The position numbers and the translations under genes were made by a program. This document shows, one piece after another, positions 1-64,000 of a stretch of DNA of 64,000 nucleotides. The notes under the pieces were generated by a model. It worked only from the letters and a program-made list of their open reading frames with translations, was not told where the DNA came from and made no database searches. Positions within the stretch are counted from its first letter, which is position 1, and every line of letters starts with the position of its first letter. Source of the DNA: Penicillus capitatus (lineage: Eukaryota > Plantae > Chlorophyta); assembly GCA_965649825.1 (NCBI GenBank), contig OZ287697.1, forward strand, positions 2,218,351 through 2,282,350, written 5' to 3'.

Positions 1-829
1 CCCATTCCTGGCGGCGGAGAACTACTTGGTCTGTTCATAGGCTAGGCGACTTCTTAAAGTCGAGTTCTGGTATGTCTATAGGCGATGTTTGGTTAAACGG
101 CTTAGGCTGATCAGTGTAAGATAGCTTCCAGAGAGTTCCTCAACTATAGAGATCTCACAAGAAGTCCTCGCGAACTGTTTAAAAGCCTGTTGTCTACCAT
201 GTAGCCATCCTTCTAGTATCCATGCAAAGATCTAGCTAAATAGAACATTCGTGTCTCGTCCTGCATCAGGATACCTGTTTGTTTGCAGTTGCCGAGGTGG
301 AATTTTGCGTAAGGATGCTGACGAGTATGATAATAACTTTGATGAAAGAGTATTTATAAGTGATCTTACTCTGCCAACGAGAGACGATTGGAAATGGACT
401 GTCAGTAAAACAGCTCTTCCTGTGAGTAGCACCGCTGTAAGAAGAAGTCGCACAAGTTGCTTTTGGCTACCGGCCACGTCTGCATTCCGTTCAGAATTCA
501 GCTGCCGTTATGTCGAGAGTTCGGAAGATCTTAGTCACTCGCGACATGAAGATATTCTGTGACTCGCAGGGCAACCATCGATGTAAACTGTGTTCCTTAA
601 TGAAAAGTATAGCTAATTCCGATCGGAAGTCAAGAAAACAACACAGACAATGGGTCTCACGATTTCGAAGATTCGTCTTATCGAAGGGCCCAAAAAATCT
701 CCTACACGTAATTTTCGGCTGTCAAAAGTGTCAAGTGCGGCAGGAGATTTTCTGCTTAATCATCAAGGATCTCAGCTGATGCAATGTGCTTGCACATGAC
801 TGCAGGCAGCGTGCATATCGCCGTTGGCA

Positions 830-1991
830 TCACGCTGGGAAGCTTCTTCCCAGTTCTTTGTTGATGGCCTCTCGCATCTCGGTGTAACTGTCATAGCCAG
901 TGACCGGCTTAAGCATTGTGTTCCACACTTGATCCATCATTTGGTGTGCTTCTGCCGAGAACACTTCCCTTGACTCGTTCGGTTTTCCTTTCCTGACCTT
1001 CCCGGGATTCTTGCTCTTGTCCAGACCAGCATCTCTCTTCAGTCCAGCAGCCTCGTTTCTGGCGAGCTTGAACAGGTGCGAGTCAAACTTAGAGTCGTGC
1101 TTCTTCATGAAGTCAAAACTCGCCTAAGAATCGCAGACCAAATCATTCCAGGTGCGTAATTCTATACATCCAAACCTGTCGCTCAACCAGATCAAGCAGA
1201 TCAGGGTCTCCGACACCCAAATTGGTGAAATCTGACAAAAGCTTGATGCATTTCTTGAGATCTGCTTTCAGGTCTTCGTAGTGCAGCCACAAAACATTCT
1301 CGTCCTTTCTGTGAGGATACCACCCGGCTAGAAGAAAGGCGCCCTCAGAATGGATTGACTTGCGAGAACATCCTTGCCTAAGTGTCGCATTTGATCGGCG
1401 TTGAAATCAAGGATATCTGATTTCGGGTTGTCGTATACAAAGAACCATTCGATAAACTCGTTCAGCGTAAGATCTTCTGGCTCAAAGACCCAATGCATGA
1501 AGTAGTGATAAAAGGACAGCGCGGCGTCCTTGGGGTTCCTGTCACAATGGCCTTCGGTGAGTTAGTTTATTACGTGCCGCTTTTCGAACCTGGTCACCAC
1601 GACGCATTTCTCGGCAGATGGACAGTGCTCTGCCGCTGCATGCGTCTTGTAAATGCGCGGTTCGAATGAACGTGCGTTACAGTCGCCGGCACCACCCAAT
1701 GCGGAAAATTCCAGGAAAGGAATCGCTTCATTAATATCGTCGTAGTCCATACTGCCACCCGTCCGCAGTCCATGGAGAATCTGGCAGCTATGCGTCGATT
1801 CATCTCGAGAAATCTGGCGACTCTACCTGTTGAACCCACGTTGTTCCGGATTTGGAGCCGACGGCGAGAAGAATATCTCCATCTCGGAGTTTGACATCTA
1901 GTCCTTGGCGCACTTTATCAGTAGGAACGAGTTTCTTTATCCGCGCAAAAATCTCATCGACTTTCGACGGTACGCTGAACGCCTCGTCCAT
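830..1991 (-). CDS. Cytosolic-type sulfotransferase (Sulfotransfer_1 family), multi-exon
   Basis: 5'-PSB motif DILLAVGSKSGTTWVQQ; IPFLEF and PRIYKTH; RNPKDAALSFYHY (3'-PB); WLHYEDLKAD; C-terminal KVRKG. Exons are spread over ORFs 1800-2135, 1562-1750 and 830-1108. Start inferred at MDEAFSV (1991). Confidence 0.85.
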
Positions 1992-2344
1992 CTTTTTTGC
2001 GAAGAATAAAGATGATGATGATAGATTGTCTTTGACGCAGTGTCCTGTTTGTACGAGTCGCAACCGCAGCACGCTCTCCGTCAGTCGTTTTCTTTTCTCT
2101 CGATGACTGATGCTCGCACATCTGATCGATATCACTAGATGCCTGCCTCATCGTTGCGTATGCGATTGACCCCAGATAGAAGAAGCCTCTGAACAATCTC
2201 CGTTATTCAGAAGAGCCTTCCTATGGTAGATACCGCATGAATCTATTTTAGTTTGTAGACAGACGTCCGCATCCGTTGCATTTAAAATGGTGCTGTTCGA
2301 TTAGCATAAATGCTTGCATCGACTCCGCTGCGCTTCTTCTCCAG

Positions 2345-3890
2345 ATGGCCCTTCTGGACGCAGACAACTCGACGGAAGCGAGCGTCCTGTGGCGTGGGCA
2401 CTACGGATCACGCGCACCATCTCACTGTAACCACCCTTTGCTGACAGCGCTTGTTTTCCAGGGTCTAACGCAGAAACAGGGGGGAACACGTTTCGATGTC
2501 TACGCCATCAGCGATCTGCACACGGATCATAAGGAGAATTTAAACTGGATTCGGTGTTTGTCGACTGAACACTACCGAAATGACGCATTGATAGTGGCAG
2601 GAGACATCTCTGACTGTCCGAACAGACTAAGGTCTTTGAACACTATGCCGACAACTGGGCAACTAACTCTGTTGACTTAGCAGAACCACGTTCGAGCTGC
2701 TGTTGGAGAGATTTCAGAAAGTGGCCTTCGTTCCCGGCAATCATGAACTATGGGTGGGCGCCTATCTCTATCGACCCTTCCCCTCCACCTTTCGATTTCA
2801 TTCTTCAGGTCTTCGACCATCACGCTCATCCCCAGGGAACGGATTCGGCCAAGAAGCTAGATCTGGTGTTGGATCTCTGTAGAGATCTGGGTGTTATCGT
2901 GGAGCCTACGAGAATCGGAGATCTGTGGTTTGTTCCAGTGCTTTCCTGGCATCATCAGGTGTGTTAGGCAAATGGTCGACCATCTCCTCCACTCTGCATG
3001 TTTGCATCTCTCTCAGAGCTTTGATGTCGAGCCAGACGCCCCAGATACGAAACAGGATTTTCAAGACTCTGTGTCGGACTATCGATACTGCAAATGGTTT
3101 AGTCTTGGGGCTGAGGAGCAGAAGGTGGGCAGTGATGCTCTGGCTTGGTACTTTGATCAGCTGAATGCCGCGATGGATGACATTGATTCCGAAGTCTGCG
3201 ATGTCATCTCCTTCTCGCACTTTGCCCCAACTCATGAACTCATCCCTGAGAAACGATACCTCAAAGTGCCATTTCTGGTGAGAATGCATATAGCAAGGGT
3301 CGTCGGAAAGAAATATACCTATGAGGCCGTAGGCCAAAATTGCGGGATCTGTATTCTTGCGCGAACGGCTGAAGACCCTCAGGCCTCACATCCACGTTTT
3401 CGGCCACACCCACATTGCTTGGGATGCCACACTCGACGGTGCGCAGTGCCAATGCTTCGGCAATGATGACATTCTGTGTGCAGATGTGCGTTATGTACAG
3501 TGTCCTTTGGCGAATCCGCGAGAGAGGAGGTCACGTCCGTCGAGCTTAGCTGTTGCCTCAACACCTTCAGATCCAAGAATACATACACATTGTTGGCCAG
3601 CATCATGGAACCAACAACTGGCGAATTGGCTTCCTGCTAAGATCTACACTTACTCTTCTGACATCTCGATGCTCAAACCAATGCAAAAAGAAGAGGTCAC
3701 ACCAAAGCAGCAAGAACAAAGAAGCGATACTCACCCAGTGTTGCAGAACCCAGCCAGAAGCGCTGATGGTCCAGGAGTGATGGAGACAGCATGGGATCGC
3801 AGAGAACAACGAACTTTGCACGCTGGAGTAATGCATCCGTGTTACACAAAATGGAGCGAGTACTACAAGAGAACGAAACGCCGCGTTTAA
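2345..3890 (+). CDS. Calcineurin-like metallophosphoesterase (plant/algal family), multi-exon
   Basis: All five metallophosphoesterase motifs appear in order across exons: ISDLH, VAGDISD, FVPGNHELW, SFSHFAP, VFGHTH, followed by RYVQCPL. Confidence 0.82.
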
Positions 3891-4456
3891 CGTGGGCTTG
3901 ACAGTGGCCTGTCAAACATGAAGAGACCTCGTCAAGCAACCGCGCCTCGACGCTCAAGTTCCACAGTCGGAGTTGACCGTCGCGTCACGCGCTCGAAAGT
4001 GTGACTGTTCGGATTGGAAGCAACAGGGACCAGTGTCTACGGATCCTGCGGATCCTGCGCGGCAAGTAGAGGTGATTGCGTGGCCGCTGTCTTTTCAGCG
4101 ACGTGACCTGCCTTACTGACGCATCCAGTCACAGAAATAGGGGGTCCACTTGTTGTAGTGGACCTTGAGCGTCTCATGGCATCATGGGGACAAGTAAGGG
4201 GTCTCGGTGGTAAGAGGGCCCTTCGAGGACGACCGTTTTCCACGCCTCCGTCTGTCTGCACGTAGAAACGACCCTTCGACGTTTTTCGCCGAGATCTTCT
4301 TTGTTTTCACCGTCGTGTACATAATGGACGCTTGCGTGGCACCAGCTGTTACGATCGTGCTACCTTCCGTCAAGAATGACAGTGGGTTTTACGGCGCTTT
4401 CGCATAGCTGCTTGCCGTAGTCGTAATTTCGCGCTGATTTCCTCGTCGTAGGCATC

Positions 4457-6135
4457 ATGTTTCGCATGCGACGCTCAAAGTCACGCACGTCGCTGCTCGC
4501 GGACCTCATTGTCTGTACTTCTGTCATCTCATGTTTGGCACAAACGCGTGGGTTTAGGCGCCCGATGATGTCTCCGAAAACACCGCGAACACCGCCGACA
4601 ACGACGATTTCCCAGGTATACCTGTAAGAATGGACTTAACCAATGACTGTGCTCTAGGCATCATCATGCCGCTAAACTGGAAAGAGGACGACCCAAAGAC
4701 CAGGCTACAGGAGTTGTTAGGCGATTTCTTTATTGATGCGGAGGACCTGGAAATGAAAGAGCTTCTAGGCGAAGGTCGACCATTGGAAGAGCCTTCACTG
4801 ATGGGAAGAAGGAATTCTGTCTAGGAGGATTTGCTGTGGTGCATCGGTGCCTTTACTACGATCCGACCAAGAACGAACGGATCTCTGTGGCCATGAAGGA
4901 ACTGAAACCAGATTTAATCCGAAGTGTTGAAGACTTGAGGGAATTTGTCATGGAAGCTAGTATCCAGAGAAAACTACAACATAGGTGTGACATCCCTCTC
5001 TTTCAAGCCGGCCTCTATGTGTGACGTTTCCAGCAATATTGTGAAGATTCTGGGGATTGGTGCACGAGACTATAGCTCGATGGATTCCGTGCGTCGATCC
5101 ATGTTCATTCTTCAGGAGTATGTTCCGGGGAAGAGCCTGAAGGACATGGTCATACGACAGATGTGCAAGCGCAGTGCACAAGTCTATAGTATGAAGTGTG
5201 CTGTTGGCTGGCTTCTGGATATTGCATGTGCACTGCATTACCTTCATGAAGTGTGTCGTCCCATGATCGTCCATCGAGACTTGAAGCTCGACAACATCCT
5301 ACTCAGTCACCATGGAAAGTCAGCGAAGCTCTGCGACTTTGGTCTGCACAAACGCATTCGAACACAAGGAATCTCTCCAGTCGATGTCGACATGCCGGAT
5401 GAATCTTACTACGGAGGCATGCTCTATCAGTCTCTTATGGAACGGGTGCAAGAGGAAACATCGTCATCGCAAGGTATGTCTATCTCAGTACGACGCATTT
5501 GGATGGATCTCATGAGTGGATGGGTGGTGTTCATAGACTCCGGTGATCAGAATTTGTCAGACAAAGAAGCAGGCATTCTTCGTGATCTCACTCTGTCGAC
5601 GCAGTTGAGTCTGGGCACAGATGTCTTACGTATCTCTCAGTCGCTCAAAGGAATGTCATCCATCGATCAGGATGACGTCGCGGAAATGATGGCGTATTCT
5701 GAGCGACCAGCTCGTGACAAGACGGTTGGCTTCACGGGCAAAGTCGGATCGATTGTTTATATGGCACCAGAAGTGTTCCTCAATAAACCCTACAACGAAA
5801 AGGTGGACGTCTTCAGCTTCGCAGTCATGATGTACGAGATACTCACACAAACAAACATTATGGTGAAGTATGGATTGATGGGCGAGCGTGGCGCGTTGAG
5901 TGGATATGCAGAGAAGGTTGCCAGTGGCTTTCGAGAAGAGATCCCTCGTCATTGGCCACAGTACGTCAAGATGCTGATCTCGGAATGTTGGGATGAAAAT
6001 CCTCGAAACCGACCGACGTTCAAAGACATCATTCATCGTCTGACATTCATTCGCAATTCTGGAATCGCGGAGAAGATGGAAAGACCATTAATCAGCATGA
6101 ATTTCAGTGTATGCAGTTGCTGTTGCATTCAGTAA
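4457..6135 (+). CDS. Tyrosine-kinase-like (TKL/Raf-like) Ser/Thr protein kinase
   Basis: LGEGGFAVV (spliced glycine loop), VAMKEL, HRDLKLDNILL, CDFG, GSIVYMAPE, KVDVFSFA, CWDENPRNRPTF. 5' exons spliced by eye from ATG 4457. Confidence 0.9.
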
Positions 6136-7166
6136 TAGCGTGCACAACGACGCTGATGTGGTTCGTGATATCTCGATCTGGGCATAAGGAAACGAATCCT
6201 GTGTAAACCGTGTACTGACAGTTCGGACCATCAGCTCAACAATCACTATCCTTTGTCTCGCCTATGTTTATTACATAAAGCGTGGTTTTGAGAGACGTGG
6301 GTAACGTGGAACATTACAGTACATCGGTTTTGGGTGGCAATCTGTTTTTTCGTCCTTGTTTTGTCTTCGTCCAAAACGGCTCGTTATGTCTGAAAGAGAC
6401 AGGATCGATATGTGGTGTAGTGTCATTTGATCATCATCTATCGACCGACTGATCGATCGATCGCTGTCTCTATTTCATTTCTACGCCAAGCAACATTCTT
6501 TCGATGAAGGGAGGCAGGCGTGTTACGACTAGACTCCATTTGTCATGCATAGATAGCAGTTGCGTCACAGTGTCGAGAACCTAAGCATAATAAGGCTGTT
6601 CTTGACCATTTGTAACGCTCCTGTGTGTCATGGTGAGTAAGTAGTATTGGTACTCATCTTCGTTCCTTCTATAACAGAGACCATTCTCTCTGGCCGTTTC
6701 GTCAGTATTACATAACAAAAAGGTGATGGCGACGGGTAAAGACGTTGAGTTTATCAGATCTCGCTCTGCTCGAGATATCTGAATAGTAGTGAGTCGTGCA
6801 CATGTGTAAGCCGCAGAACAAAGAGTTAGATGTCCCAATGCATCACGCAGGGGTGGCGGGTCTGTCCTAGAGAATAACAGATGATGGTCACACATCCATT
6901 CGACGACATCGAGAGAACAAGATGCCATCTTTGCATCCGGATTGCATCGCCAAGTGTCGACAGACGTTTAACAGCTGTATCGCTTCGAATCCCGAAGAGG
7001 GTGCCCAAATCAGTTTACACGGTGCAACATAACATCTCCACAGATCGCTTTTGGCCATTTCTATCGCACTGTCGAAGGCATCCTCGACCCATCTAAAGAA
7101 GAATTGATCTCCAAGAATGCTAAGGGCCGGGTTCGACGTCAGAAACTCAACGAAATAGTGTTGGGA

Positions 7167-8723
7167 TCATTTCAGTAGATGCCCCACAGCATCCAAGGGA
7201 TCGACAAGTGTGTCAAGGGATGTCATTGTCTGTTTGTGTTTCTCAATCTCTGTCATCCATTTCTGACAGATGTGTGCTGCATACTGCGCAATGTCTGGCG
7301 TCGGATAGTAACGAAGAGAAGAGAGGATCTTAGCAATGCCTGTCTTCTGAATAAGATCAACAGAGACGAACATTGTCCCGATCTCCCGAAGGGCTTCGAG
7401 GCACAGGCCATAGAAATTTCTTTTCAGATACAGGAATCCTGTCTCTGAGTTAGAGATCTTCTCATTCGCCTCTGTCTCCTGTGCAAACCCATACCCATTC
7501 TGCACGCCCTCTATGAAGGCGGATGGGAAATCGAACATGTGTAGTATGTGAGAAAACGATGCCCTGTTCCCACTGACGTTTCATCTCCTGAATAATCTTT
7601 ACCCAATGAAGGGTCGAATCCACTTCGCATTCCGTTCCCTTGGAGAAACAGAAGTTGATGGCTTCGAGCATCAGCTTCTCTTTAGCACGTGCCGTCTCTT
7701 GTGCCTTCACGAGCTCGGGATGTACCACGGGCATCTTGGACCGAATCGGGGATCTGAAAGATACGATTCCTTTCTTGGACCTACTGATGATAATCGCTCA
7801 AAGCAAAAATTAAAGAAATCGGGCACACGAAAAGAAAAGAGAGACGCATCTATCCCCGCGCAAGCGATCGTACTTTCGAGAGGGTGATCCGACGGAACCC
7901 ACATCCAACACCACAGGTCGTCTCTTTGGCCGAGAACGCCGTTGTCTCTCCCGTTGTTTCTCTCGCGACAATCCATCCTCATGCACAATCCAATTCTCCA
8001 ACCAATGATACACGCCTGCTTTGTTCTTGCACTCTAGGGGAGACACCGAAGAGAAAGGCTCCACCTACACCATCCTTCCTCAATCTCACACTTTTGCCAA
8101 AAGAATGAGTGATCTGCACAGAGCGATAGACATAGTGGCCATCTCTGGCATGGTTCTCCTCGCCGATGACGGCGCGATGCTGGACGCCATGATTGTCCGT
8201 GAGATACCATTCGGTACATCGTCTGCCGTCCGGAAAGGTGGAATACCGTTGACTGTCATACACAGACACAACCATCGCATCATTTGCGCACATGTATCAT
8301 GACAGCTGCGATTCCTACTCTTCACCCACAAAGTAGACACCCTCTGGATGTTCAGTTGTCTTGAGTAGCATGCGTTCTGGACCTGCCGCCGTCTTACGAA
8401 ACTGCACCGAAGATTCGTGAATAATCTTCTCAAGCCTATCTCATGATGCTATCCATCTATGAAAGCGCATGTGTTTGCTGCGCGCACCACATGATGACAT
8501 CTTTGCGCGAATGCGAATCTAAGATGCCATATTGGTTGAAGCCACGCGAATTCTTGTAGCAGTAATGGGCGTCTCCCTGGTCCTCAGCGGTGGCAGCCAG
8601 CACCGACTCGCCGCTCGCCGTTTGGAGATAGAACTTTAAGAAAAAACGTTCCCCGGCGTGTTTTGAGGGAACTTTCTTCTCCGTAAACGATACGTATTCG
8701 GTGTCGTAAACGGGGGAAGTCAT
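7167..8723 (-). CDS. Putative chromatin/transcription protein: two tandem N-terminal 'LA-x(5)-GD(A/G)HY' modules plus TFIIS N-terminal (LW)-like domain; may extend to about 6581
   Basis: Module 1 FYLQTASGESVLAATAEDQGDAHYCY; module 2 WYLTDNHGVQHRAVIGEENHARDGHYVY; TFIIS-N-like LEALREIGTMFVSVDLIQKTGIAKILSSLRYYPTPDIAQYAAHICQKW. That these exons form a single gene is inferred. Confidence 0.55.
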
Positions 8724-8798
8724 CGTGCATAATGATCTGCAAGACAAACATCAAAACGCATTGGACTCTGCGCGAACGGACCTGCTGCTGCTCTACGA

Positions 8799-9423
<625 letters not shown>

Positions 9424-9505
9424 AGCATGCAAAAACAACCCGCGTGTTCCAAACCTGAATGAACTTACGAAAGAAAAAGCAAAATCATCTCCCCCCTTAA
9501 ATCTT

Positions 9506-10776
9506 TCAATAACAAACAGTCGTCTCGACAGGATCAGTGATATAGGATTTGACAGCATCGATGATGGCAGTGTAGTCCCCGCTGATGGCAGCGTTATGAT
9601 TTGGAGTGGTATCTTCCGTGTCGATTATGCTTTGTCCCTTTTCATCCACGTTCTCGCCATTCACCGTAATTGTTCCCGTCTCCCAAACGAAGAGATCGGG
9701 ATGGATCAATGAGAGGATGGCAATGGCATCGTGCGGAGGGGCACCGCCTATCGGTGGTTCTACCGTGTGGTAGTAAGCTTGATAGAAGTCGTAGATATCT
9801 GTGAGCACTTTCGCCGCATCATTGGCTGTGCTCATTTCATCCAGATCCTCGTCCGTAAAGGGACTCTTGTTCGTCACATCCAATCCCACTGCCTTGATGT
9901 TCTTTCCGTTACTGAAGACTTTCGATGCAGCGACATAGTCTCCTATGAAATTGGCTTCGGCAAAGGGAGACACATTGCCATCGACATAAAAGGCTCCTCC
10001 CATAACTGCCAAGTATTTCTAAAGCATCTATCTCAGTTTGCTTCGTTTTAACCTGGGGTCACATCAGCATTACCCATTTCGATGGAAGGTCTGCATCTAG
10101 GTCGATCGCATCGGCGAGATTTCGCAGCGGTCCGACAAAGGCCAGATAAACCTCGCCTGGATATTTGTTGCAGGCCTCGACAATGAACTCGGCCGCCGTC
10201 TGGTTTTCAACCGTCCTCTGCCGAATGACGATTTCACGTCAGATCTAAGGAGACAAGGGATTCGCACCGTCGCTGGTGGAAGTTCAACGTCGCCGATTCC
10301 GTTTTCGCCGTGGATCCAGTCGGGCACGTCAAGTTTCGTCGGACTGCTTGTAACCCCAATGCCGCGATAGACCGGAATCTGCGCCGACGCGTTCATTATT
10401 TGCGTTTTAGAGAGTGCCGAAAACCTCGCCGTGGCCATAAGCCTGCAGCAGATCGAGCGCATTGCGCGTGGTGTCATCGATGCGCGCGTTGCCAAATGTG
10501 GTCGTGACGCCGAGGATCTCAAACGCTCCCATTCCAAGAGTCATAAGCAGCGCGGCGGAGTCATCTAAGTGAGCCGACTTTGCCTATCAGTGGCGCAGAT
10601 GCCGATATACCGCAGCCAACGTCGGCGTCGATGATGAGATAGGGTAACTGCTTCTTCTTTTTTCCTTTGGAACATTTGCTGTCTTCAGGGTCGTCGCTTG
10701 GAAGGCTGCGACTTCCTAAGGCGCTTTGAGCGCAGAGAAAAAGAAAAATGGCGAAAAGCACAAGGAAGCCGCGCAT
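9506..10776 (-). CDS. Secreted inosine/uridine-preferring nucleoside hydrolase
   Basis: Spliced IIDADVGCDD (DxDxxxDD motif), GVTTTFGN, IHGENGIGD, MGGA...GNVSPFAEANF, PPHDAIAIL. N-terminus MRGFLVLFAIFLFLCAQSALG looks like a signal peptide. Confidence 0.9.
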
Positions 10777-11018
10777 GACGCTCGAAGAATGACTTTGTCG
10801 CGGACGGTATCCAAAGATTAGAGAGTCACCAAATGCAAATGACGGCGGGTGGGGAAGTTCACGCCGTAAGTAAGATAGATTTGAGGCGCTGTAATGCGCG
10901 GATCGAGATCTCATGCTGACGTGAAACATCGATCAACACCATCCATTCATCTTCTGTCTGACCATAAATGCTACCAAGCATTCTGCCTCGATAAAAACGA
11001 GGAACAGAGATGCCTATC

Positions 11019-14000
11019 TCAGGAAAAGGTCACTAGTGGACTGCCAGGATAGATGTCGAGTTCTCCATCATTGTTTCTTTCGATTTCTATCTTATCGAGA
11101 CCGATCGCCTCCTTCAGATAATCTTGGAGTTCTTCGAAAACGGCGGCCTCGTCGAAAGGAGCAGAGGATTGCAGTGCTTGTATTCCAGCTCCCTGTTGAG
11201 CCTGTTCCATTTTGAACTTGGTGAATGGTAGGGCCAAACGCTTGATCTGCTTCTCATCCTTGCCCTTTTCGGATGCCGAAGCCTGTATCTGAGAGATGAC
11301 CTCTCCGACCGTACCCTCTCCGAATGACTCCGTTTCTGCATTGAAGTGTTGCAGAAGCACTTGCAAGACGACTTCCTGCCATGGCAGGTATTTTGAGCTT
11401 GTGACGATCTTTGCTTCCTTGAAGTGTTTTCGGTCAGATGCTGCTGCTCCTTTCTTAGCTTTGGGCGGTGTCTCGAGTTTTGTCTTGCTTCGTCTTGTCG
11501 AAATGACAAAGTCTTCGATGAAAGATGCTGCTTGTTGGAGTCCGTAAGAGGCGTCTGGTGCCTCTGGCCATCCAGCAGTCAATGCAGAACCCTTTTTCTT
11601 AAGGAGATTGATCCAAATGTGGTCCATCGTGTGCGGTGCAAAGGGCACAAGCAAGAGTGTCGATACTTCCAGATAGCGCTCTATCAAGGACCGGTTCATC
11701 GGTACATGCTTACAGCCGAATCGGTAGGTATCTCTTGCTGCCATGAGATCAAAGCAACTGTACTTTAGGGCATCCCTGAAGAGCATCTTCTCGTAGGCAG
11801 TGCGGGATCGATGCACGGCAACATTGATGGCGTTTTCGAAGACGCGTTCGAAGAAGGTAGTCGGTGGTCCACTGGTCAAACCCTCTTTGGACGCCAAGAT
11901 ATCTTCGATCCATGTCAGCTCTTTTGTCAGACGCAAAATTGCAGCATTGGCCGCCGTCTGCTCAAAGTTGGCATCGTCCAGTCCATCTCCTGCATCTGCC
12001 AAAGCAATGCGTACGGCATCCGCCGAATACATCCCGATGGCCTGAAGTGACATTTTGCACTCTGGGCAAGATGAATGGAAAAAACCTGTTCCAGGGTGAG
12101 GAAATTTCCTTCGGATTTTGACATCTTGTTTGCGTTCAAAAGCACATGGCCATTGCAGCGAAAGGCTTTTGGCCAGTACTTTCGTGGCCAGAAGGCTGTA
12201 TGGTTGTAGAGGGTAAAGGTGAGATGGTTCTGGATCAAATCGTATCCAGATACCCGAACATCAAACGGATACCAATACTCAAACTCTCTTCGCATCTTCC
12301 GCAAGAGCTCCTCATTGATTTGCGTCTTTGGCATCTCTCCCAATCCAAACACGAAATCAAACACCTGAGCAATCCAAAGGTTGAGAAGGAATAGGGAGGA
12401 GAGGAGGTCGTTTTGACATCGTCAGTGATCTGTCCCGGTGGTATCGACGTCGTCATTGTGCCATACATATCTCCTTGTTGCAAAATGTGGGCGATGGTGT
12501 AGTAGGCCATGTAGATGGTGGAATCTGAGAGAGATTCAATGAGATACTCTGGATCCCAGGGAAGGCGCGTTCCCAGTCCATAAGATCGAGAGACGGCCCA
12601 TTTCTCCAGCCATTCAAGGCACCGCTCAAACTTCTCTCTCGCCTCGCTGCTATACGTTTCGAGCTGTGCTAGGCATTCTTTCGTCATCTTTGCCCACTCT
12701 TCCTCGCCGTATGTGATATACCACTGGTCAGTCAATGCCACCACACACGCATCGCCTGATCTCGACACGACTTTCGATTCCGGTTCGCTGTAGAGCAATG
12801 CCTGGCCGCTTTCCACAAATTTCTGCTTGATACGAGGCTTCGCTTCCGACACCTTATGTCCAGTATACTCTCCCACGATCATGATACCTTGGTTGAATCC
12901 CTTCATGTAAGTCTTCTCCTTTGCCTGCGCAAGCTTGTCCACTTCATGCTGATTCTTAATTTTGAGCTCGTCGCACACGGTGACAGCAGCTGCATTTCCA
13001 AAACCTACATGCAGGAGTGTCTGTCCGTCGTCTGTGCGAGAACTGTCATCGAAAGCGACCTTCGATTTCAATGATGGGAATGATATCGAATGGCATCACC
13101 CATGCATCTTCCACTCCATACTTCTCTTTCATTTTGTTCTTGTTCTCTTTCAGATCTCTCAAAGCGATGTGATCATCTGGTGCATCTGAAGGCACACTGG
13201 TGACAACACCTGTTCCTTTGTTCATCTTGATCGTCAGCAAAGGTAATCCATAGATAACGTCATGTGGACAGTTGGGCGAAGATACGGGCAGGCCAATCAA
13301 ATCCTGTCCCTTGATACGCAGCAGGCAATCGAGTTTGCCTGTCTCTGGCATCTTTTCTTGATAAGACAGGTTCATTGCCGAGCGCTCGGACATGATGTAG
13401 ATTTCATTGTCCAATCCACGATAGGCGCCGTACTCTCCCGAGGGAAGAACCCAGTAATTGGTCTGTCCATACATCGTCTCCGGGCGCAGCGTCGCCGCCA
13501 TTAGATAGACAGGTCCCTTGCCTTCCAGTACACTTAATGCTTCCGTCAATTTCTGGACTTGCATTTTGATCAGGACATATTCTTGGGGAAGGACGCCTTC
13601 TCCTTCGGATCGATCATGATCAGCGCAAGGTTGACCGTCCAGAGGTGAGTAGATGGCATATCTCTTGTCCTTGATGACACGGCCATCTTTGTGGAGTCTA
13701 CGGAATTGCCATTGAATGAAGCGATCGTAATAGGGATTGCGATCGGTTGTGATAAAGGACCTTCTCCAGTCGATACCGCATCCCATGGCCTTGAGATCCA
13801 CGACAGCCTTCTCGGGAAAAGAATCCAACCAGTAGTCAGCATCTCTGAACAACAGGCCACTGAATCACACAGAGCTGTTTGCTTGACGACGACACCGGTA
13901 TTTCGCAATTTCTTCTGTAGGAATATCACTCATCTCGAGTATCTGCCATTGATACTTTGCCTTTCCGGCCTTCGATGCAACCTTCGTTTTCTTCCTGGCA

Positions 14001-14605
14001 AATTTGGCACCCTCTCCCCCGCTTGCTGTATCTCTCTGAAACACAGTTGTCTTGTCTAGCACAGGTGCTGCTTCATCGCAATGTCTCTACCTTTTCAGCA
14101 GGCGCCTCTTCCTCTTTGTCCTGAGGAAATACTGGAGGACATCCAAACTGACGGATTTCTCTATCCAGTTTATCGGCACACGCCTGCATCCTGTCGATTC
14201 AGGGGATTCTGAAAACGATGGAGTTGACAGTTTGCCTTGATGGGCATGCCTGTGCAGTGGAATCCTTGTGGAAAGAGCACACGCTTTCCCCTCAGACGTT
14301 CGAATGCCGACTTGAATTCGAGCTTGGATAAACTGAAGGCGTGTCCCAAATGAAGCAGACCATTCATGTAAGGATAGGGAAAGTTCCCAAAGAATTTCTC
14401 TCCCTCTACTGGCGGCGTCTCCGGAGCATCGACTTCGAAGATCTTAGCAGCTTCCCATTCTCTCTGCCGTGCCTTTTGGATCTCCAAGAGCAAATCACGC
14501 CGTGTCGTGTTCTGAAGCTAAACGTCATACGGCGCCGCCTCCATCGTCGAGTGTTGTTGTTGGGCGGCGCACCTCGTCATCGGTCGGGTTAGAGGAGGAC
14601 GTCAT
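11019..14605 (-). CDS. LARS: Cytosolic leucyl-tRNA synthetase
   Basis: [14 protein letters not shown] (HIGH), [61 protein letters not shown] (KMSKS). First exon [11 protein letters not shown] inferred. Confidence 0.97.
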
Positions 14606-14784
14606 TCGAGCTGACGGTGAGAGAGATGGGCGCAATCGCACGAAACGACGCGTGATACTCGAGCGAATTGCGAACAGTTTTACGAAATTGCGTATGGATG
14701 GACGATTGTCTCACTCGATCCAGTGACAGACATGCGCCGTTTTTTTCGTGCACCACGCGAACCACTGGATTCGAGAATGGCGTC

Positions 14785-15776
14785 TTATACAATGACGATT
14801 GCAGGAACAGCCTGAATCGCCACGTTCTCCTGACGTTCATCTCGTTGCATACGATCGACCATGTCTGGAGCCGGTCCATTCACTTCATTCTGTCCAGCTT
14901 GGAATTGCGCACAGCGCATTAACTGACAAGACCATGTGTATAGGATAGCAATCAGCAGACCTGAACACACCACACATCATCCATCACCCATTCCTCAGAC
15001 CACATGAGAGATGGATTACCTGTGACGAGCGCAGTGACAATGGTGACTTTGAAGAACAGAATACAGACGATGGTGACAACCCACGTCATCCGGATACAAT
15101 CAAAGACATCTGTGGCTGACGGATAACGTCCTCTGGAGGCATCGGTTGGGTCATCAGAGGCCTGCTGCGATCCAGCATCTGATCGTGGCTGAGGGGGGCT
15201 GAGATTGGCAATCGGCGTTCGGCACACATCACATGTCAAATCTCCCTTGATATCCACCCACTTCTGAGCACAATCCTTGTGTCGCAGCGCAGCGTCGCCC
15301 TTGCATTGACAGTCCAGTCTTATGGCTTGGCCGGATTCGAAGTCTTCAGGCGACAATGGTTCCAGACAGATGAGGCAGATCTTCTCGGACGATGACCCAC
15401 TGCTGCCGTTTGACATGGAGGCATAACTGAGCAGACCAGGCAGAGTGGCCACGGATCTATCGATGGGTGCTCGGGCTGATACTGGTAGTGGATCAGCAGT
15501 ATTAGAAATTTCGATTTCTCCCTGAACATCGCTATGAACTGCATTGGAAGACAAAGACTCATCTGTTGGTTCATCGTTCCTGGACAATCCCGATGGTCCC
15601 GGTCGAGGATCGACGTCGAAGGAGGAATTATGAGAGGCACTAGAAGATTCGACGTCGACGGAATTGGGTACAGTGTCATAGCGCCTAAACAATGGGTCAA
15701 TGGAGAAAGTGTGAGAAGAGGGTAAGAACCCTACCGACCAAAAAAGGGCCACCGAAATGTCGACCATGGGGCCCAA
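14785..15776 (-). CDS. RING-CH (C4HC3, MARCH-like) membrane E3 ubiquitin ligase
   Basis: CLIC-x-CQC-x-HKDC-x-W-x-CDVC spacing, followed by hydrophobic segments (IRMTWVVTIVCILFF; CSGLLIAILY). Start position uncertain. Confidence 0.8.
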
Positions 15777-16101
15777 CCAAAATTCCGATCTGTAAAAGAC
15801 GTATGCGTCAAAAGGCGAAACACGAAAGGGGCATTACTCGGCAAAAGCGGCCGCCGGTCGTTACTGTTGTTCTGTGGGTCGGACATTGGCAACGCACCTG
15901 AGGTTCTCTAAGATATAGGACTCAAAACAACTTAAACGGTGCAGAGAAGGAAACAGAAATGATAGAGACTGAGAGCGAACAGCTGAATCAATCGAAACGT
16001 GTTCTTTTTACTTTCCGCGTCAGAACCTTAAGGGAAACGATGTTTACGCGCGATAGGACATCGTCGAACCACATCTTCTTGGGCAAGCGTCACATCATCA
16101 A

Positions 16102-18518
16102 TCATTCTAAGAGCATGCCTCGTGATCGTTCCATCATTTTCTTGACATTGGCGTCCTGGAAAGACTTCAAGAGAGTGGTGCCGTTCATGAGATGCGTTGT
16201 GGCGATGACGAATTTTGTCCTGCCTCCACTCAAACTGCTCAAGAATCGAAGGGCAGAGATCTCAGAGAAGGTGACACCACCGATGAACACCACCAGAACT
16301 GTCTCCCCTCTCTCAGAGAGAAAACTGCGCTTGACCCCTTCCATCTGCGCGAAATCCGCAGAATTCATGTCAAAGTGCGTTCCCGGCAGCAGATTCACGG
16401 CATCCATGCCACGTCCCTTCCATCCCGTCATCGCATTGAAATCCAAACTGTCAGCTAAGGATTGAGTGAGAGAAGGGAGGATAGAGAGATGGAAACAGAC
16501 CGCGTGAGAATGTACTGGAGCGATGTTGTTTGAGAGTGAGCTCAACGAGGCGGATGCTAAGGGGAGCATAACCCCAGTAGATGTGACTGATGTCCGACGG
16601 TCTCGCATCTGGATACAAACAATCGTCCGAGGACAGGAGAAGCGTTTTGGCACGCACCTGTTTCGTCTTCCTCATTGATGGAAAGATTCAGAGACCGACG
16701 AATCGTTGGAAATGTGTTCTTGGATTCCTGTTTGGTGAAGAGTAGTCCAGCCATCTCCAGATGGGTCATCAAACTTAAGTTCTCATAGCTGCCACACAGA
16801 GGTCATCTCAGTGAGTTTGCGTTCGTTTTGGAAAGGCATTGTCGTGGATACCCGTAGCAGAGGAGCATGGTTTTTCTGAGTGCGTCATTGACTTTCTTTG
16901 GAATGCCATTGTTTGTGATGCAGAGAAGACAGAGGAGGCGAAGAGCTTCGAAGAAATCGCATCGTTTAATCATCATGTCCTCCACATATCGATAACCCTC
17001 TTCAAACGCTCCTTCCTCGACAATCTGCAAGAACGAAGAGGCCGTCGTCTGGCATTTCTGTGAAGAGATAGATAGAATGGCTGGCCTGGCGTTCAACGTT
17101 GATACGATCTTTGAAATCCTCTCCAACCATTTTCTTAGCAATCGGTTCGCTGATGTTTGAATGCATTTCTGTAGAACCGAGTTGCATCAGTCTGCCAAAC
17201 AGACGATCTACTCAAGTAAATGCGTTGTGCGATGGTGTAGTGTGACCGATTGGCGAATTCTCGCATCTCTGATACACTCTTGCTGGACGTGTCTTGCTTG
17301 ATTGACTGCCAGTCATGCTTCATCTTCTGAACCCAGTCACGTATACGAGGCGCCGCTTTGTGCCAGGGAACATCACGCATCTCGCTGTGCATTGGATCGG
17401 CACTGTTGAGAATGTACTTCTTCTTCTCTGTTGCTCCAGTTCGATCTGTGACGTTCACGTAGACAACATTCGTCTTGATACCCAGAATCTCGTCGATCAT
17501 CCCCTCGTACGTCACTTGTGTCATGAGAGGCGTGACAACATCAACAGCTCTGTTAAAGGGAAAGGAGACATGAATGAACATGGAGGGGTGAGAGTCTCTA
17601 CCTGTCCAGGAGAATCATGCGTTTGATGGTACCTGGCGGCGGAAGATCGCCCATTTCTTGACTCATTCTGGAACACATTTTCTCCACGGCTTCTGCTGCT
17701 GGTCCCTTTCCCATGGTGCGTGGAATAACGCCCACGACACTTTGAAAATGCATCAGTGCCCTGCAACGATCGTTAGTAGACTGAACGCAGGTACCACGAA
17801 GACCTGGCCATGAGAAACAGTGATGTGCTGTCGCCGTCTACCGTCACTTCCCGAAACGAATCCGACAGCTCCAGAGACAGCACGTCCTCGTCGAAAGGAA
17901 TAAAATCCAATGGCATCTCTCCCAGAATCGTATCTCCCTTGACGCCTTCATCTTCAAACAGCTGAGAAGAAATCCAATTCATGTCAGGATTGACAGGTGA
18001 TGATGATCACTTCAGACCTCTCCTTACCTTTTCGCAGAGACAGGTCAGACGGGGAACAAAGTACACGGCATACTCATGCACCGTTTCCATTCTGTTTAGC
18101 GCCTTGATCTTTTCGGCTATGAGTTGTGCATTCATGACACTGGCACGTGACTAAGGCAAGCAGGTCACACAAATGTCCATTCCTTTCTCGTATGAGGCAG
18201 AGGTTGTACAATGAAGATGACACTCTTAGATGCAGGCTGCTGCAGTTCAGGGCTTAGATGGAACATCTCCTCCACTCCATGTTCAGATAGCACAGCTGCA
18301 GGAATGATCAATGCCAAGCATCCGTCGAGCGTCGGGTCCACCACCAGTGCCTTGGCTCCTATCCGAAAGCCTACAAGAGCGATGGATTGCTAAGAAGCCA
18401 AACCGATCATGACATCGATGATGTCGAGGAATTTTGCTCTGGCTTTTTCTCTGAGAGGTGCCAGAGGCACAGGGCCCTTCGTGAGGGGCGGTACTTTGGG
18501 TCCCTGCTTCGCCGACAT
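16102..18518 (-). CDS. VPS33: VPS33 (Sec1/Munc18 family, HOPS/CORVET subunit)
   Basis: KALVVDPTL, PLDFIPFDEDVLSLE, RAVDVVTPLMTQVTYEGMIDEILGI, VLVVFIGGVTFSEISALRFL, IATTHLMNGTTLL. Confidence 0.9.
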
Positions 18519-18560
18519 TTCAATCGCGGCGCAGATGGATTTCAATTTTCTTCCAATCTA
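18519..18560. promoter_or_regulatory. 42-bp spacer between divergent start codons (VPS33 / ILP1-like); putative bidirectional promoter
   Basis: CAT at 18516-18518 and ATG at 18561. Both starts are inferred. Confidence 0.5.
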
Positions 18561-21140
18561 ATGCCGAAGCGAAATCTGCGTAAAAAGTCGACCGCGGCCA
18601 ACGATGCCTCCTCCCGCGAGCCTATTGCAGCGACAGCGGCGAAGAGAGGTGTTCTGAGTTTTGATGTCGACGAGGAGCCCGTCGTGGCGCAACCGAACAA
18701 GAAAACCAGCAGAAAGCAAAGTATGTTGAAAAACGACTATTCGAAGACAACGCGCACCCGTTACCTTCCACTCAAGTGCCCTCCGTCGGGGACTATACCG
18801 CCGAAAAACTCGAGGAGTTGAAGAAAGAGACGAAGGGCTTGCTAAAGCGTCCTTATTCTGTATCGGTCACCCCCACTCCCCCACCTGTCTTGAAAGTCTC
18901 AGGGAGCTTCAAACCTATTGCTGCTGCATCGTCACATCCACCGGAGGAGGCTTTTGTGCGCGTTCGACCCGAAGAGCACAAGAGAAAGGAAGCCGTCGAG
19001 CAACCGTCGGAAGATATGGACAAAGATTTTGTGCCGCCCAATATACGAACCATCCAGTAAGATCCCCATTTGCAGTTGAAGAGTCCATAGAACACTCCAC
19101 TTTGTAGAATGGCGAAGGCGAAACGAGAGAGATTGAGACAGGCGCGATTGGCTCCAGATTATCTCCCTCTTGGCGGAGCATCTACTCTTCTGAGTCAGGA
19201 CCTTAAGCAGAGGGAGGACAGACTGCGCTCTGAGTCGGATGAAGAAGAGGAACACATGCGGCTCCAGTTCATCGGTCATCTTCCGTCAAAACCAAAGTGT
19301 GACGATCGTTGTTGTGCAGAGGCTATTTGCATGTTGCGATAGAGTTGCTCAGGATGAACTGGATTTGGATCTGATGGAAGACGAGGATGCCGTCGACAGT
19401 TTTGTCGACACACAGATCAAGAAAGGCATCGCAGCTGCAGGGCATCCAGACGCACCCAGGACACACAGAAAGAAGCAACGCCATTCCGAGGCTTCTGTGC
19501 ATCTGTCGGCAGAAATAAGCGCTCATTGTTTCTCATTCTAGATGGAAGATGAGGTGCCTGTGATGCCCGTCTTGTGTCGGACCGATCTTGCGGCTGCCGC
19601 GATGCAGACATGGCAGCAGATCGTGGAGGAAACCGAAGTGCTGCAGGAGGCACAAGAGGCGACGGGGAGGAGGCTCGAGGACACGAGAAAATGTCTGAGC
19701 GATGCGCGGAATGGATTGGAGACGAGCAAAGAGGAGGAGAGGACCACGGAAGAGCGTTATCGGGAGGTGCAGGAGTGGCGCGATTACATGGCAGATCTCT
19801 GTGCCTGTCTGAAAGAGAAACTTCCGTTCATCGAGTCGATGGAGGATCACCTACAGGAGCTCTATGACGACAGGGCATCTCAACTAGTGCAAGAAGGACT
19901 GGAACACAGAGAAGGACAAGAGATGGCAGACATGGCGTCGAATGCGATTCTGGAGACCATCGCAGCAGAGGATTCCCTCGACGAAGCAGGAAGAATCGCG
20001 CAGATCGCCGTCCGCGATCTCGAGAGAAGCTATCACACTTCGGATGACAGCGAGGCGAACGAGAAGGCATTTCGAAGAGGCGAAAAGCGAAAGAGAAGGT
20101 GGCAGGCGGCGATGCACAGTGCCTCTCAGGGGGACTATGACGTCAAGAAGGACAGTCCACTGGACAAGATGCAGCTGGCTTCGCAGCTCGAGGAGATAAA
20201 GCGAACGGCAAACGAAGTGTTTTCCGACGTGTTGCCCGAGATGCGATGCATTTCGTCGATCACTGCTCGAGTGGAAGGGTGGAAGACCCAGTATTCTAAG
20301 CTGTACGATATGGCGTACATTCCAGACAGTCTGCCAACATTGCTTGCTCCCTTTGTTCGTTGCGAAGTGCTGACATGGAGTCCTCTCTGCGGCACCCCGC
20401 TTGGACTGGAGTCTCAGCAGTGGTATATGGATGTTGAGAATTTCGGCGGGTCCGAGGAAGATCATCTGGTCCCTGAGATCGTCCGTCAGGTCGTTCTGCC
20501 TGTTGCTCGTCGACACATACAGAAGTGCTGGTCGCCTTTTGTTTTCTCAGAGTCCAAGATCGTCGCAGAGATCGTCCGCGAGGTGCTGGTCTATGTATCC
20601 ATCGAAGACACCGAGATGGAGAAGCTGCTCCGTACCGTCCGGGAGAAACTCAAGGAGGCGGTGGACAACGTGGGAGTCTCTCCGTACACACGACCAGCCT
20701 TCTCTATATCAGAAGTGGTTCAGTCCGTTGTCGAAGTCGGGTTCAGAAGGGCACTTCACTTGACAGCATCTCTTGGCTGCTTCATGGATATCCTGTCGAG
20801 AGATGTCGTCAGAGATCTCCTTTTGACAGAGCTCGTATGTGAGCGGCTGCTTCCCTATCTTAGGGCGCTGACATCGTATTGGCCCAGAAGTGCCGTGGAG
20901 AAAGTCGTCTCTCTGTTGTCTCTTCTTCCGTCGCCGTTGCTTGCAGCAGGCCAGTGTCCTATCGAAGTCCAGCAGATATCGGAAGTGCTGAGTGCCATAG
21001 GCCGGTCCATCGAAACCCAGGAAAGGCCCAGGAAACGGGAAGAAAGCAGTCATGTGTTTATTGGATCGCTTGTTAAGTGGCTCTTTCACTTCGGAAAGAC
21101 GGAGACGGCGATTTCTGTGCAAGAAGCGTTTCTGGTATGA
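18561..21140 (+). CDS. GCFC-domain spliceosome-disassembly factor (ILP1/PAXBP1/GCFC2-like)
   Basis: YTAEKLEEL, AKAKRERLRQARLAPDYLPL, coiled-coil, then GCFC domain VFSDV...RVEGWKTQYSKLYDMAYIPDSLPTLLAPFVRCEVLTWSPL. Confidence 0.85.
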
Positions 21141-21482
21141 CACGGGACATGCATGGCGTCCTGGATACCGCCGTTTGCCGACAGCCTGGTTCCATAAAAG
21201 CCGCAGTGATCATTGGACGCCGGGGATCAGAGTCTTCAAGAAACGAACGTGCAACTCCGATTTTCTCACTAGTTGGAAGAAACAGACTGGAATCCGCAAA
21301 GCCTTTTCTGTCGACCAAAGTCCACACTGCATCCTTGATAACTAACTGTTGATGTTGAAACTGTCCTGTGCAACGTTGTAATGCTGTTCTGTTAACGATT
21401 CTTCCAAAACTGTCACCCCTTATCATCCGTCCAATATACTGTTGTACCATCCATCGGTATATCAACCGCGTCATGCGCATCT

Positions 21483-23568
21483 ATGCAAGAGTTCCCTTCT
21501 CGGTCACATCCTGAACCCTGTCTGGGCAGAATGAATGTTATTCCATTGCCTTTGTCTGTCCAGCCGGAGAAAGGGACGTTCCTGTTCGCTCGCCGATTCT
21601 TAGTACACTGTGAAGACGACGTCAGCAGAGGAGTCGCTTCCTATCTAGTCAGTGAGGCGGAAAAGAGATACGGCCTGATCGGCCAGTTACACGAAACGGA
21701 GGACCAGGCGCCTTCCATTGTCCTTAGTTTGCAAAGAGATGTCGACTTTATTAAAGGCATGAAAGGTCGTGAAGAAGGCTACATGCTTTCTATAACAGAA
21801 GAGGGCATTTTCATCTTGGCAGAGAACAGATCTGGATTGTTCTATGGAGTTCAATCCTTTTTTCAACTCCTTCCCTTTCCTCTTGAAGTCCATACGCAGG
21901 ATGACATCCACATTCCATGCATGAGGGTGTGCTTGCTGATCTTCTGATGTCAGATGTCTTGTGAACATTGAATGCTTTGTTTCGCAGATCGTTGACATGC
22001 CTCGATTTCCATGGAGAGGTGCTTTATTGGATGTGGGCCGCCATTTCTTCGATGTTCCTTTCATCAAACGCTTTATCGATCATCTGGCATTCTACAAACT
22101 CAATAGATTTCATTGGCATCTGACAGAAGATCAGGGTTGGAGAATTGAGATCAGATCTTATCCGAAGCTGACGCAGATTGGATCCTGGAGAGAAGATGAA
22201 GATGGCCAAGGCATATATGGAGGATTCTATACACAAGACGAGCTCCGGGAGATTGTGTCTTACGCAAAAGAGCGCTGTGTTGAGGTCATGCCAGAAATTG
22301 AAATGCCGGGGCATTGCGCTGCTTCCCTAGCTGCCTATCCACATCTTTCGTGCAGAGAGAACATTTTGGAAACACCCTACAAGTGGGGCGTTTATGAGGA
22401 CATCTACTGCGCTGTATACGCCTGATTGCAATGGCTCTACTGACTCATGTGAAATGCACTGAGTTTAGGGAAAGGATGAGGTCTTCGAGTTTTTGAAAGA
22501 GGTCTTGAATGAGATTGCAGAGATATTTCCATTCGAGTATATTCACATTGGAGGAGACGAAGCGCCAAGAGATCGGTGGAAAGAGTGTGAGAAATGTCAG
22601 GAGAGAATTCAAAAGCATGAATTAAAAGGAGAAGATGAATTGCAAAGTTGGTTCATCTCACAAATTGCCGAATATTTGGTACAAAAAAAGAGGAAGATCA
22701 TTGGCTGGGATGAAATCGTAGAAGGCGGCATTCCCAGCCGTGCATCCGTCATGTCTTGGAGAGTACTGTGAATCATTGCGATAATGGCTCATACACGCCA
22801 CACTTGAAGGGTGTCGTAGGAGGATTCATAGCTGCCAGACTCGGACATGATGTTGTTATGAGCCCAACTGCCCATTGCTACTTCGACTACAGACAATCCA
22901 ACAGGTATTGGCTTTTTAAGAATCTCTTCTTCTGTGCATCGGGAAATTTGGTGCAGTCGAAATGAACCGGGGGCATACTACGCTACATTATCGCTTGAGA
23001 GTGTTTATGCATTTGAACCAATCCCAGATGCACGTCTGCTGGTACGCATGAATGTTCTGGATCTATATGCATCGATCGTACTGTAAATTTTCTAATTCAG
23101 ATGGAAACTTCTGAAGTCAGCGATGCTAATACTGAAACACCAGGAGAGGGAATTCAAGAGAGTCAAAGCAAGACCGAGGCGCAGGTGGAACCGAATGGCT
23201 ACAAGGAAGAAGTCTTGGATGATGTACGGCCAGAACAGAGATTAGCTGATAACATTCAGTGTGGGAGGACACCAAAGCAATTGACAGAATCCGAACAACG
23301 GAGAATCCTCGGCGGCCAGGCCAATGTCTGGACAGAGTACATTGACAATGAAGCGACATGTGAATACATGATCTTTCCACGCCTCTGCGCATTTAGCGAA
23401 GCTGTTTGGTGAGCAATGTACAAAAAAGTCACCGATCGGACATAAAGAGGCATTGTGTGCAGGAGTCCAAGAGAGAAAAGAGATCTCCATAGTTTCTATC
23501 GTCGTTTGGAAGTACATGTTAAGGTTTTTGATGCATTAGATATCAAGTACCGTCCGTTGACACAGTAG
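21483..23568 (+). CDS. Beta-N-acetylhexosaminidase, GH20 (bacterial-like subtype)
   Basis: GH20b N-domain (VIPLP; EEGYMLSI; GLFYGVQSF), PRFPWRGALLDVGRHFF, FHWHLTEDQGWRIEI, VMPEIEMPGH, catalytic HIGGDE, ILGGQANVWTEY, IFPRLCAFSEAVW. Confidence 0.93.
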
Positions 23569-23595
23569 TAAACCAACAAACAGATAGACATGCCC

Positions 23596-23600
23596 TGTAA
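23596..23600 (+). terminator. TGTAA, candidate chlorophyte-type polyadenylation signal
   Basis: Lies 28 nt after the GH20 stop. TGTAA also occurs at 6202 (after the kinase), 54731 (after the headpiece gene) and 56490 (overlapping the EF-hand gene stop). UGUAA is the established chlorophyte poly(A) signal. Confidence 0.4.
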
Positions 23601-23626
23601 GACATTAGCGCATGAGAGTTGTAGTT

Positions 23627-26391
23627 TCATTCTAAAATCCCATGTCTCTTGAGCCACCAAATGATGTTAATAATGTTCTCAAACTCAGTCTGTGGCCTGT
23701 CAAGTGAATGGCAATCGTCTGGAAAGACAAGAACCCGGACTTCTGGATGGTTTTTGCGCGATTTCAGAATGCTTGCATAACGAAGCGAATCGTTCATGGG
23801 TACGCGTGCATCACAAGCACCAAGCATAAACAGCATGGGTGCCTTTACTTGATCGATGTAAGCAATAGGAGATTTTTCTCGAAATGCTGTGAGTGTTTCT
23901 ACTGTAGGCGCAAGATTAAATAATTCCTTTCCCTGAAAGCAGATTTTGAAGCAGGCAGGCTTCGAAAAGTATGTGTGCTGGTTACCTTAGGTCCAAAGGT
24001 TTCGACATACGACCAGTCTGGGATATCGGAAGTATGAACGAGGCTAACAAGGCTAAGTACTGGATTGCGAAGAACCGAACATTTGAAGACATCTGGGTGT
24101 TGACCCATCAGATGTCCTACTAGAAATCCGCCATGGGACCCACCCGAAGCAGCCACCCTATTTGGATCTACATATCCTGCAAAAAGCCTCCCGGTTGGAG
24201 CACACAGCATTAGTGAAGTTGCCACACCTCTATCGATTGCAATGCTGAGGGATTTCATACAGTCTTCAACATCAACCGTTCCAACATGTCCTGGCAATGC
24301 CATGGTGAACTCCGTTCCATATCCAAGACTGCCTCGATAGTTTGGTGTGATAAAAGCAGCTCCCATCGAAAGCTGAAGCACCACAGAAGGTGTATATCTC
24401 TGAAAGACGCTACCATGTGGGCCACCATGCATGGTCAGAACAGCTGGCCGGGGACCTGAAGTGATGGACAATTGAGAAACAACGAAAGAGATAGTGTGTA
24501 TGTGTCTTGTATTGATACCTGTCCAGTTCTTCTTGCGAACTAGAATGGCTTCACAGTCTACAGGGGAATCTGGCCTGCCTGCCGGATAGTGATCTGGCTG
24601 GAATTTAATCTGAATCTGTTCAAGATCTTCCAGAGCTTCTAGGACGCATGGTTCCACTTCTGGTTGAAGCCCCTGACTGAGAAGTTTCCATTCATGATCC
24701 GAGTCAATCCGCCGAGCCACCAATTGAGGCGGCATCGTAAAAGAAGTGCGAACTGCGATCATAATTCCGTCACAGTGATAACGCAGAGCATAAGATGGAG
24801 ATGTCATTCCGACAGGCGTCAATGTGGTGACATCTCCACTATCCAAATGGATGGCAACAATGACAGCTTGAAAGCCAACCAAGGTTGTCACCAGCACACG
24901 TTTACTATCTGATGTACACTGACCCATCTGCACACAATCACGCAAAGACGGGCAGGACCTCACCGATGAAGTTGTTGGACATAGGATCGAAATTGAGGAC
25001 ATACAAACCCGGAAAGTTGTTCGGTGGCTCGGGCCGCTTAACATCTCCGACGACAAGTCTTCTCATTGACGTGAAGCCTTCTTCTGTTGTTTTCATCAGG
25101 GCCGCCGTGACCTAAACCAGCACAGGGATGTTGTTCTTCAAATCTCATCAGTTACTCTCCTGACTTTCGTCCAATCCAAGGCATAGAGGCGATTTCCAGA
25201 ATCGTGGATGCCCTGCTCTGCTGCATGTTCAGAAGAGAAGAAAATAAGTGTCTTCTCGTCAGGAGACATAGAAGGACAGAACGCTGTTGTCAGGTCGTTT
25301 GTCAGACACACTGCCTGTTGGGCCCTCGGAACATCTCTCTCGTCCACAGGGACATAGTAGAGTTTGCATGGACGATTCATGCAGTAAACAAACCCCAGTT
25401 TCAGTGCTGTGTTGTTGAAATTTGACTGAATGTGTGACCATGCAGTAAAAATGATGCCAGAGTCTCCAGGTGCCCAGATAGGATGTCCACAGCTGTGGTC
25501 CTCAGGCAAACTGTGTAGTTTTCGTATGGAATCCGTCTTCAAGTCAAAAATATATATGCATGGTCGCTTCACGGAGGACTGTCTCTCTCCCCAGGATGGT
25601 TCATAGGTATCCACGCCTTTCCAAGTCTTGGATGATGCATTCACAGAAGTCTCCTCTTTATCATTTGACTCCGACGTCCACTTTCCCCACTCTGGCAGCT
25701 TTTGCGGTGGGCGAGCCTAGATCAACAAAATTCATCGGCCGACGCTCTCTACTGCCAAGGACTCAAAAAGAGATCGCACTTCGGCAACATAAGCAATCTT
25801 GGATTCGTCATAGCTCCAAGAAGCTCCCCCGGAGAAGAGCCCGTCATTTATGACATCCCCGTGCAAGGTGTCTGGAACATTCAGTCTCGAAATGCATTTG
25901 GGACCAACCCAGATTTCGAAAACAGCAGCATCTGTCCCATCACCTTTTGTGACCGTGAACACCTTGTTCCCTACAAATGCGTTTTGTCTGTCACTATCAT
26001 CTTTAATTTCTTGCCTGAAGATGATGGTGTCCAGACAACAGTGTCTTTCACTTCTTGAGGACAGCTCTCGGCTCCAAAGCTCTCCAGATTGCGCGGATCC
26101 AATAGTGTGGCGTTTAGCATAACACTGGACTTCGTGTTTTGTGCAATTTTCCGCTGAGAATAGTAAAACTGAGCAAACAAACATACTTGTCTAGCCCGTC
26201 GCTGAACGAACGTGGCAGAAGGACAGTACCGAAAAATTGATCGGCGCGCCACGCTCCGTCTGTCTGTGCGTGACTCGAGAAAGAGAAGGGAGTTTGAGAA
26301 AGTCCTCGAGCGTCTTCGCCTCTTTCTTTAAGTCGCCCACGCTCTGGCTGTTCACTTCCGCCTCTGTCCCTCTTGGCTCTGTCGTTGCCAT
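23627..26391 (-). CDS. AARE: Acylamino-acid-releasing enzyme (S9C peptidase)
   Basis: Beta-propeller segments (EPSWGE; GHPIWAP; MNRPCKLY), [14 protein letters not shown], nucleophile GGSHGG, CDARVP (Asp), DDCHSL (His). Confidence 0.9.
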
Positions 26392-26670
26392 CGCAAAGCT
26401 AAAGCACAAGTTGTTGGCTACAAGAACAAAACACTGCTGAGAGGTTTGCCTTTTGAAGTGGCTAGAACTGTTGCGACACCACGCGGCAGAAGACTTCGGT
26501 CGTTTTCTCGAACACAGTACGAAATGACGGCGAAACGTTGCAAAACGAGAGAAACGTGTTGAAGCCGTCATTGTGTTCCATTCTCGTCGACGTGGTTTGG
26601 AGATCAGAGTCGTTTGAGAGCACGCCGCCATATCTGTATCAGATGCAGATGGGCTGCGAACGGTGATCAT

Positions 26671-29333
26671 TTATGAAAGATCTGAGATCACACCTACACC
26701 AGAAAGCAGTCCCTGGGTCTGATCTCTTATGACAAGCACATCTCCTGTCCTCAACCATTCGGGTCTCGTTTGAAACTGAAAACGGATCCGTGCAATACAT
26801 CCACCTGCAACAGCATCTTCTCCCAGTCTGCTTGCCATGACAGCAGCGGCTTTGACAGCTGAAGGCAATTTCTGAACTGATTGGCTCGACACATCCAATT
26901 CCTCCATAGATGTGACTGAGGCGGATTGGCGTATGCCCCCGCAGTAGACTTCAACAGTATAGCATCCTTGATGTTTCTTCTTGGGCCGAAGTGGACTACA
27001 GCTTCTCAATCGAACACTGTTGAGATCGTTGCAGGATCCACTGCTTTGACTGTCACTTTCTGAATCGGGAGGTACATGAGGTGGCCACTTGCCAGAGATT
27101 AAACCTCTGGGAGGCCATTGTCCGCCTGCCAAATAGAGAATGGCTTCAAAGCATCCGTGAGTTGTAGCATCTGTTTCGGCGCTAAGCAATGCTGTTCCTT
27201 CCAGAGCTGAAGGATTTCTAGATCCACATGGGACTCCGCAATTCATGCTCGCTTCCCTCAACTCAAGCCGAATTCTTTTGATGACACTGCATTCTGTTTC
27301 TTCTTTTTCTTCATGCACGTCGCCATCATCATAGCTGGATACAACGCCTTCACTGGTTTGCTCTTCTGTGCCCGAAAGTGGCTCTTCAGCGGTGACTGAT
27401 ATCGTTGCTGTCTGTCCAGCTGATATACTTCGTACGGGTACTTGATTGCATCTGAGAGTTTTGATTCTCACAGAATCGAACTTTCCGTCAGAATCGGGAC
27501 CAAGACGTAGTAGTTGTCCGATCTCTATTGAACCTAATAAACGACAAAACTTACCCATTAGAAATGAAACAGACCGTTGGACACCAGAAAGAAGTGTCCC
27601 CGACAGAATGTTTCCTGCTTGGGTCAACTCCAAAATCTCATCAATTTGGAAATGGCTGACTGTTCTGTTTGCCATATCTAAGTCTCTTGTGGCAATCCTG
27701 GACTTTAAGGCATTTAGTAGGGTGTGCAATAGTCGAAGTCCTATCACAAGCATAGTGTCTACGTGCAATGAAATTGTCAGCAGTTAGACACCTCACCAGT
27801 ACCGGATACAGTTGATATCCTCAAAAACGCCGATCCACATGCAGCCTTTGTGCTGAAAGTCGTCAAGTTTGACAGCTGTGCAGCGACTGAAATGACATCT
27901 TCTTCGTTCAAGAGTTCTTGTATAAAGCTTTCGTTCTGGAGACAGTCACAGGCTAGAGGAGGTGCATAGATGGAAGCAAAGGCGTCGCACTCTCAGTTTG
28001 GAGGGCAAGGTAGAGCCAATTGCAGCATTGATGGAACGGTAAAGGTCGTTGATATCTTTCAACAAGACTTCCGTCGCCTTATCGGTCGACACATCTGTCT
28101 TCGTCAACACGAAGATGAGAGGTAGGTCCAATGCCACTGCAACGGTCATCTGCTGAATGCAGACGTCTGTCACTCCTTCCAACGGAGACACACAGACGAG
28201 AACATAATCAGGAATCATGGCTGTCAGGCCTACACACAATACGACCTCAAAGAATGAATGCATCAAACATGTGATGATGGGTACCGCGAATAACGGTTTT
28301 CAGAAACTTCTCATGGCCTCCCATGTCTATCAAACTAACACGCTGAGAGGCCACGACACCAATCTCTGCGGGTGTCATTGTTGACAGACCACTGTAGTTT
28401 AAGACTTGACCATCATCTTGATAGCCAAGAAAATGCTTGGTGACGGTGGATGTGTGACCAGTCTCGATTTCATGCTTGTGTTTGAGAATGCTTGTCCGTG
28501 CACTGCCTTGTCCATCGTCCAACATGGGTTCTCTATCATCGCCATTCGTCAGACAAGCAATAAGAGTGCTCTTGCCAGCATCCATTGGGCCAAGGACTGT
28601 TAAGAAAAGAAAACGATAGAAACTGGACCTGCAACCTAGCAGAGACCTCCTATTCTGATTCCTGGAGCTGTGAGGCGTTCTGTCAGTTGTCTGACGACTT
28701 TAACCACCGCACAATGGCGCTCATAGCCTCCCAGAAATCTCCATTTGATTTCTGCTTTAGCATGTAACAGTTCGGCCATTTGGAACACTCCATCAATAGA
28801 CTGTTGAAGTTCTTCAGGAAGCAGTCCTCGCGGATAGCCATCGTCCGCCACCCCCAGACAGTAGTAGCATACTCCATTGCCTTCAGAGAGTCGAAATTTC
28901 ATTTGTGTGACCTACAAATAGTGTGCAACAGCTTTCCACTGTTGTATCATAAAGAACCAGCACCAGTTGTTGAAACCGAACAGAATTTGGATCCTTAATC
29001 TTCAGTTTGTATTCAATAGAGCCATCCTCCACTTCAGGATAGAACCAGTCAACAGACATGTCTTTCGGTGATTTCCTCTCTTCCATGTCTCGCAGTTGCT
29101 GTTCAGCAGATTCTCCTCTTTCCTGTGCCCTTGCTGCCGATTCGGCCAACTGTCGCTGTTTTCTGGCTTTGCTTCTGCGTTGCCTATTCTTGCGTCTGAT
29201 AAACGTGTGGCTGTGGAGCGGCCCTGCCCCCAGGGGTGCTGTACCTTCTTGGATGGACAGGATTGTCGACAGGCGAGACTGACGTCGACACCCATTCTGG
29301 TGAATGCTCTTCGGGCGCTAATGGCTCGTCCAT
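26671..29333 (-). CDS. GTP-binding protein GTPBP1/GTPBP2 family (translational GTPase)
   Basis: N-terminal EDGSIEYKLK...MKFRLSEGNGVCYYCLGVADDG; G1 GPMDAGKST; KHKHEIETGHTS; IDMGGHEKFLKT; TKTD; C-terminal RIRFQFQTRPEWLRTG...SGVG. Confidence 0.85.
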
Positions 29334-29416
29334 TCTTCATTAGAAAGACGAGCAGAAAGCACGACGACGCCAATCAAGTGCATTACGTACATCGGCAAGG
29401 ACGTCGTGTCGCACGC

Positions 29417-31307
29417 ATGTTCTGTTCCAGAGCACATCCTCGGCTATGCATTTTGGGCAGAGGAGCGAAGTCGAGTAAGTTGTGGAGAGATCTAAAAACG
29501 CATAGACGGGCAATGGAATCTGCCACGAAAGCTGAAAGTGTCGTTCGATTGGAATCTCTGGATCTTCGGGGACTTGCTGCAAGAGCCAGAGATTGGGCTT
29601 ATCTGAATGGACTGGTAATGCATTGCTTTTTATTGATTGGGGAATGTAACAATGGCAAGACTACGGTTAAGGTGATGCGCAGCCAACATTCACCGTCAGT
29701 CATTCATGCACCTATTGCTGTGTTGCCCTGTCCTTTCCCCAGAAGCGGTTTCCAGCGAGTAAGATGACTGATGCGATCAGAACATGAAGCACTTTATCAT
29801 CGTTATTTGTTCTCTAGGCCGTGGATGTCATGCCTTTGATGAACAGATTGTATGACAGTGTCAGTCAGGATGCTGAATTCTTAACATCCACACTAAAATC
29901 TGCAGCAGAATTCGATGACTTTACGGCAAATCTGTTAAAAATCTATGGAGACGTCAGAAAATTACAAGACAGTAAGAAAGAAACGGTACTGGGCATTCAT
30001 CGATCTGATTACATGCTCGATCAACCCTCTAACAGACTTCTACAGGCTCGATGCGTTTCATACACTGCACAACAGAGAATCCCAAAGAGACTTCTGTTCC
30101 TAGGTGGAGCTGAATACCATTGCTTCATCTTTTGGTGCTCTAAGCAGTCGGGTGTCGAAGCTACATTCATGCCTTTTGTCTTGGCCAGATATGGCATCTT
30201 TCGTATAATGTTTTGTGGCCGAGAGATTCCATGATGTGTCTTTCTGAAGGGCAGTGGTGAAACGGTGGACAATCAGGCAGTGATTAGCATCTGCAGCGCA
30301 TTGACTCTGGCTCACAATGCCACAGATCTACCGAACTCATCCATTCTGATGGTTGCAGAGCACGACGACAGCAACCTTTACGACCAACAAGTGGGTGGCG
30401 AGAAAGTCAAGATGTATCTTCTTGTATCCGGGTGTGATTTTAGTGGATCACTTCGACTTTACTAGAAAATCACGGCATTGCTGTTATCCGAAAGCCTCTC
30501 TCAGAGATCATGGACTGCTCTGTTCTGGACGACAGTCGGAATCTGATTGTGGATGGGAAGACAGTCTCTGTGGTCTATTATCGCTCAGGCTATTCCCCTG
30601 TTTCCTATCCAACGCAGAGGGAATGGGAAGCGCGGAGACGTATAGAAATCAGTTCTGCCTGCAAATGTCCATCCATCAGTTATCATTTGACTGGAACCAA
30701 GAAGATCCAACAGGAATTGGCTAAACCAGGAAGACTGGAAAGATACTTGGATACAGACGAATGTCAACGCGTCCGTGAATTCTTTGCTGGACTGTGGGGA
30801 TTGGAAGATCTGTCAGATCCAGATGTCGATTCCATTGTTCAAACCGCAGTGCGTGAACCTGATGGGTTTGTTTTGAAACCCCAGAGAGAAGGCGGCGGAA
30901 ATAATCTCTACGGTAGAAAGCACTGAAAGGAAGAACTGTAACTGAGGTCACTGTTCATACAAGGTGAGGATGCAGCTGCCGTTTTGTCCAAAAGAAAGGG
31001 ACTGGCTGCATATGTTCTCATGCAACGCATTCGCCCTGAGAGACATCGGTCGGTGCTTCTCAGAGGTGAAGAGCATTTCATTGAAGACACCGTTTCAGAA
31101 CTTGGAATCTATGGAACATTCATCCGAAGGGGAACAGAGATCCTTCTGAATCAAAGTGCTGGTCATCTGCTGCGAACAAAGGTCTTCAAACAGCCCAGTC
31201 CAATTGCAGATACTTTCATGTGTGAGTGGTAGGTGGCATCATCGGATGAAGGAGGAGTGGCTGCAGGCTTCGCTGTTCTCGATTCTCCGTACTTGGTAGA
31301 TGGATGA
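29417..31307 (+). CDS. GSH2: Eukaryotic glutathione synthetase
   Basis: DWAYLNGL, HAPIAVLP, LGIHRSDYM, KCPSISYHLTGTKKIQQEL, FVLKPQREGGGNN, VSELGIYG, EGGVAAGFAVLDS. Confidence 0.95.
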
Positions 31308-31497
31308 TTGATGTGACGTATTGCGGTGCGCGGTCTGCTTGTTGTCGCGTCGATGCGCGTGCTCTCGAGAGTCAGTCAGTCCTTTAAAAACATCATCGAT
31401 TCGTTAAGATTCGCAACTGAGATTCTCTTCGTGACTCAGAGAATCTCGGCAAACGCAATCTTGCGGTTATTACTCGACAAACGATAGCTTCTGTAAG

Positions 31498-33103
31498 ATG
31501 CGGCTATTTGAAGAACAGCCTGTCTACTTGGTAGACATGCACTGCTATAAACCGCCAGATGAACTCAGAATGGACACGGACAAGGCTATAGACATCTGGA
31601 GACAGAAGAAGGTGTACTAGCGAGTTCTGTTATAGCATTTAGAACGATCCTCTTCTTTGGATACTAGGCCTATGAGGAATCTGTCATAGATTTCAATCAG
31701 AAGATCACCAGTCGATCTGGGCTGTCCACAACGCATACGCATTTGATGAAACATTTGAATCCGGAGCATTGTGGATTGGAATACAAGATAGGGATCAACG
31801 AAGCGATGGAAGAGGCGCAGATGTGTTTGTTTGGTGCTGTCGAAGGACTTTTGCAACAAACGAACATCAAGCCTACAGATGTGGATATTCTGATCAGCTG
31901 TTGTTCGATCTTCTGTCCAACCCCGTCGATGACGGCAGTCATTGTGAATCGTTTCAAGATGCGTTCAGACATTCAGTCATACCATTTGGGCGGAATGGGA
32001 TGCTCAATGGGCGTCGTCTCTGTGAACTTGGTCAGGGATTTACTAAAAGCACATCCAAACTCTATCGCCATGCTATGCACAACAGAGACAACGACTCCTG
32101 CCTTCTACACTGGCACAGATCGAAGTAGGCTGGTGACGAACCTGCTCTTTCGAATGGGAGGAGCAGCTATGCTCTTTACAAACAAACCCTCTAACAGACT
32201 ACAGCCAAAATATCAACTCAAGACGGCGATCCGTGTACATCAAGGCATTCGAGACACTGCCTATGCGTAGAGACCCCATTATGGTGCGTATAGTGGATTT
32301 CGAGTGCCTTGATGATTGTAGGTGTATTCGTTACTCCCCGGATGATGAGGGGATCAATGGGATCTATCTCGGCAAGGATGTCGTGGCTGAAGCCAGCAAA
32401 GGACTGGAGAAGGCTATCACGAAGATCGCACCCAAAGTACTAGGTTTTGGACAGATTGCCCTGTTTCTGCTAACGGAATTGCGGCGACGTTTCAACCGCA
32501 AGATCAAACCTTTTGATCCAAATTTCGACAAATGTCTGGATCATGTCCTTATTCATGCAGGTCGGCATCTTGGCTGGTATATCTCACTCAACCTGTCTCT
32601 GCAATACCATGCAGGTGGCGCAAAAGTACTCGAAGGGCTTGGAAAGAAGCTGCAGTTCAGCGAGTACAAGCTAAAGCCTTCTTATGATGTTCTCTACTAC
32701 TATGGCAATGTCTCATCTTCTACTACGTGGTACACTCTGAGCAATATCGAATCTTTGAGAGGTGTACGCAAAGGGGACAAGATTATGCAGGTTTGTTAAG
32801 GACATGTGCAGAGGATAGATGGATGGGTCTTTGTAGGTTGGCGTCGGTTCTGGTTTGAAGTGTGGTGTGAATCTCTGGGTTGCCTGTCGTGACATATGGG
32901 AAGTGCACAATTCCTGGAAACAAGTGGCAGAAGAGAGAGGTGTGAAACCCAGGTGGCATCGACGTTCATGGAGGAGCTCTCTGGTCCAAGTCTTCCTCCT
33001 GTCTCTTCTGCTATTTGCTGTTGTCGCAGTCCTCAGCTTTGTGGACGTTCCTTGGGTGACAGCCATTCTAAAGAATGGTCTTTCACAGCACCTCGAACTA
33101 TAG
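31498..33103 (+). CDS. 3-ketoacyl-CoA synthase (FAE1/KCS-type very-long-chain fatty-acid elongase condensing enzyme)
   Basis: VYLVD, EAMEEAQMCLFGAV, CSIFCPTPSM, HLGGMGCS (catalytic Cys), LFRMGGAA, HAGG, YGNVSSST, GVGSGLKC. Confidence 0.9.
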
Positions 33104-33337
33104 AATGCCTCTTGCTTTGCTTGCCACACCATCATCATTATCACAGATGGCACGCTGACATTCATTGATTGCTTTAACTGTTCACTGAAGTCCGCGTGAT
33201 CCATTGCTGTTTTTGTTGTTCAGACATATCTCGCTCGGCAATTCGAGTGTTGGGACTGTTCCAGGAAAACAGGTGACAGACACCCACCGTGCGGATTATT
33301 TACTACACAGGGTCAGAGTTCACGCAACGACACTTTA

Positions 33338-36300
33338 TCATGGACTCAATCGAGACAACAGACATACCCAGTCTGCTAACTGCCCTTCATGCTTTAGTAA
33401 ACTTTGTAGGACAGAGGGCAATCGATTTCGCCACTCAATAGCCATGACTGAATCTTCTTCAGCCTCGCAGACGTCATCTACTCTTCTCTTCAGCCAGGTG
33501 AAAAGGACATCTGGTCTGGGGAAAACACAGACGTTCGAGAACGGTGCATCCAGTAAGGAGAGGAGATGCATCAGTGTCATTTCTAGTTGGTTTTTCAATC
33601 CCTCGTGGTACTTGAAATTCGGGAAAGAGGCATCCACTGTTGGTCGGATGAGTTCGTTATCTGATTGCTGTTCTTCCTGAATGTTTTGTGATCCATCTTG
33701 TAAGATATGCAATCGTCTTGCCACTGCAGAGATTGCTGGAAAGAACATGTCTTGAAATGAAATTCTGATCGAAACATTGTCCAGAGCAGCAGCAGCTTGC
33801 ATTTGAACTTTAAAGTTCGGGTTTTCGTTGACAAGATGCACAAGATGACCGATTAACTCTGAAAGCGTTCCGTTCATACCAACTGTTGCTCTGAGACTGT
33901 TATTGGATGCAAGGCTTCCTGTGGCGTAACAGGCATTCCATTTGACTTTAGCACTGCTCGTTTGAAGACTGGTTTGTAAACAGTCCACGGCATCATTCAA
34001 CCATCCATCTGACACTTCAACATCTGCCAGACATTCATTTCCTCTATCTAACCAAGACGACAATGCAACACGAAAGGACCTGAAAAGCAGGTCTCGCGGA
34101 GCAGATGTCCAAGTGCACGTATCCCGTTCGCTCTGACCTTTTCGTGATCTCTTGAAGCGGCAATGGCAGCTTGTGCCAGGGGCTTCAGAGAGACCGCATC
34201 TCTTGAAATGTAGGGTAATGTACTGGGATTTCTTGCTATGAGATCGGCAACATTTGCCAACGACCACGAGGAGGATATCCGAACAGAGATTGTTGGATTC
34301 TCGAGACTCGTTGCCAATACACAAACGGCCTTATCATACATCTCCTGAAATGCATAAAGAAGTTGGAGATTGTGCAGAAGGACATCTGTCTGTCTTGATA
34401 AACCTTGTCGGATAAGAAATATCCAGCATTGACCAAATCTCCAATCATCCGACATGCCGAAGAGCGTACTGCGACAACGGGATCTTCTACAGCCGCACTG
34501 AGTGCAGCACTCAAGCATTTCTGAAGCACAGGCGGTGGCAGCAGCGTCAGCACAGCCTGACACGCTCCTCCAATCTCCGTCAGAGCTGCCGATCGCAAAA
34601 CCGGCGATGGATGTGTGAAAGAAGGAACAATATGCAGAGGCACATTGGCAGCAGCATTCTTCAGGAGATGAGGATCCTCCATGAGCACAGCATTTGCTGT
34701 CAATGCTCCAAAAAGACGAATGGACTGCTGTGCGGCCTTCTCCTCTGAGCCAGAGTGTTCCATCGGTCCCTGGATGACATTTTTATTAAGGAGTGTCGCC
34801 ACATCATGCCATCTCTCTAGACAGCAGCACTCAAGGCATTGGCGCTGCATGCGATTTCTACAGTTCTACTTTTGAAGAGATCACTGTAGTTTGTTGCTGC
34901 ACATGTTAATGCAGCGAGCGCTTCGGATCGAACAACATCTCTGTGTGAGTGTGCAACTGAAAAGAGAGCATCCAACAGTGACCATCCAGGGCGCTTGTGT
35001 TCCAGAAATGACTGAATTCTCTGACTCAGTCTTCCTTGGTTATGTTCAGAACCTGAGGTGTCATCCAAGTACTCTTCGAGTTTAGCATCGGTAGGTGACG
35101 ATCCAAGAATGGTGCGTAGTGCGATCATGCAGGCTGTTTCTCTTGCCACATCGCCATCCCCGTTCTCATGGTAACGCGTCCATTGTTTCTGAATAGACTT
35201 CACCATTCTGGTTCGCAGATCCGATGGCATTCGGTCATATCGTGTCGAAGAGACAAGACTGTTCAGTGTTCTGAAAAGATGGGGAATGACGGAAAGCTTT
35301 TCTTCATTCTCAATTCCGTGCAGGAGTCCATCGTGAAGGGCAAGCACCATCCGTCCCAAAGACAAGGACAGTGTTGTAAACCCTCGAATGGCTGAAGAGT
35401 CACGATCGGAGTACTTGGCAACGGAGAGAAAGCCTTTCTGTGTCCGACCTTCCATAAGAGTTGCAATTGTTCCAGCTGCAGCCATTCTAACCTGAATTGG
35501 ATCAGAAGAGAATCACAGAGGCCGCAGAGGAGAAGGACACCCATACTTGTGGATGAGGATCATAGAGAAGAACATTGATCAGATGTGGGCTGCTGGGAGA
35601 TCGCTGCAGAGGTTGTCTAAAGGGGAGGAGCACCCGCCAAAATGGATGTAGGCTTTTTCCGTCTACTTGTGACATTTTTTGCACGAGATTCAATGCCGCT
35701 AAGCGGATCTTGACAGTCTTGTGCTGATCTGAAGATCTTATTCCACCACATCCACCACTTGTTTCGCTCCCTGTCACCATCCATTCGCATCACAAAGTTG
35801 TCTGTCTGTCAGAAATCCCCACCTGATATGGTTGAACTGCTTGCAGAGGTATATCCACTTCCTTCATGACCTCTCCGGTGTGGAGGAACGTATCTACTGC
35901 TACTCCCGTCCGATGAAACATCTGATGTACTATCTGAAAAAGCAGACATGCTGCATGACGACTGAACGCCCACGGCAAGAAAATCTGGGATGACTTCCAT
36001 GAGTGCAGGGACATAAGACACATGGCTTCCACGTCCCTACAGGTAGAGCATTGGCAGAAGGAAGTCCTTCTTCATCCATTCAGACACTCATTTCGATGCT
36101 CACCTCAGAGATCAAAGTAGTGAGCGTATGCAAGAGCGACACATACATGCCAGATAGAAAGGGATTTTCAATGGGTTTTTGTCTGTGCAGAATGTTAGCC
36201 ACCACATCCATCATTTTCTCGACGGATTGTTGTTGGACATCACTTCTGTTTGCGAATAAAGCTTGGACTGCATCGGATGCAGCAGAACAGAGTTCGACAC

Positions 36301-37178
36301 TCAAAGTTATTCTTCCAGATTCCTGTCCCTGCAATCTCAACAACCGTTCTTAATTACCAAGAATGACGCACTCTGGAGTATGTGGAGTTTGGAGGCTTGT
36401 AACAATGTTTTGTCAAAGCTGTTGCGAAGATGTGTTCGAGAGATGATTGCATGTGAAAGGAAATCTGTTAGACATGAGGCATCACGATGTCTGTCTGCAT
36501 GCTTCACGCTCTATTGGATTACCTGAGACTGGAAAGCACTCAGAATGGCGCCCAAGGCTGTCACTGAATCCACCATGGTCCGATTCACACTGTCTGTATC
36601 CAAAGACTGTTCTGTCCACTGAAGGACCAACCGAATGAGATCTCTGAATCCACTCACACTCAGTGAAGCATTTGGGCGACTAAGAAGCTTTGTAAGGATT
36701 CGACAAAATGCATTGCAGACGTCCATCTGCACACTGATGCACAGGCAACCCATGCACATGTGGAGGGAGGGAGACCCACAAAATGCATTCTTTACTTGTC
36801 ATCACTCGTCGACACTTCTGTTTTTTGATCCATGCCGATGCAGCCCACCAAACTCAGGTATCCGCCAATTATTAACAAATCCGATTCGATCTAAAGAGCC
36901 GCGTGATGCAAATTGATGTCGTCGATTTTGAATCTCACTTCCTTGAATGATCGGGTGATGGTCTGCAGTGGAAGTTGGGACAAATCTGATAGTGCCTTGT
37001 TTAGACCCATTTCTGGTTCCAAATTCTGTTAACAGACATTTAGAGCGTATCTCTACTGAAGCAGGCAGCGTACAGAAGAGACACTCTCGAGCACTTGAAG
37101 CCATCTTTGGTGAATGTCCGCAACACTCTCCGACTTTCTCGTGGTTCGTCCGCGGCGTCCTCTTCGTCCACTCGACAT
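33338..37178 (-). CDS. HEATR6: HEAT repeat-containing protein 6-like (DUF4042)
   Basis: KIRLAAL...LHPFWRVLLP...LLYDPHPQVRMAAAGTIATLMEG (DUF4042-like); DHEKVRANGIRALG; KVKWNACYA; NPNFKVQMQAAAAL. Many short introns. Confidence 0.8.
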
Positions 37179-37238
37179 CGTTTAAAACAATAAATGAATG
37201 AATGACCGACCTGGAAGTGACAGGAATGGGAATGACGC

Positions 37239-38925
37239 ATGAAAATGCTTCGCCAAAAATTCAAACGGTTTGTCACTCAATGGGCCAGTGTTGGATACGC
37301 CCTCCCGGTCATTACGGATCTGCAACCGTCGAAATGGACTCCACTGACCGATCCTGCCTCTGCTCTTCGACGCGTGGGGTTTCGGTCGACGGCTTCCGTG
37401 AGTGATCCATACAGCAAACTCAAGGTATCTCGATGCCCTTTGCATCAGATGGCAATAATTTATAGCGTTGCCAATGCTGAATAGATATCCGATATCCAAC
37501 AGCTTCTGCAAGATTCGAATGTGGATTTCCGCGATTGTTATGAGAAAACAGAGCTGATTGATCGTCTACGGACTTCCGAATCTGGATTGCCTGCTTACGT
37601 CCAGAACCGATTGAGGAGGCTGCTTACATCATCCGATATGCATGCTGGTTTAAGAGAGGCAAGGGAAGAAGATCTCTCTCAAGAAGAGGATCAGGCCGTC
37701 CGTCTTTTCAACGTCACGTCAAAACTAAAAACATGTGTGGAGATGTATGGTGTGTTGTGTTGTGCAGCGATGTCGACATAGTGTCGTCCACGTCACATCC
37801 TTCGCTGTGGGAATTGATGGATTCAGCATGAATCCCGTTGAGATACCACGCGGCACTGGAACCGGTATCGTGTGGGACAACCACGGACACATTGTGACGA
37901 ATTTTCATGTTAACACCTGAGCCGCAAGTTCATGAATGGTTTCCAGTATGATGTCTTGTCTAGGTCATTTCGGGAACCAATGAGAAAGTTCAAGTGCAGT
38001 CGTCGGACAACACGAAATTTGAAGCTACCATTCGCGGAGTAGAAAGAGACAAGGATTTGGCTGTTCTGAAGATTGACAGTAGTAACATCAACCTTTCTGC
38101 CATCGAAGTACATCCATCCCACTGTACACATCCTCCCACTGTTCGAGTTTCTTGCCTTAGGTTGGACTTTCCAGCAATTTGCGCGTCGGGCAGAAGGTGT
38201 TTGCGATTGGCAATCCATTTGGTTTGGATCAGACCCTGACTGCTGGGATTGTCAGCGGTCTTGGAAGAGAGATTGGATCTCTGACAGGCCGAGTCATTAA
38301 AGATGTCATTCAAACAGATGCTGCCATCAATCCTGGTAAACAGCTCACTCGCACGTATGCTATAAAAGCAGATTCACAAAGGCAATTCTGGTGGCCCATT
38401 GCTTGATAGCCGTGGACGTTTGATTGGCGTCAATACAGCTATTGTGAGTCCTGGCAGTGGGACTTTTGCAGGAGTGGGCTTTGCCATTCCATCCAACACG
38501 GTACGCCGAGTCGTCAACCAAATCATCAAGCATGGAAAGGTCATCAAACCTCGGATCGGACTCTTCTGTGCTGCCGATGAACAATCACGTCCCTTCCTGC
38601 GAGGAACAAGTGGAGTCCTGGTTGTTGGGGTGGAAGATGGATCTCCTGCTGCGAAAGCGGGAATACGGTAAGCTTCTCACTCACAACCTCGGCAAGTGAA
38701 CCGATGAACCTCCTTGTTTGTTTCAGAGGTGTCCAGAAAGTGGATGGGCATGTGATTGTGAATGACATCATTGTTGCCATCGGAGATGTGCCTGTGACTT
38801 CTGTCGAGGAGCTCATCTCTGCCATTGAAGAGTTCGATGTCGGAGACTCTGTCCCAGTCACACTTCAGAGAGTGGGTAGCGACGGTAAGTCATTCTTGGT
38901 AAACGTTCCTGTTTGGACATACTAA
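37239..38925 (+). CDS. Deg/HtrA serine protease (Deg1/Deg8-like, trypsin plus PDZ) with an N-terminal SAP/HeH-like module
   Basis: [20 protein letters not shown] (His), DKDLAVLKI (Asp), [14 protein letters not shown] (Ser, spliced), GVGFAIP, PDZ segment SPAAKAG...NDIIVAI. Confidence 0.92.
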
Positions 38926-40339
38926 GAAAGTGCGTTTGATCTTCGCACATGCCCCTCTTTATCTTTTTGAGATAATGTCCACGGAGGAAGATACAAACTA
39001 TCATCGTTGTTGAAGGCTTCAAATGACAAGACCTTAATAAAACCGTAAACACAAAAGAGAAGTGGATGCTGCAACGCCTACCAGTTGCTCCTCTGGGTCG
39101 CTCTTCGGAATTGTTCCATGTAGCACACCAATTCTACTTGAATAGTCCGTCACGGGTCTCATTGTGTCTCCTCCGTGGTGGGCATAAAAATTCACCTTCC
39201 CACTCTTGAATCCCACATCGTCTGTTACTATGTACAAATGTCCACGAACCAGCTTCAAACAATAACCATCTTGGAGATGGGGTACAGGCGATTATCAATG
39301 CTGCTTACTTCACGGACAGTGTTCATCGGAGTATCCTTCTGCAAATCAAAGACCAGATCTTTACAGTATGAGTGCGATGCCATCGGCTTTAGTATCACTC
39401 TCAGAGATGTTCCATGGCGGCGCATCATTTTCTCTTTCGAGCACATATCCTTGTTTTTACCATTGGTCTTCTTCTGTCGTTTGGTTTGCGGTTGGTAAGA
39501 ATCTGAAAAAGATCGATCGATCGCAGTCAGATCATTCATTCAACAGGCTACGCACCTTTCTCTCTAACGGTGGTAAAGAAGTCTGCTCCAATGTGTTCAC
39601 GATAAGCAGACTGGCGTCGTTCTCCCCTTTCTCTGAGTGATTTTATGGTTTTCGTGACTGGGACAACCTTCAGTTGTCTCTTCCTGGGAATCTTCTGACG
39701 CTGCTCCCTCCCTCCCGACTGCACACATGGCTACAATGACACCCACCACCTTGCCTTCTGACATGTGCTGCGAGGAAACAAACTAGAATGGGTCGACTTG
39801 GAGGCGACACATGCCACAGTGCGATGAGGCTATCAAATCTCTTATCCTAGACAAAATCGAATACAGACCCCATTTACAGTCAGACAATGCACAAGACGTC
39901 AGTCATCTTACTTCACGCAGATCACGATCTCCTTTAAAGCTAATGTGGCAGACAGGGCATCTCTTTTCTTCACTGTCCATTAAGCATAGACTTTGTTCGA
40001 CGAACAAAATCAATAAGACATGAAGACGCACGATAGACAATTCTCTAGTGTTCGTTCAATGCAGTCTTTGCAAAAGCGATGAAGACATCGGACAGAAACT
40101 CTTGCTTCCATAATGACATCTGTTATATTTGGACGACATCGCCATAGAATCAATAGACATACTCTAGCATACCGTGACATAAGGGGCATTTAATTTCTGT
40201 CCCGATGCCACTGGGTCCAGTCAGCGATGCTTCCACTCTGTGACCAAAGGATCGCGCATAGACGTCAATGCCATGTCGGCAGATTGTACTTGTTCGTCGG
40301 AACCGTGACGCTTTTCCACTCGAATCCTCGCCATTTCAT
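38922..40339 (-). CDS. RING1/BMI1-like C3HC4 RING E3 ligase with a C-terminal ubiquitin-like (RAWUL-like) domain; putative PRC1 core subunit
   Basis: Manual splicing gives EIKCPLCHDVIMEARVSVRCLHRFCKDCIERTL...KRCPVCHISFKGDRDLREDKRFDSLI, closely matching the RING1 pattern CLHRFC...CP.C...R.LR.D..FD.LI. C-terminal LRVILKP...TPMNTVRE...EQLVLSF looks ubiquitin-like. The gene is fragmented into short exons and mostly absent from the ORF track. Confidence 0.7.
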
Positions 40340-40474
40340 GCTTGTCTTGTGTTTGGCCGACAACGGTTGGCGGCTGTGTACGATTACGAAAGAACGTGTC
40401 GCGACGAATGACACGACCTGCGACTGCCTTGTGGCATGGAGATGTCCTTGCAGTGAGCGAGCAAGGAGCCATCA

Positions 40475-41559
40475 ATGGGCAAGACGCATCCAAACCCGCC
40501 TTCCGCTGACAGCAATGGGCTCTCTGGAAACTGGATGGCCTTGAAGAAGAAGCTTAAACGACAGAAACAAAAACTCGGAACTAACAAGGACACGCGACAG
40601 AGATTCGACTGGAAGAAGAGAGGAGTGAAAGAGACACCTTTGTCGGAGCATGATCATAGCCAAAGTCTCAAGCTCGTTAAGAAAGAGTTTGGATTGGAGG
40701 ATGTTGTGGCGATGGATTGTGAGATGGTCTCCGTCAACATGAATGGCAGCAAACGTGCGATTGCTGCGAGGGTCGCCATTGTAATATGAGTGCATGTCTG
40801 ATAAGAGTGTTGAGTGCTTTTGACCCAGGTCGATGGATTGGGAGACGTGCTGCTAGATACTTACATCGATTCAGGATGGATAGTGCTCGATTACCAGTCA
40901 ACAGTTCAATCTTTCTCTGCTCTCTAAGATCGATTTGGATGTTTGTAGCACCCGATACAGTGGCATTCAGCCAAGTCATCTGAGAAATGCCCCTTCACTC
41001 TCCGACATTCAACAAAAGGTGCATTTGGTCGAGAACACTTGGTATCAGAAATGGGTGATGCGTCAGTAAGCTGCATGTGCAGGTCGAATCCCTGCTGGAA
41101 AACAAAGTTGTTGTGGGTCATGCGCTGGATAACGATTTCGAAGCATTGGATATCGAACATCCCGGCCACAGAACGAGGGACACCTCAAAGTTTGGACGCT
41201 TCGAATCCCTCGACAGACACAGACCGGCTTTGCAGATATGAACCTCTAATGATTGGAATGGACGGCGAAAGAGTTCCTCACGGCCGTGCTTTAAGAAGAT
41301 TGGCGAAACATCAGCTGCACATGGACATACAGGTACTTATGTGTATGGTAGAGGAAGAATCTATAATGTTTGATGTCTCTATCACAGAACGGGGCGCACA
41401 ATCCTGTCGAGGACGCCAGAGCAGCACTCTACCTCTATCACAATCATAAAGAAGTCGATATTTACCTCAGATTCAGTTCTTCTCCAGACATTGGATTGCT
41501 AACAGGCATGGGAAGCGAGCTTGATGTCTACTGTTGTGTCTCATCTGTCAACGATGTGA
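40475..41559 (+). CDS. REX4: RNA exonuclease 4 (DEDDh)
   Basis: SGNW...KK basic N-terminus; VAMDCEMV, ARVAIV, VVGHALDNDF, RDTSK, ALRRLA, HNPVEDARAALYLY. Confidence 0.88.
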
Positions 41560-41669
41560 CATGTCAGAGAACGTCGATTGGTCGGTGCAACCTGTCCCGT
41601 GGTTCACCGTTTCATCTATCCTCACAGTGAATAATTGTTACCAAACGTACTTTTCTTGTGGAAGTTAAC

Positions 41670-42578
41670 ATGCGGGGTGTTTTTGTGATTTCCGTGTTTC
41701 TCACGTTTGTTTTGCTGTTCACTCGTGCGCAGAATGACGCAGGAGGAAAATCTTCTACCGACGTCGAGAACTATGTGACCTTCCCTTCCATCGTCACTGT
41801 CAAGGGCAACGTTCCAGAAGCGCCTTCCTGTGGAGGAACACTTTTAGACGACCACGTTGTTCTGACAGCTGCACAATGTGTTGTGGGTGCTGGGAACACA
41901 ACACGTCTCCCGAACGTCGTGCTGGACTCATTGAATGCTCAGAGAACGAACCGAATGCCGCAGACACGCATCACGATGGAGACCACTGTGTATCCTGGTT
42001 ACACTGGAGTGATTCGTGATGGTAATGACTTTGCCCTTCTTCGCCTGGACCATACTGTTGCCCCTTTGAAGAATGTGAAGATTTATCATGGAGATATCTC
42101 TTTCGAAACAAACCTCGTGATTATTGGAGCAGCTGGAGAAGCTATTCGAATCCGATCTGCCACAGTTGCGGATCCAGCAGAGTGTGAGAATGCTGGAATG
42201 CTGCTGGACAAAGAATCGATGGTTTGTATGACTGGCGAGATTCCGTGCGATGGGGATGAAGGAGGTCCCATTTTAGATGCTAAGACTGGTAACCTTGTGG
42301 CTGTCGTTTCATCGACGATTGATTGCAAAGGCGGCAGTAGTAACACACACTTGGCTGTTATGACAGTAAGGAATCCGAAAATCCTTGATTGGATTCAACA
42401 GACCGCGAGTGATCTGGAATACACAGCATCGTTGAATCTGGCACCCCCTGTCATCGCCTTCGATGGGCCGTCTTCTGATCATACTGTCTTGTCAGTTCCT
42501 GCCCCAGAAACAGATGAGGATCTTAGCGAAGATGAAGCAGACGATGAAATGGTGTACGATCTTCTTGGATTCCTGTAG
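41670..42578 (+). CDS. Secreted trypsin-like (S1A) pseudo-protease, copy 1; intronless
   Basis: Signal peptide; CGGTLL...VLTAAQCV (His to Gln), NDFALLRL, CDGDEGGP (Ser to Glu); acidic tail. Confidence 0.88.
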   Translation: MRGVFVISVFLTFVLLFTRAQNDAGGKSSTDVENYVTFPSIVTVKGNVPEAPSCGGTLLDDHVVLTAAQCVVGAGNTTRLPNVVLDSLNAQRTNRMPQTRITMETTVYPGYTGVIRDGNDFALLRLDHTVAPLKNVKIYHGDISFETNLVIIGAAGEAIRIRSATVADPAECENAGMLLDKESMVCMTGEIPCDGDEGGPILDAKTGNLVAVVSSTIDCKGGSSNTHLAVMTVRNPKILDWIQQTASDLEYTASLNLAPPVIAFDGPSSDHTVLSVPAPETDEDLSEDEADDEMVYDLLGFL

Positions 42579-42908
42579 TGAGTTATACCTGTCCAGAAGT
42601 GCAATCAGATGTGCCATCTGCTTTCCAGATGATGAAATCTGATGCCGCCGTTTGTTTAGTGATCTTTCTGATCCGCATTCGTTATTCTGGTCGTTGTCGT
42701 CGTTGTCTTTCTTCCATACAGTCTATGGCCCATTAAGTTGTCGTTTGTTGTTTGATCAGATAGATGCATGCGGTTACTCCTACGTAGTCGGAGTCACGTC
42801 GTTTTCCACCACCCGAATTATTCTTTCTTCGTATTCGAACTGTAACCAGTACACGTATTGCAGACGTGCCCTTTCTCAAGCTATTCGTCGACGCACTTGA
42901 CGGGATAG

Positions 42909-43859
42909 ATGACCTTTGGGAAAAGAATGTACCATGACACCTCTGTATGCAAACAACTGTCGCTGTTTCTGTTGCTGCTATCTCTCCTATTAACCATTGT
43001 CCTCAGTCAGTCCGAAGAGAGTCTGAACGAGGAGGAGACGAAAGAATTTGTGAAGCGATATCCCTACATCGCCAACGTACGTGCATTCGGAAGATCAGTT
43101 TGCTCTGGGGTGCTCATTGGACCTTACACTGTACTCACAGCAGCGCAGTGTGTCGATTCACGAAACGGTCGCGAACTGAAACCGGAGCTCTGGCTCAATA
43201 CCACTCTGGCAGAGGGACCCGAAGACACCGCTGTCGTTCGTCAAGTCAGTGAGACTTTGTTTCATCCAGAGTATGCTGGAAATGCTAATGACGGATACAA
43301 TTTAGCGCTGCTGCAACTTAATGAAAGTGCAGCATCGTTGAGACCGATTCGGATCCCTCCTGAAGCCCTGGATGGACCTGAGAGTATCGTTGGCCGCATC
43401 TTCTCAATCTTGGGATTTGGCAGGACGAGTCTTTCAGGTGCCAGAACCACGACACTGCAGATTGCTGTGGTTCAAGTGTTGGATCCACAGACATGTATCG
43501 ATGCAGATATTGGATACCTGGAAGAACAAATGTTCTGCGTGGATAGTCAACATCCGTGTTCTGGAGCCCATGGTGGTCCTGTGTTCATTGATTCTGGCGA
43601 CTCTCGGAACGATGTGCTGTTCGGTCTGGTTGTTGGGACACCGTGTTTTGAAAACACTGAACTTGCTGGTGTGACTAGTATTTCAACGAATGCAAGTCTA
43701 TCATGGTTGCGACAGACAAGAGACGAGCTCGAAAGAAGAGCAATCATTCAGGACAGCATCACCACAGATGTGTTGGGACTACCCCCTGCACCCGAGCCTC
43801 TTGTGGAGATGCTGGAATTGGAAGACGACTTCGAAGACCTACTACTTCAGGGATTTTAG
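42909..43859 (+). CDS. Secreted trypsin-like (S1A) pseudo-protease, copy 2; intronless
   Basis: Signal peptide; CSGVLIG..TVLTAAQCV (His to Gln), YNLALLQL (Asp to Asn), CSGAHGGP (Ser to His); acidic tail. Confidence 0.88.
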   Translation: MTFGKRMYHDTSVCKQLSLFLLLLSLLLTIVLSQSEESLNEEETKEFVKRYPYIANVRAFGRSVCSGVLIGPYTVLTAAQCVDSRNGRELKPELWLNTTLAEGPEDTAVVRQVSETLFHPEYAGNANDGYNLALLQLNESAASLRPIRIPPEALDGPESIVGRIFSILGFGRTSLSGARTTTLQIAVVQVLDPQTCIDADIGYLEEQMFCVDSQHPCSGAHGGPVFIDSGDSRNDVLFGLVVGTPCFENTELAGVTSISTNASLSWLRQTRDELERRAIIQDSITTDVLGLPPAPEPLVEMLELEDDFEDLLLQGF

Positions 43860-44436
43860 AGAATATAGGTGTGATCGCGGTTCTCAGCAAAGAACGCATT
43901 CAATCCGACTCACTCGCTGTTCATAAAGTGTCTTAACATGTCGATCGGCATGTGTCATGTCTTTCACTTCAGAGCCACCCACTGTTTACATTATCCTTTC
44001 CTCGTCTACACAATCAGGTGATAGACAACTCAAATCCACCTATGTCGCAGAAAAAGATATGAACGTCGATTGTATTATTCTCAGGACTCGCGATTGCTAA
44101 CTGTATCATCCATCAAACACCATTCCTGTTGCCGAGAAGTGATAAATGGGTTTTCTTTGACATGCACAAGTATTGCTTCCAGAAGAGCGTCCACTCACAG
44201 AAAAGAAGAGTTGAGATTGTCCAGGTGCCCATTTCATACTGAAATGATAATATACTTCTATGGTCTAACAATGCAATTTCCGCATGGAGTCTTAATGACG
44301 GACCCCATCACAGTCATATTTCGACAAGGACAAAGCAGATATCAATGAAAGGGCACAACGAAGTCTCTCTCCCTTTAAACGCAGACGCACGTCCAGTATC
44401 TTCGGCCCATCTATCCCCCACACATGCACGCGCTCA

Positions 44437-45347
44437 TCAATCGTCATCGCTCGAATCATCATCCGATACAGAATCCTCATCGCTGTCCTTTTCGCCACCG
44501 AGTAGCGCCTCGACGCCCATTTCGCCCGTAAACCAGGAGACGGCATTGGGAATGAGCATCTCCTTAATGCAGCATCCCATTTCCAAGTCATCTTCCGCCA
44601 GCAATTCCACAATCTCAGACATGTCGTCTGCGTTATCCGTCTCGGGGATGACCGGAGCCGAAAAGAAGTCGAAGAAAGAGTGCGTCTGGACAACCTTTGT
44701 TTTAGGATTGCCCCCGTGCTTTGTTTTCTTTCTGACAACTTTGAATCCCGGATTCTTATCGGCTGTCCAATTGATCGTGGTGCCTTCTGTCTTCTCCAAT
44801 GTCGTCTCATCGTCTCCGCCCATAAAGTACTTCTTTTCAAGAACCGTCGGTTCGAAGAAAGGATTTTGGCTAAACTAATCACAGAAAGGCAGAGAATGGA
44901 TATTCATTCACAAGTGTACATGTCAGTCAGGGCCGTCACCTTGAAGACCAGTTTGAATCCAGGTTTGCCATCATCCAATGGGCCATGGGAGATATCTAAT
45001 AGATACTTGAGAATAGGCTCGTCCCTCTTCGTCACATTTCCGCCGACTAAGTCAGCGCTCTTTAGAACTTTGAGCCAGAAGCCCGGAACTAATCCAGGTT
45101 CCTGGTCATCTGGTCGATGCGAGGCGTTTGCAGATCCAACAATGAGTTGATAGCGCTCCTTGAATAGAGGGTCGAAGAGATTGCGGTATTTCTCATCAAG
45201 TGCCTTTGTCTCTCGCAAGAATTCTTTCTTCACCAGGTCGCACTTTGCCTGGACGTTTCTCAATAACTCGACGCGCTCTCGCACTTCATCAGGGAGTGAG
45301 TCGAGAAACTTTGCGACCCCTGAGACGCGTACTGGCGTGCCGGCCAT
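44437..45347 (-). CDS. NAP1: Nucleosome assembly protein NAP1/SET family histone chaperone
   Basis: LPDEVRERVELL..Q, VPGFWLKVL, RDEPILKYLLDI, FKLVF, NPFFEPTVLEKKY, GTTINW, HSFFDFF, acidic tail. Confidence 0.92.
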
Positions 45348-45423
45348 GATATTGAAACGAATGGACGACAGTGCGTAATGCAAACGATTTCTTGTCGACC
45401 ATTCTGAGAACTGCCATTCCGAG

Positions 45424-46875
45424 ATGCTGCTACTCAGACATCGCCTGACATCGGCACTGCCGGCGTACTTAAGAGATGTGAGAAGCGTCGTGCCTCTGCT
45501 TAGTTGCGGACAACAGGGAAATCACGCGTCCGGAGGTACCAGTGGTTCTGTTGGTTTGTTCCCGGGACGGCATGACGACTCGTGATGCAGGATCGATCCG
45601 AGAATATGGTCATTTGACTTTGGATTTGGAGAACAAGGGACTGAAGAGGGGTCCCGGCGGGCGATCTTCGGTGAGTGGTGTGACGGCGACCGTCTTTGGT
45701 GCGACAGGCTTCTTGGGTCGCTATGTTGTGAACGCTCTGGCCAGAAGAGGTTCCCAAGTGGTCATTCCATATCGCTGCGACGAGCTTGAGATGATGCATT
45801 TGAAGCAGATGGGTGATCTAGGACAGGTAATGCCTGTCTGTCTCACATCGATGCTGCGGATCATGCACCTATGCAGATCATCTTTCTGCCCAAGTTTGAC
45901 ATATCCGATCGTCATCAACTCATCAAGGCCGTCTCCCGTTCGAATATTGTTATCAACATGGTTGGTGCCCACCAAGAAACATGGAATTTCTCGTTCCGTG
46001 ATGTCCATGTGGAAATAGCCAAACGCATTGCAGAGGCGACAACTAAAGCACCGGATCTGGAACGATTCGTTCATGTGAGTGCTATGGGTGCAAGTACAGA
46101 TGCCACTTCGCGAAGACTACGCAGCAAGGCAGAAGGTGATGAAGTCGTCAAACAGATCAATCCGGGTGTCACTATCATTAAGCCATCTTGTATGATCGGC
46201 GTCGAAGATCGATTCTATAACTGTCTGGCTACTCTTGGAAAATCTCTCCCCTTCGTTCCGTTGATCGATGGAGGCGACACCAAAGTGCAACCTGTTTACG
46301 TTAGAGATGTCTCAGATGCAATGATGCAAGTGCTGAAAGACATGAGCACCAGTGGCAAGACCTATACACTTGCTGGACCAGAGGTGATGACGTAAGTCCA
46401 CCACCGTCGATAGTGCACTCGCTGTGTTTACTCCTGATTCCTGACATATCTGTTTGTCCTCAGCATGAAGGAGGCAACAGAGTTGGTGTTCTACCTGATG
46501 CGTGAGAAGCTCTATGCCTTGCCCTATCCTTCTGTCCTCGCCAAAGGATCCGTCCTCTTCCACACACTCTTCCACAGATCCGTGAGTTATTTGATAGCAT
46601 ATGTAAACGCCCTATTGTATGAAGGGTGTCTGCAGTTGCCATTGCATTTCATGAACTACATGCTGACAGCTGATTTTATCGATGAGTTGGCGAAGGACAA
46701 CGTCCTGTCAAGTGATGAATTGACTTTCAAGGACTTGGGAATGAAGCCCAGAGACACAACGCGCGGCATCAGTGTGGATCACATCAGATACTTCAGATCA
46801 GGAGGATATGCTTACGGGACCATTGTTGGACAACATGATGTCCCCGAGCGTTTCTTGCAACGCACTAAAGCATAG
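45424..46875 (+). CDS. NDUFA9: Mitochondrial complex I 39-kDa subunit
   Basis: [60 protein letters not shown]; mitochondrial-like presequence. Confidence 0.95.
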
Positions 46876-48823
46876 GCGTCCATCCTCCTTTCCGTTTCAA
46901 AAAACGGCCATTCCCAACAAGTCCAAAGGCATAGTCTTGTGGCTTTACGGCACCACCCGGCTGAAACAAGTGTTCCCTGATGAAAGTCCATTTCGATTTG
47001 TTGAAAATGTCATCTCCGATGTTCGTGTTCCATGCGAGATTGGCAATTCTCCGAGAGAAGAGATAGGAATAGTATCGTGCACCGTACGTTGTCAGATGCG
47101 TTAGCCATGCCTCTTTGAATGTGCCTGGGACATAAGGAACAGACCCGTTCTCCGAGACAACACGCTCCAGTACTTCCCCCGTCGTCCATTCTGCCTCTGC
47201 ATGACTTTCAGCATGGATAAGCTGATCAAATAGAGCGATCTGGATCTGTTCCTGTGTTCTTAAGCTTGAGAACAGACGATTCACTTTGATCAGATTTTCT
47301 AACGACGTTCGAGGAGTGAGCAGATGAGACTTGCGGTTGACGCCAGCCAGATACTGCAAGGCATCAGGAGAATATGCCATGTTTTCAAAGAAGTGCGAGG
47401 GAATCTCAACCAGATCCAACGGTCCTCGTGTTCCAAAGAGATGCTGAAACCGTGTCTTGGACAACAACGAGTGCAGGACATGACCAAATTCATGCAACAG
47501 ACTTCTCAAGTCGAAGAAGCTCAGTCTCCTGGAGGAGAAGTTGGTGATCAGTGCAATGATTGGCGTCTGATATTGACCATCATGCAGGTCCCTTCCACAC
47601 CTCAATGTATAGTGTGCGTTTTCTGGTCTCTTGTTCTGTCTTCCCAACAAATCCAAGTAGAGGTGACCGATGAAATCACCATCCTTGGCTTGGCGAAATG
47701 CAAACGCCTGCACATTGCTATCCCAACAATCATCCGTCTCTAACTCAATCATCTCTATATCCATGCATCGGTCGAGAATTTGGGCAATTCCGTTGATGAC
47801 AGACTGCATGTCGAAATCGGCGAAGATGGCGGATCCATAGCTGTCTACAACTTGCTTTCGTTTCAGGGCTGTGTAGTAGGGAACGTCCCAAGCAGAAATC
47901 GCCGACCCTTTCATTTCTTGGAGAATCTTGATTTCGTCATCGGCGGCGGGCTTTAGATGCACAGCCATGTCTGTCAGATAGTCCATAACAGCTTCTGGAT
48001 CCACTGCAATAGAATCCTGCAGCTTGAAATGAGCGAAAGACTTCCAGCCTAGTGTGCCAGACCAAAGCCTCCTCACATTCAACAGTTCCTTCAACGTTTC
48101 CACATTCTGCTGAAGAGACTGAAAATGTGCACAATACGCTCTCTCCCTAAGGCTTTCGTCACTAACAGAATGTACGATCGCCAGATAGTGGGAGGGAGTT
48201 ATTGGCAGATGGTACTGCCCCTGATGTTGGACGCAGAGATCTCTCAGATGATCCGGAAGCATGGATGTGTCTTTCAAAGATAATGGATTGCTTTCCTTGT
48301 GTTCGGCAACGCATCTCTGAAATCTCATAGTCAGTGCATGCTCTGCAGATATATACTCTTGGACATCTTGACTCTTATTGCTTCCCATACCACAGTTCAC
48401 AAAATCTCGATGTAGGCTCTCTGCTACGATCTGTGTCTCCGACGTCCATTCTACGGAGGAGGATCTTGCAGCAAGAGATGCCTGTAATGCTGTGAATAAC
48501 TGCTCATTCGTGTTGAGTTTGCCAATATACTGAACAAGAAACTGCAGAGCACGTACAGAATGCGATCGCCAATTCTCGTCTGGATGATTGCTGTAGCAGA
48601 AATTGGCGACATCCGCAACGCGACAGACGGAGTCTGAGATCTCATCCAACACCGCGACCACTTCGGAACCCGGCGGAACGTGACCAATACGCGAGATCAG
48701 CCCATCCGTTTTCTTGATAGCCTCTCTGGTAACAGGAAGGAAATCTTCTGCGTTGTTGAGTCCATTCAGCCCGGCAAACCCCGTTAACTGCCTCAGAGCA
48801 ATCGAGACGAATCGTCGCGACAT
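46865..48823 (-). CDS. MIPEP: Mitochondrial intermediate peptidase (M3A metallopeptidase); intronless
   Basis: 652-aa single ORF; presequence MSRRFVSIALRQL; GHLYLDL, AHYTLRCGR, HEFGH zinc motif, GTRGPLDLVEIPSHFFE, HLTTYGARYYSY. Confidence 0.93.
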   Translation of the reverse strand: MSRRFVSIALRQLTGFAGLNGLNNAEDFLPVTREAIKKTDGLISRIGHVPPGSEVVAVLDEISDSVCRVADVANFCYSNHPDENWRSHSVRALQFLVQYIGKLNTNEQLFTALQASLAARSSSVEWTSETQIVAESLHRDFVNCGMGSNKSQDVQEYISAEHALTMRFQRCVAEHKESNPLSLKDTSMLPDHLRDLCVQHQGQYHLPITPSHYLAIVHSVSDESLRERAYCAHFQSLQQNVETLKELLNVRRLWSGTLGWKSFAHFKLQDSIAVDPEAVMDYLTDMAVHLKPAADDEIKILQEMKGSAISAWDVPYYTALKRKQVVDSYGSAIFADFDMQSVINGIAQILDRCMDIEMIELETDDCWDSNVQAFAFRQAKDGDFIGHLYLDLLGRQNKRPENAHYTLRCGRDLHDGQYQTPIIALITNFSSRRLSFFDLRSLLHEFGHVLHSLLSKTRFQHLFGTRGPLDLVEIPSHFFENMAYSPDALQYLAGVNRKSHLLTPRTSLENLIKVNRLFSSLRTQEQIQIALFDQLIHAESHAEAEWTTGEVLERVVSENGSVPYVPGTFKEAWLTHLTTYGARYYSYLFSRRIANLAWNTNIGDDIFNKSKWTFIREHLFQPGGAVKPQDYAFGLVGNGRFLKRKGGWTPML

Positions 48824-48853
48824 TAATTCCTTTCGACGTTTGCTTTCAGCAAA
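48824..48853. promoter_or_regulatory. 30-bp spacer between divergent start codons (MIP / TyrRS); putative bidirectional promoter
   Basis: CAT at 48821-48823 and ATG at 48854-48856, with both ORFs well supported. Confidence 0.6.
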
Positions 48854-50402
48854 ATGGCGGCGACCGATATCTCGGCCAAAGAAATTGAAGAAGAGAACGT
48901 CGAAGAGGTCAGCGACGCTGTTTCAGCAGCGGAATTGAAAGCAGCCATGGGAAAGAATTCAGAGGAGTCTGTTCTGCATAAACACGACGTGCACGAAACA
49001 GCTGTTTGCAGGCTGACGGCGGAGGACAAGTACATTCTCGTGCGCAGTGTTGGCGAAGAGTGCATCCAGGAAGAAGAACTCAGTCGTCTGTTGGCAAACA
49101 AACCCAATCCTGTTGCCTACGACGGATTCGAACCGTCCGGGAGAATGCACATTGCTCAAGTTTAGCTGCACGGTATCCAATACTGTCATCTGCTCATACT
49201 TTGTGCGTCAGGGAGTGTTGAAAGCACTCAACGTGAACAAGATTACCAAAGCTGGGTGCACCTTCAAGTTCTGGGTGGCTGATTGGTTTGCGCAGCTCAA
49301 CAATAAGATGGGCGGTGACTTGAAAAAGATCCAACAGGTTGGCAAGTATATGGTCGAAGTGTGGAAGGCAGTTGGGATGGACCTGGAGAAAGTACAATTC
49401 CTGAGTGCATCCGAAGAAATCAACAAACAGCCAGATGCTTACTGGACACTTGTCATGGATATTGCTGCGAAGAACAATCTCAAGAGAATTGTCCGATGTT
49501 CTCAGATCATGGGAAGATCCGAAACAGACGAACTGTCTGCCGCTCAGATATTCTATCCATGCATGCAATGTGCAGATATCTTCTTCCTGAAGGTCAGTCA
49601 ATGCATGCAGGAATGCGAGTGTTTTTTGATCCGGGTCGTTGCACAGGCTGACATCTGTCAGTTGGGAATGGATCAGAGAAAGGTCAACGTATTAGCCAGA
49701 GAATACTGTGACCAGATCAAACGGAAACTAAAACCTGTCATTCTGTCACATCCAATGATGCCGGGACTCCTACAAGTAGGCGACAAGATTCCAGAATGGA
49801 TTCCCTTCCGCTTGCTCGCTTGCATGATCAACTTTTTACAGGGTCAAGAAAAGATGTCTAAATCGGACCCAAATTCGGCGATCTTTATGGAGGATTCTGA
49901 AACGGATGTGAACTCGAAGATCAGACGAGCATTCTGCCCGCCAAACGAAATCGCTGCAAATCCATGTATTGCGTACGTCCGGCACATTGTGTTGCCATGG
50001 TTTGGACAGTTCACTGTATCCCGGAAACCTGAGAATGGAGGAGACAAGTGCAGCGCTGATCCTTCCAGTTCCATCGACATTGAGTGGTTGTCTGTTGTAG
50101 AACTTACGAGGATATGGATGTATTAGAGGCAGATTACATTTCAGGAGATCTGCATCCAGGTAGACAGCAAGCTTCGGTGCCATGAAAACGTATACGAAGG
50201 ACCTTTCGGTGTAGGTGACCTAAAGCCATCTCTGGCGAGACAGTTAAACATCATTCTGCAACCTGTCCGTGAGCATTTTGAAAAAGATCCTCAGGCAAAG
50301 GCACTTTTGACCCAGATCAAAGTAATCCGCAATCACGCATCATAACATGCATGACAGGGAGTCCAATTTTGCTGATTGCAGAAGTACAAGGTCACAAAAT
50401 GA
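48854..50402 (+). CDS. YARS: Cytosolic tyrosyl-tRNA synthetase
   Basis: YDGFEPSGRMHIAQ, WVADWFAQLNNK, YPCMQCADIF, DICQLGMDQRKVN, EKMSKSDP, LHPGDLKP (spliced). Confidence 0.96.
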
Positions 50403-50488
50403 GAGAAAAGGACAAGACATTGCATTGAGTATATATAACTGAGAAAATGCGACACGCTGCAAGGGGATGTGATGCTGCTACCAACCAT

Positions 50489-53884
<3,396 letters not shown>

Positions 53885-53987
53885 TCACATCGGAGATCTC
53901 AGCAGCGTTTCGGTGAACCCTTCGCCCTGCTGTCGTACTTTCCTTTTCACTTCCAGCACACCTCTCTGCTTTCCGCGACTCCAACAA

Positions 53988-54689
53988 ATGAACCGTTCAA
54001 AAGAGGTCCCTTCGTTGAGAGAATTAGCAACGAGAGCTGTGTATCGCGAGTACTTGAATGTGAAGGGGGTTGTACCCCTCATGCAACGATTTGAAGAGGT
54101 ACCTACTCCTTAAGTGATTACTGTATATCTACTGAATACATCTTGCCTTTCGAAGTAGATTGATTGGATGGTCGTGAACGGACCAGAGCTGAGACAGAGA
54201 TGTATACAATTCATTGTTTCCACCTATCCAAGCATCAGACAGAAGCACAGCGAGGAGGAAATGGAATCCCTTATTGGTAAAGAACTGAAGATGAATCTGG
54301 ATCAGGAAACTGAAGAAGTTCGCAAACACATCAAGAGAATAAAGAAACTTCGAGGGTCCGTCATTGAACGCCTGCCTTCACCGGGTTCATACTCAAAAGA
54401 ATTTGGCCGCCATGTTCCCAAACTTACTCGATCTGTTTCCGGTGATTGCCATTTTCAGCTGCAGGGGTACAGGTTCATTCCTGTTGGCTTTTATCTAGGA
54501 AAATCAGCTTATCCATATGAAAGTCTCCAAACAGGGAGGAAATGGCCATCAGACGTCAATCCTTCCAAAAGAGAAGAGCATTTGGACAGAGACGAATTTC
54601 AGGACATTTTTCAAGTCTCCTACGACACATATTGTTCCTATCCAAACTGGAAAAGAGTACAGATTAAGAAAGAGAAGAAGCTTTTCTGA
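53988..54689 (+). CDS. Small protein with a BC-box/BACK-like helical N-terminus and a C-terminal villin headpiece
   Basis: C-terminus PSDVNPSKREEHLDRDEFQDIF..SYDTYCSYPNWKRVQIKKEKKLF is a villin headpiece with the KKEK motif. N-terminus VPSLRELATRAV and ELRQRCIQFIVSTY. Confidence 0.78.
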
Positions 54690-54815
54690 CTGGATCTTCT
54701 CGAGCATATCGAGTTCCACGTTTCATTTGCTGTAAAACAAAATTCACAGACAGACAACAACCATTCGATAGCTCTGTTGAATGGACTACTAATGCAACAT
54801 GCTGTGAGCTGTTCA

Positions 54816-55385
54816 TTAAGGATAGAATGGATGCGGCGTGTTTAGAAATCCGGCCATCCACAACGCCAGAACAGCCACTGCTCCCAGGATTGCCAGACTT
54901 CTGTTCTGTTCTTCCTGGAAGATAATCTTCTTCATTGCATAGATCATTCTTTCTTCATCTGTTTCAGGCACAACTCTTCTTTCTGTCTTCTTCTCTTCAG
55001 AAAGTGAGTTACGCGTTTCTCGATCGGTCGACGTGTCAGATGGTCCCTCTTCCTCTTCATTGCTGTCGGACGGTTTGACAAATATCTCGGCAAATATGAA
55101 AGCAACGATGGTTAAAAGGATAATGTATTCCCATGGAAAATCTCTGATAACTTCTCCTTGTTTCAAAACGAGATCCCTGAATGTGTCTCCGTCAAATATG
55201 CGCTGCGGCCTTGGGAAGAATGTTTCTGGCCGAGGGAACAAATGCTTGGGTATCTCCCAAGAAAGAGGACGAGCTTGTATTGATAGGCGTTGTCTTCGAT
55301 GTCTGACAGTGAAAAGGACGCGGTGCTGTGTCCTTGTGGATATCTTGAAGCAAAACCTAGCGACCCGGTGCATCTCCGTCTGCAT
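54816..55385 (-). CDS. Hypothetical two-TM membrane protein with an organellar (plastid-like) transit peptide
   Basis: 189-aa ATG ORF; Arg-rich N-terminus; two hydrophobic segments (YIILLTIVAFIFAEIFV; LAILGAVAVLALWMAGF) flanking an acidic loop. Confidence 0.55.
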   Translation of the reverse strand: MQTEMHRVARFCFKISTRTQHRVLFTVRHRRQRLSIQARPLSWEIPKHLFPRPETFFPRPQRIFDGDTFRDLVLKQGEVIRDFPWEYIILLTIVAFIFAEIFVKPSDSNEEEEGPSDTSTDRETRNSLSEEKKTERRVVPETDEERMIYAMKKIIFQEEQNRSLAILGAVAVLALWMAGFLNTPHPFYP

Positions 55386-55608
55386 GGTAACCCCGTAGCC
55401 TCTGATGTGACAGGATGCGTCTTGTGGAGAGTATGTCGTCGACAGACGCAGCAGACATTGTCTGCTGATCTTTGTCTGCCATCACGACTCCCTTCTGCTA
55501 ATGGCATCGGTTGAGTGCTTCGTTTGACACTTTCGACATCATCGATGCGATACGTAAAAGACACGCATGTATCAGACATTTGGACACGATTGCGCTCGCG
55601 TGGAGAAC

Positions 55609-56494
55609 ATGGAGGACGTCGACAGGGTCCTCGACATTTGTCGAGGTGTCATTCGCAAAAAGAGCATCCGCATTCAAGAATTCTTCGTCGACTTTGATCG
55701 CCTGCGGTAGATTCCATTGTGTCGTTGGAATCTCTTTGCACTTACAGAATCGCGATGGGCCTGCTAACAGGACGGGAGTCGTTCACACGAATCATTTCAT
55801 CAGTGCTTTGGGAATTGGCGGAATCGACAGACTGCTTCATGTACACCCTGCTCATACTCAACCTCTATCTCCTGTTCACTCTATGCTTCCTTAAACGGCA
55901 CAGGAGAATGATTTGTCGACACTCGAACGCCACTATCTTATCGAAAGAGAAGGATTCCCTGATATGATCAATTATAAAGCGTTCTGTAACGATGTCGCCT
56001 CAAAGGTGCGACACATATCGGCTGTGACAGAATCCAGAGACATGCAAGAACACTCGTTCATTTCAGGGTCCGAATAGTGCGCCTTTTACGTATACCCTTC
56101 CAAGGAAGATGCTCGGATTAGAAGAGGAAGCTCGATTGCAAGAACTGGTGGCTGATATTGCCGAATGTTGTCGCAAAAAAGGTATCCAATCATCTTTGCT
56201 TAAAAGGAGAAAGGCATCTGGAGGAGTATCTCCCTCGTAGGGATTCTTGTTAAACCCATGTTTGTGGATTTTGCCAACAGCAACAACAGTACAAAGTTAG
56301 TGAGCCATGTGACAAAGCATCAGTTTCACAGAGTCCTCGATGCCAAACTCGGAATCCGACTCAGCGAAGAAGATGTACAACTGCTCTGTGAGAAATATTC
56401 CAATTCTGAGTACGTAGAAATGGTGAACTATATTGCCTTCTCGAACGATGTCATTCCAGAAGAAAGGCCATACAATCCATACACCGAAGTGTAA
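55609..56494 (+). CDS. EF-hand-like repeat protein (resembles cilia-associated uncharacterised proteins)
   Basis: Spliced repeats IRIQEFFVDFDRLR...HFISAL...LERHY...INYKAFCNDV and ILVKPMFVDF...VTKHQFHRVL...LLCEKY...VNYIAFSNDV show an internal duplication. Confidence 0.55.
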
Positions 56495-56811
56495 CCAATT
56501 CGAAAAGTGTGATGCTGACTCACTATATAGAAAGTAGTTTCCGGTAGACAGTACCAATTAACATGCCTCATTTGAATGACAGCGAGTCAGTCACCCCTTT
56601 CCATCGTTTTTTGACAGACACAGCACTTTGCTTTCTTGTCTGTTGGGTCGCCATAAATCAGTTATTCGCGTCGAGAACGTGCACATTTCGAAGCAACCGA
56701 AACGCCGGTCCATATTGCAAGGCCTATTTCATGCATGCGTCTGTATGAATCCACCGTATCCCTTCGGCGCACAGAAATCTCTTGTTCCAACGCACTTGCG
56801 GATGATCCGCT

Positions 56812-57117
56812 TCACTCAGGTACAGGCGCTGCTACGCTTTGCGTTTTGTTGGATCGATTCGTCTGCATCTGTCTTCGCGCTTCGATTCGAGGCCTCTCTT
56901 TCTAAACCTCAGGCGCATGAATTTACGGATCTATCTTCAAATGCCAGACAGTATAGGTCTCTCTGAGGAGAGATTGGAATGCCTCTGTGTCATCGCCCAC
57001 AACAATGTTGAAGGCGCATTCGTTTTCAGATTCGACATTTTTGTTTTTGTCTTTACTTAGTGCATCTCGAACGGCGATGGGATCTTTGGCAGAGCCACCA
57101 CCCCCAATGGATCTCAA
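56812..57117 (-). CDS. Possible small hypothetical protein (5' end unresolved)
   Basis: Open frame GGGGSAKDPIAVRDAL...LLRETYT could splice to KERPRIEARRQMQ...VPE*. No ATG start or homology recognised. Confidence 0.25.
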
Positions 57118-57388
57118 AAGGGGATGCTCTCATGTTTGATACAAACAGGCAGAGAGAGGGATGGAGAAAGGGAGGGAGGGACAATAGAGGCAAACGTCAA
57201 TGGATTTGAATCGTCAATTGTCCGTCCTCAATTTGATCTCTGTCACATCAGCGTGAGTCAACCTACGACCCGCCGCGGTAAAAAGACCTCAAACCTAACC
57301 TGCATTTCATCCACAGTCATTCCTTGCGCGTTTTCTCTCTCCGTCGCATTGTTCGTTTGTCAGCGGCAAAAGCTTCGTTTTTAAAAAA

Positions 57389-58169
57389 ATGGACGGAATT
57401 GTGAGAACGTTGTTGCAAGACTCCGCCGGCGAGGCAACTGAGCCCGAGGCGGCAATCGTCGAGGAAAAGCAAGATACAGCGCCCTTCTTTGGCTTCATCG
57501 GATCTGCAGCTGCGCTCGTGTTTGCATGTAAGGGGCGCGCTTTTTCGTTCTTCTCGGCGTCGAAAACGGTTAATTCGCTGTGCCTTGTTGTTTTTCGGTC
57601 GACCATCCAAGGCGGCTGTTCGCCGCCGCGTCTGTGCCTTTCTAAGCAGTGTGCGCAGGCATGGGTGCCGCTTATGGAACGGCAAAGAGTGGTGTGGGTA
57701 TCGCTTCTATGGGAGTCATGCGACCTGAATTGGTCATGAAGTCCATCGTGCCAGTGGTCATGGCTGGTGTGTTGGGTATCTATGGCCTCATTATCGCTGT
57801 CATTATCAGCACAGGAAGTAAGTGGTATTCACTCAACCTGTCTCGTTGCCGAGACTGTCTGTGCACGGACAGTTGAAGAAGAGGACTACAACCTGTTCAA
57901 GGGATACGGACACCTGGGTGCTGGATTGTCTTGCGGACTGGCTGGTCTTGCAGCTGGAATGGCTATTGGCATTGTCGGCGATGCAGGAGTCAGGTAAATC
58001 GTTGTCTTGTGTGTGATCCATTGACTTGTGTTGTCTTGTTCTGCCTAGAGCCAATGCACAACAGCCAAAACTGTTCGTTGGTATGATTCTGATTCTCATT
58101 TTCGCTGAGGCCTTGGCATTGTACGGTCTCATTGTCGGAATTATCCTTGCACAAAAGGCCACGGCCTAA
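57389..58169 (+). CDS. VHA-c: V-type H+-ATPase 16-kDa proteolipid subunit c
   Basis: [73 protein letters not shown] (proton-binding Glu). Confidence 0.98.
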
Positions 58170-58335
58170 AACAGCTTTCGAGACTAGGCAAATCTCTTTT
58201 GGCTTCTTCGATCTTTGCCTTGTTTCCCTTTGACGCTTAATTGTCGGTGTTTGAAGATGATTTTAAGGAATTTGGTCGATTTATATCTCCCAGCGGTGAA
58301 ACGACAGGTCGATTTCGATCCATCCATGTGCAATC

Positions 58336-60024
58336 ATGCCAAAGAAAAGGGTGGCTTACTTCTACGACAGTACGCCTGCACGGTTTAGCGACACACGATG
58401 TTCGATCGCTGCGTTGTCGATGGCAGATGCGCTTGGAAACTTCTACTTCGCCAAGAACCATCCCATGAAGCCACCACGGTTGGCGATGACGCATCACTTG
58501 ATTCTCGGATATCAGCTCCATGAGAAGATGGATATCTTTGTAAGCTGCCGCCTTTCTCTGTGCACAGACCTCTGACACGTCTCCTGTCCCCGAGCGGCCG
58601 CGTGAAGCTACGCCAGGCGAATTGTCTTCGTTTCACTCACCGGTCTGCGTCGAATGATCGATACCTCCGGGCCAATTCTTCTGTTGTCTACAGGAATATA
58701 TCGATTTCTTGTACGAAGTCAACATGGAAAACCAACATGTATCGATCTGCAGGCGCTAGACAGCAATGAAATGCAATGTGCTGTCAGCTATACACAGATG
58801 AATTCCAGAAGTTTGGCATTGACTGGGACTGTCCTGTTTTCGACGGATTGGCACAATTTTGCCAGCTGTACTCTGGAGCTTCCATGGGTTCGCTGCACCT
58901 ACCTGTCATTTCAGTTATCGATTGCCCTCACATACGTGTGTTCTATCGACAGAGGGCGCACAACTTCTAAACAGTGGACAATATGACATTGCCATCAACT
59001 GGTCTGGCGGATTGCATCACGCCAAGAAGCTGGGTGCATCTGGCTTCTGCTATGTGAACGATCTCGTTCTGGCAATTATTGAATTGCTAAAGTCAAATGC
59101 CCGCGTTCTTTATGTGGACATCGATGTGCACCATGGAGACGGGGTCGAAGAGGCATTTTACGCATCCGATCGGTGCGTCTCACGCTTCATTCTTCTTCCC
59201 ACACATGGTCTACATTCGAGTGTTTGTACCCATAGTGTTTTTACATTGAGCTTTCACAAGTATGGGGAGAGTTTTTTCCCTGGGACAGGTTCACTGAACG
59301 ACATCGGAGAGCAGATGGGACGATACTATGCGCTGAATGTCCCTCTTAAGGATGGAGTCGATGATGCATGCTTTCATTCTCTCTTCAAGCCCATTGTAGC
59401 AGAAATCATTCGTGTCTTTCATCCATCTGCCATCGTTCTGCAATGCGGTTGGTACTCCAAGTATCTCACCATAACCATCGCATGTTTCTTTGGATTGACA
59501 GGTGCGGACAGTCTGGCAAAGGATCGTCTGGGCGTCTTCAATCTATCACTGAGTGGACATTCGGAAGCCGTTCGTTACGTCAAGAGCTTCAACATACCGC
59601 TCCTTGTTACAGGCAATACTCTAACAGTAAAGGAGGGGCCAAGATGTATAAGCATTCCAGGTGGTGGAGGATACACAAAAACGAATGTGGCTCGATGTTG
59701 GGCTTATGAGACGTCTGTTTTGGTGGACACGCCCATTGACGAGCACATTCCTCCAAACATCTACTACGAATACTACTTGCCTGATCAGAAAATCAGCATT
59801 GAGCCAAAGAAGGACATCATCAACCGCAACTCAACATCGGTCTTACACTTGGGTCTGAACTGTTCTCAATGAACATGATGGGTCATTACAGGAGCTTGAC
59901 AGAATAAGGGCAAAGGTTGACGACCATCTCCGACACCTATCAAACGAATGCTGTGCGTCCTTGAATCCATCGATGGTATCGTCTGACTGGATCCGAGTGC
60001 TTTTGTTTGCAGGTTCTCGGCTGA
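58336..60024 (+). CDS. Class I histone deacetylase (HDA9/HDAC3-like)
   Basis: [78 protein letters not shown]. The 3' end could be 60024 or 60167. Confidence 0.95.
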
Positions 60025-60327
60025 AACGTTTTCCGCCTAAGAAGTGCTTATCTCAGATTCCAGTAGAGACAGAAGCCGAAGAAGACAACATTAGGAAATA
60101 CACTTGGCAGCATTTCCGAAGTCGCGAACATCCTGAAGAATCGATCACATCGCTGTCTTTCTTGTAAGTGTCTTTTCATTTTCCACGTCACTCTGTCGTC
60201 TGACGCGACGTTCTGCCGGAACGCGCGTGAATCTCCCCGGCAGCGGGTTGGAAGTTTGTCGCGTTGGCAGCCCCTTTTTCTTTCAGACCACACTCGCAGC
60301 GTCACATTCCTTCGTCTGTCTGCAACA

Positions 60328-62232
60328 ATGGAGTACAAGGACTACTCTCTGCCAGAGTTTCCCCTGAATGTCATTGCCGAGGTGAATCAGACACAACTCG
60401 ATGTCAAGGACGATCCCATGGACATCGATGACTCCGCCTTGCGCGCAGACCCAGGCGTCGCCAATGAGGATAATGTCACAACGACGACGAATTCAGCTGT
60501 CGCCTATAAATCTACGCTCAGTGCTTGTCTGGATTTCTTTTACCAGGTGAACGACACAGCGTCGCTCGATAAGATGAACGAATTGATTGAGGCTTCTTGG
60601 AAAGAAGATGCCAATGTCACGCTGCGTCTCATTTTTCAGTTAAGAGACATACGAAAGGGAAAGGGCGTGTACAGACCCTTCCTTTACTGTCTCTCGTGGC
60701 TGAGGCACAACCATTTTCAGACACTGCTCTGCAACTTGGAGCACGTCGCAGAGGTCGGCTACTGGAAAGATCTGCTCGACCTCTTGGTCCTCGAGGTCAT
60801 GAGCGGAAAAAGTTATGAAGGATATTGCCAGGCTGAACAGAGACGGGCCATATCTGTCCGGAAGTGGACAGAGAAGAAGAAAATCACAGAACTGAACCTG
60901 GACAATCCCAAGCCCAAGCCCAAGCCAAATGTGAAGATTTGTCAGATTGCCAAAGATGGCAAAATTGACAGAGAGAAAGCAGCAAAGGCAGCAAGAGATA
61001 TGTTTGTGACTGACGAAAAGTATCGAATGCTTCATGTTCGGGTGGCATCGTTGTTTGCTGAATCATTGAAAAAGGACTTGACGGCCATGAAGGAAGAAAA
61101 AGGAGTGTCTTTGGCATCGAAATGGGCACCGACAGCTGTCAAACATCACGACAAGTACACGTTGATTGTGTCCTCAATCAGCCAGCTACTGTTTCCGCAT
61201 CACACTTTGCAGAAAGAAGGCCGCAGTTACGCACAGTATGTCTCTATTGCGAGAGATTTATATCGAAAGGTCTATTTGACGCCATTACGGCAGTACTCGA
61301 AGATTGCTGAGAGATACATGTCAGAAAACCGTTGGAACGAGATTCCTTTTGAAAGAGTGCCTTCCAAATGCATGAAGAGAAACAAAAGATTGTTTACGGA
61401 AAAAGACAAAGAGAGATTCGAAAAGTATTTGGAAGATGTGCAATCGGGAAAGAAAACGATCAAGTCATCTGCCATGTTCCCACATGAAATGGTAGCAGAA
61501 GTGATGGACAAGGACACAAGCACAATGGAAGAGGCTGTCCTCAAGACGATCCAGCTTCAATGGGAAGCTTATGTAAACAAGCTGAGAGAATCTGGATCGC
61601 TGAGCAGTTGCATGGCTATCTGTGATGTTTCAGGCAGCATGTACGGTATCCCCATGGAGGTCGCCATTGCACTGTCATTGCTTGTGGCAGATTTGGCCGA
61701 AGAACCCTTCAAAGGACTCGTTTGCACTTTTAGCGACGTGCCGGAACTCTTTGTTGTCCCAGATGGGCCACTCGATGTCAAAGTGCAGGCCACCTTGGGA
61801 ATGAACGTGGGAATGAATACTAACGTTGATGCCGTGTTCGATCTCCTTCTGGAGCGCGCCGTACAGAACAAACTTCCCAAAGATGATATGATCAAACGTC
61901 TTTTTATCTTCTCCGATATGCAGTTCGACCAAGCATCCGTTGAAGGGAAGACAAATTTTGATGTTGCAAAAGAGAAGTTCGTGGCTGCTGGTTACGATCT
62001 TCCGCAGATTGTGTTTTGGAATCTGAGGGGTGGAGGTGCTGGTGATTGGATGTATCCGGGTCATCCAGATACTGCCCCTGTCGTGAAATTCGAAGAAGGA
62101 ACAGCATTGCTCTCTGGATACTCAGGACAGATGATGAAGCTCTTCCTGGAGAATGACATTGAGTCATTTAATCCGGTCGATGTTTTGATGGAGTCGATCA
62201 AATCGTACACGTACGTGAGAGTGGTTGACTAG
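60328..62232 (+). CDS. DUF2828/vWA (TROVE-like helical domain plus vWA) protein; intronless
   Basis: TNSAVAYKSTLSACLDFFY, TLRLIFQLRDIRKGKG, GYWKDLL, SLASKWAP, MIDAS-like CDVSGSM, FSDMQFD, IVFWNLR, SGYS. Confidence 0.85.
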   Translation: MEYKDYSLPEFPLNVIAEVNQTQLDVKDDPMDIDDSALRADPGVANEDNVTTTTNSAVAYKSTLSACLDFFYQVNDTASLDKMNELIEASWKEDANVTLRLIFQLRDIRKGKGVYRPFLYCLSWLRHNHFQTLLCNLEHVAEVGYWKDLLDLLVLEVMSGKSYEGYCQAEQRRAISVRKWTEKKKITELNLDNPKPKPKPNVKICQIAKDGKIDREKAAKAARDMFVTDEKYRMLHVRVASLFAESLKKDLTAMKEEKGVSLASKWAPTAVKHHDKYTLIVSSISQLLFPHHTLQKEGRSYAQYVSIARDLYRKVYLTPLRQYSKIAERYMSENRWNEIPFERVPSKCMKRNKRLFTEKDKERFEKYLEDVQSGKKTIKSSAMFPHEMVAEVMDKDTSTMEEAVLKTIQLQWEAYVNKLRESGSLSSCMAICDVSGSMYGIPMEVAIALSLLVADLAEEPFKGLVCTFSDVPELFVVPDGPLDVKVQATLGMNVGMNTNVDAVFDLLLERAVQNKLPKDDMIKRLFIFSDMQFDQASVEGKTNFDVAKEKFVAAGYDLPQIVFWNLRGGGAGDWMYPGHPDTAPVVKFEEGTALLSGYSGQMMKLFLENDIESFNPVDVLMESIKSYTYVRVVD

Positions 62233-62786
62233 ACCATTTGTTGTTCGACAGAAAGAGAATCGTCCCGCTGTTGAGTGTTTTTTCGCTTAGAGAAGTCTAC
62301 GAGGCCCCTCGTTCCTGAATTCGGCCATTTCTGAGCATGCTGACCACTCACGTCTGTTCACCAGATCAATGGAATGGAAAACAAAACTCATGTCTGTCAG
62401 TCATTCATGGACTAAATGGAAATCATGTCACATGGTTATCAGCTATAAAGACAGCACACAGAGAACAGCGTCGTTCCCGTGCTTACAATCAGAAGCAGTG
62501 GCATTAGGCGCAAACAAAATCTGATGAAACAATCAGGCATCTAGCTCTCAGTATCTGTCAGGAAACAGAGAGTCGGCAATTGACAGTTTGGCAAGAGCGG
62601 TGGTTTATGCCAGAAGATCCGTTGCTTGGTGTAAAGAATGTCATGTTTCAAACAATCGTGCATGCAACACTCTTCCTAACCAAGGATTCTTCTCGTGGGA
62701 GATAGATAGATAGATGGGCAGTATGGGCGAGGATGAGATTTCTTGTAGAGTGTGGATAGAGACAAGGAATACCGAGGACTGTGGCT

Positions 62787-64000
62787 TCACATGCTTGTCT
62801 CCATGTCACTTCTGTCCTGACGAGCCTTGTACTGATGCATTCCGGTGTAGAGCATTTGCATCTCATCCTTATGCGTGTCCAATCGAAACCTAAAGACAGA
62901 AATCGTCCACGAGATAGAGAATTGAGGTCAGCGATGGATCGTGCAACATCTCAGACCTTAATCTCAGGTTGGGTACATTTGTTCTCTGAATATCGTTTCC
63001 TTCTGGGCCATTGAGCCAAAAATACTCGGCGATCCAATGCTTCTTGCATTCATCCGGGAACCCCGAATGCAGTACACTATTTCTTGCAATCTCGCACAAA
63101 TCCGTCGAACTCAGTTTCCAAACCTATTTTCCATACTTCTGAGAAGAGTCGTCCCTTTCAGAATCTACAAACATACCTGAGCAGCGATACTGTACTCCTC
63201 GACAAGTGGCTCTCTTGTCAGATGTATTTGGAGTGGATCGTCTGTGGACAGGCTGACATTCAATCCCCTTGCAAAGAAAATAGGAAAGGGGTTCTTGTGG
63301 TAATCGAGGAACAGCGAATTGTTCGACAGCGGAGACATACAAATACCTGCGGCAACGACAGGTCTACCAAAAAGAGAGAATGACAACATACCGATCTGAG
63401 AAAGGTAATAGAGGTATTGGAGGGGCGGCACTCTACGCAGATTGATTCCGTGTGAGATGTTATCACACATCATGAAAGCACAGGCCAGCTACAGCGACAT
63501 GGCAACCCATTCAACAGAGAAATGCCAAACAGAATGGCTAACATGATCAGAGTCTCCTGCTTCACCACAGTGCGGACGGAATGCAAACGTGTTAAGACCT
63601 CTCAGTTCTCTGAATTTGTTCAGGATGTATAAATTCGCATAGATATAGAAGGCATAGTAAGCGTATGGTGGATTCTGATCTGTTTTCCAGTCTTTGGGAA
63701 ACGGCATGGCTGGTACAACTCTTCTTTCGCTTCGAGATTCATCGTCCACAGTGTCGAAACCGACGACCTCAACATGAATCCTGAGATGGCAGACGAATAG
63801 ACCAGCTGCATGGACGTACTTGTTTGAGAAACATATGCAGTTGAGGGTGGCTCGATGGATCATGAGTAACTTCAAACAACGGCTGAAAGATGTTGCGCAA
63901 CATATCCTCAAAGTTGCTCAACATGCCATTTGTTCGATAAACATTGTACAATCTGGAGACCAAAACGTCGTTTAGATGCAGGCAAGGTAACTTGATTATT
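62787..64000 (-). CDS. AMPD: AMP deaminase, 3' part (gene continues beyond the window end)
   Basis: [69 protein letters not shown]. Confidence 0.96.

Follow-up and report, generated by a model that had tools for sequence, protein, structure and literature searches.

An undescribed algal branch of the serine protease homologues in a tandem gene pair of Penicillus capitatus

Two adjacent nuclear genes of the siphonous green alga Penicillus capitatus encode members of an algal lineage, not described before, within the well-known class of 'dead' serine protease homologues. The genes lie in a 64,000-nucleotide stretch of contig OZ287697.1 (positions 2,218,351 to 2,282,350 of the forward strand; hereafter the window, to which all coordinates refer), and it is very probable that their products are secretory proteins of the S1A fold that do not catalyse and are maintained by selection. 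No description of this family of dead S1A proteins was found in the literature.

Copy 1 (41670..42578, forward strand) is a complete single-exon coding sequence of 302 amino acids plus stop, and copy 2 (42909..43859, forward strand) is a complete single-exon coding sequence of 316 amino acids plus stop, with an alternative start at Met7 (42927). They are separated by an intergenic spacer of 330 bp (42579..42908), to which no strand is assigned. Both proteins are about 30 kDa and strongly acidic, with an overall pI of about 4.5. The Pfam Trypsin profile (PF00089, cut-off 20.6 bits) matches copy 1 with 61.9 bits (1e-16) and copy 2 with 92 bits (6e-26), spanning positions 13-209 and 11-205, respectively, of its 220. 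The copies share 30% identity with one another (E 5e-23), and their sequence matches in the PDB are factor D, granzyme M and trypsins, the best at 1.5e-16. Six cysteines align in both copies at the positions of C42/C58, C168/C182 and C191/C220; these, together with the GGP motif, are invariant across the family (14 members compared). By profile match and by the three disulfide positions, both copies are assigned to the S1A fold, the double barrel of chymotrypsin. Trypsin and Trypsin_2 are the only Pfam domains found in either protein, partner domains such as clip, kringle or CCP being absent, and the signal peptide is separated from the protease-like domain by only 15-30 residues. AlphaFold2 models built from six-sequence alignments are of low confidence (pLDDT 57 and 64), too low for analysis of surfaces or tails; the top Foldseek matches obtained with such a model are all S1A proteases.

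A preliminary description of the pair had proposed that the S1A scaffold is kept and the catalytic triad lost, with the motif TAAQC in both copies. When the catalytic positions are assigned by alignment to PDB sequences, TAAQC is placed on TAAHC, corresponding to H57Q, and its glutamine codon is CAA in copy 1 (41874..41876, motif at 41865-41879) and CAG in copy 2 (43146..43148, motif at 43137-43151), both on the forward strand, as are all the codons that follow. Copy 1 retains Asp102 (42027-42029, within NDFALL) and, within CDGDEGGP, Asp194 (42255-42257), which is followed by Glu at the Ser195 position (codon GAA, 42258..42260). The substitutions in copy 2 are H57Q, D102N (codon AAT in GYNLALL, 43299..43301), D194A and S195H (codons GCC CAT in CSGAHGGP, 43566..43571). 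Thus, the proposal is borne out, with Q57/D102/E195 in copy 1 and Q57/N102/H195 in copy 2 alongside the six cysteines and GGP.

The replaced positions behave differently in the relatives of each copy. Gln57, Asp102, Asp194 and Glu195 are all kept in the three core members of the copy-1 clade. Asn occupies the Asp102 position in 7/7 of the closest orthologues of copy 2, while position 195 is H, Q or L among its close orthologues and is therefore unconstrained. In the family alignment, position 195 has an entropy of 2.35 bits and is flanked by invariant residues; Gly193 and GGP do not vary. Trp215 of the substrate-binding SWG strand has been lost, with SGT or SST in its place, and the 140s loop of copy 1 is shorter by eight residues; the cleft has therefore been remodelled. 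An IVGG-like activation motif is absent: 12 residues ahead of the conserved PY, the segment is acidic or polar. Activation of the Ile16 type is not indicated either, copy 2 having Ala for Asp194 in P. capitatus. Judged by their sequences, both copies lack the catalytic triad of active S1A peptidases, and serine catalysis is predicted to have been lost.

Both genes are kept by selection and are not decaying. A congener locus (L001) of 87% nucleotide identity served as the reference, against which dN/dS is 0.18 for copy 1 (NG86; Fisher p 2e-16) and 0.31 for copy 2 (NG86; p 4e-10); for comparison, the neighbouring M3 peptidase and GH2 enzymes give 0.16 and 0.20. The orthologue of copy 1 at this locus is 87% identical in amino acid sequence, and the orthologues of copy 2 show identities of 99%, 79% and 51-54%. 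The open reading frames differ from the congener by three indels, all of 3 nt and in frame, whilst the flanks carry many indels of 1, 2, 4 and 8 nt. The spacer (84.5% identity) contains eight indels of 1, 2 or 4 nt, 0/8 being multiples of three. Each frame is uninterrupted in two species, and also in relatives further removed. The earlier suggestion that the fold is being maintained agrees well with in-frame indels only and with dN/dS values that are both far from a value near 1. Taken together, the S1A fold, the replaced catalytic residues and selection place the pair in the class of serine protease homologues, as putative pseudoproteases.

In an exhaustive profile search the relatives of the pair proved to be single-domain proteins of about 300 amino acids. 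The highest-scoring long multi-domain matches were considered as algal poly-trypsins and rejected, being animal polyserases (fish, annelid, insect, sea urchin). The family comprises two clades, with neighbour-joining bootstrap support of 97% and 95%, and no member of either keeps the full His57/Asp102/Ser195 triad. Ser195 is replaced by K, Q, E, H, L or D; in one divergent member Ser aligns at 195, but His57 and Asp102 are gone. Glu195 also occurs in two members of the copy-2 clade, P0053 (Q/D/E) and Caulerpa g121 (H/D/E). A Caulerpa member nested in the copy-2 clade retains His57 and others have S or R at this position; therefore, His57 has been lost repeatedly, apparently after Ser195. The copy-2 clade has also duplicated repeatedly, as seen in Caulerpa g121 and g131 and in fragments at the locus of a third species (L003). 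For a homologue, two separate runs gave contigs of about 1.1 kb that share their 5' end, which looks like a transcript.

Whether inactivation preceded the duplication, as the preliminary description had it, receives a divided answer. The two clades appear as sisters in just 6% of neighbour-joining bootstrap replicates, and the shared TAAQC is weak evidence because His57 has been lost repeatedly and because H to Q is a single third-position change. As neighbour joining could not resolve the sisterhood of the copies, core-only profile scores were used instead, and a core-only profile of the copy-1 clade ranks 13/13 copy-2-clade proteins above every other S1A domain. This ranking, and the confinement of the tail to the two clades among the top 150 representatives, favour the claim; the bootstrap value speaks against it. 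In any case, inactivation is judged to be old, the triad being lost across species as distant as Caulerpa. By both profile score and tree, the nearest relatives that are catalytically intact (H/D/S) include GMH36881.1 of Bryopsis sp. KO-2023.

The surroundings of the pair point to a Bryopsidales algal origin. The neighbouring M3 peptidase has its best named match in Caulerpa lentillifera g117 (50% identity) and the Caulerpa family members are g121 and g131, gene numbering that suggests the same gene order there. In the third species, the order is GH2, tRNA synthetase, M3, NAP and trypsin-fold gene, and the locus is syntenic in three species. Gene order that is kept in the third species, and seemingly in Caulerpa as well, speaks against a recent arrival by horizontal transfer or retroposition. 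The GC content of the pair (0.475-0.479) is that of the whole window, and an exact-match check of the flanks by eye found neither a poly-A remnant nor a target-site duplication. Most neighbours had been described as intron-rich; that holds for the NAP gene insofar as it has one short intron of about 80 nt, but not for the adjacent M3 peptidase (652 aa) and GH2 beta-galactosidase (1099 aa), which are single uninterrupted open reading frames, nor for the Tyr/Trp-tRNA synthetase, which appears as a single 359-aa frame. Intronlessness is thus no distinguishing mark of the pair. Scanning the window against Rfam and for tRNAs gave no matches.

The N-termini of both proteins resemble signal peptides, in line with the earlier claim, and a secretory route is likely for both. 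Read by eye, the predicted signal peptide of copy 1 (41670..41729, forward strand) covers residues 1-20, with cleavage between TRA and QND, and that of copy 2 (42909..43007, forward strand) covers residues 1-33, with cleavage between VLS and QSE. The copy 1 N-terminus, MRGVFVISVFLTFVLLFTRA followed by QND, has Arg2, a run of 14 hydrophobic residues and a small residue at both -1 and -3; that of copy 2 ends in LSLFLLLLSLLLTIVLS followed by QSEE. Predicted cleavage before Gln is a pattern repeated across the family, and the predicted signal peptide of copy 2 is kept in its orthologues. Of the members of the copy-2 clade, 9/10 carry an N-x-S/T sequon, LNES or LNET.

The acidic tails with a hydrophobic terminus that had been noted in both proteins are likewise present. 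The C-terminal extension of copy 1 (42435..42575, forward strand) comprises 47 residues, made up of a Pro-rich linker, an acidic run and the end YDLLGFL, with a net charge of -13; that of copy 2 (43734..43856, forward strand) comprises 41 residues, with a linker, PPAPEP, an acidic run and the end FEDLLLQGF, and a net charge of -8. The copy 1 tail is modelled as disordered (pLDDT below 40), and that of copy 2 has low pLDDT with a short terminal helix predicted at 309-313. For the last 60 codons of copy 1, dN/dS is 0.22-0.35, and what is conserved in the tails is mainly composition and a short motif. This motif, an acidic run and a hydrophobic, often aromatic-acid-Leu-Leu, end, occurs among the top 150 representatives only in the two clades, a few unrelated matches having acidic C-termini only. 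Family tail ends include LGFL, LQGF, SALY, LLEI and DLLL, all short hydrophobic stretches at the C-terminus. Most, not all, tails end in this way, the exceptions being IQVDE (acidic) and GRRC (basic), and Caulerpa g131 is without a tail. Docking of the tail on a basic patch of its own domain is unlikely, the core domains being acidic too (pI 4.4-5.4). Cytosolic motifs (Atg8-interacting, YxxPhi, acidic dileucine) were set aside, as a protein with a signal peptide would be lumenal, and a GPI anchor was ruled out, the terminal hydrophobic stretch being only 3-6 residues long.

Most likely, to judge from these features, both copies are non-catalytic binding proteins of the secretory pathway. Two old, sister-like clades would have arisen within the Bryopsidales' own expansion of S1A proteases, with Ser195 apparently the first residue to go. 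Once the nucleophile had gone, His57 could drift (to Q, S or R, or remain H), Asp102 could become N or stay D, and position 195 would be free to vary. Selection still acts on the parts that shape the cleft, namely the three disulfides, Gly193, the GGP 196-198 strand, the start of the TAAxC helix and the barrel core, and for this reason a binding module is the most likely mode of action. The former substrate-binding face may bind another protein or a peptide, whether in the secretory pathway, the vacuole or the wall space. The protein could then be part of a protease or hydrolase system, or oppose one, in the role of cofactor, decoy or inhibitor. Binding by the old cleft is suggested by the conservation of motifs that are also structurally important. 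The acidic tail, a family-specific addition, probably directs sorting, acts as a propeptide that can be removed, or provides a motif for docking.

Within this explanation, two specific roles can be considered, both of them unlikely as they stand; the lectin-like and cell-wall roles named in the preliminary description are speculative. In one, the proteins are vacuolar cargo sorted by the C-terminal tail and released on wounding to take part in the wound plug or in aggregation of the cytoplasm. The tail is restricted to the family and its exposed hydrophobic ends resemble the C-terminal vacuolar sorting determinants of plants, for which there is no strict consensus; against this role, some members end in IQVDE or GRRC, and the literature searched does not connect S1A proteins with the wound plugs of Bryopsidales. 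The other role, to which we give a somewhat smaller chance, is that of inhibitors or decoys directed at the foreign hydrolases of grazers or pathogens. The faster evolution of copy 2 and the duplications in its clade may be compatible with an arms race. The architecture, a secreted single-domain dead S1A protein, recalls the oomycete GIPs, chymotrypsin-class homologues without proteolytic activity that offer a precedent (PMC6168125). This likeness is one of general architecture only, and the tail has no known counterpart in GIPs.

Other readings would do away with the selected, non-catalytic protein or with its algal ancestry. The copy-1 clade might still be a hydrolase, with an eqolisin-like Gln57/Glu195 pair that activates water next to an intact oxyanion hole at the acidic pH of the algal vacuole; the trypsin scaffold would then carry a novel type of catalysis. 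The constraint on copy 1, which is like that on the neighbouring enzymes, the conservation of Q57, D102, D194 and E195 in 3/3 core members, the recurrence of Glu195 in P0053 and Caulerpa g121 and the invariance of Gly193 and GGP are in keeping with such an enzyme. However, the conservation in copy 1 concerns three sequences only, Trp215 and the 140s loop are lost, and the idea is inapplicable to copy 2 and its close orthologues, with H, Q or L at 195; clan PA is not known to contain an enzyme that uses Glu as nucleophile or base, and overall we hold this reading to be very improbable. Still less credence is given to a recent horizontal transfer or retroposition, which the preliminary description had offered to explain the missing introns. 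S1A proteases are rare in green plants generally, which would favour such an origin, and a review of Chlamydomonas describes an S1 protease with bacterial affinities. Yet the M3 and GH2 neighbours are intronless too, composition matches the flanks, locus order is kept in three species (and, by gene numbering, is suggested for Caulerpa), the marks of retroposition looked for by exact match were not found, and the nearest relatives are resident Bryopsidales S1A genes, one of them live in Bryopsis. Finally, the drift of all three catalytic positions, with not even Asp194 left in copy 2 of this species, might be taken as the sign of decaying pseudogenes, functionless relics of active proteases. 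That reading is effectively refuted by the dN/dS values, with p below 1e-9, by frames open in two species and beyond, by indels that are in frame within the genes and not in the flanks, and by the conservation of the clades across the Bryopsidales.

The Bryopsidales are giant single-celled seaweeds with a remarkable capacity for wound repair and an unusual expansion of chymotrypsin-type proteases, a kind that land plants are without. There are 189 S1 genes in Ostreobium and 57 in Caulerpa, many of them predicted to be secreted (bioRxiv 10.1101/2020.07.21.211367); proteases are not mentioned in the Bryopsis genome preprint. Part of this expansion appears to have turned into conserved, selected non-enzymes with a private C-terminal motif. 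The pair thus offers a concrete candidate family for studies of protease regulation, defence or sorting in these cells, and tools for RNAi and cytoplasm regeneration exist in Bryopsis (PMC12961179). In evolutionary terms it would be a modest case, in which the nucleophile was lost first and the rest of the triad drifted after, rather than a new kind of system.

The intact S1A proteins of the Bryopsidales share with the pair the motifs R-x-PY...R, G-[FW]-G-R-T-S and D-x-L-x-G-[IL]-V-S. In contrast to the pair they retain H57, D102, D194 and S195, and the acidic tail is absent from all of them. An IVGG activation site and additional domains (ankyrin repeats, tandem protease domains) occur in some. 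Amongst more distant systems, the GIPs of oomycetes are secreted, single-domain proteins of the chymotrypsin class that lack proteolytic activity and form small gene families (PMC6168125). The single dead S1A domain and the small gene family are common to both, a likeness of architecture alone. GIPs are pathogen effectors that inhibit the endo-beta-1,3-glucanases of the host, whereas the owner of the algal pair is free-living. To our knowledge, no GIP has a tail of the algal kind. In magnetotactic bacteria, the trypsin fold of MamO has lost catalysis and been repurposed for metal binding (PMC4794232). MamO is an HtrA-like bacterial membrane protein with a di-histidine site, and its likeness to the algal pair is by analogy only.

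Azurocidin, haptoglobin, HGF and protein Z are dead S1A proteins that act by binding. Serine protease homologues (PMC4676143) have a chymotrypsin fold that retains its disulfides and in which one or more residues of the triad are replaced; they are secreted and act by binding and not by cleavage. With these S1A pseudoproteases, insect homologues included, the algal pair has in common the fold, the disulfides and the loss of the triad, and, by prediction, secretion. It differs from them in having no clip, kringle or CCP domains and no Ile16-type activation N-terminus, and from azurocidin, which is basic, in being very acidic. The family-specific acidic C-terminal tail and the green-algal lineage are the pair's own.

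Two adjacent genes on the forward strand of the window encode trypsin-fold proteins that have lost the catalytic triad. Copy 1 (41670-42578) is a complete ORF of 302 aa, counted from the first ATG; copy 2 (42909-43859), likewise complete, encodes 316 aa and has another conserved ATG at codon 7. Both lie far above the threshold for the Pfam Trypsin family, PF00089 (1e-16 and 6e-26, respectively), and they are 30% identical to one another (E 5e-23). Among solved structures, the pair is best matched by complement factor D, granzyme M, fungal and bacterial trypsins, elastases and kallikreins. Six aligned cysteines (C42/C58, C168/C182 and C191/C220, chymotrypsin numbering) are present in both, together with Gly193 and the GGP motif at 196-198. 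Residue alignment to PDB structures sets TAAQC on TAAHC, making His57 a glutamine in both proteins (codon CAA in copy 1, CAG in copy 2). In copy 1, Asp102 (NDFALL) and Asp194 are retained but Glu stands in place of Ser195 (CDGDEGGP); copy 2 has Asn102 (YNLALL), Ala194 and His195 (CSGAHGGP). These alignments bear out the residue changes read from the sequence in the preliminary description (H57Q, an altered position 195, and N102 in copy 2), and its observation of a trypsin-fold pair without the triad is confirmed. AlphaFold models built from six-sequence alignments are of low confidence (pLDDT 57 and 64) with unstructured tails; their PDB matches are S1A proteases only.

Judged by eye, the N-termini of both proteins look like cleavable signal peptides, in which a basic residue is followed by 14-16 hydrophobic residues, small residues and Gln. 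The start of copy 2 is ambiguous between in-frame Met1 and Met7 (42909-42929), both of which are kept in a congener (protein P0040 versus P0002); the hydrophobic core is intact with either. The C-terminus of each is a low-complexity extension, where a Pro-rich linker leads into an acidic run and then YDLLGFL (copy 1) or FEDLLLQGF (copy 2).

When a six-sequence profile is run exhaustively with HMMER (E up to 1e-3), 28,607 S1A proteins are retrieved. The long top-scoring matches are animal polyserases, irrelevant to the algal family; the informative ones are single-domain proteins of 270-310 aa that fall into two clades, one holding copy 1 (5 representatives, bootstrap 97%) and the other copy 2 (13 representatives, among them Caulerpa g121 and g131, bootstrap 95%). 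Proteins of Bryopsis sp. KO-2023 belong to the family, as do the two Caulerpa proteins. A large S1 expansion in the Bryopsidales was described earlier in the Ostreobium genome paper: Ostreobium has 189 such genes and Caulerpa 57, with secretion predicted for many (bioRxiv 10.1101/2020.07.21.211367). The triad is lost in every member of both clades. At position 195 the residue is E, H, Q, L or K, the exception being one divergent copy-1-clade protein, one residue shorter, in which Ser may align at 195, yet Ser also occupies 57 and 102. Position 57 carries Q, S or R, with His still in place in Caulerpa g121, and position 102 carries either D or N. Bryopsis GMH37847.1 and protein P0135, which come next as outgroups, read H/D/D, and the closest catalytically intact relatives (H/D/D/S), which include Bryopsis GMH36881.1, have family-specific motifs in common with the dead proteins. 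The entropy of position 195 is 2.35 bits, the 76th percentile of the domain, between the invariant Gly193 and GGP. In the simplest history, the nucleophile would have been lost first, and the remaining triad positions would then have drifted repeatedly.

It had been proposed that inactivation predates the duplication. A profile of the copy-1-clade core domain alone ranks all 13 copy-2-clade proteins first (69-98 bits), with every other S1A domain at 61 bits or less. Within the 150 top-ranking representatives, the tail motif, in which an acidic run is followed by a hydrophobic end that is often aromatic-acid-Leu-Leu, is confined to the two clades; a few unrelated matches have acidic C-termini only, without the motif. 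Neighbour joining, however, does not recover the clades as sisters (6% bootstrap), and the shared TAAQC says little for common descent, since a single change at the third codon position turns His into Gln and the rest of the triad would have drifted repeatedly after loss of the nucleophile. A shared dead ancestor is thus probable rather than proven.

The same locus is found on two public metagenome contigs. L002 is assigned to the same species because of its 99.6% identity over 17 kb, and L001, on a 4 Mb contig, is taken as a congener because of its 87% identity over 17 kb. Comparison with L001 gives a Nei-Gojobori dN/dS of 0.18 (copy 1; Fisher p 2e-16) and 0.31 (copy 2; p 4e-10), neither near 1, the value that the preliminary description had associated with decaying pseudogenes. 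YN00 and maximum-likelihood estimates for the pair are 0.23-0.41, and the flanking M3 peptidase and GH2 enzymes give 0.16 and 0.20. Inside the ORFs there are three indels, each 3 nt long, against some two dozen in the 330-bp spacer and flanks, where nearly all measure 1, 2, 4 or 8 nt. Within the species, the ORFs of the window and L002 differ at 7 sites, 5 of them synonymous. A 51%-identical homologue, distinct from the window genes, occurs on contigs of ~1.1 kb that look like a transcript; two sequencing runs, independent of each other, gave the same 111-nt leader. Together, the low dN/dS, in-frame-only ORF indels, mostly synonymous changes and transcript-like homologue exclude decay of the two genes. 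Jukes-Cantor divergence from L001 in the spacers (42579-42908 and 43860-44436) is 0.17-0.20, about half the flanking-gene dS of 0.34-0.43, which may reflect either UTR/promoter constraint or a dS inflated by codon or base bias.

The order GH2, Tyr/Trp-tRNA synthetase, M3 peptidase, NAP and trypsin-fold gene is common to L001, L002 and L003, the last a third, more distant species whose M3 peptidase is 55% identical. For the M3 peptidase of the window (46868-48823, reverse strand, 652 aa, uninterrupted), identity to metagenomic relatives is 50-89%; among named proteins the best match is the orthologue g117 of Caulerpa lentillifera (50%), a species in which g121 and g131 are the trypsin-fold members, and plant, trebouxiophyte and diatom proteins reach at most 34%. 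Together with the Caulerpa and Bryopsis members of the trypsin-fold family, this places the window in a siphonous green alga of Bryopsidales type, distinct from both Caulerpa and Bryopsis sp. KO-2023. L003 carries a single intact, intronless copy-2-clade gene (15567-16499, 310 aa, with a predicted signal peptide). Between it and NAP (14567-15106) lie fragments of a further trypsin-like copy, such as IPCNGYEGSPVFF, the N-terminal half on the strand opposite to the C-terminal half, which look like a rearranged, degraded paralogue. Copies have therefore come and gone at the locus over time.

Recent horizontal transfer or retroposition, suggested earlier from the lack of introns, is not supported: at 0.475-0.479 GC, the pair matches the window as a whole, and gene order is kept across species. 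NAP has a GT...AG intron of ~80 nt, but the adjoining M3 and GH2 genes are likewise uninterrupted, so intronlessness is not a special mark. The earlier interpretation is supported in part: the fold, triad loss and selection stand; transfer or retroposition and the significance of intronlessness are not supported.

The GH2 gene (50489-53788, reverse strand) encodes a LacZ-type beta-galactosidase with all five domains in a 1099-aa ORF, syntenic in all three related loci; an intronless LacZ of bacterial style, found here in a green alga, might itself stem from an old transfer. The M3 peptidase, 651-653 aa in relatives, is called at 927 aa in L001 (11936-14719), which suggests a different start, read-through or a gene-call artefact of that assembly. 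Upstream of copy 1, a forward-strand gene split into several short ORFs (40475-41630) shows by eye the DEDDh exonuclease motifs DCEMV and HNPVEDA, suggesting an intron-containing REX4-like RNA exonuclease; its isolated fragments gave no Pfam score. A conserved 658-aa protein (60256-62232, forward strand) matches DUF2828 (4e-106) and DUF7788 (3e-63). Rfam and tRNA scans find no rRNA, tRNA or Rfam family in the window.

The family thus combines an S1A fold without its serine nucleophile, a scaffold under strong purifying selection, conservation across the algal order and a family-specific tail. Entry into the ER is suggested by N-termini that resemble signal peptides and by an N-x-S/T sequon found in nine of ten copy-2-clade members. 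The Gln57/Glu195 pair is conserved in the copy-1 clade and could be read as a new acid-active catalytic dyad, an explanation of low probability. The proteins probably act by non-catalytic binding through a remodelled cleft face: no member keeps Trp215, and the 140s loop of copy 1 is shorter by eight residues. Acidity is marked throughout the protein (core pI 4.4-5.4, net charge near -24), which argues against both sulfated-polysaccharide binding and the folding back of the tail onto a basic patch in the domain that bears it. The likeliest of the possible roles is that of cofactor or decoy in the alga's own S1A protease network, followed by tail-sorted vacuolar or wound-released cargo and then by a GIP-like inhibitor of foreign hydrolases. 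The tail also bears a likeness, offered as a lead only, to the exosite-docking sequences of heparin cofactor II and other vertebrate thrombin ligands, which are acidic and contain Tyr.

A literature search found no paper describing this algal family. Dead chymotrypsin-fold proteins are nevertheless a well-known class, which includes insect SPHs, oomycete GIPs, azurocidin, haptoglobin, HGF and MamO. The algal proteins follow the same logic, but Pfam detects no accessory domain in them; the acidic tail is peculiar to the family, whose origin is algal.
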